Shown here: in pieces, positions 1-64,000 of the stretch
How the letters are laid out: every line of letters starts with the position of its first letter
How positions within the stretch are numbered: position 1 is the first letter of the stretch
Source: Candidatus Krumholzibacteriia bacterium
GTDB taxonomy: Bacteria; Krumholzibacteriota; Krumholzibacteriia; JAJRXK01
Assembly (NCBI GenBank): GCA_041484665.1
Contig: JBGPIA010000002.1
Location: 704,001-768,000, forward strand
DNA length: 64,000 bases
Direction of reading: 5' to 3'
Translations under genes and position numbers: made by a program
Notes under the pieces: model-generated
Seen by the model: only the letters and a program-made list of their open reading frames with translations
Database searches by the model: none
Told to the model about the DNA's origin: nothing

Positions 1-405
1 GCCGGTGAAGTTGGTGACCAGCATGTGGGTCACGTTGTCGGAGTTCTCGAAGGTCAGAGCGACGGTCGCGTCGTACCCGGCCAGGGCCGGAATGTCACCG
101 GTCCTTACGGCGGAAAAGAAACCATCGGGCTGGATCGCGAAGGCGCTGAGGTCCACGGCCATCTCGACGACACCGCAGCCGCCCGCGGGGCTGTCACCGA
201 GCACGACGTACCAGACCCCGGTGAGCGCCTCGGCCGGCGTACCGGCCAGCTCGAAGTACTCGTCGGAATCGGTGCCGGGGTTGTCGGTGCGGATCTCGCT
301 GATGGTCACCGCGGCCGACGCGGCAGCGGCGAAGAGAAGCATCGCCCCCATCAGGGGCAAGACCCTGAGCCAGCGCTGGGCCAGGGTGGAAGGCATGAGG
401 ATCAT
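1..405 (-). CDS. Secreted protein with N-terminal lamin-tail-like domain (partial, runs off left edge)
   Basis: Manual minus-strand translation from ATG 405: MILMPSTLAQRWLRVLPLMGAMLLFAAAASAAVTISEIRTDNPGTDSDEYFELAG...TFENSDNVTHMLVTNFTG. Signal peptide and GGGGGAG RBS; open to the window edge. Confidence 0.7.
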   Translation of the reverse strand, partial: MILMPSTLAQRWLRVLPLMGAMLLFAAAASAAVTISEIRTDNPGTDSDEYFELAGTPAEALTGVWYVVLGDSPAGGCGVVEMAVDLSAFAIQPDGFFSAVRTGDIPALAGYDATVALTFENSDNVTHMLVTNFTG

Positions 406-649
406 GGGAGGCTCCCCCAACTCGCTAGAGGGTGGTCGGCAGTTGCAAGCCCTTGCCGATGCGACAACGCTGCATGCGGGGCACGCGTGTGGGCGGGGGT
501 CGGTCGGGCCGGGCCCCGGATCCAGCCGTCGGTCGCTGGCTGGAGCGACTGGAGTATAGTACGCGGCAACCAGCGGTGAAAGCGGCAGGACACGAAGCGA
601 CAGGCGTTCCCGAATACCGACGTCCCGGACCAAAAACGCTCGTGACAGC

Positions 650-2677
650 CTACCCGACGGGGGTTGTGTCCTTTGCGGAAGCACCCGCACCGGACTCCGA
701 TCCGGACGCTGCCGCAGGCGCGGCCACAGGCGCCGGCGAGGCCTCCTCCTCCACCCACTGCGGATGGTGGTGGCGCGCGTGTGCCGCGGGCATCGTGCCG
801 CGGAACATGGCGAAGCTCAGCGGGTAGATCTCCGGATGGGCGATGACGTAGAAGAAGTGGAACACCAGGATCGCCAGAGTCGCCAGCCATGCCTCGAACA
901 GATGAATGACCTGGCTCACCTTCACGATCCAGAACGGGAAGAGCGAGGTGGCCCACACCGGGAACCACAGCACGAACCCCGTGAGCGCCATGACGACGGT
1001 GCCCCACACCAGCGCCCAATATTCCGCCTTGGCGGGGTAATCGTACTTGGCGAAGGCCGCGGGCAGGTCGCTGCGGCCGAGGTGGAAGCGGAGATTCTGG
1101 CGCAGTTGGTCCCAATCGCGCAGCCGCGGCAGGATGCGGCGGATCTCCGCGCGGCCATAGGGCGTGAACAGCGCCCAGATCACGTGCTGCAACCCCGCTG
1201 CGATCATCACGAGCGCCGCGACGCGGTGGACCCAACGGCGCGTGGACTCGGTCAGCCCCAGCTGCAGGAAGAGCCGGCTCCACCACGTGTCGGGATAGGC
1301 CAGCATAAATCCGGTGAACACGAGGGTGAAGAAGCTGACGGTCAAGATCGCGTGCTGCGCCATCTGCGTGCGGCTGAAGCGCAGGCGCTCCGGCCCCGCG
1401 CGCTCGTCGCGCAGGCGGCGGCGCACGTGCCACGACAGGATGATCGCGTTGTGCGCGAGCATCCCGCCGATCACGGCGAACAGCAGCACCCAGTAGACGC
1501 GGCTCACCCAGCGCGCGATGACCACGTCCTGGGAGGCCTCGCCCGTGGCCTGGAAGTGCACCGGCCCCCGCGTGAACTGCACGCTCGCGCCGGGGTGGCA
1601 GCCGCCGCAGGTGGTCTGCAGGTTGGCCGCGGCCACGCGTGACCGCGGATCCGAGGACGGATAGATCGCGTGGATCCCGTGGCAGCTCGCGCAGTCGGCG
1701 ACCCGCTCGCTGCCGCGCTTGCTGGCCAGTCCGTGGTAGCTCCCGAAGTAGCTGGCGACACGCTGGTCCTTCACACCACGGGCGCTGGTGAGCGCGTCGC
1801 TGGCGTGGCAGGCGGGACACGTCGTACGCACCAGCCGCTCTTCGGCGGGCGTAGCGCCCGCGGCCGCCACCAACTTGATGGTGTGGATGCCGTGGCAGTC
1901 GGGGCAGGTGGGCGCCGCCGTCACGCCGCGCGCCGCGGCCAGCCCGTGCACCGAGCCGGAGAAGTCCGCAAACTCCTGCTTGTGGCAGAGGCCGCAGGTC
2001 GCGGGCACGTTGAACGGATTGATGGGCGAGGAAGGGTCCTTGGCCAGCTTGATGTCGTGCGATCCATGGCAGTCGGTGCACACTGCCGGCTTGGCGTTGG
2101 GATCCTCCAGCTTCAGCCCGTGCACGCTCTTCTGATAGTCGTCGAACGGCGCCGTGGTCAGACCGCCCGGTCCGACGATCGCGAGGTCCTGGTGGCAGCT
2201 ACCGCAGGTCTTGGGGATGTTGCGGAAGTAAACCCTGCTCTGCGCGTCGTCGACCGCGCGCACGTCGTGCACGCCGTGGCACTTGGCGCATGGATCCGCC
2301 GCCGGGAACGGCGAGCTGCCGTTGCGCTTGTCGCCGATGTGGCCGTGGACGCTTCCGGCGAAGGCCTTTGCGGCGTCCGCGTGGCAAGTGGAGCAGCGCG
2401 CAGGAGCCGCGTCTGGCGCGTGCGGGAAGTCACCCTTGCCCGCGTGGCAGTCGATGCAGCCCAGGCCCGCCGCGGCGTGGATCGAGGCGGCGAACGCCGC
2501 TGCATCCACGCGGTGCTGCGCGTCGAGGTCGACCACGTCGGCGCCGGCGCCGTGGCAGCCCAGGCAGTCATCGTTTCCGGCGGCCCGCGCGGGGGCAGCG
2601 CCGGTGCGCACCGCCCCCGCCAGGACGAGAACCAGGGTCACGACGCCGGGCAGGCCCGGATGCGGGAGGATTCTCAT
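650..2677 (-). CDS. CbcL-like multiheme cytochrome c (11 CxxCH) fused to a di-heme cytochrome b membrane domain
   Basis: Signal peptide, 11 CxxCH, then TM helices carrying His ligands (AQHAIL, VHRVAA..QHV, IHLFEAWLATLAILVFHF) and KYDYPAKAEYWALVWG. Start placed at ATG 2677. Confidence 0.85.
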   Translation of the reverse strand: MRILPHPGLPGVVTLVLVLAGAVRTGAAPARAAGNDDCLGCHGAGADVVDLDAQHRVDAAAFAASIHAAAGLGCIDCHAGKGDFPHAPDAAPARCSTCHADAAKAFAGSVHGHIGDKRNGSSPFPAADPCAKCHGVHDVRAVDDAQSRVYFRNIPKTCGSCHQDLAIVGPGGLTTAPFDDYQKSVHGLKLEDPNAKPAVCTDCHGSHDIKLAKDPSSPINPFNVPATCGLCHKQEFADFSGSVHGLAAARGVTAAPTCPDCHGIHTIKLVAAAGATPAEERLVRTTCPACHASDALTSARGVKDQRVASYFGSYHGLASKRGSERVADCASCHGIHAIYPSSDPRSRVAAANLQTTCGGCHPGASVQFTRGPVHFQATGEASQDVVIARWVSRVYWVLLFAVIGGMLAHNAIILSWHVRRRLRDERAGPERLRFSRTQMAQHAILTVSFFTLVFTGFMLAYPDTWWSRLFLQLGLTESTRRWVHRVAALVMIAAGLQHVIWALFTPYGRAEIRRILPRLRDWDQLRQNLRFHLGRSDLPAAFAKYDYPAKAEYWALVWGTVVMALTGFVLWFPVWATSLFPFWIVKVSQVIHLFEAWLATLAILVFHFFYVIAHPEIYPLSFAMFRGTMPAAHARHHHPQWVEEEASPAPVAAPAAASGSESGAGASAKDTTPVG

Positions 2678-2732
2678 GATGGTCCGGGCCCCGGCGAGCC
2701 CGAACGCCCACCGGATCGCGCGCCCGTCGTCC

Positions 2733-3329
2733 TCAGGACTTGGGCTTCGTCTCCGGCTTCGCCTCGGCCGCCTTCGGATACGGATGCGCAATCACCGCGC
2801 TCATCTTCGCGAAGTCGAAGGGCTTGTAGGTCGGGCTCTTCTCGTTGTGGCAGGTCTTGCAGGTGGCCTCGGTGGGCATCACCAGTCCGGCCGCGATCGC
2901 CTTCGCCTTGTCCTTCATCGTGCTGATATCCTTGTAGTCGGAGCCGGGGCCGTGGCAGCTCTCGCAGCCCACGCCATCTTCCTTCTTGAACTTGAGCCCG
3001 ATCAGCTCGGACTTCACCCCGCACGCGGTGACGTGGCAGGAGAGGCACTTCTCGCTCTGCTGGGGGTCGCCCGTCACTCCGGCCTTGGCCGCGACCTCCT
3101 TGGCCTTGGGGTCGGCCAGGACGGCGTAGGCCTTGGCGTGCGGGCTGGCGAGCCACTTGCCGTACTGATCGCCCTTGGCGGCCACCTTGTGGCACAGCTT
3201 GCACCCGTCGGTTCCGATGTAGGAGTGGTCCTTCTTCGCCGCCGGCGGCGGCGCCTGAGCGAAGGCGGCAGGCACGGCAATCAGCGTGCACAGGAGCAGG
3301 GCCAGCGCGGCGAGCGCGATCTTCCTCAT
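2733..3329 (-). CDS. Periplasmic tetraheme cytochrome c (c554-like)
   Basis: Signal peptide; YIGTDGCKLCH, CLSCH, GVGCESCHGPGS, CKTCH. Confidence 0.85.
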   Translation of the reverse strand: MRKIALAALALLLCTLIAVPAAFAQAPPPAAKKDHSYIGTDGCKLCHKVAAKGDQYGKWLASPHAKAYAVLADPKAKEVAAKAGVTGDPQQSEKCLSCHVTACGVKSELIGLKFKKEDGVGCESCHGPGSDYKDISTMKDKAKAIAAGLVMPTEATCKTCHNEKSPTYKPFDFAKMSAVIAHPYPKAAEAKPETKPKS

Positions 3330-3469
3330 GGTTCTCTACCTTCCTGCTGGACATCCCATCCCGGTGCCTCGCGCCGGGCGCGCGGGCGGGCCGGGACACC
3401 ACATTCCCACCCCCAAAGATTCGACCTGCGCCCCGGCTTTGCAAGTAAAGCTTGGGGAGCGCGTAACCC

Positions 3470-4084
3470 TCAACCGTCGTTGGGGTTGGAGGCGCGCAGC
3501 GAGCGGACCGCCCCGGCGCAGCTGCCACAGAACGCATCAGGCTTGAGGTCGACCTCCTCCACCACCGTGGAGAATCGCATCACGCAATCCAGCGCGCGGC
3601 AGTGGTGCAAGCCGAGCAGATGGCCCACCTCGTGGAGCGCCTCGCGGCGGGCGCGGCCCCGCAGCAGGGCATCGTCGGGCGGCAGCCCGTAGAAGGAGGG
3701 ACGCAGTCGTTGCAGCGAGAACAGCGCGGCGTTGCCGGCCGGGCGCGCCTCGCCGAACACGTGGGTGAACACCGAGGAGTACAGATCGAGGTCGGCCACG
3801 CCCAGCGCCGCGAACCGCAGTACGGTAGGCTGCTGCGCGGCGGCGCCCAGCGCCCCGGGCTGCAGCGCGGTGGGCTGCTGCGCGGCGGCGGCGCGCTGCT
3901 CGAGCTGTACCAGCAGCTTGCGCGCATCCAGTTGGCGCCGCGCAGCCACGTACGCCAAAGCGGGATCCACCACGTCCAAGGCGACGCTGCAGGGGCGCCC
4001 GATGCTCTGCGCAAGGAACGCGGCGAGGTGGGCCAGGATCTCCCGCGGCGCTTCGCCGATGGCGATCAGCGACAGCCGCTCCAC
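3470..4084 (-). CDS. Archaemetzincin (peptidase M54) family Zn metalloprotease
   Basis: HEVGHLLGLHHC...CVMRFS...DLKPDAFCGSC (HExxHxxGxxH plus Cys4 site). Confidence 0.85.
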   Translation of the reverse strand: MERLSLIAIGEAPREILAHLAAFLAQSIGRPCSVALDVVDPALAYVAARRQLDARKLLVQLEQRAAAAQQPTALQPGALGAAAQQPTVLRFAALGVADLDLYSSVFTHVFGEARPAGNAALFSLQRLRPSFYGLPPDDALLRGRARREALHEVGHLLGLHHCRALDCVMRFSTVVEEVDLKPDAFCGSCAGAVRSLRASNPNDG

Positions 4085-4087
4085 GGC

Positions 4088-5449
<1,362 letters not shown>

Positions 5450-5452
5450 GCC

Positions 5453-7282
5453 TCATCCCCTTGATACCGGCGTGCCCGAGAGCGCCTGTGCGGTCGATTC
5501 CGCCTGCAGTGCCGGCGTGACCGGCAACTCGATCCAGAAGGTCGTCCCCCGTGCGACCTCCGACCTGAAGTCGACCCGCCCCTGATGCCGCTGCACGATC
5601 CCGTACAGCACCGAGAGGCCCAGGCCCGTGCCTTGGCCGTGGGCCTTGGTGGAGAAGAAGGGCTCGAAGATGCGTTCGCGGAGCTCGGCCGGGATCCCTA
5701 CGCCAGTGTCGGCCACCTCGACGCGCACCCATGAGCCATCGCGCAGCCGCTGCGTGCTCACCGTGAGCGAGCCGCCGTCGGGCATGGCCTCGATTGCGTT
5801 CATGATCATCGCCACCATGGCCTGCTCGACCTGACCGGCATCGCAGATTACCGGCGGCAGCTCCGCATCGAGCTGCGTGGCCACCGCAATCTCCTGCAGC
5901 TCCACCTGGTGATTGAGCAGCTTCAGGCTGCGCCGGACGATCTCGTTGACGTCCTCCGGCGACGCGGACAGGTCGCGGCGCCTGGAGAACAGCAGCAGGT
6001 TGCGCACGATGTCCCCGCAGCGGGCCGCCTCGCGCTCGATCATGACCAAGGTCTCGGCGAGCTCCTGCTCGGCCGCCGAGGCCGCGGGCGGCGACGCCGG
6101 GGGCGGGCTCCCCGGTGCGGTCGCGGCCGGCAGCGCCGCGCCAGGCACCGCGGCGGGTGGCAGTACGGCGAGCGCCCCGCTGACCGGATCGCGGCCGCAG
6201 ACGCGAGGCAGCTTGCGCCGCACGAGCTTGGCGGACACGAGGATGCCGGCCAGCGGGTTGTTGATCTCGTGGGCAACGATCGCGGCCAGCTTGCCCAACG
6301 ATGCCATCTTCTCCGCGAACACCATCTGGTCGCGGGCGCGCTCGAGCTCGTGCGTCTTCTGCGCGACGCGCTCCTCGAGCGTGTGGCTCCACTGGTCCAG
6401 CTCGGCACGGGCGTGCTCGAGGCTCTCGGCCATCTCGTTGAACGAGCGCGAGAGCTCCTGCAGCTCGCCGGTGGCCACCGCCGGGATGCGATGCGAGAGG
6501 TCACCGCGCGCGAGCTGGCGGGTGCCGCGCAGCAGCGCGGCGATCGGCGGATCGACCACGCGCCACGCGATCAGCCCGACGCTGGCGCAGATCAGCACTA
6601 TGCTCAGCAGCACCAGCAGGGCCATCTGCCGCCCCGCGCTGGTCATGGCCGCGTCCAGCTGCGCCATAGAGAGCTCCACGTCCAACAGCCCCAGCACGCG
6701 CTGACTGGCGGGGTGCATGTGGCAACCCGCCGACGAGCACTCCGGCCGGTTGAGCACCGGCACGGCCAGCCCCAGCGCCTGCGCGCCGCTGGGCAGCGGG
6801 TAGAACGACAGCCCTTCGCGCAGCGTGGCCGGTGCGCGCGGCGTGCCGCCCTGGTGGCAGGAGCGGCAGGCGGGGGCGCTGACGTCGGCGACGCGTCCCA
6901 CCTCGCCCGGGCGGCTCGAGTAGCTGACGGTGCCGCTCGCGTTCACGAGTCTTACCGCCAGGACGCGGTCGCGGCCGCCGATGATCTCGATGATCTGCCG
7001 CAGGTGCTCGCGGTCGTTCTCCAGCATGGACGCGTGCGTGCTGGCGAGGATCGTCTCACCCATGCCCATGGCGGTCTGCTCGAGGGTCTGGACCAGGTGC
7101 TGCCGATGCAGGCGCAGCGTCAGGAAGCCGGTGGCGCCCAGCAGCGCCACGAGGCTGCCGCTGAGCAGCAGGACGAGCCGCCAGGCGAGACTGCGGCGGA
7201 TCGGCAGGAGCCACACCACGAGCCCTGCGCGGCGCGGGGGGCGCGGGAGGGCGCCGCTGGGCCGATCCGGGCGAGTCGCCAT
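5453..7282 (-). CDS. Sensor histidine kinase with periplasmic heme-c motifs, HAMP, HisKA and HATPase
   Basis: Two TM helices flank CRSCH and [16 protein letters not shown]-box; N, G1, F and G2 boxes ([20 protein letters not shown]). Confidence 0.9.
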
Positions 7283-7600
7283 GGCACCGTCCCTCCGATT
7301 CTGTGATCCGCCGGGCCGACCGGCGGCAGCGCACGCGACCGGCGCTCGCGTGCCCGGCCGCGCCGCTGCAACAGGCGCCGGCGCCTCGAATCTAGGGCGT
7401 GCGCATGGCGCGTCCAAACCGCCTGTGTGCCCTGCTATGACCGCCGGATCCGCCCGGTCGATGTTGTGGGGCGCACTGGCGGGCGGGCCGGTGCGCCGGG
7501 TGGTCGCCGCACCCTCCCCAGGACGGCGCAACCCCGGGCGCTCTGGCGCAAGGGCGCCGCACCCGGGGCGCAACGATGGGAAGAAAGCCCGGCGCGCCGA

Positions 7601-8920
7601 TCAGACCATCGGCGTCTCGGGGCGGGCCAGCGCGGCCGCGGACGCTGCCACGGGCGGCGAGGCCGGCACCGCAGCGGCGCCCACGTGCCTCTGCCACGCG
7701 ATCTCCTGCGCCCAGAGCCATTCGCGCTGCTGCTGCTCGTCCGCCGCGGCCTCGAACACGGGCAGGAACCGCCCAGCCAGGTTGAACAGGGTCACGCCGA
7801 TGGTGATCAGCATGAGGGTGATCGCCACCTCGGTCCAGGCCGGCACGTAGGTGACGCCGCTCATCGCCTCGAAACCGGTGATCGAAACGTCGAGGCGGTA
7901 CACAATGAAACCCAGGATCAAGAGCTGCGCCGACCGGTACATCCAGCGCGCGTTGCCGCGGATGCGCGGGGAGGCCAGCAGGATCATGGGCACGAGGAAG
8001 CCCACGATTACCTCGACCAGGAAGAACACCCCCGCACGGTTCAGCGGCCACAGGCTGCGCAGGGCGCCGCGGTAGATCAGGTCCAGGAAGCGGATGCTCA
8101 GGAACACGCCCGCCATCACGGCGGCGCCGCGCGCGGCCCCCCGCAGCACTTCCATCTCGATGTAGCGCCCGAACGCGCGCGCGCTGAGGTTCGACTCCAC
8201 GATGACCATGGCCAGGCCGGCCGCCACGGCCGAGGTGAAGAACAAGACCGGCAGGAGCATGGAGTACCACAGCGGGTGCAGCCGCCCGGGCATGATCAGG
8301 AACAGGCTCCCCAGCGACGACTGGTGCAGCATGGACAGCAGCACGGCCATGATCGTGAGCGGGAAGGTGAGCAGATGCGCGATGCGCGTGGCGCGCGGCC
8401 AACGCAATCGCTCGAACACCATCGCGGACACCTCCGCCGCCAGCACGATGGTGTACAGCGTGACGCACCACGCTACCTCGAACATCACCGAGTGGGGGTT
8501 CCACATCACCAACGGGTGCCAGATGTTCCAGGGCCGTCCCAGATCGAACATCAGCCCGCCGATCACCAGCAGGTATCCGATGAAGGCCGTGAGTACGGCG
8601 GGACGGGCCAGGGCCTTGTAACGCTCCAGCCGGAACACGTAGACCATCGCGCTAAGCGTGAAGCCGCCCGCGGCCAGGCCCACACCGCACAGCACGTCGA
8701 ATCCGATCCACAGCCCCCACGGGAAGGCGTCGGACAGGTGCGTGCTGCCGGCCAGCCCGCGCGTGAAGCGCAGGACCCCCGAGTACAGCCCCGCGCTCAA
8801 GCAGATTAGGCCAAGGACCCGCCACGGCTGCAGCAGCGCGCGCAGCATGGCGCGGCTTCGTGGGGGCGCGGATCCCTGCGGCTTTCGGGCCGCGACTTCG
8901 TTCCCATCCCAGCGGGTCAT
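7601..8920 (-). CDS. NrfD/PsrC/HybB-family integral membrane quinol-interacting subunit
   Basis: PWGLWIGFDVLCGVGLAAGGF, DLGRPW, SVMFEVAWC, LHQSSLG; about 10 TM helices. Confidence 0.9.
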   Translation of the reverse strand: MTRWDGNEVAARKPQGSAPPRSRAMLRALLQPWRVLGLICLSAGLYSGVLRFTRGLAGSTHLSDAFPWGLWIGFDVLCGVGLAAGGFTLSAMVYVFRLERYKALARPAVLTAFIGYLLVIGGLMFDLGRPWNIWHPLVMWNPHSVMFEVAWCVTLYTIVLAAEVSAMVFERLRWPRATRIAHLLTFPLTIMAVLLSMLHQSSLGSLFLIMPGRLHPLWYSMLLPVLFFTSAVAAGLAMVIVESNLSARAFGRYIEMEVLRGAARGAAVMAGVFLSIRFLDLIYRGALRSLWPLNRAGVFFLVEVIVGFLVPMILLASPRIRGNARWMYRSAQLLILGFIVYRLDVSITGFEAMSGVTYVPAWTEVAITLMLITIGVTLFNLAGRFLPVFEAAADEQQQREWLWAQEIAWQRHVGAAAVPASPPVAASAAALARPETPMV

Positions 8921-8922
8921 GG

Positions 8923-9711
8923 CTACTTCTCCTCCTGGCCCTGGTGGTCGCCTGTGGCCGGAGCTGTGTCGCCATCCACGACAACCGCCTCCCGGCGCAG
9001 CGTCATGCGGCGATTGATGACCCAGCTCACACCCAGCATCCCCGCGCCCACCACCGTGACCACCGTAGGGATCTGCGAGAGCACCTTCCACGTGCGCTGC
9101 GGCAACGACTCCAGCGGCACGTTCGTGGGCAGAACGCTCGCCAGCACCACCTGGGGTCCGATGTAGAGCACGCAGGCACCGCCCGCCTCCTCCAGGCCGT
9201 AGACCTTAGCAGCGTACTTCTTTGGCTCGGCGGCGATACGACGCCACGCCTCGGCGATCAGCTGTGTGCGCTCTCCGAAGCTGGTCGCGCCGGTGGGGCA
9301 CGCTTCCGCGCAGGCCGTGGGCTTGCCCTGCAGGACGCGCTCGGGGCACATGCGGCACTTCTGCACGCGCGGCGTGATCGAGCTCCACTCGTAGCGCGGG
9401 ATCTTGTACGGGCACGCCACCATGCAGTAGCGGCAGCCGATGCACTTGGCGGCGTCGTAGACGACCGGGCCCTCTTCCATCTTCTTCAGCGCGCCCACCG
9501 GGCACGCCGACGCGCAGCTGGGGTGCAGGCAGTGCATGCACATCCGCCGCACCCAGGTGTCGTCGCCGTGCTGCTCCAGCACCGTGTAGTCGGTGGCCGA
9601 CAGGCGGTCGGCGCGCGAGTCGGGGAGCTTGTTCTCCTGCTTGCACGCCTGGACGCACGCGCCGCACCCCACGCACAGGTTGACGTCGATCAACATCGCG
9701 TACATGGCCAT
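8923..9711 (-). CDS. 4Fe-4S ferredoxin subunit (HybA/NrfC/FdnH family) with C-terminal TM anchor
   Basis: CVGCGACVQAC, CMHCLHPSCASACP, CIGCRYCMVACP, KCRMC...CAEACP. Confidence 0.9.
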   Translation of the reverse strand: MAMYAMLIDVNLCVGCGACVQACKQENKLPDSRADRLSATDYTVLEQHGDDTWVRRMCMHCLHPSCASACPVGALKKMEEGPVVYDAAKCIGCRYCMVACPYKIPRYEWSSITPRVQKCRMCPERVLQGKPTACAEACPTGATSFGERTQLIAEAWRRIAAEPKKYAAKVYGLEEAGGACVLYIGPQVVLASVLPTNVPLESLPQRTWKVLSQIPTVVTVVGAGMLGVSWVINRRMTLRREAVVVDGDTAPATGDHQGQEEK

Positions 9712-9723
9712 TGCCCCCTCCGC

Positions 9724-10410
9724 CTACTGGCGGTCCGCATCCTGCAGGAGGAACTCGTCGACCAGAGACTTCCATTCCTGCTTCCCGAGGTGCTCGGCCA
9801 GATCGCTCGCCAGCACCCCCCCATCCTGGAACACGCTGCCGGTGGCCAGCATCAGCCGGTGCTGGAAGCGCTCGCGCACGTCCTCGGTCCAACGGCGTGC
9901 CAGCGAGCCCGCGAGCAGGTTGGGCAGCTCCTCGAACAGGTGTGCGGAGCGGATCTTGAACAGCCAGCCGCGGCCGTATCCGTCCTCGGACAGCAGATCG
10001 GGCTGGCCCTTCAGCCGCTTGTTGACCGCCACGACCTCGCCGCTGATGGGTGCGAGCAACCGCGCCTGCTGGCCGTCGCGGCGGACGGCCACCGCCGCCT
10101 GGCCCTGGCGCACGTACGCGCCCACGGGCGGCGCTGCCACCTTGACCTCGCGACCGAGCAGCCGGCGGGCGAAATCGTCGAGCCCGACGTAGGCCGTATC
10201 CGGGCCGACCTGGTGGACCCAGGCGTGCCCCTGGTGGAACCGCAGCATGGGCGGCAGCTCGAAGCCGGCGACCCAAAGCGGAGGAGTGTCCTTGATCCCC
10301 TCGTGGAGTGCCTCGCCCTCGGCCGCCAGCAGTTTGCGGTGGCGCCGTTCGAGCGAGGCGTCCACGGCGATGAACGCGATGAACATGATAGCGACCAGTA
10401 GGACGACCAT
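9724..10410 (-). CDS. Membrane-anchored glycine cleavage H-like protein lacking the lipoyl-lysine
   Basis: N-terminal TM helix; FHQGHAWV, VGLDDFA, APISGEVVAVN, DGYGRGWL. The hairpin reads VRRDGQQ in place of VESVKA. Confidence 0.8.
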   Translation of the reverse strand: MVVLLVAIMFIAFIAVDASLERRHRKLLAAEGEALHEGIKDTPPLWVAGFELPPMLRFHQGHAWVHQVGPDTAYVGLDDFARRLLGREVKVAAPPVGAYVRQGQAAVAVRRDGQQARLLAPISGEVVAVNKRLKGQPDLLSEDGYGRGWLFKIRSAHLFEELPNLLAGSLARRWTEDVRERFQHRLMLATGSVFQDGGVLASDLAEHLGKQEWKSLVDEFLLQDADRQ

Positions 10411-10487
10411 TGTGCTCACCTCCGGTAGCGCGCGCCGCGTGCAGCTTGTGGACTCCCGCACGCGTCCCGCGCGCACTGTTCCGCAAG

Positions 10488-10502
10488 GCATCACCCGTGC
10501 CG
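10488..10502 (-). promoter_or_regulatory. Putative sigma-54 (-24/-12) promoter of the gcvH-like/hybAB operon
   Basis: Minus strand CGGCACGGGTGATGC = GG-N10-GC, about 78 bp upstream of ATG 10410. Confidence 0.55.
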
Positions 10503-10928
10503 TGCCCCGCACGCACGCGCGCGCAGCGGCGCGCGGCCTCGCAACTCCAAGCGTTCGCGCTGGTTGTACGCGCGCGCCGTGAAGCTCGCTGCTGCGGACG
10601 TCCGCAGTCGCGTCGAGCGTGATCGTTGACGAGCTCTACACCCGGCGCGCGCCGCGCAAGCACGGGGCGCGTGAAGCGGCGCTGCGGCAATTGGTTGGAG
10701 GCGCTGCTGCGATCCTCCACACGAGTGTGGAGAAGCTCGACGACGCGACGATGCTCGCGGACGCTGAAGGCTGCGTCAGACGGTGGGAGATGATGGAAGG
10801 TGGTGGACGGAAGTGGAAGGTGGTGGCCAACGCGACCGGCTGCGCCCGTGGGGGGTGCGGGGCGAGCGGACGGCGGCGGGTCACACGACCCGCCGCGCCC
10901 TCGACGCGAGGATTCCTGGACTGTCTTG

Positions 10929-11594
10929 CTACAGGTGGCAGTCGCCGCAGCCGACGCCGCTTGTCCCGCCGCTGAGGCCAAACCCGTGGCAGCGGGTGCA
11001 CTGGTCGACGCCCGAGGTCAGCACGAGGAGACCGTGGAAGCTGGAGCTGCGCGGGTTCAACCACCCATCGGGATGGCCGCTGGGGCCGCCGCTGTGGCAT
11101 TCGAAGCACGACCGCGCGCTCCAACCGCCGCGGTAGTCGCTGCCGTGGCACGCCTTGCACGGCGTCGGGCCCGTCGTCTCGACCGTCTTGCCGTGGAAGT
11201 TCGCCGCACCGCGTTGCGCCCAGCCGCCCGGGTGGCCTCCCGGCCCGTCATGGCAGCCAAAGCAGCTGGGAACGGTCGTGGTACCCTCGTAGTTGGTCCC
11301 GTGGCAGCCGACGCACGTGGTGGGGCCGCTGGCCAGCACCCGCGTGCCGTGGAAATCGACCGACGCGGGCGCGTTCCACTGCGCCGGATGGGCCTGCACG
11401 CCCGTGTCCTGCGCCGCCCTCCGGTCGGCGCATCCCGCCACCACGAGCACCACTGCGGCCACCGCCAGCGCAGCGACCGACGCGAACGGCGCGAACGGCG
11501 CGCGCGCCACGCCAGGCCGGCGCCGCGACGGCGCGCGTTCCCAGGCTCGCGCTTGCGGCTCCTTGCGTGCGCGACCTCTACCCGCTGCGTGCAT
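10929..11594 (-). CDS. Hexaheme cytochrome c lipoprotein
   Basis: GGGAGG RBS; lipobox VVAGC; 6 CxxCH in three HPxxW...FHG...CxxCHG repeats. Confidence 0.8.
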   Translation of the reverse strand: MHAAGRGRARKEPQARAWERAPSRRRPGVARAPFAPFASVAALAVAAVVLVVAGCADRRAAQDTGVQAHPAQWNAPASVDFHGTRVLASGPTTCVGCHGTNYEGTTTVPSCFGCHDGPGGHPGGWAQRGAANFHGKTVETTGPTPCKACHGSDYRGGWSARSCFECHSGGPSGHPDGWLNPRSSSFHGLLVLTSGVDQCTRCHGFGLSGGTSGVGCGDCHL

Positions 11595-11608
11595 GGTGAC
11601 GACCTCCC

Positions 11609-12562
11609 CTACTTCCCGTGGCAGTCGGCGCACACCGGTGCACTCTCGCCGCCGGCGTGGCACGAAACGCAGCTCTCCAGATCGAAGCGCGCCTCCTCCG
11701 CGTGCCGGCCGCCGCCCACACTGGCACCCAGCACCCAATCGGCGCTCGAGTGGTTGCGCGGCAGGACGTTCTCCGCGGTGTGGCAGGACGAGCAGAACTG
11801 CGCGTCCTCGTGACAGGTGCGGCAGGAGAGTTCGTTGCCGCGCGCCTCGAGCGCGTGGTCGAAGGCGAAGTTCAGCCGGTGCGAGCGCGGCCGCACGTTG
11901 TCTCCCGAGTGGCAGTCCTGGCAGTCCTTCTGCGTGTGACACGACTCGCAGCTGACGCCGTCCAGGCGCGCGTCCACGCCGTGCAACGATTTCCAGTCGG
12001 GCGCGTGCGAGACGGGCCGCAACGGCTCGGAGGCCGCGTGGCAGACCTCGCAATCCTTCAGCGCGGACGCCGTCTCGTGGCAGCTGCGGCAGCGCGCCAT
12101 CTCGGGGATGCTCGGCTCGCCCGCCGCGCCGGCACGGTGGCAGCCCGTGCACTGCATGCCGTCGGCGAGGTGGGTCTGATGCGAAAACTTCTGGACCGCC
12201 GAAACACGGCGAGCGGCCGCTACCGGCTCCGCCACATTGGTGTGGCAGGTCCCGCACTTCGTATCGTCGGCGACGTCGTGACAGGCGCCGCAGGTGTCCA
12301 TGGTCGGCAACAGGTTGTCGGTGCCGGCAGCCGAGGTGGCGGCCGCGCCGTGACAGGTCTCGCACTCCACGTCGTTCTGGACGTGGATGCGGTGCAGCGG
12401 CCGGATGGTGTCGGGCTTGCTCGCGGCGGGCGGCGCGGCGAGGGCTGCCGGCTGAAGGCCCGGCGCTCCGCTCAACCCCAACCAGAGCCCGCCAGCCAGC
12501 AGGGCCGTCGAGGCAGCCAGTCCCACCAGGGCGCCCAGCCTCGTGCGCATCACCGCAACCAC
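11609..12562 (-). CDS. Periplasmic dodecaheme cytochrome c (c3/c7-type repeats)
   Basis: Signal peptide and 12 CxxCH counted. Confidence 0.85.
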   Translation of the reverse strand: MVAVMRTRLGALVGLAASTALLAGGLWLGLSGAPGLQPAALAAPPAASKPDTIRPLHRIHVQNDVECETCHGAAATSAAGTDNLLPTMDTCGACHDVADDTKCGTCHTNVAEPVAAARRVSAVQKFSHQTHLADGMQCTGCHRAGAAGEPSIPEMARCRSCHETASALKDCEVCHAASEPLRPVSHAPDWKSLHGVDARLDGVSCESCHTQKDCQDCHSGDNVRPRSHRLNFAFDHALEARGNELSCRTCHEDAQFCSSCHTAENVLPRNHSSADWVLGASVGGGRHAEEARFDLESCVSCHAGGESAPVCADCHGK

Positions 12563-13899
12563 CCCCCTTGGTCGAGACCGAACCGCGACGCGCCGCGGCC
12601 CATGTCCACGTCCACCCCCAGCAGCAGCCGCACGTCCTTGGAATAGACTGGATTATCCAGGCTTTGGACCTCGGCGCTCACGCGCAACCCGTCGCGGACG
12701 CGGGCGCGCGCGCGGGCGTAGATCGTGGTCAGGTCGCGCTGATCACTGTCAGGGGCGTCCTGCAGCAGCGCGTAGGTGGAGAGCGTCGCGCCGCCATCGA
12801 GGGACAGCCACCCCACGGGCAGCCAGCGCAGGAAGCCGTACCAGCTGCTCTCCTCGCCGGCGTCACCAATGCGCGCCGAGTAGCCGACCTGCCCGTAGGG
12901 AAACAGCAGAGCCGCGCCCAGGCGCGTGGCCGTGCGCTCGTCGACGAACGATCCGACGTACTCCAGCTCCGCTCCCATCCGCGTGCGGTGCTCGTAGCGC
13001 AGCGTGCAACGCGCCAGCCGCAGACGCTCGGCCGCGCCCACGAAGCGGGCGAAGTAGGAGCCGTCGTCGATGGCGGGCGCGCGGTCGATCACCTGCGCAG
13101 AGAGCACCGGCAGGTTCCGCCGGGGCTGCCATTGGGCCAGCGCCTCGGCCCGGTCCCAGCGCTCGCGTTGCAGATCGTAGGACAGCCGCCCGGTGCCGCG
13201 CAGGCCCGGCCACGGCGTGAGGCCTGCTTCCAGCCCCAGCGGTCGCGTGGCGATGCGGCCAGCCGTTTCGCGGTAGGCATAGGACGCGGCGAGCTGTAGC
13301 TGTCGCAGCGGCGCGCAGGTCACGCGCGCACCCCATGCCGGATCGTCACCGAGGGTCCCGGCCTCGATCTTGCGCGACAGCGGAGCTCGGGCGCCGCCGA
13401 ACACGCGCAGCCCCCACATCGCGCTCGGGCGCAGCGCGAGCCATAGACCGTCCAGCGTCAGGCCGGTGGGGCCCTCCTGGACGAACTGCCGGCCCAGCCG
13501 TGCCGTGAGCATCGAGCCGAGCCGTCCCTCGACGTGCCCGGTGTACAGTCGCTCGCGAGTGGTGGTGCGCTCCTTCAGCCACAAGTCGTCGGCGAAGCGT
13601 CCGGCGGCGCGGACGGTGAGGTGGCCGTCGACCAGGCCGCTCACCGCGCCGTCGAACTCCTGGTATCCGCCCAGGTGATCGAGATCCGGTCCGGACGGAT
13701 CGACGGTCTGGAAGCCGTAGGTCGTCGTGCGCAGCTGCAGCCGCCACGAGGGCGCGTTCCACGCGTAGCCCGGCTCGCCTGCGGCGGCGGCCCGACACTG
13801 CGGCACGGACAGCGCCGCCGCGGCGCCGAGGATCAACAGCAGGAGCGCACGCGCTGGGGCCGCCGAACACCGCCCGGGGATCATCCGCCTGTTCGCCAT
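12550..13899 (-). CDS. Putative outer-membrane beta-barrel (porin of a porin-cytochrome conduit)
   Basis: Signal peptide, many amphipathic strands (e.g. ARLGRQFV, LDGLWL), no heme motifs; lies between multiheme cytochrome genes. Confidence 0.7.
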   Translation of the reverse strand: MANRRMIPGRCSAAPARALLLLILGAAAALSVPQCRAAAAGEPGYAWNAPSWRLQLRTTTYGFQTVDPSGPDLDHLGGYQEFDGAVSGLVDGHLTVRAAGRFADDLWLKERTTTRERLYTGHVEGRLGSMLTARLGRQFVQEGPTGLTLDGLWLALRPSAMWGLRVFGGARAPLSRKIEAGTLGDDPAWGARVTCAPLRQLQLAASYAYRETAGRIATRPLGLEAGLTPWPGLRGTGRLSYDLQRERWDRAEALAQWQPRRNLPVLSAQVIDRAPAIDDGSYFARFVGAAERLRLARCTLRYEHRTRMGAELEYVGSFVDERTATRLGAALLFPYGQVGYSARIGDAGEESSWYGFLRWLPVGWLSLDGGATLSTYALLQDAPDSDQRDLTTIYARARARVRDGLRVSAEVQSLDNPVYSKDVRLLLGVDVDMGRGASRFGLDQGGWLR

Positions 13900-13990
13900 G
13901 GACCCAAGCCCCCTTCCTTCCACCACGAGACGCTGGAGCGAAAGGAGCGCCCCGCGCGCTCCTTTCGCCGATTCCCAGCGCAGCAGCCCC

Positions 13991-15676
13991 CTAGTCCGGC
14001 CGCCTCAGCACGTAGGCCTCGGCGGGCAGGGCGGTGGAATCCAGGAACAGGATGCTCTGCTGCAGCAGCTGCACCGCGTAATTCGCGTTGTGCACACCGT
14101 GCGATCCGTCGAACGAAACGAACGCCCAGTTGTAGGCGGCCTTGCGCTGATCGACCGTGGTCAGCGTCGCGTCGCCCATCCGGCCCTCGAAGTTGGCGGT
14201 GAGCGAGTCATGGGCCGCCTGCGTCGTGCTGGCGGCGACGATGCTCTGCTCGAGCACCTCAAGCAGCCCGTCCACCTCGTCCTGGACTCCCTCGACCTGA
14301 CCGTCGCCGTCATAGTCCTGCTTGGCCATGACGTCGCGGAAGCTGGCGATCGTACCGTGACAGGGGGCGCACGCCTCGACCACCGGCCGGAAGTTGTGCC
14401 CCATGAAATTGGCGATGCCGGACTCCGGGTCGCCCGGATGCGGGTGCGTGTGGCAGGTGACACACGCGTCCTGCACCAGGATGTGTTTGCTGGATGCCCA
14501 GAAGAACGACGGGTTGATCGCCTGGTAGGCGTTCACCCCCGTGATCATGTCGCCCTGCACCGAGTGGTGGGGGCCGAGGTGCGCGTTGCCGTTGGCGATC
14601 TGGTTGTTCACGTCCGTGTTGGTGCGCCGCCCGTTGTGGCAGGCCATGCACAGGCGGCCGGCACCGGCCTTCTCCACCAGTACGCCATTAGGCAGCGCCC
14701 GATCGGTGACCGATGCGTCGCGCAGGCTGCCGGGGTTGGCGTTCCCGTGGGGCTCGTGGCAGCCGGCGCAGGTCAGCATGAGGGACTCGGTGGGATTGGC
14801 CGCCAGCGCGGCGAAGCCCTCCGGGTTGTCGAGGTAGTCGGGCGCGAACAGGCCGTTGTGGCACTTCGCGCAGCTCTTGTTGAGCGCGGCGTCCTCCACG
14901 ATGCCGGCGTGGGCCGAGGACTGCCACTCGTCGTAGGTCGGGTGGTGGATCCCGTTGTGGCACTGCCCGCACAACGAGGCGTCCAGAGTCTTTCCAACCG
15001 ACGCGAAATCCGGATCGTGATGATCGCTGCCCGGTCCGTGGCAGTTCTCGCACTGCACGCCGGCCAGACGGTCGACGTGGGTCTCGTCCCAGCCGCCGTT
15101 GTTGAGAGCCGCGTCTGCGTTGAGCCCGTACGAGCCCACGGTATGACAGCCGACGCAGGCGGGGTTCTCGCCCTGCCCGATGCTCTTCAGCGAGTTGAGC
15201 GCGCCTGCGTGCCGGGAGGTGGACCAGGTGGCGTACTGCTGGCCGCCGGGGCCACCGTTGTGGCAGGTGGAGCAGAAGGTGACACCGCGGTAGAAGGGCG
15301 TGACCGACGGCAGGTAGGACGCGACACCGACATTGGCGCTGCCGATCGCGACGTCCTTGCCGTCGGTGACGACCACGGCGAGCCGGTAGATGCCCGCATT
15401 GTCGGGCGCCGTCCAGACGGTGCTGTCGGCGCTGGCGTTGGTGAAGCTTCCCCCGTCCGCAGTCCACTGATAGCTCAATGGGCTGGCGTTGGTGGCACTC
15501 GCCACCGCCTGCACCGTGATCGGCTGTCCCGTGTCCACGCTCTGGGGGGTCGCCTGGACGGTGACCTGGATCGCGGGCTTCGGGGACACGTTGACGATTT
15601 TCTCATCCCCGCACGCCACCAACAGCGCGCCAGCCAGGCACGCCGCCAGCAGGATTCCTTTCCGCCACATCATCAT
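13991..15676 (-). CDS. Nonaheme cytochrome c lipoprotein with N-terminal Ig/PKD-like domain (OmcB-like C-terminus)
   Basis: AGGAGG RBS; lipobox LLVAC; Ig-like LSYQWTADGG..VWTAP; 9 CxxCH; C-terminal AYNW..DGSHGVHNANYAVQLL. Confidence 0.85.
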   Translation of the reverse strand: MMMWRKGILLAACLAGALLVACGDEKIVNVSPKPAIQVTVQATPQSVDTGQPITVQAVASATNASPLSYQWTADGGSFTNASADSTVWTAPDNAGIYRLAVVVTDGKDVAIGSANVGVASYLPSVTPFYRGVTFCSTCHNGGPGGQQYATWSTSRHAGALNSLKSIGQGENPACVGCHTVGSYGLNADAALNNGGWDETHVDRLAGVQCENCHGPGSDHHDPDFASVGKTLDASLCGQCHNGIHHPTYDEWQSSAHAGIVEDAALNKSCAKCHNGLFAPDYLDNPEGFAALAANPTESLMLTCAGCHEPHGNANPGSLRDASVTDRALPNGVLVEKAGAGRLCMACHNGRRTNTDVNNQIANGNAHLGPHHSVQGDMITGVNAYQAINPSFFWASSKHILVQDACVTCHTHPHPGDPESGIANFMGHNFRPVVEACAPCHGTIASFRDVMAKQDYDGDGQVEGVQDEVDGLLEVLEQSIVAASTTQAAHDSLTANFEGRMGDATLTTVDQRKAAYNWAFVSFDGSHGVHNANYAVQLLQQSILFLDSTALPAEAYVLRRPD

Positions 15677-15754
15677 GACCCTGAACCTCCTCTTGCGATC
15701 GAGGGCAGCTCGCCGTCCGCGCGTCATGCACGCCTGGACGGTCCGCCCCCCGGC

Positions 15755-15770
15755 TGCAAACGTGATGCCA
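15755..15770 (-). promoter_or_regulatory. Sigma-54 promoter of the porin-cytochrome operon
   Basis: Minus strand TGGCATCACGTTTGCA, a near-perfect TGGCAC-N5-TTGCA, about 80 bp upstream of ATG 15676. Confidence 0.75.
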
Positions 15771-16138
15771 GGCGAAAACATCGGCACCAGGCAACCCGAA
15801 GTCACGCTCAATTCTGTGATCTCGCAGCCAGTGCAGAGGATCCCGGCATCTGGCGGACCCGAGCCGCCGGGTCCGTGCGGGCTGCCTTGGACATTCTGGC
15901 AGGAGCAGAGCGCCGCCCCTGCAATCCTGTCAACACTAGATCCTAAGAGATCGCGCCGAGATCGCCCGCGGAGCGGGCGTGGTGCGCCCGTCCTCGGGCA
16001 GCCACTCAGGTTTTCCTTGTGCTCGCTGCCGCGGAGTCCTATTTCGTGAGGTTCGGCGCCGCGGGGGCCCCGTGCAGCGGCTCGGGACCGCACGCCCCAG
16101 GCGCCGCTTGCTCCCCCCACGCAGGAGGTCGTCGCCCC

Positions 16139-17695
16139 ATGCCCAGCGAGCCGAGCGATCCGGTCCCCCCCCGCGATCGAAGCAAGGACGGCGGCTCCGG
16201 TCCGCGACGTCCGCTGCCGACGTCGTTCTACAATCCCATAACGCTGCTGGGCTCGCTCATCGCCGTCGTCAGTTTCGGCCTGATCCTCTTCTTGATCCTG
16301 CTGGAGGCGACTTCGGGGCACCAAAAGCCCTACATGGGGATCATCGCGTTCGTGATCCTGCCGGCCATTCTGCTGCTGGGCCTCTCGCTCGTCGCAGCGG
16401 GAGTGCTGCGGCAGCAGTACCGGCGCCGCCACGGCAAGGAGGTGGCGGCGCGCTTGCCGCGCATCGACCTCAACGATCCGCGCCACCGCCGGGCCGTGCA
16501 GCTGATCGCGCTGGGTACGGTCCTGGTGCTCGCACTGTCGGCGTTCACCAGCTTCAAGGCCTACGAGCACACCGACTCCGACCAGTTCTGTGGCCAGACC
16601 TGCCACAACGTGATGCAGCCGGAGTACACGGCCTACCGGAACTCGCCCCACGCGCGGGTCGGGTGCGTGCAGTGCCACATCGGCCCCGGAGCGAAGTGGT
16701 TCGTACGCGCGAAGCTGTCGGGCGCCTACCAGGTCTACGCCACGCTGTTCGACAAGTACCCGCGCCCCATCCCCACCCCGATCGACAACCTGCGCCCCTC
16801 GCGGGACACCTGCGAGACGTGCCACTGGCCCCAGCACTTCTTCGCGGAGAAGTTCGTCCAGAACCAGTACTACCTGTCCGACGAGCAGAACCACTCCGTG
16901 AAGCTGGACCTCTCCATCAAGATCGGCGGAGGGAACGTGGAATCGGGCCCCACGTCCGGGATCCACTGGCACATGAACGTAGCCAACGAGGTCAGCTACA
17001 TCGCGCTGGACCGCCAGCGCACGAAGATCCCCTGGGTGCGCAGCCGCTCCCGCGACGGCCTGGAGACCGTCTACCGCAGCTCGGAGCTCCCGGCCACCGA
17101 CGATGAGCTGGCCAAGGGCGAGCACCGCACCATGGACTGCATCGACTGCCACAACCGCCCCACCCACATCTACCATCCGCCCGCCAAATCCGTGAACGAG
17201 GTGATGTCCCTCGGCTGGATCGATCCGTCGCTCCCCTACGTCAAAAAGGTCGCGGTCGAGGCCATCGACCGGCCCTACAGCTCAGCGGCGGTGGCGCAGG
17301 ACAGCATCCGGGTCACGATCGAGTCGTTCTACCGCGAGAGCTACCCGGAGATCGCGGCGGCGAAGCATGCGCAGATCGAGCGGGCGGTCGTGGAGGCGCA
17401 GCGCATCTTCAGCCGCAATTTCTTCCCCGAGATGCGCGTCAGCTGGCGCAGCTTCCCGGACAACATCGGCCACATGTACTCGCTGGGCTGCTTCCGCTGC
17501 CACGACGGCAAGCACGTCAGCCAGGACGGCAAGGTGCTTTCGCGCGAATGCACCGCTTGCCACACGATCCTCGCCGAGCAGATCGGCGAAGGGAGCCAGC
17601 AGGTGTCCCTCACCGGCGTGGACTACCAGCACCCGGAGGACATCGGCGACGCGTGGCGCGAGATGAACTGCGTCGAGTGCCACGGCCCGCAGTGA
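16139..17695 (+). CDS. NapC/NirT-family heptaheme inner-membrane cytochrome, ImcH-like
   Basis: AGGAGG RBS; three N-terminal TM helices; FCGQTCH plus 6 CxxCH; NapC-like MQPEY..SPHARVGCVQCH; IHWH; DCIDCHNRPTH. Confidence 0.85.
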   Translation: MPSEPSDPVPPRDRSKDGGSGPRRPLPTSFYNPITLLGSLIAVVSFGLILFLILLEATSGHQKPYMGIIAFVILPAILLLGLSLVAAGVLRQQYRRRHGKEVAARLPRIDLNDPRHRRAVQLIALGTVLVLALSAFTSFKAYEHTDSDQFCGQTCHNVMQPEYTAYRNSPHARVGCVQCHIGPGAKWFVRAKLSGAYQVYATLFDKYPRPIPTPIDNLRPSRDTCETCHWPQHFFAEKFVQNQYYLSDEQNHSVKLDLSIKIGGGNVESGPTSGIHWHMNVANEVSYIALDRQRTKIPWVRSRSRDGLETVYRSSELPATDDELAKGEHRTMDCIDCHNRPTHIYHPPAKSVNEVMSLGWIDPSLPYVKKVAVEAIDRPYSSAAVAQDSIRVTIESFYRESYPEIAAAKHAQIERAVVEAQRIFSRNFFPEMRVSWRSFPDNIGHMYSLGCFRCHDGKHVSQDGKVLSRECTACHTILAEQIGEGSQQVSLTGVDYQHPEDIGDAWREMNCVECHGPQ

Positions 17696-17863
17696 TCAAG
17701 TTTCCGGTGGTGTGCTGAGCCTGCGCGGCGCGCGCCGACGCGCTGCTCCTGCAGCTGGGGTGTCGCCGCGCGCGCTGCCGCGCCGTGTGCGCGTGCGAAT
17801 GCGCCCCGGCGCAGTGTGGCGCTCCTCTGCTCTGGATCTGTGATCTTCTGCAACGATCCTCCA

Positions 17864-17896
17864 CACCTGCGCGCGCCGTGCGCAGGTGCCTTTTTT
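17864..17896 (+). terminator. Rho-independent terminator after the imcH-like gene
   Basis: CACCTGCGCGC-GCC-GTGCGCAGGTG hairpin followed by CCTTTTTT. Confidence 0.65.
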
Positions 17897-17999
17897 CCCC
17901 TTGGCTGCATCGCGAGCGTGTCCTTGTTTTCCCGTGGCCGATGATGGCCGGTATATCGAAACGTACCGCATCTCGCTCACTGGATCGGGGCGCTGGGCA

Positions 18000-19211
18000 A
18001 TGCCTGCCGATCGTGCATCTTCGCTCGCGGTGATCTCGCTCGCCCGGCTGCTTTGCGGCGCGGGTGTGCCGGCGATTCTGGCTGCAGCACCGCCCGGATC
18101 CGCTGCACCGCTATCGGGATCCGCCGCAGTACTGTCTGAATCCTCTGCACCGCTGTCCGGATCCTCTGCACCGCTCTTTGAATCCGCAGCGCAGCCGCTC
18201 GCCGCGCTGGGCGATGCTCACGACGTCGCCGTCTCCATCAAGTCCGTCATCGCGATCCTCCCCGGCCCCTCTGCGCTGGACACTTTCCGCAGGCCGGTGG
18301 GCCTGTGCGCCGACGCGCGGCGTCACATTTTCATCGTGGCGGACACGGGCAATCAGCGTCTGGCGATCTTCGACGAGGCGGGGCGCTGCCGGGGCACGCT
18401 CGCCTACGCGCAGGGCCGGCCCGGGCCGGTCACACCCGGCGTCCCGCAGGTCCGCACCGCTGAGCCCGCGTCCGTGGCCATCGATGCGCGCGGGCGCTTG
18501 TACGTGCTGGACAACATCGGGCACACCGTCGAAGTGCTCACCGCCCTCGGCTCGCACCTCAGTTGGCTGGAGCCGCCGTTGCCCGGCGCAGCGGCGAGCG
18601 AGGCACAGGCCGACTACGTGGCCGTAGGCGCCCTCGGCAACATCCATCTGTTGTACTCCGGCGCCGTGCCCGGCCTGGTGATCGTGGAGCCCAAGGGGGA
18701 CCTGATCGCGTCACTGGGCTTCGAGCGCGGCGATGCGCGGGCGCTCAGGACCCCCATCTGCGTCGCAGTCGATCCGCAGGAGCGCGAGCTCGCCGTGGTG
18801 GATCCGGAGGCGGAGCGTGAGGTGCGCGTGCTCGGAGTGGACGGCACGCTGCTCGCGGCGTTCGGCACGCACGGCGAGGCGCAGGGCACCCTCTCCATGG
18901 CCGTGCACGTGGCGTGGGGCCCGGGCCACTCGCTGTGGGTCACCGACACCATCCGCCATTCGATCAGCATCTTCGACGACCGGGGCGCGTTCCTGGACCG
19001 CATCGGCGGCTTCGGGGCGGCTCCGGGCCAGTTCAACTATCCGGCCGCGTGCGCCTTCCTTGGCGACGACCGGCTGGTGGTGCTGGAGCGGGCGGGCGCC
19101 CGTTGCCAGATCCTCGAGGTGGAGACGCAAGGTCTCCGCCAGGCCCGCGCGACCCGCACCGCTGCGGGTCGCGCCAAGCCACAGCGCGTGGCAACCGGGA
19201 ATGGGGGGTGA
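18000..19211 (+). CDS. NHL-repeat beta-propeller protein
   Basis: FRRPVGL..IVADTGNQRLAIFD, LWVTDTIRHSISIFD, GGFGAAPGQFNYP. Confidence 0.85.
   Translation: MPADRASSLAVISLARLLCGAGVPAILAAAPPGSAAPLSGSAAVLSESSAPLSGSSAPLFESAAQPLAALGDAHDVAVSIKSVIAILPGPSALDTFRRPVGLCADARRHIFIVADTGNQRLAIFDEAGRCRGTLAYAQGRPGPVTPGVPQVRTAEPASVAIDARGRLYVLDNIGHTVEVLTALGSHLSWLEPPLPGAAASEAQADYVAVGALGNIHLLYSGAVPGLVIVEPKGDLIASLGFERGDARALRTPICVAVDPQERELAVVDPEAEREVRVLGVDGTLLAAFGTHGEAQGTLSMAVHVAWGPGHSLWVTDTIRHSISIFDDRGAFLDRIGGFGAAPGQFNYPAACAFLGDDRLVVLERAGARCQILEVETQGLRQARATRTAAGRAKPQRVATGNGG
18097..18190 (+). repeat. In-frame 21-bp tandem repeat (~4.5 copies)
   Basis: gatccgctgcaccgctatcgg / gatccgccgcagtactgtctg / aatcctctgcaccgctgtccg / gatcctctgcaccgctctttg. 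Confidence 0.8.
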
Positions 19212-19305
19212 GAGCGGCAAACGAATCCGCGTCTTGATGGACTCCCCCGACAGCAATCGCGGCGAGGGTCGTCGCGATGCCGAAGGGATCTCAGGGAGGT
19301 GAGAA

Positions 19306-20364
19306 TTGTACAGCAAGAGAATCCTGACATCGGTGGGTGTGGTGTTGGCCATCATGGCGATGGCGAGCCTGAGCATCGCGGGCGATTTCCATGCTGGGAT
19401 CAACCTGGTCTGCAGCGATTGCCACGTCATGCACTTCAGCCAGGGCCACGGGTACAATGCCAATGGCTCGGGCAACACCACGGCGTTGGGAGCTGCGGGG
19501 CCGTACGAGCTGCTGCTGCGCAACGACATCAGCGAGCTCTGTCTGAGCTGCCACGACGGCCAGGCCTGGGCTCCCGACGTGTTCGAGAGCCACGGCAACG
19601 GCTACGTGCGCCAGGCGGGGGCGTTGAATGAAGTGGGCGGCAACGGGCAGTATCCGCCGACCACGGGGCATACCCTGGGGTCGACGGCGGTTGCTCCGGG
19701 GAGCAGCCCGCCATGGAGCAGCCCGGACGGGTTGGAGTGCACCAACTGCCATGCCGCGCACGGTGGCGGCACGGCCGGCAACTCGTACCGCAATCTGGGC
19801 GGATTTGGCACGGTGCCCGGCCCGGCGTTGGCTATCAGCTACTCGCGTGGCGACGTCGAAGTCAGCAACGACCTGACCAAGTGGGTCTTCGAGTCGGCGT
19901 CGAGCGGCGTCACCGCGAACCACTACGGCGTGGGCGCCATCACGTTCAACGAGCCCGACCAGAACAAGTCGAAGTACGGTGAGTTCTGCAAGAGCTGTCA
20001 CACGAACTTCCACGGGGACGTGGGCGGCACGGAGCTCGGTGGCGGGGCGGCGGGCCGTTTCCACCGTCACCCGACCAACGGCGCCGACATCGCAGGATCG
20101 AACCTGACCCGCTTCCTGGGCAAGGCCAACGAGGTCCAGGTGATGTCGGCCGCCGGCCACAAGCCCGGCACCTACGTTGCAACCGACACCGATCTGACGC
20201 CTTCCTGCATGACGTGCCACAAGGGGCATGGCGACCAGAACGCGTTCGGCCTCATCTTCATGGTGGGGACGGGCACGGTCACGGAGCAGGGAGACAATGG
20301 GGTCGACATGCGCAACACCTGCCGCCAGTGCCACCCCCAGGGCGGCACCAGTACGGCCTACTAG
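19306..20364 (+). CDS. OmcS-like hexaheme cytochrome c (candidate nanowire subunit)
   Basis: GGAGGTG RBS and TTG start; signal peptide; FH..CSDCHVMH, CLSCH, GH, CTNCHAAHG..YRNL, FCKSCHTNFH, RHP, SCMTCHKGHG, terminal CRQCH. Confidence 0.75.
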   Translation: MYSKRILTSVGVVLAIMAMASLSIAGDFHAGINLVCSDCHVMHFSQGHGYNANGSGNTTALGAAGPYELLLRNDISELCLSCHDGQAWAPDVFESHGNGYVRQAGALNEVGGNGQYPPTTGHTLGSTAVAPGSSPPWSSPDGLECTNCHAAHGGGTAGNSYRNLGGFGTVPGPALAISYSRGDVEVSNDLTKWVFESASSGVTANHYGVGAITFNEPDQNKSKYGEFCKSCHTNFHGDVGGTELGGGAAGRFHRHPTNGADIAGSNLTRFLGKANEVQVMSAAGHKPGTYVATDTDLTPSCMTCHKGHGDQNAFGLIFMVGTGTVTEQGDNGVDMRNTCRQCHPQGGTSTAY

Positions 20365-20551
20365 GTCGGGTCGCTGGCGGGCAGGGGCGCTTTGCTCGGT
20401 GGCTCGCGCAAGGCCCCTGGGCGGGTCTTGGATGGAAGCGTCCTGACGCTGGAACCCAGGGTCGAGCCGCCGACACTCCGGCCAATGTCGGCGGCCGCAC
20501 CTGGGGTCGCTCTCCACTCTCCTCCAACCGCGCGGCCGGCGGGAGTCTGCG

Positions 20552-21733
20552 GTGAAGACCGTATCCGGCGCGGCCTCGATCCTCGCTGTTGCGATCAGCC
20601 TGCTCGCCAACGCCTCCAGCACGGCGCAGGCCCCTGCCATCGTCTTCGATCCGCACGGAGACCCACAGACGGGCGTGTTGCGCGTGCTCACCGATCCACC
20701 GTCGCGCGGCGAGTGCCAGCAGTGCCATCCCACCCACGGTGACGAAACAGAGCCGTTCCCGTCGCCGCCCGTGCTCTTCACCGAGAACGACAACCGACTC
20801 GCGTTCTGGAACGACGGCATCCAGCCCTGCCACAGCGTCCGTCCCGAGAACTACCCGCTGGCCGAGCAGGACCGCATGCCCGAGAGCGCGCCCGACCCGG
20901 GCTACTTCGAGGCCAACGTAGGCGGCCTGCGCCGTGCGGGCGTGCAGTACCGCGGTCGCTGGCCCGGCGAGCTCGTGTACACCAATCCCGGGCAGACCCC
21001 GCGCGGCCACTGGATCTCCCCCCACGGGCACGATCCCGACATGCCGCGCAAGGATAGCGGCGGCGAGGGCCTCTGCCTGAACTGCCACGATCCGCATGGC
21101 AACAGCGACCGCCGCGATCTGCTGGTCGCGGACTACGGCGGCGTCGGCGGCCGGGCCTCGGTGGGACCGCCGCAGCAGTACGCCCTTTGCTTCTGGTGCC
21201 ATGGGACCAAGGGCGCCGCGGGCATGGAGCCGGGCAGCCGCTTCGTCGAGGACTACTATGACGCGGGCCTCAACGGCAGCCGCGCCGGGCACCAGATCCG
21301 CAAGAACCCGAGGATCGCCCTCTCCTGGCCCGCACACGTCCAGGCGGGCGACATGCTTCCTTGCTACGACTGCCACAACCCGCACGGCTCCCAGGGAAAC
21401 AACCGCTCCCAGCCGAACGGGTACCTGATCAGCGACGAGCGCCAAGGATGGAGCGGCCTCACCGACCCGCTGGACTATCCGCCCCAAGCCCGGGCGTTCT
21501 GCCTGGGCTGCCACATCCTCTCTGACGGGATTGCGGGATCCCAGGTGGTCGAGGGGATCGTCATGAACACGCTGTCTGACGACCCCGCGCACCGCTCGTC
21601 GGCGACGGCGGCCTGCCCGGATTGCCACGGCCGCGACTACACCGGGCCGACGAGCAACAACGCGCACAATCCCGGGGCGGGTGTGGACAAGACCAAGACG
21701 CCGGGAAACCTGGGGAGCCCGTGGGAACCATGA
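20552..21733 (+). CDS. Secreted multiheme cytochrome c (6 CxxCH plus one degenerate site)
   Basis: Signal peptide; CQQCH, CLNCH, CFWCH, CYDCH, CLGCH, CPDCH. Confidence 0.8.
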   Translation: MKTVSGAASILAVAISLLANASSTAQAPAIVFDPHGDPQTGVLRVLTDPPSRGECQQCHPTHGDETEPFPSPPVLFTENDNRLAFWNDGIQPCHSVRPENYPLAEQDRMPESAPDPGYFEANVGGLRRAGVQYRGRWPGELVYTNPGQTPRGHWISPHGHDPDMPRKDSGGEGLCLNCHDPHGNSDRRDLLVADYGGVGGRASVGPPQQYALCFWCHGTKGAAGMEPGSRFVEDYYDAGLNGSRAGHQIRKNPRIALSWPAHVQAGDMLPCYDCHNPHGSQGNNRSQPNGYLISDERQGWSGLTDPLDYPPQARAFCLGCHILSDGIAGSQVVEGIVMNTLSDDPAHRSSATAACPDCHGRDYTGPTSNNAHNPGAGVDKTKTPGNLGSPWEP

Positions 21734-23313
21734 GGGGCGTCCTCGCCACCGCGGCGTGCGCGCTCGCGCTGGCGAGCGCTGGGTGGCCCGCAGCCCCGGC
21801 TCGCGCGCTGGAAGGCCGCTACCTTGCTTCCATGGTGCACACCGAGGGGGCCGAGAGCGACGACATCCTGCGCCAGCGCTACGACATGGGCACGCAATCG
21901 GTCACCCCGGGCAACCTCAGCCTGGATCTGCGCATGTCGTTGTCCCACCAGGTCCGGCCCGGGGAGTCCAACACTGGGCTCTTGGGCAGCCGTTTCTTCG
22001 GCGACCTGCGCAGCCCCGCGTGGCGCCTGCGCGGACAGATCGTCCCGTGGCAGGACCTCAACCCGGGAGCCAACTCCCCGCGCGAGCGCAATCTGCAGGC
22101 CGGTCTGGATCTGATGCCGCGCGGAGCGCCGCGCCTTTCGCTCGACTACCAGAGGCTCGACCGCGACGTCCAGAACCAGCGCAGCTTCTCGGAGGACCGG
22201 CGCGCCCAGCTCGCCTACGAGACGGGCGGCGTCTCGGCAAACCTCCGCTACCGCAATCTCGGCACTCGCTCGCCCGAGAGCCGCACGCCGGGCGCGCAGA
22301 CGCGGGAATGGCGCGGCTTCGTCAGCGGCACGCGCAGCTACAAGCGCCTCAGCGGCCAGGCCTCCTACGATGGACTGCTCTCCCGCTTCCGCTCCGGAGA
22401 TCGCGCCCGCGACCTCACGACCCAGCAGGTCGACCTCAGCGGAACGTGGAGCCCGAGCCGCAAATTGACCCTAGGCGCCACTGCGCTGGATCGCTGGGGC
22501 CAGGTGCAGGACAACATCCAGAACGGCGACCGCGCGATCGCCGCCCGCGCCCTCAGCGCGCGGGCGGATTACACGCCCGTCACGCCTATCCAGCTGCAGG
22601 CGGCGCGCGAGTACCGGCGCGAGGCGGCCCCGACCGGCGACGTCGTCTCCGATTACCTGCGCCTGCAAGGGATCTTCCGCCGGCCGCTCCTGCGCGCCAT
22701 GACCTTCCAGACGGGCTACGAGCAGACCGTGAACCTGCAGAGCGGTGGCGGCAGCGTGCCCAGCAGCACGGGCTTCGCCCTGCTGGATGGGCACGTGCGC
22801 ACTGGCGTCGAAGGGCACGGCGAGGTGCGGGCCGCGCACACTCCAGGCGGGGGCGCGCCGGGCATCCAGTGGATGCGCCTGCTGCAGCTGCGCACCTATC
22901 CCAGCCGCAGCTCGCGGCTGGAGGCCAGCTACCGTCTCGAGACGCTTCCGGTCGACTCGCTGACGCAGCGGGATCGCCAGTGGGACTTCACGGCCGGATA
23001 CGATCCTTCGGCGAACATCAGCTTGGTGGGCTCCTACCGCATGCAGGACGGTACGGGGCGCGTCGACCGCTCCGAGCGCAACGCCTCAGCCAGCACCACG
23101 TGGCGAGCCGCCCGGCGGACATCGATGGGCGTGAACTGGTCCCACCGCCGGGCGCGCGCGGCTTTGGCGCAGACGCGCGAGACCGTCACAGGGGTGGACG
23201 TCACGTTCTGGCTGCCGGGAGAATGGAAGCTCCACGGCTCGGCCAACTACGTGACCAGCGATTATCGTCAGGACATGACCTCGTACAACGTGATCCTCGA
23301 GAAGGTCTTCTGA
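21730..23313 (+). CDS. Large outer-membrane beta-barrel protein
   Basis: ATGA overlap with the previous gene; signal peptide; repeated amphipathic strands; BAM-type C-terminus YNVILEKVF. Confidence 0.75.
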   Translation: MRGVLATAACALALASAGWPAAPARALEGRYLASMVHTEGAESDDILRQRYDMGTQSVTPGNLSLDLRMSLSHQVRPGESNTGLLGSRFFGDLRSPAWRLRGQIVPWQDLNPGANSPRERNLQAGLDLMPRGAPRLSLDYQRLDRDVQNQRSFSEDRRAQLAYETGGVSANLRYRNLGTRSPESRTPGAQTREWRGFVSGTRSYKRLSGQASYDGLLSRFRSGDRARDLTTQQVDLSGTWSPSRKLTLGATALDRWGQVQDNIQNGDRAIAARALSARADYTPVTPIQLQAAREYRREAAPTGDVVSDYLRLQGIFRRPLLRAMTFQTGYEQTVNLQSGGGSVPSSTGFALLDGHVRTGVEGHGEVRAAHTPGGGAPGIQWMRLLQLRTYPSRSSRLEASYRLETLPVDSLTQRDRQWDFTAGYDPSANISLVGSYRMQDGTGRVDRSERNASASTTWRAARRTSMGVNWSHRRARAALAQTRETVTGVDVTFWLPGEWKLHGSANYVTSDYRQDMTSYNVILEKVF

Positions 23314-23325
23314 GGGGGGCGCATC

Positions 23326-23904
23326 GTGACACGCTCGAGCCCATCCTGGGCGCCCGTCGTGCTGGCGGCGCTCGCGCTGGTCGGATGCGCCGGCCCGGCA
23401 CGGTTCGTCGACCCCGAGGCCGACCTTCCCTTCTATGAGGTCGTGGGAGTCGTCCCCTTCGTCACGCTGGCGCAGGACCGCCTCGCCGGCGAAAAGGCCA
23501 CCAACGTGTTCTTCACCGAGCTGCTCGGCCGCCGCTTCGCCCGCGTCACGGAGCCCGGCCAGTTCACCGCCGCCATGCAGCGCGTGCGCGGCGGGACGTC
23601 AGCGGCCAACCCCTGGTCCACAGCGGAGCTCGTGCGCCTGGGCGAGGAGGCCGGCGTGCAAGGGGTCTTCATGGGGACGGTGCGCGACTGGGACATGGCG
23701 CCAGCCGGGCGCGAGTCGTTCCCGTTGATCTCGCTCGAAGTCCGGCTGGTGGACACTGCGTCGGGACGCGTCGTCTGGAGCGCGAGCCAGACGCGCAAGG
23801 GCGGCCCCGCGCTGCCCCTGATCGGCTGGGGCGAGATCCACACGCTCGGTGAGCTGGCCTCCGACATGTGCCGCAACCTGCTCAAGACGCTGCCTCGAAA
23901 ATAG
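23326..23904 (+). CDS. Lipoprotein, CsgG/GNA1162/TolB-N-like fold
   Basis: Lipobox LALVGC; VGVVPF...GVQGVFMGTV...SLEVRLVDTASGRVVWSAS. Confidence 0.75.
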   Translation: MTRSSPSWAPVVLAALALVGCAGPARFVDPEADLPFYEVVGVVPFVTLAQDRLAGEKATNVFFTELLGRRFARVTEPGQFTAAMQRVRGGTSAANPWSTAELVRLGEEAGVQGVFMGTVRDWDMAPAGRESFPLISLEVRLVDTASGRVVWSASQTRKGGPALPLIGWGEIHTLGELASDMCRNLLKTLPRK

Positions 23905-23916
23905 AGGACGAGCGCG

Positions 23917-24663
23917 ATGGAGCTGCACTTCCACCCACTGCATCCGCGGCCACGCGTCCACCGGCTCGCTGCCGGGCGCGCACGCGGGCGCAGGCGGTGC
24001 TCGGTGACCGCGTTGCCGGGCTCGGCGACGCTGGGCGGCCCTGCGCTGCTGGGCGCCGCGCTGCGGGCCACGGCGCTGCTGGTCACGGCGCTGCTGGGCG
24101 CCTGCGGCGGGGCGTCTCCCCACGCCTTCGTCACCGAGCCGATCCAAGGGCCATTGCGCGTCGCGATTCTTCCGCTAGCCAACTACGCACCCGCGCGCGA
24201 TGCCGTCGATCGTGTGATGCCGGCACTGCTCGTTGGCCTGGGGCGCATGCGCGGTCTGGAGGTCGTGGATCCTGGACGCGTCGAGGAAGCGCTCGCACAG
24301 GAGCCCTGGCTGCTCATGGACCGCATCCCGCCGGACCTGGTGGGACGGCTGGGACAGTCGCTGGGCGCCGACGCGCTGCTGATGGGCTCCCTGCTCTCCT
24401 ACGGCTACCGCGAGTCCGGCGGCGAGCGCACGCCCCAGGTCTCCTTCTCGCTGCGCCTGGTGCAGGTGCCGAGCGCGCGCGTGCTCTGGAGTGCCGTACA
24501 CAGCCGCGACGGCGCCGACCACGAGTGGATCTTTGGCCTGGGGCGCGTGGAGAGTCTCGATCTGCTGACCACGCGGACGGTGGAGGAGATCCTCGAGAGC
24601 CTCCCGGTGAATGCCGACGGCAGAGCAGCCACGGCCGAACAAGAAACCGGAAAGGGGAAGTGA
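23917..24663 (+). CDS. Second CsgG/GNA1162-like lipoprotein (true start may be downstream)
   Basis: Lipobox LLGAC; RVAILPLAN...LGADALLMGS...FSLRLVQVPSARVLWSA; paralogous to the previous gene. Confidence 0.7.
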   Translation: MELHFHPLHPRPRVHRLAAGRARGRRRCSVTALPGSATLGGPALLGAALRATALLVTALLGACGGASPHAFVTEPIQGPLRVAILPLANYAPARDAVDRVMPALLVGLGRMRGLEVVDPGRVEEALAQEPWLLMDRIPPDLVGRLGQSLGADALLMGSLLSYGYRESGGERTPQVSFSLRLVQVPSARVLWSAVHSRDGADHEWIFGLGRVESLDLLTTRTVEEILESLPVNADGRAATAEQETGKGK

Positions 24664-24665
24664 CC

Positions 24666-25235
24666 ATGTTCGCGGAGCACGCCCTCGTGGCTTGGTTGAT
24701 CTGCGGTCTGGCATCGCCGGCGCCTCCTGCGCAGCGCGCGCAGCCCGCGGCAGCTGCGCCGGCAGCCATCGCGCCGGCAGCGCATACGGCGCCCGCCGCG
24801 CATCCGGTGCCCGCCGCGCCGCCGGCAGCGGCCGGGGAAGCGAAGGCGGCCGGCGACTCGACCCAGGCGCCCAACGTCAAGTTCGTGCCCGTGCCGCAGG
24901 ACACGAGCCTCGTCTTCCTGATCCAGGCCGGCAACCGCCTCTATCCCGAATGGAAGGAGGAGCACAGGGTGCGCCTGCACGAGCGCTTCCCGCTGGGCGA
25001 CACGCGCAACAGCGCGGAAGTCGGCCGCTTCTTCCCCGACTTCCGCATCATCGACGGCAAGCCCATGAACGTCGGGCGGACGCTGGGCAATCCAGCCATC
25101 CGCGTGTTCGTGTTCGAGGAGGAAGCGCCAAAGGACAGCTCGTGGGCGTTCCTGAATTTTCCGCCGCATTTCTCGCCGCACTCGTTCTACACGTTTCAGC
25201 TCGAGCAGGTGAAGGGCTACCCAGCCGCGAATTGA
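24666..25235 (+). CDS. Exported protein with Pro/Ala linker and DUF2155/ResB-like beta domain
   Basis: ATG 3 nt after the previous stop; FFPDFRI..NPAIRV..WAFLNFPPH pattern. Confidence 0.55.
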   Translation: MFAEHALVAWLICGLASPAPPAQRAQPAAAAPAAIAPAAHTAPAAHPVPAAPPAAAGEAKAAGDSTQAPNVKFVPVPQDTSLVFLIQAGNRLYPEWKEEHRVRLHERFPLGDTRNSAEVGRFFPDFRIIDGKPMNVGRTLGNPAIRVFVFEEEAPKDSSWAFLNFPPHFSPHSFYTFQLEQVKGYPAAN

Positions 25236-25307
25236 TGCGTCGACTGGAAGGGTTGCCTCCCGGAGAGCGCCCGGCGCCGCGGAGGCTCGTGGGTGTGGAG
25301 GTCTGCC

Positions 25308-28300
25308 ATGCGTAGGGCAACGGGGATCGGGTGGGTGGAGTCCTGGAGGCTCTCCCTGGGGGTCGCGACTGCGTTGGTATGCGCGGCGGCCACGGCCACG
25401 GCGCCGCCAGCGCGCGCCGCCACCGGCCGGCCCTGCTACGAATGCCACAAGGAGGCGCGGGAGCAGTTCAAGAAGCTCGTGGTCCATCCACCGGTGGCCA
25501 AAGAGGACTGTGAGGCGTGCCACAAACGCCACGGCTTCGCGCAGACGCTGATCCTCCAGAAGAGCTTCCCCGATCTCTGCACCGGATGCCACGCGAACGT
25601 GATTGCGCCGCCCTCCGGCGCCCAGGCTGGCAAGACGGGGTCCAACCACCTGGTGTACGCGTCGGTGAACTGCGTGTCGTGCCACGATCCCCACGCCGCC
25701 GACCGCAAGGGCCTCCTGCGCGGCACGCAGGCACAGACCTGCGCCCAATGCCACCCGCGCATCCAGGCCGCGCTCACCGCCAAGGAGCCGCACAAGCCGT
25801 TTGCCGAGGGGAAGTGTGACGCCTGTCACGGAACCCACGACGCGCCGCAACCCAACCTGCTGCTGGCGCCCGAGGCCGAGCTGTGCGCCCGCTGCCACGG
25901 TCCAACGGTGGGGTTGCCGGAACTCCATCGTCGACCGGAGGTGGCGGGCGCCGCCTGCTCCTCGTGCCACGATCCCCACGGGGCGCCCAAGGCGGGCAGC
26001 GGCGGCGGCTACATCCACCAGCCGTTCGCCGAGGCCAACTGTGGCGTCTGCCACACCGACCCCAAGGCCGATCCCAAGGCGCTCACCGCCACCCAGGGCG
26101 AGCTGTGCGGGACATGCCACGGCGAGGTGGCCACGGTCGCCCAGGCACAGGGTGGACATCCGCCTGCCGCGGCCGGGGATTGCACGCGCTGCCACGAGCC
26201 ACACCGCTCCGACCGCGGCGCGCTCCTGAAAGGTGACGCCGAGGATCTTTGCATGCCCTGCCACGGCGACTTGCGCGACCAGCAGAAGCTCGCCGCGCAG
26301 CACGCGCCGTTCCGCGACCTGGACTGCTCCGCCTGCCACGCGCCGCACGGCAGCACGACCACCGCGATGCTGAAACAAGTGCCCCAGGCGCTGTGCCAGT
26401 CCTGTCACCAACCGATCGTGGACAAGGCCAAGGCCGCCAAGGCGCAGCATCCGCCGGTGCTGACGGACTGCTCGGCCTGCCACGTACCCCACGCCAGCGA
26501 GCAGCCGAAGCTGTTACACGATCTTCCCGGTCAGACCTGCCTTGGCTGCCACTCTGCCCAGGAGGCCGAGCAGAAGCTACCCGTGGTGCACTTGCCATTC
26601 TCCGTGGGTGACTGCGGCTCGTGCCATGGAGCGCACGGGACCGATGTGCCCGGCATGCTGGTGCGCAGCGATCCGGTGCTCTGCATCACGTGTCACCGCA
26701 AGCAGGGTGACGAGCGGCACATGGCCGCTCCCCACGCCCCGTTCGCTGCGGGCGAATGCTCGACGTGCCACGCCCCGCACGCGGGGAGGAATGGCGGGCT
26801 GCTGGTCTCCTCGCAGCAGGAGCTTTGCGCGAGCTGCCACGGCCAGATCAAAGGCACCGCGGCAGCGGCGACCGCGGCGGCCCCCAGCGCCGCCAGCCTG
26901 CACGCGCCGGTCGCGGGCGGCGAGTGCTCCGCCTGTCACAACCCGCACGCCGTCGACTCGGGCAAGGCGCTGCTGCGCGAGGCGGGCGGTGCCGAGCTGT
27001 GCTTCACGTGCCACACCGCGCTCAAAGACTCCTTCGCCGCGGGCGTCGTCCACGCCCCCGTCAAGGAAGGCAAGTGCACCACTTGTCACGACGGCCACCA
27101 GACCATGGATGACAAGGGCCAGATCCTGCTGAAGACGGCCTGCACCAGCTGCCATGACGCCGGCACGGGCGACTTCCGCAAGATCCACGGGGAATTCCAG
27201 CTGGAGGCCTCGACCTGCGTGGAGTGCCACGACCCGCACCGCAGCGACGCCAAGGGACTGCTGCGCAAGGTGCGCCACGAGCCGTTCGCCAGCGATGCGT
27301 GCGGTACCTGCCACCAGCCGCCGGCTCCCGGCCGCGCCCCGCAGCTCTTGTCCGAGCAGGGTAAGCTGTGCGCGAGCTGCCACGGCGCGCCGCAGGAGCC
27401 GGCGCCGCCCAAGGGGCTGCACGCGCCCGTGGCCGCCGGTGAGTGCAGCGAGTGTCACAATCCCCATGTGGCGCAGCGGGCCGCCCTGCTGCGTGGCAGT
27501 GGCGGTGACCTGTGCCTGCGCTGCCACGACGACCTCGACTTGGCCCTGAAGACCGCCGGTCCCGAACTCGTCCACAAGCCCGTGGAGGCCAAGCAGTGCG
27601 ACGCGTGCCACGGCGGGCACACCGGCATCATGCCGGGCCTGCTGGACCAGAGCGTCCCCGGCTTGTGCGCGACCTGCCACGGCGATGTGCTGGAGCGCGC
27701 CGGGCGCAAGTTCGGCCACGCGCCCGCCAAGCAGGGCAAATGCCTGGAGTGCCACGACCCGCACCTGGGCAAGAGCAAGGGGCTGCTGGTCACCGCCAGC
27801 ACGCGGGAACTGTGCGCCAAGTGCCACGACAGCAACGCTGCGCACTTCCAGACCGCCCATCGCGGCTTCAAGGTCGGACTCGGCAACTGCGCCGGCTGCC
27901 ACGACCCCCACGGGTCGGACCAGAAGGGGCTGATGCCGGCGTTCGCCCACGTTCCGTATGCAGAGGGCGAGTGCGCGTCGTGCCACGCATCGCCGGATCA
28001 GCTGGTGGCGTCACCGCCGCAGCTGTGCACGAGCTGTCACGACGACCACGCGCAGGACGCCCAGAAGGCCTTCCCGCACAAGGCCGTCTCCGAAGGGCCG
28101 GCGTGCCTCAACTGCCATGCTCCCCACGCAGGCAAGACCGCGTCCCTACTGATCCGCGAGGACGTGGGCAGGACCTGCTGGACGTGCCACGAGCGCGCCG
28201 CCTTCCAGCACAAGAACCAGCACCCCGACCTGCAGAGCGGTTGCACCAACTGCCACGACCCGCACGGCAGCGCTACGGGAAGGATCCTGAAGGCGCCCGA

Positions 28301-28526
28301 GGCGGAGCTCTGCATCAAGTGCCACGACGCCACCAAGACCCACGCCCACCCGATCGGCGCTCCGGCGAAGGACCCGCGCACGGGCGAGGCCTTGACCTGC
28401 ACGTCGTGCCACTCGCCGCACAGCAGCGATCAGGAGGCGCTGCTCACGCACGAGAAGAAGCGGGAGCTGTGCGTGCAATGTCACCTCGGCCCGAACCTCG
28501 AGGTGCGCGGCAGGAAGTCGCACTAG
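25308..28526 (+). CDS. Giant periplasmic multiheme cytochrome c (42 CxxCH)
   Basis: GGAGG RBS; signal peptide; 42 CxxCH counted, arranged as HxPx4-5-CxxCHxPH-x-LL-x-LCxxCH doublets. Confidence 0.9.
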   Translation: MRRATGIGWVESWRLSLGVATALVCAAATATAPPARAATGRPCYECHKEAREQFKKLVVHPPVAKEDCEACHKRHGFAQTLILQKSFPDLCTGCHANVIAPPSGAQAGKTGSNHLVYASVNCVSCHDPHAADRKGLLRGTQAQTCAQCHPRIQAALTAKEPHKPFAEGKCDACHGTHDAPQPNLLLAPEAELCARCHGPTVGLPELHRRPEVAGAACSSCHDPHGAPKAGSGGGYIHQPFAEANCGVCHTDPKADPKALTATQGELCGTCHGEVATVAQAQGGHPPAAAGDCTRCHEPHRSDRGALLKGDAEDLCMPCHGDLRDQQKLAAQHAPFRDLDCSACHAPHGSTTTAMLKQVPQALCQSCHQPIVDKAKAAKAQHPPVLTDCSACHVPHASEQPKLLHDLPGQTCLGCHSAQEAEQKLPVVHLPFSVGDCGSCHGAHGTDVPGMLVRSDPVLCITCHRKQGDERHMAAPHAPFAAGECSTCHAPHAGRNGGLLVSSQQELCASCHGQIKGTAAAATAAAPSAASLHAPVAGGECSACHNPHAVDSGKALLREAGGAELCFTCHTALKDSFAAGVVHAPVKEGKCTTCHDGHQTMDDKGQILLKTACTSCHDAGTGDFRKIHGEFQLEASTCVECHDPHRSDAKGLLRKVRHEPFASDACGTCHQPPAPGRAPQLLSEQGKLCASCHGAPQEPAPPKGLHAPVAAGECSECHNPHVAQRAALLRGSGGDLCLRCHDDLDLALKTAGPELVHKPVEAKQCDACHGGHTGIMPGLLDQSVPGLCATCHGDVLERAGRKFGHAPAKQGKCLECHDPHLGKSKGLLVTASTRELCAKCHDSNAAHFQTAHRGFKVGLGNCAGCHDPHGSDQKGLMPAFAHVPYAEGECASCHASPDQLVASPPQLCTSCHDDHAQDAQKAFPHKAVSEGPACLNCHAPHAGKTASLLIREDVGRTCWTCHERAAFQHKNQHPDLQSGCTNCHDPHGSATGRILKAPEAELCIKCHDATKTHAHPIGAPAKDPRTGEALTCTSCHSPHSSDQEALLTHEKKRELCVQCHLGPNLEVRGRKSH

Positions 28527-28968
28527 CGGCGGGCGACGAGGCGCGAGGCACTGCATTCCCTGCCCGCAGACGTGCACGGTGCGGCTGCGAGAGATTCGAG
28601 TGCCTGGGTGTGGCTCTGTCCGGCCTGGGGCAGTCTACGGGCGACACTCCGCAGCCCCGCGGCCAGCGTTGCCAACGGCGATGTGGCTGGCGCCCCTTGG
28701 CCTGGGCCGCCGAGCGGTGGCCACTCGAGCGTCGCCGCTGACCGCCCAGGCCGAGGGGCCCAGGGCAATGCCGCAGCCACCAGCAGATTGCCGCGGGGCG
28801 AGGACGTCGCACGGAGACTGCCCCCGGGCCGGGCAGCGGCCAGCGGGCAGCGCCCAGTGACCGGCATGCAACGACCAGCAGCCAGCGACCCGCAGCCAGC
28901 GAACAGCGGCCAGCGACACGCTACGAGCGGCAGACGAGCAGCGGCCGTCCTCTGTCACCGACCCGACG

Positions 28969-30972
28969 CTACGCAGCCTCGCGACTCTCCCGCAGCGACA
29001 CGCGCCACAGATAGACGCAGAATCCCGTGAAGCCGACCAGCGAGACGAGCTGCGAGATGCCCAGGTGGTCGTAGAAGGGCGTCTTGATCCGATCCTCGGC
29101 GTACCAGGGGAAGAGCCGCAGCGCCGCGCCCAGCACGCCGCCCAGAGCGCCGCCGGCCATCAGCCCCGACGCGATGACCACGCCGCGCTCGCGGATCGAG
29201 GCGCCCTTGCGGCCGCCAACCCGCTCGGACCGCCGGGTGAGGAAGTGGTGCAGGAACCCGCCGACCAGGGCCGGCGAGTTCAGCTCCAGCGGCAGGTACA
29301 TCCCCAGGGCGAAGACCAGGGCGGGCACCTTCAGCATCTCCATGACCAGGGCGATCATGGCGCCGGCACCGAACAGCAGGTACGCCACCGGCTGGCGGCT
29401 CATGAACCCCTCGACCAGCGCCTTCATGATCGAAGCCTGGGGGGAGGCCAGCACCACGCGGGTGTCACCCGGCGCGGCCTCGCCGAACTGGAATCCCTTG
29501 GCCAGCATCACGATGGTCAGGCCGGAGGCCACGGACGCCGCGACCACGCCCAGGAACTTGACGCGCTGCTGCGCCGCGGGCGTGGAGCCCAGCCAGTAGC
29601 CGGTCTTCAGGTCGGTGATGGTCTGGCCGGAGACCGACAGCGCGGTGCAGACCATCCCCGCGATCGCCATGACGAAGAACATCCCGGACGTGCCCGACAC
29701 CCCGAACTGCAGCAGCACCACCGACGAGATGATGATGGTCAGCATCGTCATCCCTGAGACCGGATTGCGGGCGGTGGTGGCGATGGCGTTGGCCGCCACC
29801 GAGGTGAAGAAGAACGAGAACACGACGACCAGCAGCAGGCCCAGGATCACGATGCTCAACGAGGCGTGCAGCGTCCCGAAGAAGGCGGCCACGCCCAGGC
29901 TGCTCAGAATGACGCCGACGAGGATCGACATCACGGTGATGTCGCGGTCGGTGCGCTCCAGGCCGCCGTGCTCGCCCTGGCGGAAGGCGCGCGTAGCGAT
30001 GGCGAAGCTCCCCAGCACCACGCGCAGCGACTTGATGATCCCGAAGATCCCGGCGGTCGCGATGCAGCCGACGCCGATGAAGCGCACGTAGCCGCGAAAG
30101 ATCTGATTGGCGTCCATCTGGGCGATGGGCACGGTCGCGGGATAGACCACCGCGTCGGGAAAGTGGCGGCCGATCATCCAGATGAGCGGGACCAGCGCGA
30201 AGTTCGCCAGCACGCCCCCGGCGCACAGGATCATCGAGGAACGCAGCCCCATGACGTAGCCCAGTCCGAGGATGAACGCGACCGCGTCGAAGTTGAACAC
30301 GACCCGCGCGCGTTGCGCGATCCGCTCCACGACCGGAACGAACCGGAAGCTGATGTTCTCGCTCCAGACGTGGAAGGTCGTTACGAGGAAGTCGTAGACG
30401 CCGGCCAGGGCGGTGGCCTGCAGCAGCAGCTTCGCCTGGGAGCCGCCCTTCTCCCCCGTCACCAGTACCTCGGTGATCGCGGTTGCCTCGGGGTAAGGCA
30501 GCTGCCCGTGCATCTCGCGCACGAAATAGCGCCGCAGCGGGATCAGGAACAGCACGCCCAGGCAGCCGCCGGCCAGACAGATGAAGATGGTCTGCAGCGG
30601 GTGCGGATCGAGCTTGAGGATGTAGAGCGCGGGCAGCGTGAAGATGGCGCCCGCGACCACCGCGCCCGAGACGCCGCCGATCCCGGTGATGATCACGTTC
30701 TCCAGCAGCGTGGAGCGGCGCGCGTACACGCGGGCCATTCCGATGGCCAGGATCGAGATGGGGATGGCCGCCTCCATCACCTGCCCGACCTTCAGGCCCG
30801 AGTAGGCCGAGGCGATGGTGAAGATCACGCAGAGGAACAGGCCCCACAGCACCGACCGCGCTGTCAGCTCCGGCATCTTTGCGGGAGCGGGGACGATGGG
30901 CTGGTACACCTCACCCGGCGCGAGCCCGGTGTAGGCGTTCTCGGGCAGTGACTTGGTCTGCGCAGCGTCCAT
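28969..30972 (-). CDS. OPT-family oligopeptide transporter
   Basis: AYSGLKVGQVMEAAIPISI, LENVII, LPYPEATA, NPVSGMT, DLKTGYWLGSTP, APQA-like SPQASIM. Confidence 0.9.
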   Translation of the reverse strand: MDAAQTKSLPENAYTGLAPGEVYQPIVPAPAKMPELTARSVLWGLFLCVIFTIASAYSGLKVGQVMEAAIPISILAIGMARVYARRSTLLENVIITGIGGVSGAVVAGAIFTLPALYILKLDPHPLQTIFICLAGGCLGVLFLIPLRRYFVREMHGQLPYPEATAITEVLVTGEKGGSQAKLLLQATALAGVYDFLVTTFHVWSENISFRFVPVVERIAQRARVVFNFDAVAFILGLGYVMGLRSSMILCAGGVLANFALVPLIWMIGRHFPDAVVYPATVPIAQMDANQIFRGYVRFIGVGCIATAGIFGIIKSLRVVLGSFAIATRAFRQGEHGGLERTDRDITVMSILVGVILSSLGVAAFFGTLHASLSIVILGLLLVVVFSFFFTSVAANAIATTARNPVSGMTMLTIIISSVVLLQFGVSGTSGMFFVMAIAGMVCTALSVSGQTITDLKTGYWLGSTPAAQQRVKFLGVVAASVASGLTIVMLAKGFQFGEAAPGDTRVVLASPQASIMKALVEGFMSRQPVAYLLFGAGAMIALVMEMLKVPALVFALGMYLPLELNSPALVGGFLHHFLTRRSERVGGRKGASIRERGVVIASGLMAGGALGGVLGAALRLFPWYAEDRIKTPFYDHLGISQLVSLVGFTGFCVYLWRVSLRESREAA

Positions 30973-31069
30973 GGGCTCCCTCGTGTCTCGCGCACCATGC
31001 ACGTTGAAGGATCGGTACACCGGATCGAGTGGCCGATGGTAGGGGTCGGCCCCAGGGGCGGGCAAGTTC

Positions 31070-32584
31070 TCAGGTGGGGTGCGGGGAGCGCTCGATCTCG
31101 CGGATCCAGAGACCGAGCCCCACCGTGACGAGCAGGATGAGCGCCACCGCCACGGCCAGCCCAGCCCGCCGGCGCGAGAGCTCGCGCAAGGCGCCCTCCG
31201 CCTGCTCCAGCACGGCGCGCCCACCCTCGGCGCCGCGCCGGTAGGTCTGGGCGAACTGCCCCGGGTCGGAGTGGTCGAAGCTGTGGACCAGCACCTCGAG
31301 CGAGATCTCGGCATCCACCACTGCGCCCAGCTGGAAGGAAGCCTCGCCAACCTCCATGCCGGCGCGCTCGGCGCTGAGCAGCTTGCGCCGCGCGTGGGCC
31401 GCCAGGCGCGTCAGCTCCTGTTGGTCCTTGGAGAAGCCCGCCGCCACGGTGTAGCCAGCGTCGCCCGGCGCGTGGCAGTCGGCGCAGCGCGAGCTCGTCT
31501 CACCGATCTTGCCGACGCGGAACTTCAGGAACAGCTCGTCGAACTCGGCGCTGTGGTGGCGCTGCTTGGCGCGGTCCACCAGCCAGTCGAAGCGAGCCTG
31601 CGGATCGGTGGCGCCCGCGGCCTGCGACGCGGCCAAGAGCGACGCACGCTCGTCAGCGAACCCGGGCGGGTCGCCGGGAGAGTGGCAGATGTCACACGGC
31701 GTCTCGGGCACCGCAGCCAGCATGACGATGCTGGGGCGCGGCACCTCGTGGGAGCCGTGGCACGACATGCACTCGGGCAGCCCCAGCTGGTCGAATGCCG
31801 CTGCCTTCTTGCTGCCGCGGAACAGCTCCGCCTCGCGCGCGTGGCAGGTGCCGCACACGTTGGTTACGGAGTTGACGCCCGGGGGGACCGCACCGTGGTT
31901 GCCGTGGCAGTCGTTGCAGGCGGGGGCCGCGGTGTCCTGCCTCTTGAGCAGCGCGATCCCGTGCACGCTCGCCGTGTACTTCGCGTACTGGTCGGTGGCG
32001 ATGCCGTAGGGCGCCATCTTGACAGCGTCGGCGTGGCAGCGGGCGCAGGTCCGCGGAACGTTCAGGGCGTACACCGGCGAGTTGGGGTTGGACACCGGCA
32101 GCAGACCGTGTACGGAGTGGCAGTCCACGCAGGTCGCCACGGTGGCGTCCCCCTGCTGGTTGCGTTTGCCGTGGACGCTGCTGCGGTACTCGGTCACCTG
32201 GTCGATGCGCGCGCGCGGCTGGAAGCGCCGCATGAACTCGGGATCGGAGTGGCAGCGGCCACACCATTCGGCCTGGCGGCTGCGCTCGGGCTTGCCGACG
32301 AAACCGGCCGCCTTGCTCATGGCGGCCTCGGCATCGCCCGCGACGGCCGGATCGGGATTGCCGCCGTGGCAACCGACGCAACCCAGGCCTTTGGCGGCGT
32401 GCACGTCCAGGTCCCAGACGTCCAGTTTGACGACCAGCTCGGGGGCCACGTCCGCCAGCCCCGCGTGGCAGGTCTCGCAGCTGCTGCGCGGCGCTGCGCT
32501 GGCGCCGCGCACCACACCCGCGCCCGCGGTCACCAGGTAGAGCGCCGCGAGGGTGGGCCCCAAGCGTGAGGCTGCTCCCCTCAT
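31070..32584 (-). CDS. Decaheme cytochrome c with C-terminal membrane anchor (cytochrome c partner of the Rieske/cyt b complex)
   Basis: ATGA overlap with the cytochrome b stop; signal peptide; 10 CxxCH; C-terminal [21 protein letters not shown]. Confidence 0.85.
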
Positions 32585-33798
32585 CGCGCTCCTCCCTTCT
32601 GCTCGCGCGGCGTGGCGAAGACGCCCAACAGAGCGATCGCCGCCACCAGCACCGGAACGACTAGGATGGGCCACCAGGAGCGGTAGCCGATGGCCGTCAG
32701 CACCGCGATGTAGGCGACGACGATGACCCCCACCACCGTGAACACGCGCGCCTCGCCGCCGCGCGCGGCACTGCGGTCCAGGAACGGGACCAGCAGCAGC
32801 AGGAGGGCGCCGCCCATGAAGGCCATGATCGCGTAGGCCTCGTACTCGATCCCCAGCGCCGCGCCGCCCGGCACGTACTTCAGCGTCTGGAACATGAACA
32901 TGAAGTACCATTCGGGCCGGATGTTGGCGAAGGCCGGCGCAAAGGGGTCGGCCTTCTCCCCCAGCTCCCAGGGGAAGAAGGCGGCCAGCGCGGCGAGCAC
33001 GCCCAGCGCGAGCGCCCATCCGATCAGATCGCGCAACAGGAAGTTGGGGAGGAAGCGCATCTGGCGCCCGCCGTGCGACGGGTCGGCGATGCCCGCGGCG
33101 CGCCGCTGGCGCTCCTCCGCGACGGGCACGCTCATGCCCAGCCGCTGCACCAGGAGCAGGTGCAGCGCCAGCAACGCCACCGTGATGGCCGGCAGGATCG
33201 CCACGTGCCAGCCGTAGAAGCGCGAGAGCGTGCCGCCCGTCACGCGGTCGCCGCCGCGCAGGAAGCGCAGGGCCCACCCGCCGATGAAGGGCAGCGTTCC
33301 GGGGATGTCGGTGCCCACCTTGGTCGCGAAGTAGGCGAGCTTGTTCCAGGGCAGCAGGTAGCCGCTGAAGCCGAAGGCCAGCGCCAGGAACAAGAGCAGC
33401 GTGCCCGAGAGCCAGGTCAGCTCGCGCGGCTTGCGGTAGGCCCGCAGGAAGAACACGCTGAACAGGTGCAGGAACGCCGCGGCGATCATCAGGTTGGCCG
33501 ACCACGAGTGGATGGAGCGGATCAGCCACCCGAAGGGCACCTGCGTCATGAGGAATTGCACGGACTCGAAGGCCTCATCGGCGCTGGGGCGGTAGTAGAG
33601 CATCAGCAGGATGCCGGTGCACACCTGCACCATGAAGAAGAAGAGGGTCATCCCGCCCAGGTAGTACCAGACCATCGAGCGGTGGATCGGAACGGTTTTC
33701 TTCCGGGCAGCCTCCTGCAGGACACTGACGCCCAGGCGGTCGTCGAGCCAGCCACGCAGCGTCGTGCGCCGGCCGTCGCTCCCCGTGCGCGTCCCCAC
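32581..33798 (-). CDS. Cytochrome b of a Rieske/cyt b complex (b6 and subunit-IV parts fused)
   Basis: [55 protein letters not shown]. Confidence 0.9.
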
Positions 33799-33800
33799 CC

Positions 33801-34250
33801 CTAGGCCTCCTTCTCGACCAGGATGTCGCCTGAGGCATCGTCGACGTGGACCTTGTAGCGCGTCAGCGGTCGCGGAGGGGGTCCGGCCACGTTGGTGCCG
33901 TCCAGGTCGTACCACCCGTTGTGGCAGGCGCACCACAGCCGGTGCTCGCCGGGCCGGTACTGGACCGTGCACGAGAGGTGCGTGCAGGTGGCCGAAAAGG
34001 CGCGCACGTCCCCCGGCGCGGCCTCGACCAGGATCCCAGGGTCGGAGCCGAAGCGGAAGATCTTCCAGCCGCTCTGCCGGAGCTCGTCGCGCGTGCCCGC
34101 CTTGACTTGCCGCGTGGCGGCTTCCGGGATGCGCGGTGGACTGATGTAGCGCAGGACCGGGTAGGCAGCGGAGACGAGCAGGCCTCCGACGCTCGTCCCC
34201 AGCAGCCAGCCCAGGAAAGTGCGTCGCGACGCCGGGCGGGCTTCGCTCAA
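33801..34250 (-). CDS. Rieske 2Fe-2S protein
   Basis: Tat motif SRRTFL; CTHLSC and [16 protein letters not shown] start with GGAGG RBS. Confidence 0.9.
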
Positions 34251-34539
34251 GGCCAAGCCTCCAGAAGCGTTTGGGGGTGGGTCTGCCCTGCGCACCCGGC
34301 GCAGGGACTGCAAGTTCGGCCAAACCAGTCACGGCCGTTGGGACCTGTCAAGATTTTTGTCCCCGCAACGGCTCGCCAGCGCGGTCGTTGGGTGCCCGCA
34401 CCCACGTCGGGCCCGGTTGCGGGAAGGCGAGGCGCGGTTGTACTCTTCCCCGCTCACCCCACCCCACCCCTCGCGCTCCGGCCGGCCCGCCCCTGCAGCC
34501 GAGCGCGCTCCCCCGTCGGGCAGAAGGAGTGCTCGTCTG

Positions 34540-36576
34540 ATGCACGTGATCGAGCCCGCGCGCCTCAAGCCGCGCGTCACGCTCGAGAGCCTGCCCGCGC
34601 CCCCCGCCAGCGATGCGGCCGGCGGAGAGCCGGCCCGCCCCATCCGGGGCCGGGCCCTGATCTTCTGGGATCAAAGGCGTCCCGGGCACAAGCTCGATGC
34701 CATCGACACCGATCAAATCACCCCAGCGGCCGATTGCGTGTCGGAGAGCCTGGCCACCCTCGACGAGCGCTGGAAGGCCGGCGCGTTCCGCTACCTGATG
34801 CCCGACTTCCGCACGCGCGTGCACCGCGGCGAGACCTTCGTCATCGCCGGTGACCGCTTCGCCATCGGGTCGTCGCGCGAGATGAGCCCGGCTGGGCTCA
34901 AGGGCGTGGCCGAGGAGGCGGGGCTCACGCTGGTCGTGGTGTGCGGCGACAACATGGGCGACATCTTCCGCCGCAATGCCTTCAATCTCGGACTGCACGT
35001 GATCCAGAGCCCGCAGGCCGTGGCCGACGCCCGTGACGGCGACGAGCTGGAGTTCGATCCGGCGACGCGACGGCTGGTCAATCTCACCCAGACCCGCAGC
35101 TACGAGCCCGTCCCGCTCACGCCCAAGGAAGACGAGATCCGGCGCTCGGGCGGGATCTTCGCGGTCGGCCGACGCGAATTCCGCGCCTCGCTGCAGCGCG
35201 CGCCGGCGATCGAGTGGCCCGACGCTGAGCAGGCGCGGCGCATGACGACCACCGAGCAGATCGTATGGGCCCATCGGGTGGACAAGAGCGCTACGGTCGA
35301 ACCGGGAGCGACCCTGCGCGTCTACGCCGACCTGCTGCCGGCCTCCGACGGCACTGCGCCGTTTTCCATCCACACCTTCAACCAGATCACAGGCGGCGGC
35401 GCCATCGACCCGCGCCAGGCGGCGATCGCCAACGACCATTTCGTCTTCACCGGCAAGGCGGAGGACGACCGTCAGACAGGCATCGGTCGCGAGTTCGCGC
35501 GGCTGCACGGGCTGCGCAGGCCCTATTACGCGGACCCGGGCGACGGCATCTTCCACTTCTATTTCCCCGAGCAGGGACTGGTGGCGCCGGGGCAGTTCAT
35601 TCCCGGCGCCGACTCCCACAGCCGGGCGTACGGAGCCTACGGCGCCGTGGGGATCGGGGTGGGCTCGACCACGCTGGGGTTCGGCTGGTCGACGGGCTAC
35701 ATCTACTTCACCCTGGCGAAGCAGCGCCGCGTGGTGTTCAGCGGCACGCTGCAGCCGTGGGTCGGCGGCAAGGACATCGTGCTGGAGCTGCTGCGGCGCT
35801 GGGGCGCCCGCCAGTCGCAGGGCATGTCGGTGGAGTTCGTGGACGCGCAGCGGCAACTGCCCATCGCCTACCGCAACACCATCGCCAACATGATGGCCGA
35901 GGGCGAGGCCCAGAACGGCGTCTTCGCTCCCGACGCCGTCACCTTGGCGTGGTATCGCGCCAAGGGGATGGACCCCCTCCCCTACCCGCCCCTGCGCCCG
36001 GGCGCCGACGCGGAGTACGCAATCGATGAGACACTGGATCTCGACAAGATCGTCCCGATGATCGCCAAGCCCTTCTCGCCGGGCAACGCGTACCCGGCCG
36101 TGGAAGTCGCCCGCGAGCGCATCACCTTCGACAAGGCGCTGATCGGCTCGTGCACCAACGGGAGTTACGACGACCTGCTGGCGGCGGCCCTGGTGATCCG
36201 GGCAGCGCGCCGCAACGGCTTCACACGCGTCGCCAAGGAGCTCGTGATCTTCCCGGGCTCCGGGGGTGTGAAGCGCCAGATCGAGCAGCCCGATCCGCGC
36301 CTGGGGGGCGAGTCGATCGCCACGGTCTTGCGCACAGCCGGCGGCCAGGTCCGCGACTCGTGGTGCGGCCCCTGCTTCGGCCAGGGGCCCGACGCGCTGC
36401 GGACCGGCGAGCGCGCCATCACGTCGTTCAATCGCAACTGGCAGAATCGCATGGGGCTCGGCGGCGAGGGCTACCTCGCCAGCCCCGCCGTGGTCGGGGC
36501 GTCGGCGCTGCTGGGCTACATGGCCCCACCCAGTGAGTTGGACCTGCCCTGGGAGCCGGAGCTCTACGGGCTCTGA
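34540..36576 (+). CDS. Aconitase-superfamily hydro-lyase with swivel (LeuD-like) domain fused N-terminally to the large (LeuC-like) domain
   Basis: DAIDTDQITP, GSSRE, IFRRNAFNLG, followed by NDH, GADSHS, IGSCTNG, CGPCFG, FNRNWQNRMG, YLASP. Confidence 0.85.
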   Translation: MHVIEPARLKPRVTLESLPAPPASDAAGGEPARPIRGRALIFWDQRRPGHKLDAIDTDQITPAADCVSESLATLDERWKAGAFRYLMPDFRTRVHRGETFVIAGDRFAIGSSREMSPAGLKGVAEEAGLTLVVVCGDNMGDIFRRNAFNLGLHVIQSPQAVADARDGDELEFDPATRRLVNLTQTRSYEPVPLTPKEDEIRRSGGIFAVGRREFRASLQRAPAIEWPDAEQARRMTTTEQIVWAHRVDKSATVEPGATLRVYADLLPASDGTAPFSIHTFNQITGGGAIDPRQAAIANDHFVFTGKAEDDRQTGIGREFARLHGLRRPYYADPGDGIFHFYFPEQGLVAPGQFIPGADSHSRAYGAYGAVGIGVGSTTLGFGWSTGYIYFTLAKQRRVVFSGTLQPWVGGKDIVLELLRRWGARQSQGMSVEFVDAQRQLPIAYRNTIANMMAEGEAQNGVFAPDAVTLAWYRAKGMDPLPYPPLRPGADAEYAIDETLDLDKIVPMIAKPFSPGNAYPAVEVARERITFDKALIGSCTNGSYDDLLAAALVIRAARRNGFTRVAKELVIFPGSGGVKRQIEQPDPRLGGESIATVLRTAGGQVRDSWCGPCFGQGPDALRTGERAITSFNRNWQNRMGLGGEGYLASPAVVGASALLGYMAPPSELDLPWEPELYGL

Positions 36577-36673
36577 GGCGGGCGGCGGCGCGCCGGGGAG
36601 CTGCGCGCTCCCCTGATTTGCGCCCCCTTGTGCCCACTGTGCCCTCTTGTGCCCCCGATCGGGGCCCGCCCGC

Positions 36674-36700
36674 TCAAACCCTACGGCATTCCCAGACGTC
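36674..36700 (+). promoter_or_regulatory. Putative ECF-type autoregulatory promoter
   Basis: TCAAAC-N17-CGTC about 70 bp upstream of the ECF sigma start. Confidence 0.5.
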
Positions 36701-36769
36701 ATCAAGGGTGGAACCTGCTGCGCACCGGGGACGGGCCCCAGCCCAGCGGCGGCCAGCCCCGGAGACCCG

Positions 36770-37315
36770 ATGACCGACGCCCCGGCCCCCGAAGTCCAGG
36801 ACCGGCTGCTGTCGCGCTGCAGCGCCGGCGAGGTCGGGGCCTTCGCAGAGGTCTACCGACTGTTCGGCCGCGGGCTCTTCGGCACCGCTCTGCGCATGCT
36901 GGGCAACCGCGAGGAGGCGGAGGACGCCGTGCACGAGGCCTTCCTGAGCTTCCACCGACGCGCCGGATCGCTGCCGGACGTGAGCCTGCTGCCCTGGCTG
37001 CGCCGTGTGGTGGCCAACGAGTGCATCGACCGCATCCGGCGCCGCGCGCGCTGGCAAACCTCCGAGATCGAAGAGAGCAATCTCGCCGCGGCTCCGGAGG
37101 CGCCGGCCGGGCTGCGCATCGACCTGGAGCGCGCCGTGCTCCGGCTGCCCGCGGGCGCGCGCACCGTGTTCGTCTTGCACGACGTCGAGGGGTTCCGCCA
37201 CGAGGAGGTCGCGCAGATGCTGGGCATCACCGAGGGCGGGAGCAAGTCGCAGCTGTTTCGGGCGCGCGAGCTGCTGCGCGCACGCCTGCAGGAGCGCCCT
37301 GAGGACGCGCCGTGA
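36770..37315 (+). CDS. ECF RNA polymerase sigma factor
   Basis: Region 2 AEDAVHEAF..WLRRVVANECIDRIRR; region 4 VFVLHDVEGFRHEEVAQMLGITEGGSKSQLFRAR. Confidence 0.92.
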   Translation: MTDAPAPEVQDRLLSRCSAGEVGAFAEVYRLFGRGLFGTALRMLGNREEAEDAVHEAFLSFHRRAGSLPDVSLLPWLRRVVANECIDRIRRRARWQTSEIEESNLAAAPEAPAGLRIDLERAVLRLPAGARTVFVLHDVEGFRHEEVAQMLGITEGGSKSQLFRARELLRARLQERPEDAP

Positions 37316-37956
37316 ACGGACACGGTCCGGACGGCCCTCACGACCGACGCTTTGACGATGACGACCGGCCGACCGGCGCGCTTCGCGCGGCGATCGAGGA
37401 CTGGAAGGCAGCCGCGCCGCCGCCGCTCGCGGAGCTGGAGCAACGCATCCTGGCGTCGCTGCGCGCTGGGGCTGGGCGCGGACGGGCGCGCGTGCCGCGC
37501 CGCCTGTCTCCGTTGCTCGCGCGAAGGGGAGTGCGCTGGATGGCCGCCGCCGCGGCGGTCCTGCTGGCGGTGCTGGGGCTGGCCGAGCTGGACGTGCTCC
37601 CGCTGGGTCTGCATAGCCGCGCCATCACACCGCGCCGCATCCTGGTCGCCGACGCCCTGCGCGCCGCCGAGCAGGCCGAGCAGCAACACGCCGCGGCCAT
37701 CGCCGAGCTGGAGCGCGCGGCGGCCCCGATCCTCGCGCAGGCCGGCGATCCGGGGCTACCCGCGGCCAAGGCGGCGCAGCTGCTGGCGTATCGTGACCGG
37801 CTGCGCGCGCTCGATTCGGCCATTGCAGAAGTGAAGTCGATCCTCGAGCAGAACCCGGGCCACGCCGGCGTACGCACGGTGCTGTTGGCCGCGTACATGG
37901 ACAAGACCCAGCTGCTGCGCGAGGTGCTAGCGCTGGAGAAGGGAGCAAGGTCATGA
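37312..37956 (+). CDS. Putative membrane anti-sigma factor
   Basis: GTGA overlap with the sigma gene; single TM (WMAAAAAVLLAVLG); helical C-terminus LDSAIAE..LEQNPG. Confidence 0.6.
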   Translation: MNGHGPDGPHDRRFDDDDRPTGALRAAIEDWKAAAPPPLAELEQRILASLRAGAGRGRARVPRRLSPLLARRGVRWMAAAAAVLLAVLGLAELDVLPLGLHSRAITPRRILVADALRAAEQAEQQHAAAIAELERAAAPILAQAGDPGLPAAKAAQLLAYRDRLRALDSAIAEVKSILEQNPGHAGVRTVLLAAYMDKTQLLREVLALEKGARS

Positions 37957-39785
37957 GGTGTGGAATGTGGGTGTGGACCTGGCGCTGGGTGCGCGGCGCT
38001 GACCGCGCCTGCGCGGCGATGACGCTGGCCATGTTCGTGCTCGGTGTTCCCGGGCTGAGCGCGCTCTTGCTCAGCGCTCCCGCAGTGGCACAGACGCCCG
38101 CGCCCAAGGCAGCGCCCCCGCCGGCGCGCTCGGCGCGCAGCGCCGGCCCTGCGGCGGCCCCGACACCGCCGGCGGCCCCGACACCGCCGGCTGCCCAGGC
38201 ACCGCCGGGCACCCGTTCCGCGCCGGGCGCCCGACCCGCGCCGGGCTCGGGACCGACACCTCCCGCCGCGCCTGCTCCGGCTGCACGACCCGCACCGAGC
38301 TCCCGGCCCACCCCTGCTCCCGCGCCACCGCCACCGGTGGTCGGCGTCTTCGGCGGCCGCGCGCCGCGCGCCCGCGAGCCGCGCGAGCGCAACTTCGAGC
38401 AGACGGTGCAGGCCAAGGGACGCCCGGTGGAGATCGACGTGCACGCGTGCGAGATCACCGTCCGGGTGGGCGTGGGGGACCAGGTGCACGTGAAGGCCGA
38501 CGCCGAATACTGGTCAAACAGCCAGAAGTGGCTGGACCTGATGGAGAGCGGCCTGCGCGTGGACGTGGAGGAGTCCGCGCAGGCGATCCGGGTCTCCACC
38601 ACGGTGCCCGAATGGAAGGAGCGGGGCTCGGTCGAGATTTCCTTCTCCATCGATCTGCTGGTGGAGGTGCCGGCGAAAACGCCGCTCACCATCGCCGACG
38701 AGTACGGAAACGTGGAGCTCGGGGGCGTCGGCGGGCCGGTTACGCTCTCCGCCACCTCGGGCAACGCCACCGTCTCCGGCGCGCGCGGCAAGGTCGACCT
38801 CGACGTGCGCTACGGGAACATCGAACTCGAAGACATCGAAGGCACCCTGCACACCAGCGGCACCAGCGGCAGCGTGAGCTTGTCGCACATGGTGGGCGCG
38901 GCCCAGATCGAGACCCAGTACGGCAACATCGAGCTAGAGCGCATCGACGGCGAGCTCACGGTGCAGTCCACCAGCGGCAACGTCACCGCCACGGACCTGA
39001 GGAAGCGCGCCGCGATCTCCACGTCCTACGGCACGGTGGAGGTGCACGACGCGGCGGAGATCCTCAGGGTCGACTCGACATCGGGCAACGTGACCGTATC
39101 GGCGGCCAAGAAATCCGCCGAGATCAGCTCCTCGTACGGCGCGGTGAGCGTGGATGGCGTGGGCGGCGACCTGAGCGTGCGCGCCGCCTCGGGCGAAGTC
39201 GACGTGCACGACGTGAGAGGCAAGGCCGCCGTCGAGGGCTCCTATGGCGACGTGCAGGTCACGGGCGTCGGCGGCGACGTCACAATCACCAACGAGAGCG
39301 GCGGTGTGACCCTGATCGACGTGGGCGGCAACGCCAGCGTGCGCTGCAGCTATGCTCCGTGCCGCGTGCAGCAGGTGAAGGGCACGCTCAAGGTGGTGGG
39401 CAGCAGCTCCGACGTGCAGGCGAGCGACGTGGGCGGCGCGATCCAGATCGACGCCAGCTATGCCGGCATTCGCCTGAGCAACGTCCGTGGCGCCCTCACG
39501 GTGCGCAATCAGAGTGGCGCAGTGGAGATCGACGGGCTTTCCGGCGCGGCGCTGAGCGCCACGCACGCCATCGAGACTTCGTACGCCGACATCGAGCTCA
39601 GCTGGCCGCAGGGCGCGCCGGCGAGTTACCGCTTCGAGAGCAGCGGCGGCTCGATCGAGAGCGATCTGGAAGGCCGGTTGGAGGAACGCGGCTCCCAGGT
39701 GGTGCTGGAAGGATCGCACGGCAGCGGCGGAGCCACGCTGCGCCTGAGCACCCAGAGCGGGAGCGTCGTGGTGCGGGAACGGTGA
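37953..39785 (+). CDS. DUF4097-like beta-strand-repeat exported protein with Pro/Ala-rich linker
   Basis: Alternating YG-x-V and TSG-x-V repeats; C-terminal LRLSTQSGSV. Confidence 0.75.
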   Translation: MRCGMWVWTWRWVRGADRACAAMTLAMFVLGVPGLSALLLSAPAVAQTPAPKAAPPPARSARSAGPAAAPTPPAAPTPPAAQAPPGTRSAPGARPAPGSGPTPPAAPAPAARPAPSSRPTPAPAPPPPVVGVFGGRAPRAREPRERNFEQTVQAKGRPVEIDVHACEITVRVGVGDQVHVKADAEYWSNSQKWLDLMESGLRVDVEESAQAIRVSTTVPEWKERGSVEISFSIDLLVEVPAKTPLTIADEYGNVELGGVGGPVTLSATSGNATVSGARGKVDLDVRYGNIELEDIEGTLHTSGTSGSVSLSHMVGAAQIETQYGNIELERIDGELTVQSTSGNVTATDLRKRAAISTSYGTVEVHDAAEILRVDSTSGNVTVSAAKKSAEISSSYGAVSVDGVGGDLSVRAASGEVDVHDVRGKAAVEGSYGDVQVTGVGGDVTITNESGGVTLIDVGGNASVRCSYAPCRVQQVKGTLKVVGSSSDVQASDVGGAIQIDASYAGIRLSNVRGALTVRNQSGAVEIDGLSGAALSATHAIETSYADIELSWPQGAPASYRFESSGGSIESDLEGRLEERGSQVVLEGSHGSGGATLRLSTQSGSVVVRER

Positions 39786-39891
39786 GCGCGGCGTGGGCGG
39801 GGTTGGGATCGCCCGAGCTGGCCGGCGACGGTGACTTCCGGGGCTCGCGGCTGCGGAAGCTTGTCGCGGCCGGCGCGCGCGGCCGTCCGCA

Positions 39892-42800
39892 TCAGCGCAT
39901 GAGCACGACGCGGCCCATGTCGCTGCGGGCGAGCCCAACGGCGGCGCCCACTTCGAGGCGATACAGGTAGACGCCGTTGGCCAGCTCGTCTCCCTGATCG
40001 TCGCGTCCGTTCCAGCGCACGGCGACCTCGACCCCGCCGGCCGAGTCTCCTCCTTCGACGTGCGCCACGGCGCGGCCGGTCAGGTCATACACGGTGACCT
40101 TCGACCACTGCACCGGCACCGTCGTCTGTGCCACGAAGAAGATCGGCGTGCGGTCCGGATTGCCTGGGCTGGGGAACGGATAGTGCGCGCCGACGGCCAG
40201 CGCCTCGCGCGCGGCGATTTGCGTAAGGGCGAAATCGGTCGTGACCGTGTCCAGGGTGAGATGAAGTGTCTGCGGCTGTCCGCTCCCGTCGCCGCGCCCC
40301 TGCGACGTGAGGCGCCAGTGCCGCCCGTCCAGGTCCACCGCGATCTTCACCGGGGTGTCGATCACCGCCGCGGAGATCGCAACTGCGGTCTGGCCGACGG
40401 TGAGGGTGATCGGCGCCTCGAACTCCACCTCGATGGGCACCGAATGGTCTGCCGGGAGCGGCCCGGAGCCTTCGTCCACCTCGGTCCCGTCCAGGCGCAC
40501 GGCGAGCGTGAATGGCACGAATAACTGCACGGTCGTGGGGCGCACGTCGGGGTAAGCCTCGTCGTAGGCCTGCACTTCCACGCGGTAGCCTCGCCCGCCA
40601 CGCGGATTGAGCGCGTCGAGCAGCCCCCCGTAGGCGACCAGCGGCAGGTCGAGCGTCGCCCCCTTGATGCGCGGATCCAAGCCCGCGCCCGGATCGGGCA
40701 CGAGCAGGCCGGAGTGGTCCGTGCCGCGGCTGTCGCGCACGACGAAGCTGTGAACGCCTGTCTCATCCACGCCGCGCAACTGCAGGGCGAAGCTCTGGCC
40801 GCCCGGCGGCGCGGTTACCTGCGCGCCACTGGTCACCGGCTGCCCGCCGTGCAGCACGGTTAGGCGCGGCGGGGCCGCATCCACGCGCAGCAGCGGATCG
40901 CCGATCAGGTTGAATTGCGCCACCATGTCGTGCTGGAGCGTGTCGCTGGTCGGGAAGATGTTCTGCTCGCCTTCGGCCAGCGCCTCGCCGATCACCCACT
41001 GGCTCATCAGCGTCCACGGCCCGTTGAACACCTGACTGCTGGTGCGCCCCTGCGTGAAGAGCACCTTGCCAATCTCCTCCATCATGCGCGAGATCTGGAA
41101 CAGGTACTCGAACCCGCTGCTGCCGTAGCTGGCGATGCCGCCGCCGGTGGGATGCAGCACGAACAGCTCGCCCAGCGAGCGGCCCTGGGAGGCCTCGCGA
41201 TAGTCGATGAAGTCGCTCTCGTGGCAGCCCATGCCGAAGAAGATGAAGGGTTTGCCCACGTTGGTGAGCGTCGGGATGTTGCCGCTCTCGAAAAGGTTCT
41301 CGTGGGCCAGCACGTTGTAGGCGGCGTGCCCCTCGTAGGACACGATCAGGGCGCCCTCGTTCATGCGGTTGACCAGCAGCGGCACCACCTCGTCGATGAC
41401 GCGATCGCGGTAGATGTGCCTGTCACCGCACTGCTCGCCGATCGGGTGCATGGGATCGGTGTACTCGCGCAGGTAGAACCCGGTGGACTGGATGGTTGCA
41501 TCGAGGGAGTCGCTCCAGGCAGCGACGGTGCTCTGGCTGCACTGGAACTGTCCTTCGTTGTACGGGCAGCCGTCCCTGCGGCAGTAGCTGGATTGCGTGC
41601 CGCCCAGGACGCTGGAGCTCCAGGTGTCGTCGGCCACCCACAGCGCGCGGCGGCGCCAGTCGTCGCCGAGCTGCGGCTGCTCGTATGCGATAATCTTGCC
41701 GATCATCGTGGAGAGCTCGGCGTCGTTGTCGGCCGGTAGGCGTCCGACGGCCATGTCCGGGCCGCGGTCGAGATTGTCCGGATAGCCGGCGTCGATGGTG
41801 TTGAACGTGCCGTACCACTTGTCCGAGGCCAGCACCTCATTGATGTCGAATACCTGTCGGTGGAGCGGTGCCGGTAGCAGATCCGCGCCGGCGGTGCCGG
41901 AGAGCCCCCGCGCGTCCTCGCTCGCGTCGCCGACCAGCAGCAGCGCGCGCGCGTCCCACACGAGGTAGGCGTACTCGGCGAAGCGCTTGATGCCGGCCGG
42001 CGATTTCAGGCCGCCGCTGAACTGGTCGAACACCGACTGCACGTCGACGTAGGCGTACTTCCACCCGCGCGCATCGTGGTCGCGGCGCCACTGCAGCCAG
42101 GGCTGCGCGGCGGCGGCGAGCTGCGCGGGACCGATGGCCAGGGCCTGCGCCTGCCCCTGTAGGAAGACCGACGTGTCGCTGGTGAGGAGCGGGCTCTGGG
42201 CGCGCTCGATCTCGTCGGCGCGCGCCCGCGGGGCGCGGGCAGGACGCAGCGCCCAGAACGCGCGCTCCAGCCCGGCGATCTGATCCGCCTGGATGGAGAG
42301 CGAGCGGCTGCCGTCGCCCGGGTCGAGGATGTTCCCGCCTTGCAGCGCGATGTAGATGGGCGCGCGCGGGTCGGTGACCTCCAACAGCAACAGGTCGGAA
42401 GCGGTGAAGCCAGGCACCACGATGCTGGGCTGCCCGCCGATCTGGCCGCCGGTGAAGCGGGCCTCGTCGCGGGTGGCGCGATAGAGTGCCTGGTAGTCGA
42501 GCGTGATGCTGCCCAGGTACGCCTGAACCAGCCCGCTGGCTGCGGGAGTGAGCTGGAAGGTCGCGAAGCCGTCGCCGATGGCGTCGGAGGACACGACGCC
42601 GGTGAACGGGATCAGGGTGAGGCTGTTGACCGTACTCGTGTCCAACAGCTGGCTGTTGGTCCCCTGGCTGATGGTGGCGCGTACCTGCGGCGGACCGGAC
42701 GCCGGACCGGCCTGGAGGCCGCGCGCCGCGAGCGTCCACGTCAGGCTGATGGTGTTGCCCGCAGCGGGGTGGAGCAGCTCCACGCTGATCTGGGCTGAGG

Positions 42801-44262
42801 CGACGGCGTTGGTGGTCCAGTGATACCGCGGCTGGGTGATGTCGGCGGGGTTGTCCTGGTAGAAGGCGTCGGACTCCAGCCGATCGAGGCGGCGATACGA
42901 TGCCTGCGGCGCGCCGGAGGCCGGCGGCAGCGTGGCGGCGGACATCCGCAGCCAGCCCTGCGCGTCGGGCTCCGCCGCAGCGATCCAGTACACATTATTG
43001 TTGTTCCAGTTGTCCGAGCGCTCCGCGACCGCGCGCGGAAACGTCTGCCCGGCGATCGTGCGCTCGACGTCGTCGTCGCGCATGTCGAACCCGTAGAAGA
43101 GGATCTCGTCGGTGCCGAGCGCCGGGCCGTTCTCGTCGGGCAGGCCCAGGAAGAAGAACGGTACGTCGGCGGTCAGGGGCGCGGGCGCCTGCGCGTCGAA
43201 CAGCCCGTCGCCCGGGGCGTTGTAGCGCCTTTGGTAGAGGCGGACCTTGCGCCGGGGCACATCGGTGGGGAAGCCGAGCGCCATCAGGTCGCCCAGATGT
43301 ACGCGCAGGGGTCCGGTGCGGCTCACGCGCACACGGTACTCGCTGCTGAGCAGGCTGGCGGGGTCGAGCGGGCGGATGTCGCCGGCGGCTCGGGCGCCGG
43401 TTGCGCCAAGTGGGCCCGGCGGGCTTTGCCGGCTTTGTGGGCTCTGCACGCCCTGCGCACCGGCCGTGCCGTCGCTGGGCAGGTGCAGCCATCCGTCGCG
43501 CAGAGCGCGCTGCCGGGGCGACAGCGACCGCCACGGGGCCGCGAACTCCGGGTTGAGCACCGTGCGCAGGATCATCGGATCGGGCTCGCCCTCCTCCGGC
43601 GCGATGGCTTGCTGCCCGGCCAGCTTGTGCCCGCCGGCGAAGGTGACCGTGATCTCGATGCGGCGAGCGACGTCGAGCCGTTCGCTGGCGGCGTCGTAGG
43701 CCACGGGGCGCACGAGCAGCGAGACGATGCGCTGCTTGCGGCTCCAGGTGGGCTCTCCCAGGCGGACGACGTCCGCGGTTGTGGCGCGATAGCTGGCGTA
43801 GCCGCGGCCTTCCACCATGCGCTCGACCAGGGATGGCTCGCCGTACGGCGCGGGTTGGACGCTGCTCGGCGTCAGAGCCGGAGCGATGCGGCCCGGCGGC
43901 AGCGCGCTGGTCTCGACGACGCGCGCGCTCAGCTGGACGTCGCCCAAGGGCGGCACCGCGATCCACGCTCCGGCCTCAGGGAGCGCGGGCAGCCCGGGAT
44001 CGCCCGCCAGGTTGTAGCCATCGATCGTGAGCGCGATCCACGGGCGCTCTTGCCCCTCGATCGTGGTCGTGCGCGGCTGTGGCACATCGATCGAGATGCG
44101 AATGCGCGCGGGTGTGCTCTCGAGGACCGTCCAGCCTGCGGGCGCGCGCCCGAAGGCGGGTGTGGCGGTCAGCACCGTTCCCAGCAGAACCAAGCCCAGC
44201 GGACCGCAGTTGAGAGCGGCACGCCGTACGAACGAGTCTCCAGCCTGCAGCATTCGGCGCAT
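39892..44262 (-). CDS. Peptidase C25 (gingipain/PorU-like) with propeptide and C-terminal FlgD/T9SS-like domain
   Basis: Propeptide GDPGLPALP; LLLVGDA, SDKWY, VGRLP, YEGH and MGC catalytic motifs, FNLIGDP; C-terminal YPFPSP..VYDLTGR..WNGRDDQGDELANGVYLY. Confidence 0.85.
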   Translation of the reverse strand: MRRMLQAGDSFVRRAALNCGPLGLVLLGTVLTATPAFGRAPAGWTVLESTPARIRISIDVPQPRTTTIEGQERPWIALTIDGYNLAGDPGLPALPEAGAWIAVPPLGDVQLSARVVETSALPPGRIAPALTPSSVQPAPYGEPSLVERMVEGRGYASYRATTADVVRLGEPTWSRKQRIVSLLVRPVAYDAASERLDVARRIEITVTFAGGHKLAGQQAIAPEEGEPDPMILRTVLNPEFAAPWRSLSPRQRALRDGWLHLPSDGTAGAQGVQSPQSRQSPPGPLGATGARAAGDIRPLDPASLLSSEYRVRVSRTGPLRVHLGDLMALGFPTDVPRRKVRLYQRRYNAPGDGLFDAQAPAPLTADVPFFFLGLPDENGPALGTDEILFYGFDMRDDDVERTIAGQTFPRAVAERSDNWNNNNVYWIAAAEPDAQGWLRMSAATLPPASGAPQASYRRLDRLESDAFYQDNPADITQPRYHWTTNAVASAQISVELLHPAAGNTISLTWTLAARGLQAGPASGPPQVRATISQGTNSQLLDTSTVNSLTLIPFTGVVSSDAIGDGFATFQLTPAASGLVQAYLGSITLDYQALYRATRDEARFTGGQIGGQPSIVVPGFTASDLLLLEVTDPRAPIYIALQGGNILDPGDGSRSLSIQADQIAGLERAFWALRPARAPRARADEIERAQSPLLTSDTSVFLQGQAQALAIGPAQLAAAAQPWLQWRRDHDARGWKYAYVDVQSVFDQFSGGLKSPAGIKRFAEYAYLVWDARALLLVGDASEDARGLSGTAGADLLPAPLHRQVFDINEVLASDKWYGTFNTIDAGYPDNLDRGPDMAVGRLPADNDAELSTMIGKIIAYEQPQLGDDWRRRALWVADDTWSSSVLGGTQSSYCRRDGCPYNEGQFQCSQSTVAAWSDSLDATIQSTGFYLREYTDPMHPIGEQCGDRHIYRDRVIDEVVPLLVNRMNEGALIVSYEGHAAYNVLAHENLFESGNIPTLTNVGKPFIFFGMGCHESDFIDYREASQGRSLGELFVLHPTGGGIASYGSSGFEYLFQISRMMEEIGKVLFTQGRTSSQVFNGPWTLMSQWVIGEALAEGEQNIFPTSDTLQHDMVAQFNLIGDPLLRVDAAPPRLTVLHGGQPVTSGAQVTAPPGGQSFALQLRGVDETGVHSFVVRDSRGTDHSGLLVPDPGAGLDPRIKGATLDLPLVAYGGLLDALNPRGGRGYRVEVQAYDEAYPDVRPTTVQLFVPFTLAVRLDGTEVDEGSGPLPADHSVPIEVEFEAPITLTVGQTAVAISAAVIDTPVKIAVDLDGRHWRLTSQGRGDGSGQPQTLHLTLDTVTTDFALTQIAAREALAVGAHYPFPSPGNPDRTPIFFVAQTTVPVQWSKVTVYDLTGRAVAHVEGGDSAGGVEVAVRWNGRDDQGDELANGVYLYRLEVGAAVGLARSDMGRVVLMR

Positions 44263-44482
44263 GCCGGGGATCCTCCGGGGTTCGCGATGTAGGCTCAGGG
44301 GAGGCACAAAAGAAGGCAGCCCACGACGGTCAGGGCAGCGGCGCCGACGGCGCGGCACGCGAGAAGCCAAGGCCCTCATCCCAGGAGCTGCCCCATGGCT
44401 CCTTGAAGGATACGAACGCGGTTGGCACCCGTCAACGCGCAGACTGGATGCGGACCGCGCGCGCCCCTGCAGTGAATCGGTG

Positions 44483-44557
44483 TGTCCCCAACGGGATTCG
44501 AACCCGTGTACCCACCTTGAAAGGGTGGTGTCCTAGGCCTGGCTAGACGATGGGGAC
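44483..44557 (-). tRNA. tRNA-Glu (TTC)
   Basis: Minus strand GTCCCCATCGTCTAGCCAGGCCTAGGACACCACCCTTTCAAGGTGGGTACACGGGTTCGAATCCCGTTGGGGACA; cloverleaf with TTC anticodon; CCA not encoded. Confidence 0.95.
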
Positions 44558-44686
44558 GCCCACAGACGCCGGGCGGCCGACGGCCACCCGCGAAAGCAAG
44601 CGCGTCATGCTAGTCCAAAGCCGCAGACGGAGCAAGGATCCGCAGCCAGAGCGGGGCGGCCGGTCACCCGGCTGGCAGCCGCGGCG

Positions 44687-45376
44687 CTAGCAGCGGCGAA
44701 TCACGCCCGCGAGCGCACCCAGAACCCGCACCTCCCCCATTTCCGGCGTGACCAAGATCGAGGCCAGCGAGGGATTCTCCGGCTTGAGCTCGATGAACCC
44801 CTCGCGCTTGTAGAAACGCTTGAGCGTCACCTCATCCTCGATCAGCACGACGACGATCTCGCCGTTGCGCGCCACGGGCTGCGGCCGGATGAGGATGAGG
44901 TCGCCGTTGCAGATGTGGGCATCGATCATCGAGTTGCCGCGTACGCGCAACAGATAGGTGCGCGGATCGCCCACCAGCGTGGCATCGAGGTGCAGCTCGC
45001 CCTCGCGCTGCTCGGCAGCCAGGATCGGACGGCCAGCCGCCACGTCGCCGATCAGCGGCACGGTGACCGTGCGCGGGCGGCTCCCGGGCGCGCCCGCCGC
45101 AGACGAAGACTGGTCGAGCGCGAATGGCTCGCCATCGGAATCCGGGACCGGGACTGCGTGCAGCACCTCGATGGCGCGGGAGCGCACGCGGTCGCGGCGG
45201 ATGTAGCCCTTCCGCTCCAACCAATCGAGGTGGTCATGAATGGTGCGGGTGCTGGTGAGGCCCATGACCCCACCCAGCTCCCGCACCGTCGGAGGGTAAC
45301 CGTGCTCATCGAGCCAGCGGCAGAGCGCGCGAAGCACGTCCTTCTGACGCGGCGTCAGCTCCCTTGGTGTGCTCAC
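44687..45376 (-). CDS. lexA: SOS repressor LexA
   Basis: LTPRQ..GYPPTVRE winged HTH; VAAG cleavage site; GNSM (Ser) and TLK (Lys) dyad; GTGA overlap with the upstream gene. Confidence 0.95.
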   Translation of the reverse strand: MSTPRELTPRQKDVLRALCRWLDEHGYPPTVRELGGVMGLTSTRTIHDHLDWLERKGYIRRDRVRSRAIEVLHAVPVPDSDGEPFALDQSSSAAGAPGSRPRTVTVPLIGDVAAGRPILAAEQREGELHLDATLVGDPRTYLLRVRGNSMIDAHICNGDLILIRPQPVARNGEIVVVLIEDEVTLKRFYKREGFIELKPENPSLASILVTPEMGEVRVLGALAGVIRRC

Positions 45377-46911
45377 GTGCCCCAACCCTCCAGACCGAGA
45401 TCGAGTTGACGTTCAGGTTCGCCCGTGACGAGCGCCCGGCCGCGTCCTCCGCGGCGGCCCGCCGCGGCTGGCATGCGCACGATCGCGTCGCCGGCGGACG
45501 CGTCGCCGGCCCGGCCTGCGCGGGTCCGCCCGCGCGGCGGCGCGACGGATCCCTCAGCGTGCAGCTCCAGCTCGAACCAACCCAGCGCACGGCGGTCGGC
45601 CTCATCAAGGCTCACGCAGGGAACGCCGTCCAGGTCGCGCGCCAGCGGAGCACGCGCCCACAGTGGCTCGCCGCTGAAGCAGAACCGGCGTCCTGGGTGC
45701 GCGGGCGCCTCCGAGCAGGCGGCCAGCATGCCGGCGTCGATCCACGGAACCAGCCGCGCCGAGAGCCGGGGCCAGACCGCTGCCTGCACCGCGACTGTCA
45801 GCCTGCGATCCCACTGCTGAAGCGCGGTGGCGAGCGCGGTCGCGGCGGATCCGGCTGCCTGGGGCGCGGCGTCCTCGGCAGGCCGGCGGTCGGTGAGGCC
45901 GAGCAGGTAGGCGCAGACACCTTCGAGCTCTTGCAGGGGTGCGCTCACGCGGACCGAAGGGAGAGGTGCCAGCGTTTGCAACAGGGCCGCCGCGCGCCGC
46001 AGCAATGGGCTGACGTGCCAGGCGTAGAGAGCGCGCAGCTCGGACTCGGCCGCCGTTCGCCATGCCGCCGGCAGGCGCTCGAAGAGAGTGCGCTCGCGCA
46101 GCAGGCTCCCGCGGTGAAGCAGATCGCGCAGCCCGGGGACATACGCCTCGTCGGGAAGCCGGTGCTCGCGGTCGAGCTGGAAGTCGGTCCACAGGAGCGG
46201 CGCCGGCTGCGTGGATGGTGGTGGGAACGCGGGTGACATGGATTGCGGGGGCGCGTGCGGCGTCGCGACCGGCGTCGCGTTCGACATCGCGGGCGCCATC
46301 GTGGCGGCCATCCTCGGCGACAACAGCGCGGTCAGGTCCTCTGGGCGCGCCAAACGGATGGCGGGCAGACGACACTCCCGCGCCAATTGCACAAGCGGAT
46401 CGTCATCGGAGGCCTCCAGTGGCACGGCCAGGGCCACGCGATCGATTCCGAGCCGATGCACCCAACGCTGTGCGCGTTCGAGGCGGGAGGCCGCGTCATC
46501 AGACGCGGGCGATCCAAGCACGTCACCCTCCACACCCAGTAGTGCGAAGGGATGGTCGGTGCTGGCGGAGTCGGGGACCTCCAGCCCCATCCCAGCCTCG
46601 GCCAGCAGCCGGGCTAGCGCGGCGTCGCTTCGCGCGACCCAGAGGATCTTCGCCGGGTCGCCGAGCCCGCCGGTCGCGAGCGGGCGCGCGGGCAGCCAGC
46701 GCGCTGGAAGCATCGGGCGACGCCGCCGGGCTGCGGCCTGCAGCAGCGCAAACAGCCCGCGGCCGTGCTCGCCGAACTCGACCAGGAGGCCGTCCCCCAG
46801 GTTCTCGTCCAGGAGCTGCAGGATCTCGTCCGCCCCGTTTCCCGGCTGTTGCCAGGAGGCGTCCACGACGATGAGGGTCATCGGCCGGTGGACCTTCTGC
46901 TCGTCACTCAA
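45373..46911 (-). CDS. Degenerate, catalytically inactive DnaE (Pol III alpha)-like protein with C-terminal clamp-binding motif
   Basis: Colinear with DnaE PHP and palm segments (LVQLARECRLP, ESELRAL, VCAYLLGLTDRRP, HPGRRFCFSGEPL..APL, DRRALGWFELEL). No PDID aspartates. Ends RQLDL. TTGA coupling to dinB with GGAGGAGGAG RBS. Confidence 0.6.
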   Translation of the reverse strand: MSDEQKVHRPMTLIVVDASWQQPGNGADEILQLLDENLGDGLLVEFGEHGRGLFALLQAAARRRRPMLPARWLPARPLATGGLGDPAKILWVARSDAALARLLAEAGMGLEVPDSASTDHPFALLGVEGDVLGSPASDDAASRLERAQRWVHRLGIDRVALAVPLEASDDDPLVQLARECRLPAIRLARPEDLTALLSPRMAATMAPAMSNATPVATPHAPPQSMSPAFPPPSTQPAPLLWTDFQLDREHRLPDEAYVPGLRDLLHRGSLLRERTLFERLPAAWRTAAESELRALYAWHVSPLLRRAAALLQTLAPLPSVRVSAPLQELEGVCAYLLGLTDRRPAEDAAPQAAGSAATALATALQQWDRRLTVAVQAAVWPRLSARLVPWIDAGMLAACSEAPAHPGRRFCFSGEPLWARAPLARDLDGVPCVSLDEADRRALGWFELELHAEGSVAPPRGRTRAGRAGDASAGDAIVRMPAAAGRRGGRGRALVTGEPERQLDLGLEGWGT

Positions 46912-48215
46912 GCCACTCCTCCTCCTGCTGCTATCTCGCTCCGGCTCCGTTGCCGACGTTCGCCATCGGCGGTGTCGGCGTCCCTCTTCCATGCCTCCCA
47001 ACGCACGTCCTCTTCCGACCCGTCCCAGCGGGGCGAGGTTGGGCGCAGCAGCGCCGTGGCGCGCGCGATAGCCTCCGCACCGTAGCGTTCGTGCACCCCG
47101 TCGAGCACTGGCTCCAGCCGCGACCACGCCTGGGCAGCGCGGCTGTCGAAGAGATCCGCCTGCCAGGCCGGCGCGGCCGTGAGCTGGCACATCCCGATGC
47201 CGATGAGGCGGACCGGCGTGCGGTCCCAATCGAGGGCGCGCAGCATGCGCCGCCCCGTGGCGAACAGAGCCCGCTCGGAGTCGATGGGACGCGAAAGTGT
47301 CGTGCGGCGCGTCACGGTGCGGAAGCTACGGTCGCGGATCTTGAGCTGGACGACGCGGCCCAGCATGCCTGCGCGGCGCATCCGGTTGCCGACCTTCTCA
47401 CAGAGGTGCAGCAGCGCCGGCTCGAGCACGCGCGAGCCGACGACATCGCGGGCGAAGGTCTCCTCGTGGCTGATGCTCTTATTCTCGCGGTCGGGGACGA
47501 CCTCACCCTGTTCGCGGGCGCAGACCATATCCTGCAGCGCGAGGCCGGTGGTGCCGAGGGACTCCTGCAGCACGATTCGCGGGGTCCGCGCAATGTCTCC
47601 GCCGGTGCGCAGCCCCAGCAAGTGCAGGTGCTCGCGCAACTTGGGGCCCACCCCCCACAAGCGCTCCACGGGCAGCGATTGGAGGAACGCGGGGCCAGCG
47701 CCATCAGCGATCACCACGAGGCCGCGAGGCTTGCGCAGGTCGCTGGCGATCTTGGCAATGCGGCGGGTCTCCCCCATTCCGATCGAAGCCCAGAGGCCGG
47801 TCTCCCGGAAGATGCGGTCACGCAGCCGCTCGCCGAAGGACTGCCAGGAGCCGTCAGGTGCGTGCAGACGATCGCAGCCCGACAGGTCCAGGAAGGCCTC
47901 GTCCAGGGAAAGGGGCTCGACCAGAGGGGAGACCGACCGCAGGATCGCCATGACCTCACGGCTCTTCTGCGCGTAGCGGCGGCCACGGCCCGGCCGCAGG
48001 ACCAGCTGGGGGCAGAGTCGGAGGGCCTGCGCGGTGGGCATGGCGCTGCGCACGCCGAACTCCCGGGCCGGGTAGGAGGCCGCCGCGATCACTCCTCGCG
48101 CGTCGGCGGCACCGCCGACGGCGACGGGCAGGCCATCGAGCTCGGGGAAGTCGAGGACCTCGACGGCCGCGTAGAAGGCGTCCATATCGACGTGGGCGAA
48201 CCAGCGTGCGCGCAT
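46908..48215 (-). CDS. dinB: DNA polymerase IV (Y family)
   Basis: HVDMDAFYAAVE, AASYPAREFGVRSAMP, PLSLDEAFLD, AKIASDLRKPRG, VRLIGI; clamp motif QADLF. Confidence 0.93.
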   Translation of the reverse strand: MRARWFAHVDMDAFYAAVEVLDFPELDGLPVAVGGAADARGVIAAASYPAREFGVRSAMPTAQALRLCPQLVLRPGRGRRYAQKSREVMAILRSVSPLVEPLSLDEAFLDLSGCDRLHAPDGSWQSFGERLRDRIFRETGLWASIGMGETRRIAKIASDLRKPRGLVVIADGAGPAFLQSLPVERLWGVGPKLREHLHLLGLRTGGDIARTPRIVLQESLGTTGLALQDMVCAREQGEVVPDRENKSISHEETFARDVVGSRVLEPALLHLCEKVGNRMRRAGMLGRVVQLKIRDRSFRTVTRRTTLSRPIDSERALFATGRRMLRALDWDRTPVRLIGIGMCQLTAAPAWQADLFDSRAAQAWSRLEPVLDGVHERYGAEAIARATALLRPTSPRWDGSEEDVRWEAWKRDADTADGERRQRSRSEIAAGGGVA

Positions 48216-48290
48216 CGTGCTTCTCCGTGATGGCCGCGCTTCCATCCAGCACCCACCGACGAGGCGCTTCGTGGAGAGCGAGACGTACCA

Positions 48291-48342
48291 CAAACCGATG
48301 TTTGCCAGACAGCAATTTAGCAAACGGTCGTTTGGCTGTCAA
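48291..48342 (-). promoter_or_regulatory. Sigma-70 promoter overlapped by tandem palindromic LexA-type boxes
   Basis: Minus strand TTGACA-N17-TAAATT. CAAAC-N4-GTTTG at 48291-48304 and 48321-48334, with a degenerate copy at 48306-48319. Confidence 0.75.
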
Positions 48343-48566
48343 GCCCCCTCTTCATTTGGAATGGGGATGGGTGAGAGCCTGGCGGCGGGCCTGGCGCCCG
48401 CGCGACCGGTGGCCCGACCGACCGACCGACGGGTCGGCAGCTAGGCCGCGGGTCCGGCCGCCAACCCCGGATACCACCCGAACGTGCTGGCCGACTCGGC
48501 GATGGCTCATACTTTGCATTGAAAAGCACTTGACAGCAATCGGCGATCGATGCTCAACTGAGGGCC

Positions 48567-49181
48567 ATGAAACCCACGCGCGGCACCGAGTCCGTGAACG
48601 AAGATCCCGTCGCGTTGCACGACACAGCGGCGGACAACCTTCGCTACATCCGTCAAACGATGGAGCGCGCATCTTCGTTCACCGCCGTCCCTGGGTGGGG
48701 CGGTGTCTGGATGGGAGCCACGGCACTGGCCACGGCCTTCATCGCCGCGCGCCAGCCTACGCCGGGGCGCTGGGTGCTGGCCTGGCTGGTGGAGGCGGCT
48801 CTAGCCGTGGGAATCGCGCTGGTGGCGATCGTGCTGAAAGCCCGGGCTACGGGAGTCTCCCCGCTCGCGGCACCGCACCTGCGATTCGCGTCGAGCTTCA
48901 CGCCGTCACTACTGGCCGGCGCCGTGCTGACAGCCGCCCTGGTGGCGATGCGTCAGTACGACCTCATCGCGGGGGTGTGGCTTCTGTTGTACGGGACCGG
49001 ATTCGTCGCGGCGGGCACACTCTCCATCCGCCTCGTACCGGTCATGGGCGCAAGTTTCATGGTGCTGGGCGCGGCGGCTCTATTTGCGCCGCTGGGCTGG
49101 GGCACCGCGTTCATGGCAGCCGGGTTCGGCGGGCTGCACGTCAGCTTCGGGTCGATCATCGCCAGGAGGCACGGTGGCTAG
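48567..49181 (+). CDS. Conserved multi-pass membrane protein
   Basis: DNLRYIRQTMERAS followed by about 6 TM helices; ends GFGGLHVSFG. Confidence 0.75.
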   Translation: MKPTRGTESVNEDPVALHDTAADNLRYIRQTMERASSFTAVPGWGGVWMGATALATAFIAARQPTPGRWVLAWLVEAALAVGIALVAIVLKARATGVSPLAAPHLRFASSFTPSLLAGAVLTAALVAMRQYDLIAGVWLLLYGTGFVAAGTLSIRLVPVMGASFMVLGAAALFAPLGWGTAFMAAGFGGLHVSFGSIIARRHGG

Positions 49182-49569
49182 GTCGAGGGCAATCAAACGC
49201 GACGATCGCACGCGCGGACAGCACGGCGCCGAGACATCACCCGGCCGCGAAGGGAAGGCGCCTGCAACGCCGCTCTCGCTGGACCGGCTCATCCACGAAC
49301 GGACACGCCTGGGGATCGTGAGCGCGTTGGCGGCGAGCGGTCCGCTTACGTTTCTGGAGCTCAAGCGTCAGCTCGCGCTGACCGACGGCAACTTGAGCGT
49401 CCATGCGCGCCGCCTGGAGGACGCCGGCTACGTCGACTGCACAAAATCGTTCGCCGGGCGCATCCCGCGGACCGAGTACCGGCTGACCGAGCTCGGTCGC
49501 AAGGCGCTCGGAGGCTACCTCTCCCACATGGAGGCTGTGATCAAGGCGGCGCGGCGCGCAGGGTCTTAA
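49174..49569 (+). CDS. Winged-helix transcriptional regulator (MarR/ArsR-like, HTH_34)
   Basis: AGGAGG RBS and GTG start; LDRLIHERTRLGI..LTDGNLSVHARRLEDAGYV..PRTEYRLT. Confidence 0.85.
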   Translation: MARSRAIKRDDRTRGQHGAETSPGREGKAPATPLSLDRLIHERTRLGIVSALAASGPLTFLELKRQLALTDGNLSVHARRLEDAGYVDCTKSFAGRIPRTEYRLTELGRKALGGYLSHMEAVIKAARRAGS

Positions 49570-49626
49570 CGCGGCGCGCGGCGGGCCTGCCGCGCCCGGG
49601 CGACTGTCTCTTTTTTTTGGCTCCAG

Positions 49627-49643
49627 ACTTTGTGATGCAAAGT
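49627..49643. promoter_or_regulatory. Palindromic operator ACTTTG-N5-CAAAGT (second, imperfect copy at 48511-48527)
   Basis: actttgtgatgcaaagt and actttgcattgaaaagc; each lies just upstream of a gene start and is followed by acttga. Confidence 0.55.
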
Positions 49644-49664
49644 ACTTGAATCGGAGGAAGCTCC

Positions 49665-50363
49665 ATGCACCACTTCGCGTTCAATTTCCAGGGCAACGCC
49701 GTGCTGTCGGTCCTGACGTTCCTGGGGACCGGCGCGCTGCTGGCGCTGTGCCTGCTCATCGCGGTCGTCTGCTTCGCACGCAAGCAGCCGGTGATGGCAC
49801 GCCGCATCGGGCTGACGGCTGCCGCGATCGTCGCGGTGTACGGCGTCCTGCTGGTGGGTAGCTCGGCGCTCAGCAAAGAGATCGTGCTGTCGCCGCACGA
49901 CGAGAAGTACTTCTGCGAGGTTGACTGCCACCTCGCCTATTCCGTCCAGGGCGTCCAGCACGCGCGCACGCTTGGTCCGCCCGAGAAGTCCGTGACCGCG
50001 CGCGGTGAGTTCTGCGTCGTCACACTGCAGACCCGCTTTGATGAGACCACGATCAGCGCCCACCGCCCCCGCGAAATGCCGCTGTGGCCCAACCCGCGGT
50101 ACGTGCAGATCCAGGACGAGCGCGGGCGGCGCTTCGAGGTATCGCTCGACGGGCAGCAGGCTCTCGACGCCACCCTGCGCGACCAGGCACCGCTCTCGCG
50201 GCCACTCCGCCCGGGCGAGAGTTACACGACCCAGCTGGTGTTCGATTTGCCGCAGGACGTCCAGCATCCACGCCTGATCCTCAGCGAATCGGACTGGCCG
50301 ACGCGGCTCCTGATCGGCCACGAGAACAGCCTGTTGCACAAGCGGACGTACTTCGCGCTTTGA
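49665..50363 (+). CDS. Membrane-anchored protein with Ig-like (DUF4352-like) domain
   Basis: GGAGG RBS; two TM helices; IQDERGRRF..LRPGESYTTQLVFDLP. Confidence 0.6.
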   Translation: MHHFAFNFQGNAVLSVLTFLGTGALLALCLLIAVVCFARKQPVMARRIGLTAAAIVAVYGVLLVGSSALSKEIVLSPHDEKYFCEVDCHLAYSVQGVQHARTLGPPEKSVTARGEFCVVTLQTRFDETTISAHRPREMPLWPNPRYVQIQDERGRRFEVSLDGQQALDATLRDQAPLSRPLRPGESYTTQLVFDLPQDVQHPRLILSESDWPTRLLIGHENSLLHKRTYFAL

Positions 50364-50521
50364 GCGCGGCGGGCCGCGCTGCATGGCCAAGCCGCCCAAT
50401 TCCCGGTACGCTCTCCCCCGCCGCAGGCCGACACCGAGTGGGCGCTCGGGCAGGCGGGTTCCGCCCCGCTGTTGCGGCACCCCGGGCATCGAGCGGAGAT
50501 CGGCAGATCGAAAGGAACGAG

Positions 50522-51193
50522 ATGACGTCGACCGAGCAGCTCTTCATCGCGGTGACCACCGGTGATGTCGAGACCGTGCGCCAGATGGTCGCCACCGATC
50601 CGCCGCTCGCGCATGCGCGGGACAAGGATGGCGTGTCGGCCATCCTCAAGGCGGCGTACCACCGCAGGCCGCCGGTACTCGAAGTGCTGCTGCAGTCGAC
50701 GATCGAACCACTGGACATCTGGGAGGCCGCCGCGACGGGCAACGCGGCGCGCGTGAAAGCGCTTCTGCAGTCCGATCCCACCCTGCTCAATGGCTATGCG
50801 ACGGACGGCTTCTACCCGCTGGGGCTCGCAGCGTTCTTCCGGCAGCAGGAGGTGGCCACGGTGCTGCTGGCCGCCGGGGCCGATGTGAACCAGAGCGCTC
50901 GCAACGCGATGCGGGTGCGTCCGCTCCACGCGGCCGCGGCCGCCGATCACGTCGAGATCGCGCAGATGCTGCTCGAGCGCCGCGCCGATCCCAACGCGGC
51001 GCAGCAGATGGGATTCCGCCCGCTCCACGAGGTAGCGCTGCTCGGGCGGATGCCCATGGCCAAGCTGCTGCTCGAGCACGGCGCGGACGTCAACGCGCGC
51101 AGCGACGACGGCAAGACCGCGCTGACCTTCGCCCTGCAGGGCAAGCACGAGGAGATGGCGCGCTACCTGCGCGAGCGGGGCGGCACCGAGTAG
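50522..51193 (+). CDS. Ankyrin repeat protein
   Basis: PLHAAA..LLERRADPN, PLHEVA..LLEHGADVNAR..GKTAL repeats. Confidence 0.9.
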   Translation: MTSTEQLFIAVTTGDVETVRQMVATDPPLAHARDKDGVSAILKAAYHRRPPVLEVLLQSTIEPLDIWEAAATGNAARVKALLQSDPTLLNGYATDGFYPLGLAAFFRQQEVATVLLAAGADVNQSARNAMRVRPLHAAAAADHVEIAQMLLERRADPNAAQQMGFRPLHEVALLGRMPMAKLLLEHGADVNARSDDGKTALTFALQGKHEEMARYLRERGGTE

Positions 51194-51209
51194 CGGCCGG
51201 CCGAGGAGC

Positions 51210-52025
51210 CTAGGAGCTCAGCCGCGCGATGATCTCCTCGTGCAGCGCTTTGCCGCACGACGTCACCAGGCTGCCCGCGTAGACGACACCGTCGCGCTCT
51301 CCCGACAACGAGGACACGACGCCGCCCGCCTCCTCCACGCAAGGCACCAGCGCCGCGATGTCCCACGGCTTCATCACCGCGTCGATGGCCGCGTGCACGC
51401 GGCCCTGGCAGACCAGCCCGTGCTGCAAGCAGTCGCCGACGAACTTGAATCTGCGAGCGGCGTGGATCAGCGCCGTCAGGTTGTAGCTCGGGCGGTCGGT
51501 CGTATTGTGGATGTCGGAGGCGTGGACGCCCGACGCGGAGACGAACGCGTCGGTCAGCTTGGGGGCGCGCGCCACCTGCACGCGCACGGGCGCGGACGAC
51601 GGATGCTTGAACCAGCACCCCTCCCCCTTCGCCGCGTAGAGTGTCTCTCCCAGCGCGGGGAAATGCGCGACCCCCACGATTGGCTGCTCGTCCTCCAAGA
51701 GGGCGATCAGCGTGCCGAAGGTCGGCAGACCGAGGGCGAACCAGACCGTGCCGTCGATGGGGTCGAGCACCCAGCGGTGGCGGCGGTCCGAGTGGAGCTC
51801 GCCGCCCAGCTCCTCGCCGAGCACGTCGTGGTCGGGGTAGCGGCTCGCGATGACCGCGCGCATGGCCTTCTCGGCCTCGATGTCGGCCTCGGTCACGTCG
51901 GAGCCGTCGGGCTTGCTGCGGACCGCGCAGCGGCGATAGCGCGGCATGATCTGCTGCTCGGCCACCTGGGCGAGGCGCAGCGCGAAGGTCAACAGCTCGT
52001 GCTCGCTCATAACTTGGGCTCGCAT
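51210..52025 (-). CDS. Inositol monophosphatase family / histidinol-phosphatase HisN-like
   Basis: VTEADIEAE, GEE, WVLDPIDGT, WDIAAL..EEAGG. Confidence 0.85.
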   Translation of the reverse strand: MRAQVMSEHELLTFALRLAQVAEQQIMPRYRRCAVRSKPDGSDVTEADIEAEKAMRAVIASRYPDHDVLGEELGGELHSDRRHRWVLDPIDGTVWFALGLPTFGTLIALLEDEQPIVGVAHFPALGETLYAAKGEGCWFKHPSSAPVRVQVARAPKLTDAFVSASGVHASDIHNTTDRPSYNLTALIHAARRFKFVGDCLQHGLVCQGRVHAAIDAVMKPWDIAALVPCVEEAGGVVSSLSGERDGVVYAGSLVTSCGKALHEEIIARLSS

Positions 52026-52092
52026 CCGGCCTGAATCGCTCGGCTGCGTGTGGATGCGACGATCGACGACCTCTGCGCAGACTGCGCCTCCG

Positions 52093-53049
52093 TCAGAAGG
52101 CCTGGTACTGGAGCCCGATGGTGACCGACGGTCTCACATCCTGCTCGCCAAAGAGGTTCGTGTAGAAGGGCACCTGACCGCGGACGAACAGCCAGAGATC
52201 GCGCGCGGCGTTGAAGTAGACGCCAGGAGCCACCGACAGCACGGTGCCGCCGGTATTGTCCACCGCGGAGGTCACCGTCCCGTCGGGCTCGGTCGCCTTG
52301 TCCGCCCTGGCGTAGCGGCCGTCGACCCCCAGGTCGAGCGCCACTCTCTGGATCGGCCGGCGCTGCCCATGGAAGCTCCACAGGACGGCGTCACCGAATT
52401 TGTAACGGCTACCGTCGAAGTAGGAGGCTTGCGTGCGGCGGCGGTAGGTGAGGCTGGCGAAGCCGTTCCAGCTGCCCTGTTCGTATCGGTAGTGCAGGCC
52501 TGCGAAGGGGCCCCAGCCGCCCGTGCCGAGTTGGCCGTGCGGGTCTACGAGCGTGCCGTCGGCGCTCTTGGCGTTGTGCCTTCCGGTGGGAATTGCGGTT
52601 CCCGCGGCGATCGCCATCTCGTGCACGCGCCCCGTGCCAAAGTCCACCGACCTCCAGGCGGCCCACCGCGCGGCTACCTCGGCATCGCCAACGCCCGTGA
52701 GGTTGGAGTTGATGACATCCTCACCGCCGCCGACGGTGTGGATCATCCTGTTTCCCAGCGGCAGGGTGGCGATCAGCGAAAGGACTTCGAGTGGCCGATA
52801 CACGGCGTTGAAGCGGTAGGACCACTGGGTGAGCTTGTCGGTGAAGCCTGGCGCGCCGTCAGTTCCAGCGTCGATGCGCAAGTACTCCGTATCGACCTGG
52901 AACCGGAGCTGTCCGGTGATGGCCGCCGGATCGGTCGAACTCAGCAGCGGGTCGCCACAACCACAGACGGAGCAGGCCGATGCGGGGTTCGCAAGCGAGC
53001 TTCCCAGCGCGGCGAGCGCGAGCCGGGCGGCCAGTCGGCGATGCATCAT
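52093..53049 (-). CDS. Outer-membrane beta-barrel 'transporter' with N-terminal CxxCxC
   Basis: Signal peptide then CSVCGCGD; GVGDAEV, PTG, QLGTGG, NTGG; C-terminal LQYQAF. Confidence 0.65.
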   Translation of the reverse strand: MMHRRLAARLALAALGSSLANPASACSVCGCGDPLLSSTDPAAITGQLRFQVDTEYLRIDAGTDGAPGFTDKLTQWSYRFNAVYRPLEVLSLIATLPLGNRMIHTVGGGEDVINSNLTGVGDAEVAARWAAWRSVDFGTGRVHEMAIAAGTAIPTGRHNAKSADGTLVDPHGQLGTGGWGPFAGLHYRYEQGSWNGFASLTYRRRTQASYFDGSRYKFGDAVLWSFHGQRRPIQRVALDLGVDGRYARADKATEPDGTVTSAVDNTGGTVLSVAPGVYFNAARDLWLFVRGQVPFYTNLFGEQDVRPSVTIGLQYQAF

Positions 53050-53138
53050 GTCGGAAGCCTCTCGGAGCAGCCGTTGATCGGCCGGCTGGACGACGCAACG
53101 CAGGGGATCGTCGCGTGGTCGCGTTGCCAGCCGTACGC

Positions 53139-54812
53139 TCAGCGCGCGAGGACCATGCTGCGGCTCAGCGCTCCGTCATCGGTGATCAGGCGGTAGTGGT
53201 AGAGGCCGGAGGCCACCGCGCGCCCGAGCTCGTCCAGGCCGTCCCAGCGCGCGCTGCCAGCGCCGGCCGGCCGCTCCTCGTCGAGCAGTCGGCGGACCCG
53301 GCGCCCGGCCGCATCATAGATGTCCAGGTGGACGCGTCCCGGCGCTGCGAGCTCGAACGCGATCAGCGTGCTCGGGTTGAACGGGTTGGGGACGTTCTGC
53401 TCCAACGCCAGGCGAGCGACCACGGGTGCGGGCGGCGCGGGCGTCGAGCGGTCGATCGGCACGGCCAGATCCGCCAGCGTTGCGGCCGCACCCTTCAAGA
53501 TCGCCAGGGCAAGCGCCGGATCCATGCAGGCGCGGCCCAGGCCGGGGCATGGCTGATTCCACTTGTCGTTGATGCTCTCCCAGTAGGGGTAGCTGGGGTA
53601 GTCCATGTGGATGGCGATGAATGCCGGGATGCCCGCCTGTTGGAAGGGCACGTGGTCGCTTCCCCAGCTCACGTAGTCCTTGCGGTAGCTGACCCCCGCC
53701 CACTGGGTGAGGTTGCCCTGGTAGAGGCTCATCAACGGCTCCCAGGCCGGCTGTCCCTCGATGACCACCGCGAAGTTGGTCTCCCAGGCGCTGATCTCAT
53801 CCAGGACCATCGCATTGGTGACGTGCCACCCGTTGGCCCCCAGCTGGCTGACATAGTACTGGCTCCCGTAGATCCCCTGCTCCTCGCCGCTGAAGCACGC
53901 GAAGTGGATGGTGCGCTCGGTGCGGTAGGGAGCGAGCAGCTCGGCTAGGTGCAACACACCCGCGGTACCGCTCGCGTCGTCCTCCGCGCCGGGGGCGCGC
54001 AGGTTGATGTCCTCGCTGAGGGAATCGTGGTGGCTCCCGACCACGATGATCTCGTCGGGAAGCACCACGCCCGTCTTCACCCCGATGATGTTCTGCGCGG
54101 GCGTGCCACCCACCATGAACGGCTGCCGGATGACGGTGTAGCCCATGGCCCGCAAGCGGTCCTCCATGTAGTCCTGCGCGATGAGGATCCCGGGCTTGGT
54201 GATGTGACGGTTGTTGGTCGACTTCAGCTGCCCGTTGAGCCAGAAGACCAGGTCCCCGGAGAGCTCGCGGACATACTGGGTCCACTTCGCGATGTTGAGC
54301 GAGTTGACGATGGCCTGCTTCACCTGCGGGTCGACCGCAGTGGTCGTGGCCGTGGCGGTGGCGCCCGCACCAGTGCGCCCCGCGGCTGCGACCACCGACG
54401 CCGGCGCCGGGGGCAGGTAGGTCAGCCGCTCCTTGCGATAAAGCTGGAGCAAGGGGTTCGCGGCTTGTGCGGCGTCCGCTGCCAGCAGCGCGTAGGCCCC
54501 CTCCACGCGCAGCACGGTGGCCACGGTGGACAGCACCGCCACGTCGTCCGCGCCGTGCGGCAGCCGCACGACGAACGCCTCCGCGCCCACGGGCACGTCG
54601 ATGGCTTCCACGCCGGGGGCGGTGACGGCCTCGCGCCCCACCCGGGGTACGAGCACGGTGCCGCCAGGCAGGCTGCGAACGGTCACCCGGTCGATGCCGC
54701 GCGGCATGGGGCCGGAGGTCCAGTAGATCCGCTGCGGACCGGCGGCCGCCGTGGCCACCGCCGCTGCAGAACTCAGCAGCAGCGCTGCGAGGACGACGGA
54801 GAGATGCCTCAT
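53139..54812 (-). CDS. M28-family aminopeptidase with C-terminal FlgD-like domain
   Basis: VGSHHDS, PGAEDDASG, FSGEEQG, SDHVPF; C-terminal LEQNVPNPFNP..YDAAGRRVR..WDG..ASGLY. Confidence 0.88.
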   Translation of the reverse strand: MRHLSVVLAALLLSSAAAVATAAAGPQRIYWTSGPMPRGIDRVTVRSLPGGTVLVPRVGREAVTAPGVEAIDVPVGAEAFVVRLPHGADDVAVLSTVATVLRVEGAYALLAADAAQAANPLLQLYRKERLTYLPPAPASVVAAAGRTGAGATATATTTAVDPQVKQAIVNSLNIAKWTQYVRELSGDLVFWLNGQLKSTNNRHITKPGILIAQDYMEDRLRAMGYTVIRQPFMVGGTPAQNIIGVKTGVVLPDEIIVVGSHHDSLSEDINLRAPGAEDDASGTAGVLHLAELLAPYRTERTIHFACFSGEEQGIYGSQYYVSQLGANGWHVTNAMVLDEISAWETNFAVVIEGQPAWEPLMSLYQGNLTQWAGVSYRKDYVSWGSDHVPFQQAGIPAFIAIHMDYPSYPYWESINDKWNQPCPGLGRACMDPALALAILKGAAATLADLAVPIDRSTPAPPAPVVARLALEQNVPNPFNPSTLIAFELAAPGRVHLDIYDAAGRRVRRLLDEERPAGAGSARWDGLDELGRAVASGLYHYRLITDDGALSRSMVLAR

Positions 54813-55130
54813 CGCGGATGGACTCCTCGGGGGGCGAGGGTACGGAGAGCGAGTGCGCGGGAGCGAGTACCCGCAGAGCCAGGGCGCGGAGGCACAACGG
54901 CCCGCTCGCGCCGGGCAGCGGCCCAGCGGTCCGCGTCGGTCCCCAGTGTAGCAGCCGACCCCCATGTCGGCCATCCCTCGGTGCCAGCGGCGGCCGCGGG
55001 GCGTACCGGCACCCGACAGCTCGTCGGTCCGGGTCCGCGACACGTGTCTCCTGGCCGACTCCGCGAATATGAGCATAATGATGTACAAATTCGCAGAGCC
55101 TCCAGGGCAATACTCCCGCTGGGGGCAGGC

Positions 55131-55667
55131 ATGCGCGCTCGACAGGACCTGGCCGTGCGGTTCGCGCCGCAGGCCAGGCGGGATCTCGACTCTCTCGACC
55201 CGCAGCTGCGCTCCCGCCTGGAGCGCACCATCCACACGCAGCTCGCGCGTCACCCCACCATACGCAATCGGCTGTATATCCGCCAGCTGCACGATCGGGC
55301 GGGGCCCCGGTTCTGCCTACGCGTCGGGTCGGCGCGTGTCTTCTACGACGTCGAGTGGGGAGTCCAAGGGCGGGCGAAGGCAGTGTGGGTGTTAGCGGTC
55401 GTCTCGCTCACCACAGGCGGCTTGGGCAGCTCTGCCGAACCGGGGGTACTGCGCGTGCCTCTGGCTCAAGCCAGGCAGGACCTCTGCCGGTATCTCAAGA
55501 GCGCCCAACAGCAGAACGGGCCGATCGTCATCACCCGCCACGGCAAGGCGGCCGGCGTGCTGATTGGGTTCGCCTCCGAAGACGACTGGATCGAGTACCG
55601 CCTTCGCAATGACCCCGCATTCCTGGAGCTGATCGATGTCGCGCGCTGTGCGCTGGGTGACGCCTGA
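55131..55667 (+). CDS. RelE/ParE-like domain fused to a Phd/YefM antitoxin domain
   Basis: VRFAPQARRDLDSL..LRVGSARVFYDV..VWVLAV, continuing in frame into VPLAQARQDLCRYL..PIVITRHGKAAGVLI. Confidence 0.65.
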   Translation: MRARQDLAVRFAPQARRDLDSLDPQLRSRLERTIHTQLARHPTIRNRLYIRQLHDRAGPRFCLRVGSARVFYDVEWGVQGRAKAVWVLAVVSLTTGGLGSSAEPGVLRVPLAQARQDLCRYLKSAQQQNGPIVITRHGKAAGVLIGFASEDDWIEYRLRNDPAFLELIDVARCALGDA

Positions 55668-55736
55668 GCGGCGCCGACCGTGTGCGGGGGCCGGCGCCTT
55701 CACTGGAGAGAGCGTGGGGGGGCGCGAACGAACCTC

Positions 55737-57161
55737 TCAGGCCGTTGGCTGGATGTTCTGGTTGAGCTGGAACAGATTCGTCGGGTCGTACTTCTTCTTG
55801 AGCTGAATGAGTCGATCGAAGTTGGCCCCGTAGGCTGCCCGCACGCGGGGTTGCTCCTCCTGCGTCAGGAAGTTCACGTAGGCGCCACCCGTAGCAAATG
55901 GTGTCGCCGCGTTGAACAGCTCCCGCGTCCAGGCGATGCACGCGGCATCCTTGGCAGGCTCGGCCCACCGGCCGTGGACGTTGAGCACGAACTGCGCATC
56001 GCGGTGCGTGTACGCGGTTGCCTCGCTGGGCACCCGGCTGACCGCGCCCCCCAGCTGGGCGAAGGCGATCTCGGTCTGCGGGTCGGGGATGCGGCGGGCG
56101 TGCTGCACGAGGACATCGATCAGGCCGTCGCTCACCTCGCGGAAATCGTGGGTCTTCCAGTAGTTGCGCATCCCCGGCACGAGCAGCGGGTCGAGGATGG
56201 CCTGCCAAGCGGTGAACGGGTGCGGGGCGATCACGTCCGCGATCGGTTTGCCGAAACTGCGCAGCGGCTTCGCCACGCGCTCGCCATCCTCGATCTTCCC
56301 GCAGTAGCACGCCGCCAGCGCAAGGATCTCCTTGCCGTGCCACTCGACGGGGAGGAATGGCAGGGGCGGAGCCTTCCGCATGACGAACCAGCAGACGAAC
56401 TCCTCGGGAGTGGTGGCGATGAAGTCGCGCCAGAAATGCAGGACGTCGCGGGCCGCGTCCAGGGGATGGACGATGAGCCCCGACAGCACCTGTGGCCCCA
56501 CCGGATGGAGGCGGAACTCAAACGAGGTCACGACCCCGAAGTTGCCGCCGCCGCCGCGGATCGCCCAGAAGAGATCGGGGTTCTCGGCATCGCTGGCCTT
56601 GATGAAGCGGCCCGCCGCGGTCACGACGTCCGCCGAGAGCAGGTTGTCGATGGAGAGACCGAACTTGCGGCTCAGCCAACCGAATCCGCCACCGAGCGTC
56701 AATCCCGCTACGCCGGTGGTGGAGTTGATGCCCAGGGGAGTGGCCAGCCCAAACGTCTGCGCCTCGCGGTCGAAGTCGGCGAGGGTCGCCCCGGGCTCGA
56801 CGCGGGCGGTCCGGCGCGCCTGATCCACGCTCACCGCCTTCATCTGCGAAAGGTCGATCATCAAGCCGCCGTCGCAGACGGCGTTCCCCGCGATGTTGTG
56901 CCCGCCCCCGCGCACGGCCAGCAGCAGCTGATGCTCGTCGGCGAACCGCACCGCTTGCACAACGTCCTGAGCGTTCGCGCAGCGCACGATCAGCGCCGGC
57001 CGGCGGTCGATCATGGCGTTCCAGATCGTGCGCGCCTCGTCGTACTCCGGGGACCCGGGAGCGATGAGCACGCCGCGCACGGTCTTCCGCAGCTGCTCGA
57101 TGGTGGCCTCGTTGAGAGTTGTCTTGGCGCCCGTGCGGGTCCTGGCTGGAAGGGCTTGCAT
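55737..57161 (-). CDS. FAD-linked oxidoreductase (BBE/VAO family)
   Basis: WNAMIDRRP, RGGGHN, GLTLGGG, GGGGNFGVVT, YVNF, KKKYDPTNLF. Confidence 0.92.
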   Translation of the reverse strand: MQALPARTRTGAKTTLNEATIEQLRKTVRGVLIAPGSPEYDEARTIWNAMIDRRPALIVRCANAQDVVQAVRFADEHQLLLAVRGGGHNIAGNAVCDGGLMIDLSQMKAVSVDQARRTARVEPGATLADFDREAQTFGLATPLGINSTTGVAGLTLGGGFGWLSRKFGLSIDNLLSADVVTAAGRFIKASDAENPDLFWAIRGGGGNFGVVTSFEFRLHPVGPQVLSGLIVHPLDAARDVLHFWRDFIATTPEEFVCWFVMRKAPPLPFLPVEWHGKEILALAACYCGKIEDGERVAKPLRSFGKPIADVIAPHPFTAWQAILDPLLVPGMRNYWKTHDFREVSDGLIDVLVQHARRIPDPQTEIAFAQLGGAVSRVPSEATAYTHRDAQFVLNVHGRWAEPAKDAACIAWTRELFNAATPFATGGAYVNFLTQEEQPRVRAAYGANFDRLIQLKKKYDPTNLFQLNQNIQPTA

Positions 57162-57471
57162 CACTACCTCCGCGGGGTGCGCTGGCGTGGATTCGCGGGT
57201 GCCGTTGGCCGGCACGCGGTACTACGCGCCGCCCGCATGATTGTGGGGGTTGCGCTCGAGTCGGGTCTGACTCGAGTCGTGTCGGACGGGTGAGGAGCGC
57301 CTCACGATATCGGGGTAGGGGGACGAAGGCCGATCATAGCCTGTCGCGGCGGGCGCTTCAAGGCACTGCATGCCACCCTCAGGCAGTGAACGCGAGCTCC
57401 GCGCACGACAGGCGACGGAGTGGCCGGCCGGCTGGTAGACTCCCCTCCACACCTGGGGAGGCTTGCAGACC

Positions 57472-59860
57472 TTGGAAGGCCTGGACTCTCTCGCACTACC
57501 GCATCCTCGAGCGCATCGGCGCCGGCGGAATGGGCGTGGTCTACCGCGCCCGCGACGAGCGGTTGCAGCGCGACGTCGCCCTAAAGGTGCTCCCTCCCGA
57601 GACCGCCGCCGACGAAGGGGTGCGCCAGCGGGCGCGCGCCGAAGCGGTCGTGCTCTCACAGCTCAATCACCCGGGCGTCGCGACCGTCTACGATTTCGAC
57701 ACGCAAGACGGCGTCTCGTTTCTGGTGCTTGAGTACCTGCCCGGGGAGAGTCTGGACGCGGTCGTCTCGCGCGGGGCGTTGCCGGAGCCCGAGGTGGTCT
57801 CGATCGGGATCCAGGTGACGGATGCCCTGGCCGCCGCCCACGCCCGCGGGGTCGTGCATCGCGACCTCAAACCCGCCAATCTGCGGCGGCTCCCGGACAA
57901 CCGGATCAAAGTGCTGGATTTCGGACTGGCGCGTCTGTTGCGCTCGACGCAGACGCTTGCGCTGACACTGCCCGCCGCCGGCAGGCACGCAGCGGGCACC
58001 GTCGCGTACATGGCCCCCGAGGTGATTGCCGGCCAGCAGGCCGACGAGCGCAGTGATCTGTACGCGCTGGGCGTCGTGCTCTTCGAGCTGGGCATCGGCC
58101 GCACCCCATTCGCGGGAGACAGCGTGGTGGCTCTGATGTACGCGGTGCTCAACCAGTCCCCGCCTGCCCCGCGCACGCTGCGCCCCGAGCTGTCCGCGGG
58201 CTTCGAGGCCATCGTGCTGCGGGCCATGGACCGCGATCCGTTGCGCCGCCATGCAACGGCCGCCGAGCTGGGCGCGGAGCTGCGGGTGCTGGCCGCCGGG
58301 GGTCCCGCCGGCGGGACGCCCGCGCCGCTGCCGGTGCGATCGCTGGTCGTGCTGCCGCTCGAGAATCTATCGGGCGATCCCTCGCAGGAGTTTTTCTCCG
58401 ACGGCATGACCGACGCGCTGATCTCGGGGCTGGCGAAGGTGGCAGGCCTGCGCGTGATCTCGCGCACCTCGGCCATGCGCTACAAAGGCGCCCGCAAGCC
58501 GCTCCCGGAGATCGCCGCCGAGCTGCGCGTCGACGCGGTGATCGAAGGCTCCGTCGTGCGGTCCGGCGAGCGGGTCCGCATCAACGCGCAGCTCATCCAC
58601 GCCGGGACGGATGCGCTGCTGTGGGGCGAGAGCTACGAGCGCGAGATCCGCGACGTGCTGGCGCTGCAGTCCGAGGTCGCGCACGCGGTCGCGAACGAAG
58701 TGCGCGCCGCTGTGTCCGCGACCGGGGCAAAGGCGGCGGCGGGCGGGCCGGCCCAGGCGGGGTCCGCGCGGGAAGCGGCCGAGCGCAACCCGGCCAGCGG
58801 GGCAGGGAGTCCGGTCGGCAGCGCGGGAGGCCCAGCCAGCGGTACGGGGAGTCGCGCCAGCGGTGCGGCGAGCCCCACGACCGCGCGGTCCGCGCGCCGG
58901 GTGGAGCCAGCAGCGTTCGACGCGTACCTGCGGGGTCTGCAGGACTGGCACCGGCGGACCGCCGACTCCCTGCACCGGGCGATCGAGAGTTTTCGCGAGG
59001 CGATCCGCCTCGACCCGGGATGGGCGCCCGCGCACGCCGGGCTGGCCGAGTCATGGGCGGTGATCGGATTCTACGGTTACGAGCCGCCGCGCGAGGCGTT
59101 CCCACAGGCGCGCTGCGCCGCGGAGCGGGCACTCCAACTCGACGATTCGCTCGGCGAAGCCTACAGCGTACTCGGTTACGTGCTCCACTATCACGACTGG
59201 CAGCCACGCGAGGCCGAGCAGGCGTACCGCCGCGGCGTCGAGCTCAGCCCGGGATCGGCGGTAGCCCATCTGTGGTTCACGAACCTGCTGGCGTCCGCGG
59301 GCCGGTTCGAGGAGGGACGCGTCCACGGACGGGAGGCGCTCGCGCTGGATCCGCTTGCGCCTATCATGCACATCGTTCCAGGCTGGGTGTCCTATTTCGC
59401 GCGGGACTTCGACCGCGCGCTGGTGGAGATGGGTCGCGCGCGCGAGCTCGACCCCACGTTCTGGTCCGCGCAGCTCTGGTTCGGTTGGGCCGCGCTCGCT
59501 ACCGGACACAACGCCGACGCGCTCGCCGCCTTCGAAGAGGCGGTCCGGTGCTCGGAGCGGACGCCCGAGCCTCTGGGGGCGCTTGCGTGCGCGGCGGCCC
59601 GGGTGGGGGATGAGCGGCGGGCGCGGGCGCTGCTGGGCGACCTGCGGCAGGTGGCAGCCCGGCGCTTCGTGGCGGGCTTCTTTCCGGCGCTAGTCCACGC
59701 CGAGCTGGGGGAGCACGACGCGGCGTTCGAGTGCCTGGAGCTTGCGGTGACCCAGCGGTCCCATTGGCTGATGTGGATTCGCGTGGACCCGCGGCTGGAT
59801 TCCCTGCGCGCGGACCCCCGCTTCGAGCAACTCCGCCGTACGCTCGGGTTGGCTGGCTGA
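57472..59860 (+). CDS. Ser/Thr protein kinase with TolB-like and TPR domains; apparent +1 frameshift just after the start
   Basis: TLSHYRILERIGAGGMG, VALK, HRDLKPAN, DFG, YMAPE; SLVVLPLENLSGD TolB-like domain; TPRs. The RBS-linked TTG at 57472 is one base out of frame. Confidence 0.8.
58790..58873 (+). repeat. In-frame 21-bp tandem repeat (4 degenerate copies)
   Basis: ccggccagcggggcagggagt / ccggtcggcagcgcgggaggc / ccagccagcggtacggggagt / cgcgccagcggtgcggcgagc. Confidence 0.65.
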
Positions 59861-59919
59861 GCGACCGAACCCTCCCCACGATCGGACCGGGTTTAGGGGG
59901 GGCGGTGGTGTCTCTTGGG

Positions 59920-60368
59920 CGCAGTCGTAAGCACAACGTGCTCGCGTTGGCTGTCAGCACAGTGTGCTCACTGGGGCGAGCTAGCTCGTCCGGCCTTCCT
60001 CAGCGCGCGCTGTACGGGCCGGCTGGCAACAGCCCCTCGAACGGAGTGGCGATGCGCCGTCCACGCGGATCGTGGATATCCACGGCGATCAATGCGCACG
60101 AGCGCGGCGGCACCCCGACATCGAGATCGCCGGTGTTCACCGTCGCCACCACCAGAGTCTCAGGACCCGGCACGAAGTCGGGAGCGGAGTTCCAGAACGC
60201 CGACGTCGAGGCGTGGCGCGCCTGGACGCGCACGAGCGTGTAGGGGTTGGAAGTGGCCGCCGAGTCTCCACCCGTCGGAACCAGGTAGCTGTAGCCAACG
60301 TCGCCGCTGGCCGCTTGACGTGCTACGAACTCCCAGTAGGTCGTCTTGCCGAAGTCGGACGTCCACAT
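59920..60368 (-). pseudogene. Decayed fragment of a secreted FlgD-domain protein
   Basis: YWEFVARQ..GYSYLVPT..DS..NPYT..FWNSAPD, then DIHDPRGRRIAT..LPAGPYSAR with TGA where W is expected; no signal peptide. Confidence 0.45.
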
Positions 60369-60625
60369 GACCCAATTCGTTCCGCAGGGCAGCAGCCCCG
60401 CGTACTTCCTTGCACGCCCGGCCCGCGCAGCTTCGCGCGATCATCGATCCGACCCGCCGACTCCCGACCCTGCCTCAGCGCACCAGCCGGTAACGCCTGA
60501 GGCATTCGCCGCTGGTCTGTGACATAATGGCCCTACGACGCGGTCTGGGCTCTGCCGTCGGTACCGGCTGGCACCAGGCACCGCCGCCTCTGCATGCGGA
60601 GTCCCCCGCCCGGACCGAAGCCCCT

Positions 60626-62305
60626 ATGCACCTGGATGCTTGCCTGCGTTGGAGCGGCACCGCGGCCGCACTCCGGACCATCGCGCTGGTGCTTGCGTTG
60701 GCATTGCCGGCGGGGGGCCAAGCGCTGGCCCCGCCGGCCTATCCGCTGGCGCTCTCGGCCGATGGTCACCACATCGTCGACCAGACCGGCCGCGCCGTGT
60801 TCTTCAACGCAGACTCTCCGTGGCACATCCTGCCGCGGCTGACGCGTGAGGACACGCAGCTGTATCTGGACAACCGCCAGCAGAAGGGGTTCAACGCCAT
60901 CGTCGTGTCGCTGGTGGTGCGGGACGGCTTCCCCGGCGGCACCGGCACCAACGCCTACGGCGCGCCACCGTTTCTGGTCCCCGGGGACTTCGCGACCCCC
61001 AACGAGGCCTATTTCGCGCACGTCGACTGGGTGCTGCAGCAGGCCAACCAGAGGGGCATCACGGTGTTTCTCTTCCCGGCGTTGGTCGGCTACATCTGCA
61101 GCGCCGAGGGCTGGTGCCAGATCATGCAGCAGAACGGCGATGCGAAGATGCGCGACTGGGGCCGCTGGGTGGGCAACCGGTACAAGAACCAGCCCAACAT
61201 CGTCTGGGTGCACGGCGGCGACGTGGATGCCGCCGCGTACGGCGCCCTGGACGAGGTCGACGCGGTCGCGGAGGGCATCCTGGAGATGGACCGCAACCAC
61301 CTGCACACCGCCAACTGCAACCGGTTCAACTCGGCCTTGGACTGCTACAACCGCCCTTGGCTGGACTTCAACACCACATACGGCGACTGCACGCGGACGC
61401 CGCGTGAGGTGATCACCGACTACCAGCGCCCCACCCCCGTGCCCAGCCTGTACATCGAGGGCCGCTACGAGTACGAGCGGGACTGGACCGACCGCTGCTT
61501 GCGCAGCCAGGCATACTGGGCGGCCCTGGGCGGCATGACCGGGCACTGCTTCGGCAGCGGTCGCATCTGGGACTTCGTGGCGGGCTGGCGGACGGCGATG
61601 GGCTCACCGGGCTCGTTGTCGATGGACATCTTCGGCCGACTGCTGCGCTCGCGGCCGTGGGCGCTTCTGGTCCCCGACTACGCGCACGCGGTGCTCACCA
61701 GCGGATATGGGGACATCGACACCGCCGACTATGCGTCCGCCGCGCGCGCATCGGACGGCAGCACGATCGTGGTCTTCACCCCCACGCAGCGGGCTCTGAC
61801 CATCGCCATGGGCCGGATCACAGGCAGCACGGCCGTCGCGTGGTGGTTCGACCCGGTTAGGGGGGTGGCCAGCGCCGCAGGCACCTTTCCCACCACCGGC
61901 TCACGGGCTTTCACCCCGCCAACCGCCGCGGAATGGGTCCTGGTGGTCGACAACCAGGCCGCGGGCTTCGCTCCCCCGGGCCAGGGCGAGTGGCAGGTGA
62001 CGGGCGTCGCGCCCGCTCCCGCACGGCGCAGTTTCGTGCTGGAGCAGAACCATCCCAACCCGTTCAACCCGCAGACGACCATCCGGTACACGCTAGCGCA
62101 CGACGGCCGCGCGGTGCTGCGGATTTTCGACGCGACGGGAGCGCTGGTGCGGACGCTCGTGGACGTGAACCAGGCTGTGGGCGAGCAGGTGGTCTCGTGG
62201 GATGGCCGAACTGACCGCGGGGGCAGCGCTGCGAGCGGCGTGTACTTCTACCAGCTAGAGGCGGACGGATCCGTGCAGGCACGGAAAATCGTGCTGCTCC
62301 GGTAG
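60626..62305 (+). CDS. DUF4038/apiosidase-like glycoside hydrolase with collagen-binding-like and FlgD-like domains
   Basis: VDQTGRAVFFNADSPW, YLDNRQQKGFNAI, PNEAYFAHVD, NIVWVHGGD, EGRYE, WWFDP; C-terminal LEQNHPNPFNP..SGVYFYQL. Confidence 0.82.
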   Translation: MHLDACLRWSGTAAALRTIALVLALALPAGGQALAPPAYPLALSADGHHIVDQTGRAVFFNADSPWHILPRLTREDTQLYLDNRQQKGFNAIVVSLVVRDGFPGGTGTNAYGAPPFLVPGDFATPNEAYFAHVDWVLQQANQRGITVFLFPALVGYICSAEGWCQIMQQNGDAKMRDWGRWVGNRYKNQPNIVWVHGGDVDAAAYGALDEVDAVAEGILEMDRNHLHTANCNRFNSALDCYNRPWLDFNTTYGDCTRTPREVITDYQRPTPVPSLYIEGRYEYERDWTDRCLRSQAYWAALGGMTGHCFGSGRIWDFVAGWRTAMGSPGSLSMDIFGRLLRSRPWALLVPDYAHAVLTSGYGDIDTADYASAARASDGSTIVVFTPTQRALTIAMGRITGSTAVAWWFDPVRGVASAAGTFPTTGSRAFTPPTAAEWVLVVDNQAAGFAPPGQGEWQVTGVAPAPARRSFVLEQNHPNPFNPQTTIRYTLAHDGRAVLRIFDATGALVRTLVDVNQAVGEQVVSWDGRTDRGGSAASGVYFYQLEADGSVQARKIVLLR

Positions 62306-62819
62306 TGCCGGCTTACTCCATGGGGCTTTGTGCACCCTGACTGACGCACGGCATGTGCGACATGCAGCAGTGCGCGCTACTTCTTGCTGCCGAACCGGCC
62401 CTTGAGGCCGCCCACGCTGGAGCTGGCCGCTGGCACGGGGCCGGTCGGAATGCTGCCCAGGTAGTGGGCGCCGCCCATCGACCACAGACACGCCTGCACA
62501 TTACTTGACGACCCGTTCACGTCGAGCGCGTATACACCGCAGTCTTGGGTCAGCGCTAGGAACTCAAACCGTGAGCGTGTGACCGACCGCATCGTAGAGC
62601 ACCCTGATCTCGTCCATCCTGTCTCTCCGCCCTCGATCGAATCGGTGGTGTCCACCGCTGCACTTTCACGCTCGAGCTGCGTCGCAGCGGCGCGATCCGG
62701 CAATCCCTTCGCGCGAGAGAACTTCGCTTTGTGCCGAACACGCCCTCTTGGTAGAGTCCACATAGCCTTGGAGTCCAGTACCCGTCGCTCTGGCAGACGA
62801 GGAGCGTGACCCCGGTCCG

Positions 62820-64000
62820 ATGAACGTCGGCGATATCGTTTCCCATTACAGAATCCTGGGCAAGCTCGGCCAGGGTGGGATGGGAGTCGTCTACAAGGCC
62901 GAGGACTTGAAGCTCGACCGCGCCGTCGCCCTGAAGTTCTTGCCGCCACACCTCGGTGCCGACGCATCCGCCAGAAGCCGTTTCGTTCAGGAAGCCAAGA
63001 CGGCCTCGGCGCTCGACCATCCGAACATCTGCACCATTTACGAGATCGACGCGACCGAGGACGGTCGCACTTTCATCGCTATGGCCTACTACGAAGGCGA
63101 GCCGCTCGACCGGAAGCTCGAGAACGGGCCGCTGTCCGTCGACGAGGCCATCCGCACGGCGGCACAGGTCGCGCGCGGCCTGGCCAGGGCGCACGCGCGC
63201 GGCATCGTGCATCGAGACATCAAGCCGGGAAACATCGTGGTCACCCGCGACGGCGAGGCCAAGATCCTGGACTTCGGGCTGGCCCGGCTGGTCGGAGTCG
63301 AGCACGCGACCGAGATTTCTTCGACCCTGGGAACGGTCGCGTACATGTCTCCCGAGCAGGCTCGGGGTGGCGACGTGGATCAGCGCACCGACCTCTGGTC
63401 GCTGGGGGTCGTGCTGTACGAAATGCTGACGGGGAAGCTCCCCTTCCGGGGCGAGCACCCGCAGGCGGTCATCTACTCCATCCTGAACGAAGCGCCGACC
63501 CCGATCTCGAGCCTGGCGCCATCCGTGCCGCGGGCGCTGCAAGCGATCGTCGACCAGGCTCTCTGCAAGGATCCCGCCGCGCGGCAACAGGGCGCCGATG
63601 CGTTGCGGTCGCAGCTCGCGGGGATGCTCGACGATCCGACGCTGTCGTTCGACACCGCACGACTGCGCCGCGCCGCGGCGCCATGGCGCCGAGCGCGTCG
63701 CTGGATCGTCCTCGGCTCGATCTTGGCTCTCGCTTTCGCCGGGAGCTTGGCCATGTGGAGGTTGCGAACTCCGTCCCAGGCGACGTCACCGGCTCCGGCG
63801 GCGACGAGCGTCGCGGTGTTCCCATTCTCGTACCGCGGCAGCGACGAGTTCCGCTATCTCGGCGAGGGCATCGTCGATCTCCTGAGCGCCAAGCTGGACG
63901 GAGCGGGCGCACTGCGCAGCATCGACCCGCGAGCCATCGCGGGGCTCGCCTCGCAGCGCCAGCTCGCCGGCGTCTTCGACCCGGGCGGCGCCCGACTCGC
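62820..64000 (+). CDS. Membrane Ser/Thr protein kinase with TolB-like domain (partial, runs off right edge)
   Basis: Manual translation from ATG 62820: MNVGDIVSHYRILGKLGQGGMGVVYKAED..VALKFL, HRDIKPGN, DFG, YMSPEQ, a TM helix, SVAVFPF. Absent from the ORF track because there is no stop in the window. Confidence 0.9.
   Translation, partial: MNVGDIVSHYRILGKLGQGGMGVVYKAEDLKLDRAVALKFLPPHLGADASARSRFVQEAKTASALDHPNICTIYEIDATEDGRTFIAMAYYEGEPLDRKLENGPLSVDEAIRTAAQVARGLARAHARGIVHRDIKPGNIVVTRDGEAKILDFGLARLVGVEHATEISSTLGTVAYMSPEQARGGDVDQRTDLWSLGVVLYEMLTGKLPFRGEHPQAVIYSILNEAPTPISSLAPSVPRALQAIVDQALCKDPAARQQGADALRSQLAGMLDDPTLSFDTARLRRAAAPWRRARRWIVLGSILALAFAGSLAMWRLRTPSQATSPAPAATSVAVFPFSYRGSDEFRYLGEGIVDLLSAKLDGAGALRSIDPRAIAGLASQRQLAGVFDPGGARL

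Follow-up and report, generated by a model that had tools for sequence, protein, structure and literature searches.

A conserved, apparently dead and truncated DnaE paralogue in a putatively LexA-controlled dinB operon of Krumholzibacteriia

The ImuA-ImuB-DnaE2 cassette pairs an inactive Y-family protein with an active C-family polymerase. The operon described here, found in a stretch of 64,000 nt from a Candidatus Krumholzibacteriia genome (the whole of the DNA analysed, hereafter the window), resembles that cassette in being a LexA-linked pair of a Y-family and a C-family protein, one of them dead and bearing a clamp motif. Unlike the cassette, it is the C-family protein, here called X, that is dead, while DinB is intact and neither ImuA nor ImuB-C is present; moreover, in most of the class the dead C-family protein occurs without a Y-family gene, and the ImuB and DnaE2 of this genome are encoded separately. 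In PolY-DnaE2B(-RecA) and lexA-imuB-C-polY modules, too, an active PolY shares an operon with lexA and with a gene that is either accessory or C-family (PMC6511836, PMC12926913), but in the parts of these sources covered here all DnaE2 proteins of the 11 module types count as active polymerases, and a dead or shortened DnaE is not mentioned. Relics of family X DNA polymerases are likewise reduced around a PHP domain; these conserve the PHP nuclease site, whereas X has lost both the polymerase and the PHP sites. With DnaE1, the Pol III alpha subunit (E. coli 2hnh and 5fku; T. aquaticus 4iqj and 2hpi; M. tuberculosis 7pu7 and 5lew), X shares the order and fold of PHP and palm and a clamp-type motif, but it is without the catalytic triad, recognisable PHP ligands, thumb, fingers, HhH, OB and CTD, and its clamp motif is carried by a disordered tail that follows the palm immediately; the replicative DnaE1 of the genome is encoded elsewhere and is intact.

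No description of a natural inactive DnaE paralogue was found in the literature searched, which was covered mostly at title and abstract level and included one supplementary file of PMC12926913 (0 matches). A published survey dropped fragments lacking the C-family active site (PMC3919608), and in PMC12926913 sequences that were strongly diverged and truncated were removed ahead of tree building.

The genes are ordered dinB, X, lexA, with 4-nt overlaps at both junctions and a single shared promoter (Table 1); the overlaps had been named in the original prediction. An alternative start of X, an ATG, lies 26 nt downstream of the called start, and the lexA of this operon is one of three in the genome. 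An Rfam scan of 15 loci returned no family besides tRNA.

Table 1. Features of the dinB-X-lexA locus, as positions in the window.
Feature	Coordinates	Strand	Details
sigma70-type promoter	48314..48342	-	-35 at 48337-48342, 17-nt spacer, -10 at 48314-48319; read directly from sequence
operator copy 1 (putative LexA site)	48321..48334		14-bp palindrome, 5-bp arms and 4-bp spacer, within promoter spacer
operator copy 2 (putative LexA site)	48291..48304		30 bp from copy 1
dinB	46908..48215	-	435 aa, Y-family DNA polymerase; NF002677 319.9 bits (cut-off 256); Pfam IMS and IMS_C
X	45373..46911	-	512 aa; predicted dead, truncated DnaE paralogue: PHP barrel, thumb-less palm, disordered tail
PHP-like barrel of X	46180..46881	-	residues about 11-244; VIA-align Z 9.3 to 4gx8/4gx9, Z 8 to stand-alone PHP proteins
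most conserved block of X	46090..46200	-	residues 238-274; PHP-palm junction; candidate binding surface
palm of X	45547..46089	-	residues about 275-455; DnaE D401/D403/D555 columns are R370/T372/E449; no thumb
clamp-type motif QLDLG of X	45394..45408	-	residues 502-506; end of poorly conserved, disordered tail
lexA	44687..45376	-	229 aa; TIGR00498 204.8 bits (cut-off 110.95)
tRNA-Glu(TTC)	44482..44557	-	directly after lexA; class-wide synteny marker of the locus

The kinship of X with DnaE is invisible to sequence searches but clear from the predicted structure. Its sequence had no match in Pfam or NCBIfam and nothing meaningful among PDB sequences (single sequence and profile) or in the ESM Atlas; blastp against the genome's own DnaE1 gave an E-value of 0.37, and neither hmmsearch nor hhalign reached significance when active DnaE1 alone was used for comparison. 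With the AlphaFold2 model of the product of 45373-46911 (pLDDT 82), the best Foldseek match had an E-value of 4.8e-11 (rounded, 5e-11), and all 18 matches listed, of 20 counted at E<=0.001, were Pol III alpha or PolC chains, hence C-family polymerases. VIA-align mapped residues 11-454 of X to residues 5-560 of E. coli DnaE (Z 10-12.5, 360-390 residues aligned, rmsd 6-9 Å), and when the C-terminal half was folded alone, DnaE was again the top match (Z 9.8, rmsd 4.2 Å, 180 aligned). In this structural comparison a PHP domain is followed by a palm, as in DnaE; the original prediction had proposed this order from sequence motifs, one of which, 'HxG', is coincidental, the His being present in only 6 of 29 ungapped rows. 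The models support the contention that X is a DnaE-derived, catalytically dead and truncated protein.

The catalytic residues D401, D403 and D555 of DnaE are absolutely conserved (PMC3919608), and among the aligned X-family rows Asp occupies these columns in 0/47, 2/47 and 0/46, respectively; the D401 and D403 columns are uncertain by about two residues, and no register yields two conserved Asp. The replacement of KxD by ELE, as claimed in the original prediction, is confirmed in register; that of PDIDID by RRLTVAV is plausible but uncertain by about two residues, being the second-best register. The PHP metal-binding motif HHDHEH[C/H]DH with its His/Asp ligands is not recognisable: no His is conserved in residues 1-235, and profile alignments place other residues at its positions. 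The thumb (about 100 residues) is what has dropped out between the palm segments, about 180 aligned residues of X spanning 280 of E. coli DnaE. Everything after the palm is gone, the match to E. coli DnaE stopping at 557-560, with fingers, HhH, OB, tau-binding parts and later domains absent. A free fingers gene, considered as a split-gene partner, was not found over the cut-off in the genome.

Invariant residues of the most conserved block are P238, L240, D247, E249, R251, P253, D254, L264, R267, L270 and R274; residues 241-254 have low pLDDT in the fold of the C-terminal half alone. In the AlphaFold2 model residues 466-501 are disordered, and beyond them lies the QLDL ending already pointed out in the prediction: a Q-hydrophobic-x-hydrophobic motif is present in 45 of the 46 homologues that reach the C-terminal region. 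The last motif position is mostly G or D and not F, a weaker variant of the clamp-binding consensus QL[S/D]LF (PMC3919608). Through this tail motif X may bind the beta clamp.

X was found in 10/10 genomes of its family versus 0/191 others, and its frame is open in all ten, across four genera. Homologues are 45–65% identical, and so form a shallow family. Values of dN/dS for X were 0.16–0.24 in the four closest pairs, with 0.11–0.16 for dinB in three of those pairs, and 0.26–0.66 in distant pairs; the close-pair ratios support purifying selection on X, which would not be decaying. Neither of the two outcomes that would have overturned the original prediction, lack of any profile or structural match to DnaE and lack of intact homologues under purifying selection, was thus encountered. 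A search of related genomes for the dinB-X-lexA arrangement found X-lexA in 9/9, with dinB also present in 8/9. In those eight, and in 3/3 informative metagenome loci, dinB lies directly upstream of X, and the starts overlap or abut.

In five other families of the class, the slot before lexA-tRNA-Glu is filled by a dead DnaE of nearly full length that bears a clamp motif, or such a DnaE stands alone. The D401-equivalent and the triad are lacking in all 20 extra DnaE copies examined, and a clamp-like motif occurs in 17 of 18 full-length dead DnaEs. lexA follows the dead DnaE in 10/20 loci, to which 3 loci found from the lexA side are added, and tRNA-Glu(TTC) follows lexA in 12 of 13 dead-DnaE-lexA loci and 10 of 10 X loci scanned. 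The dead-DnaE loci also share the promoter/operator layout of the X locus, as compared in windows chosen by eye. None of the 20 dead-DnaE loci has dinB nearby; in three genomes that are closed or nearly so, the distance exceeds 100 kb. No third DnaE was found in the 10 genomes of the X family, and because X occurs only in that family, X and the full-length dead DnaE are mutually exclusive.

In a FastTree phylogeny (no outgroup, long-branch warnings, the partial sequences L084 and L092 and X left out), the 18 dead DnaEs formed one split (SH-like 99) with subgroups that track the DnaE1 family tree; X is too diverged for placement in a tree. In profile comparisons X scored 47–48 (probability 66–68%) against the dead set versus 38.5 (25%) against an equally diverse active set, with reversed and shuffled controls at 12–24, which suggests a modest preference for the dead set. 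X shares the traits of the dead-DnaE-lexA family, namely the same locus, a dead triad and a C-terminal clamp motif. The dead full-length DnaEs are likely orthologues of X, and within this ancient dead-DnaE/lexA family X seems to be the member with the deepest truncation; without the domains of the full-length form, it may have changed function.

The operator palindrome has 2 matches in the window versus 0.02 expected, and at least one near-copy lies upstream in 13/13 X-family loci, where aligned relatives share the promoter layout (promoter windows picked by eye). Its core occurs only 4 times in the whole genome, and no copy was noticed in front of recA. The palindromes are probably bound by the operon's own LexA, and from LexA alone the operon would be expected to be induced by damage.

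The catalytic residues of DinB, reported as intact in the original prediction, are invariant (D10, D105 and E106 in 16/16 aligned DinBs). DinB also has a clamp-type motif of its own (residues 352-356) and a C-terminal extension, and the alignment reveals a conserved helix-G-strand-like stretch after this motif, which presumably resembles RecA-NT (DUF4113-like); a Pfam scan of DinB gave no RecA-NT/DUF4113-like match. In one relative (G008, 97% complete) no DinB was found and X stands directly behind the same promoter; this loss could be recent or an assembly effect. In another (G007) dinB contains an in-frame stop and X is intact. Family f6 has dinB before lexA with an unrelated small gene in the place of X, which matched neither X, DnaE nor Pfam. 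Prediction of a complex between X (8-512) and DinB (1-405) scored 0.00 in two runs, without folded controls, and weighs neither way.

Our preferred reading, to which we give about even weight, sees X as a pseudo-polymerase: within a vertically inherited line of DnaE paralogues it would be the member reduced furthest, and it would act as a lexA-coupled regulator of clamp access, with dinB as non-obligate cargo. In the mechanism we infer, an old DnaE paralogue would have lost catalysis and stayed coupled to the lexA that represses their shared promoter; upon DNA damage, RecA-driven cleavage of LexA would allow X to be made, and X would use its C-terminal motif to dock on the beta clamp while its PHP/palm-junction surface bound one more conserved replication or repair factor. 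By occupying clamps X could set polymerase access, slowing Pol III or easing the hand-over to translesion enzymes, and dinB, inserted between promoter and X in the X family, would gain from co-induction. Lacking thumb, fingers, HhH, OB and tau-binding parts, X is unable to imitate Pol III towards DNA or tau in the way that the full-length form might, which counts against this reading, as does the adjacency of dinB in 8/9 relatives and 3/3 metagenome loci, which fits a real functional link. A broader account is possible but held with less conviction: in this class, a copy of the replicative polymerase would have become a factor that brakes replication or switches polymerases upon damage, controlled by a private LexA and surviving as a graded series from a catalytically intact member over full-length dead forms to X, which in this family was joined to DinB as a role-reversed mutasome.

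The original prediction saw in X the scaffold of DinB within an inverted mutasome, and a dedicated accessory subunit that tethers or regulates DinB on the clamp, with the roles of ImuB and DnaE2 swapped, would suit the gene order and coupled starts in the window, the relatives and the metagenome loci, as well as the intact DinB; PolY-DnaE2 pairings and role-swapped modules are known (PMC6511836, PMC12926913). We nevertheless consider it rather unlikely that X serves DinB specifically, since X persists in G008, where dinB is missing, and in G007 next to a dinB interrupted by a stop, its likely orthologues are dinB-free in 20/20 loci with dinB more than 100 kb off in three genomes, DinB owns a clamp-type motif, and f6 has dinB before lexA without X. 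Nor has an inverted system displaced the usual one, as the genome still encodes ImuB together with an active DnaE2. Alternatively, X could be a decoy: it would titrate a protein that binds PHP domains, be it ImuB-C of this genome's ImuA-ImuB-DnaE2 system or a proofreader of the DnaQ type, and thereby tune the mutagenesis that damage induces. Of the parts kept by X the PHP fold is the largest, ImuB-C is modelled on the DnaE2 PHP domain in PMC12926913, and ImuB and DnaE2 are both encoded in the genome. This is quite improbable, given that G004 (93% complete) has X but neither a second DnaE nor a second Y-family match, that conservation is strongest at the PHP-palm junction and not in the barrel, and that the genome's DnaE1, with its intact PHP site, may do without DnaQ.

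A new ligand, metal or catalytic site made of D247, E249, H250, R251 and D254 with an Arg cluster would account for the presence of these residues, which neither DnaE nor the dead set clearly shares, in 49–50 of 50 homologues, and for D368 and R369, near the old active-site strand, being kept in 45/47 and 47/47; invariance comes easily in so shallow a family, though, and no enzyme fold besides DnaE was matched, so that we think such neofunctionalisation very unlikely. Least credible, and largely refuted, is that X is a decaying pseudogene or half of a split polymerase: its extreme divergence from DnaE and the distant-pair dN/dS would agree with this, but the open frames, close-pair ratios and confident fold argue against decay, and against a split that fingers-domain matches over the cut-off occur only in DnaE1 and DnaE2 and that the catalytic residues belong to the half which X retains, yet are gone.

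To damage-inducible operons, a conserved dead DnaE would add a new type of component, standing to the C family as ImuB stands to the Y family, within a breadth limited to one uncultured class (Krumholzibacteriota). The series from intact through full-length dead to half-length would show that parts such as the PHP domain, the palm junction and the clamp hook are valuable without catalysis, and X offers a testable handle on clamp-access control during damage.

A third exact operator-like site, on contig C12, lies within an ORF and is probably a chance match. The locus sequence itself agrees between independent assemblies, one contig covering 44848-47051 with 1 difference.

The operon is built as the original prediction had described it, with 4-nt stop/start overlaps on either side of the open reading frame (X) that lies between dinB and lexA, and a ribosome-binding-like run precedes the TTG start. 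The catalytic residues of DinB, claimed to be intact, are invariant in 16/16 aligned sequences. The region was reproduced by contigs of four other runs, one of which covers 44848-47051 with a single difference.

Features of the dinB-X-lexA operon and its surroundings (window positions)
Feature	Position	Strand	Remarks
dinB	46908-48215	-	D10, D105 and E106 kept; above Pol IV equivalog cut-off
ORF X	45373-46911	-	512 aa
lexA	44687-45376	-	above LexA cut-off
tRNA-Glu(TTC)	44482-44557		after lexA
sigma70-type promoter	48314-48342		read from sequence

A 14-bp palindrome is present in two copies at the operon promoter, one of them within the spacer (0.02 expected). The operator core occurs four times in the 5.4 Mb genome, which is not above the counts for other spacings (degenerate sites fall outside this count), and none was seen upstream of recA; the operon LexA may therefore control little beyond its own operon. 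Two more lexA genes are present (G000:C2:305871-306461 and G000:C13:59806-60372), and imuB (C13) and dnaE2 (C34) lie on separate contigs. Adjoining the operon promoter, a divergently transcribed region (48567-49569, + strand) encodes a winged-helix regulator (HTH_34) and a membrane-protein-like product lacking a Pfam match; downstream of the tRNA gene (39892-44379, - strand) lies a large secreted-looking protein of ~1450 aa, which by eye we take to resemble a gingipain/C25 peptidase with an FlgD-like tail.

Searches of Pfam, NCBIfam, PDB sequences and the ESM Atlas gave no match to X, and its comparison with the genome's own DnaE1 and DnaE2 gave no significant sequence match; the protein collection contains 47 homologues besides X, and there are 13 representatives at 50% identity. 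The AlphaFold2 model (50-row alignment; pLDDT 82, pTM 0.80) returned 20 Foldseek matches at E≤0.001 (best 4.8e-11), the best 18 of the 20 all being Pol III alpha or PolC. In VIA-align, which was also run as a search of its own without Foldseek, C-family chains took the top eight positions, with X 11-454 corresponding to E. coli DnaE 5-560, and the proposed kinship of X with DnaE is thereby upheld at the level of fold; the match that had been drawn at an HxG motif is coincidental. When the C-terminal half was folded alone, DnaE was again the first match (Foldseek E 7e-4; Z 9.8, rmsd 4.2 Å), with ~180 residues of X covering 280 of DnaE, so that ~100 residues (the thumb) are missing from X.

In this C-terminal half, a constant offset of 106 taken from the alignment end points sets E449 of X on D555, one of the three catalytic aspartates (D401, D403 and D555, E. 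coli numbering), and an ungapped profile scan against the genome's DnaE1 gave the same register (z 5.3). Aspartate is found at the D401, D403 and D555 columns in 0/47, 2/47 and 0/46 rows of the X family, respectively, the register for the first two being less certain (second-best in the ungapped scan). D368, which is conserved, sits two residues ahead of these columns, but no register gives back two aspartates; the predicted loss of the catalytic positions holds across the family. The PHP part of the X-family alignment has no conserved His. The QLDL end of X, also remarked upon earlier, is one instance of a Q-hydrophobic-x-hydrophobic motif found in 45 of the 46 rows reaching this region, the rest of the tail being variable; the clamp consensus in the accessible part of PMC3919608 is QL[S/D]LF.

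X is intact in 9/9 other genomes of its family; in a further 191 genomes of the class it did not turn up. Its dN/dS was 0.16–0.24 in the four closest pairs (dinB, 0.11–0.16 in three of the same pairs) and 0.26–0.66 in the other 41 pairs, which are near saturation. X, with intact homologues under purifying selection, is not a decaying pseudogene; the combined alternative of a pseudogene or a piece of a split gene is most improbable.

When 41 genomes were searched for the DnaE core, a third copy with a weak score appeared in five other families of the class (f3, f4, f5, f7 and f8). Twenty such loci were taken for study (two proteins were read in part only); they encode proteins of 915–1070 aa that have the PHP, core, fingers and HhH domains, in which the D401-equivalent or the triad is kept in 0/20, compared with 29/29 DnaE1 controls. 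A clamp-like motif follows HhH in 17 of 18 full-length dead DnaEs (permissive pattern), and dN/dS was 0.13 and 0.23 in the two closest pairs. With a profile of 17 dead DnaEs, 45 matches in 121 genomes outscored the best DnaE1 match (the active-site check covers the matches that belong to the 20 loci). When 69 sequences were analysed with FastTree (no outgroup), the 18 dead proteins formed one split (SH-like 99) with the subgroups (f4,f7), (f5,f8) and f3, the same grouping as for DnaE1; this pattern fits one old duplication, long-branch attraction being possible. Of the 14 best database matches to an f3 member, 13 are without the triad. In the remaining one, P0061 (1063 aa; f3-like clade), which shares 50% identity with a dead member, the three catalytic aspartates are all present, and it is possibly an active relic of the ancestral state. 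At L079, L081 and L086-L090 (f4, f7), full-length dead DnaEs with near-consensus clamp motifs at the end have no lexA nearby and share a short AT-rich upstream element.

Several lines converge, without being decisive, on X being probably orthologous to these full-length dead DnaEs. lexA directly follows the dead DnaE in 10/20 loci (a contig edge cuts off some of the others, and the six f4/f7 loci among them lack lexA), three more such loci were found from the lexA side, and tRNA-Glu(TTC) comes after lexA in 12 of 13 dead DnaE-lexA loci and in 10/10 X loci scanned. X loci and f3 have one promoter layout in common (-35, a short gap, the spacer palindrome, then -10) and also share the left half-site, and the layout recurs in f8 and f6 with different half-site letters; the windows compared were chosen by eye. 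A third DnaE is absent from all ten X genomes. In profile comparison X scored 47–48 against the dead set (probability 66–68%) and 38.5 (25%) against an equally diverse set of 51 active DnaEs; reversed or shuffled controls gave 12–24.

The original prediction made X a clamp-binding scaffold or regulator for DinB (Pol IV). The gene order on which it was based is largely kept: dinB lies upstream of X in the window, in 8/9 relatives and in 3/3 metagenome loci that extend far enough upstream (one of them almost the same as that of G005, a relative carrying X), and the starts of dinB and X overlap or abut in 7/7 relatives with intact dinB. However, one relative (G008, 97% complete) gave no match to DinB above the cut-off and carries X directly behind the same promoter and operators, another (G007) combines an intact X with a dinB containing an in-frame TGA (possibly an assembly error), no dinB occurs within the 20 dead-DnaE loci, and in family f6 an unrelated gene of 200–230 aa stands between dinB and lexA, so that the scaffold role is doubtful although the arrangement stood. 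The TGA in G007 (L030:4549-4551) leaves the downstream part in frame, reflecting real inactivation or an assembly error. The f6 gene filling the X slot (L097:1935-2546, L098:2651-3280, L100:1918-2595, L104:4030-4671) is a conserved orphan that carries the cysteine motif CPGC..HP..CP, to which several members add an N-terminal Q..LF clamp-like motif, and it matches neither Pfam, X nor DnaE. The genome studied also encodes ImuB and intact DnaE2; in G004 (93% complete) X is present, with DnaE2 and ImuB not detected. The genes that always accompany X are lexA and those of the core replisome.

LexA cleavage after damage de-represses such promoters, and motifs of the QL.L type are binders of the beta clamp. 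We infer, with about even confidence, that induced X would dock on the clamp, bind another factor via the PHP-palm junction (residues 236-300, where 33 positions are conserved at ≥90%) and so regulate polymerase access. X might instead be a PHP decoy for ImuB-C or DnaQ, which seems unlikely, although ImuB-C is modelled on the DnaE2 PHP in the available text of PMC12926913; a new ligand or enzyme site in X is slightly less likely again.

X would, by analogy, work like an ImuB-type pseudo-polymerase, yet it belongs to no described mutasome. The variants in the accessible parts of PMC6511836 and PMC12926913 combine active or inactive PolY, ImuB-C and DnaE2, with an inactive DnaE in none, and PMC3919608, in the part available, treats the three DnaE aspartates as absolutely conserved and removed fragments lacking an intact site. 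The literature searched (subscription papers and most supplements being outside reach) yielded no account of a naturally occurring dead DnaE; X is real and conserved, and appears to be an undescribed pseudo-polymerase. In other families (loci L128, L129, L131, L132 and L137), lexA stands with a second, intact DnaE and a divergent Y-family gene, an arrangement resembling the iPolY-ImuB-C-DnaE2X type.
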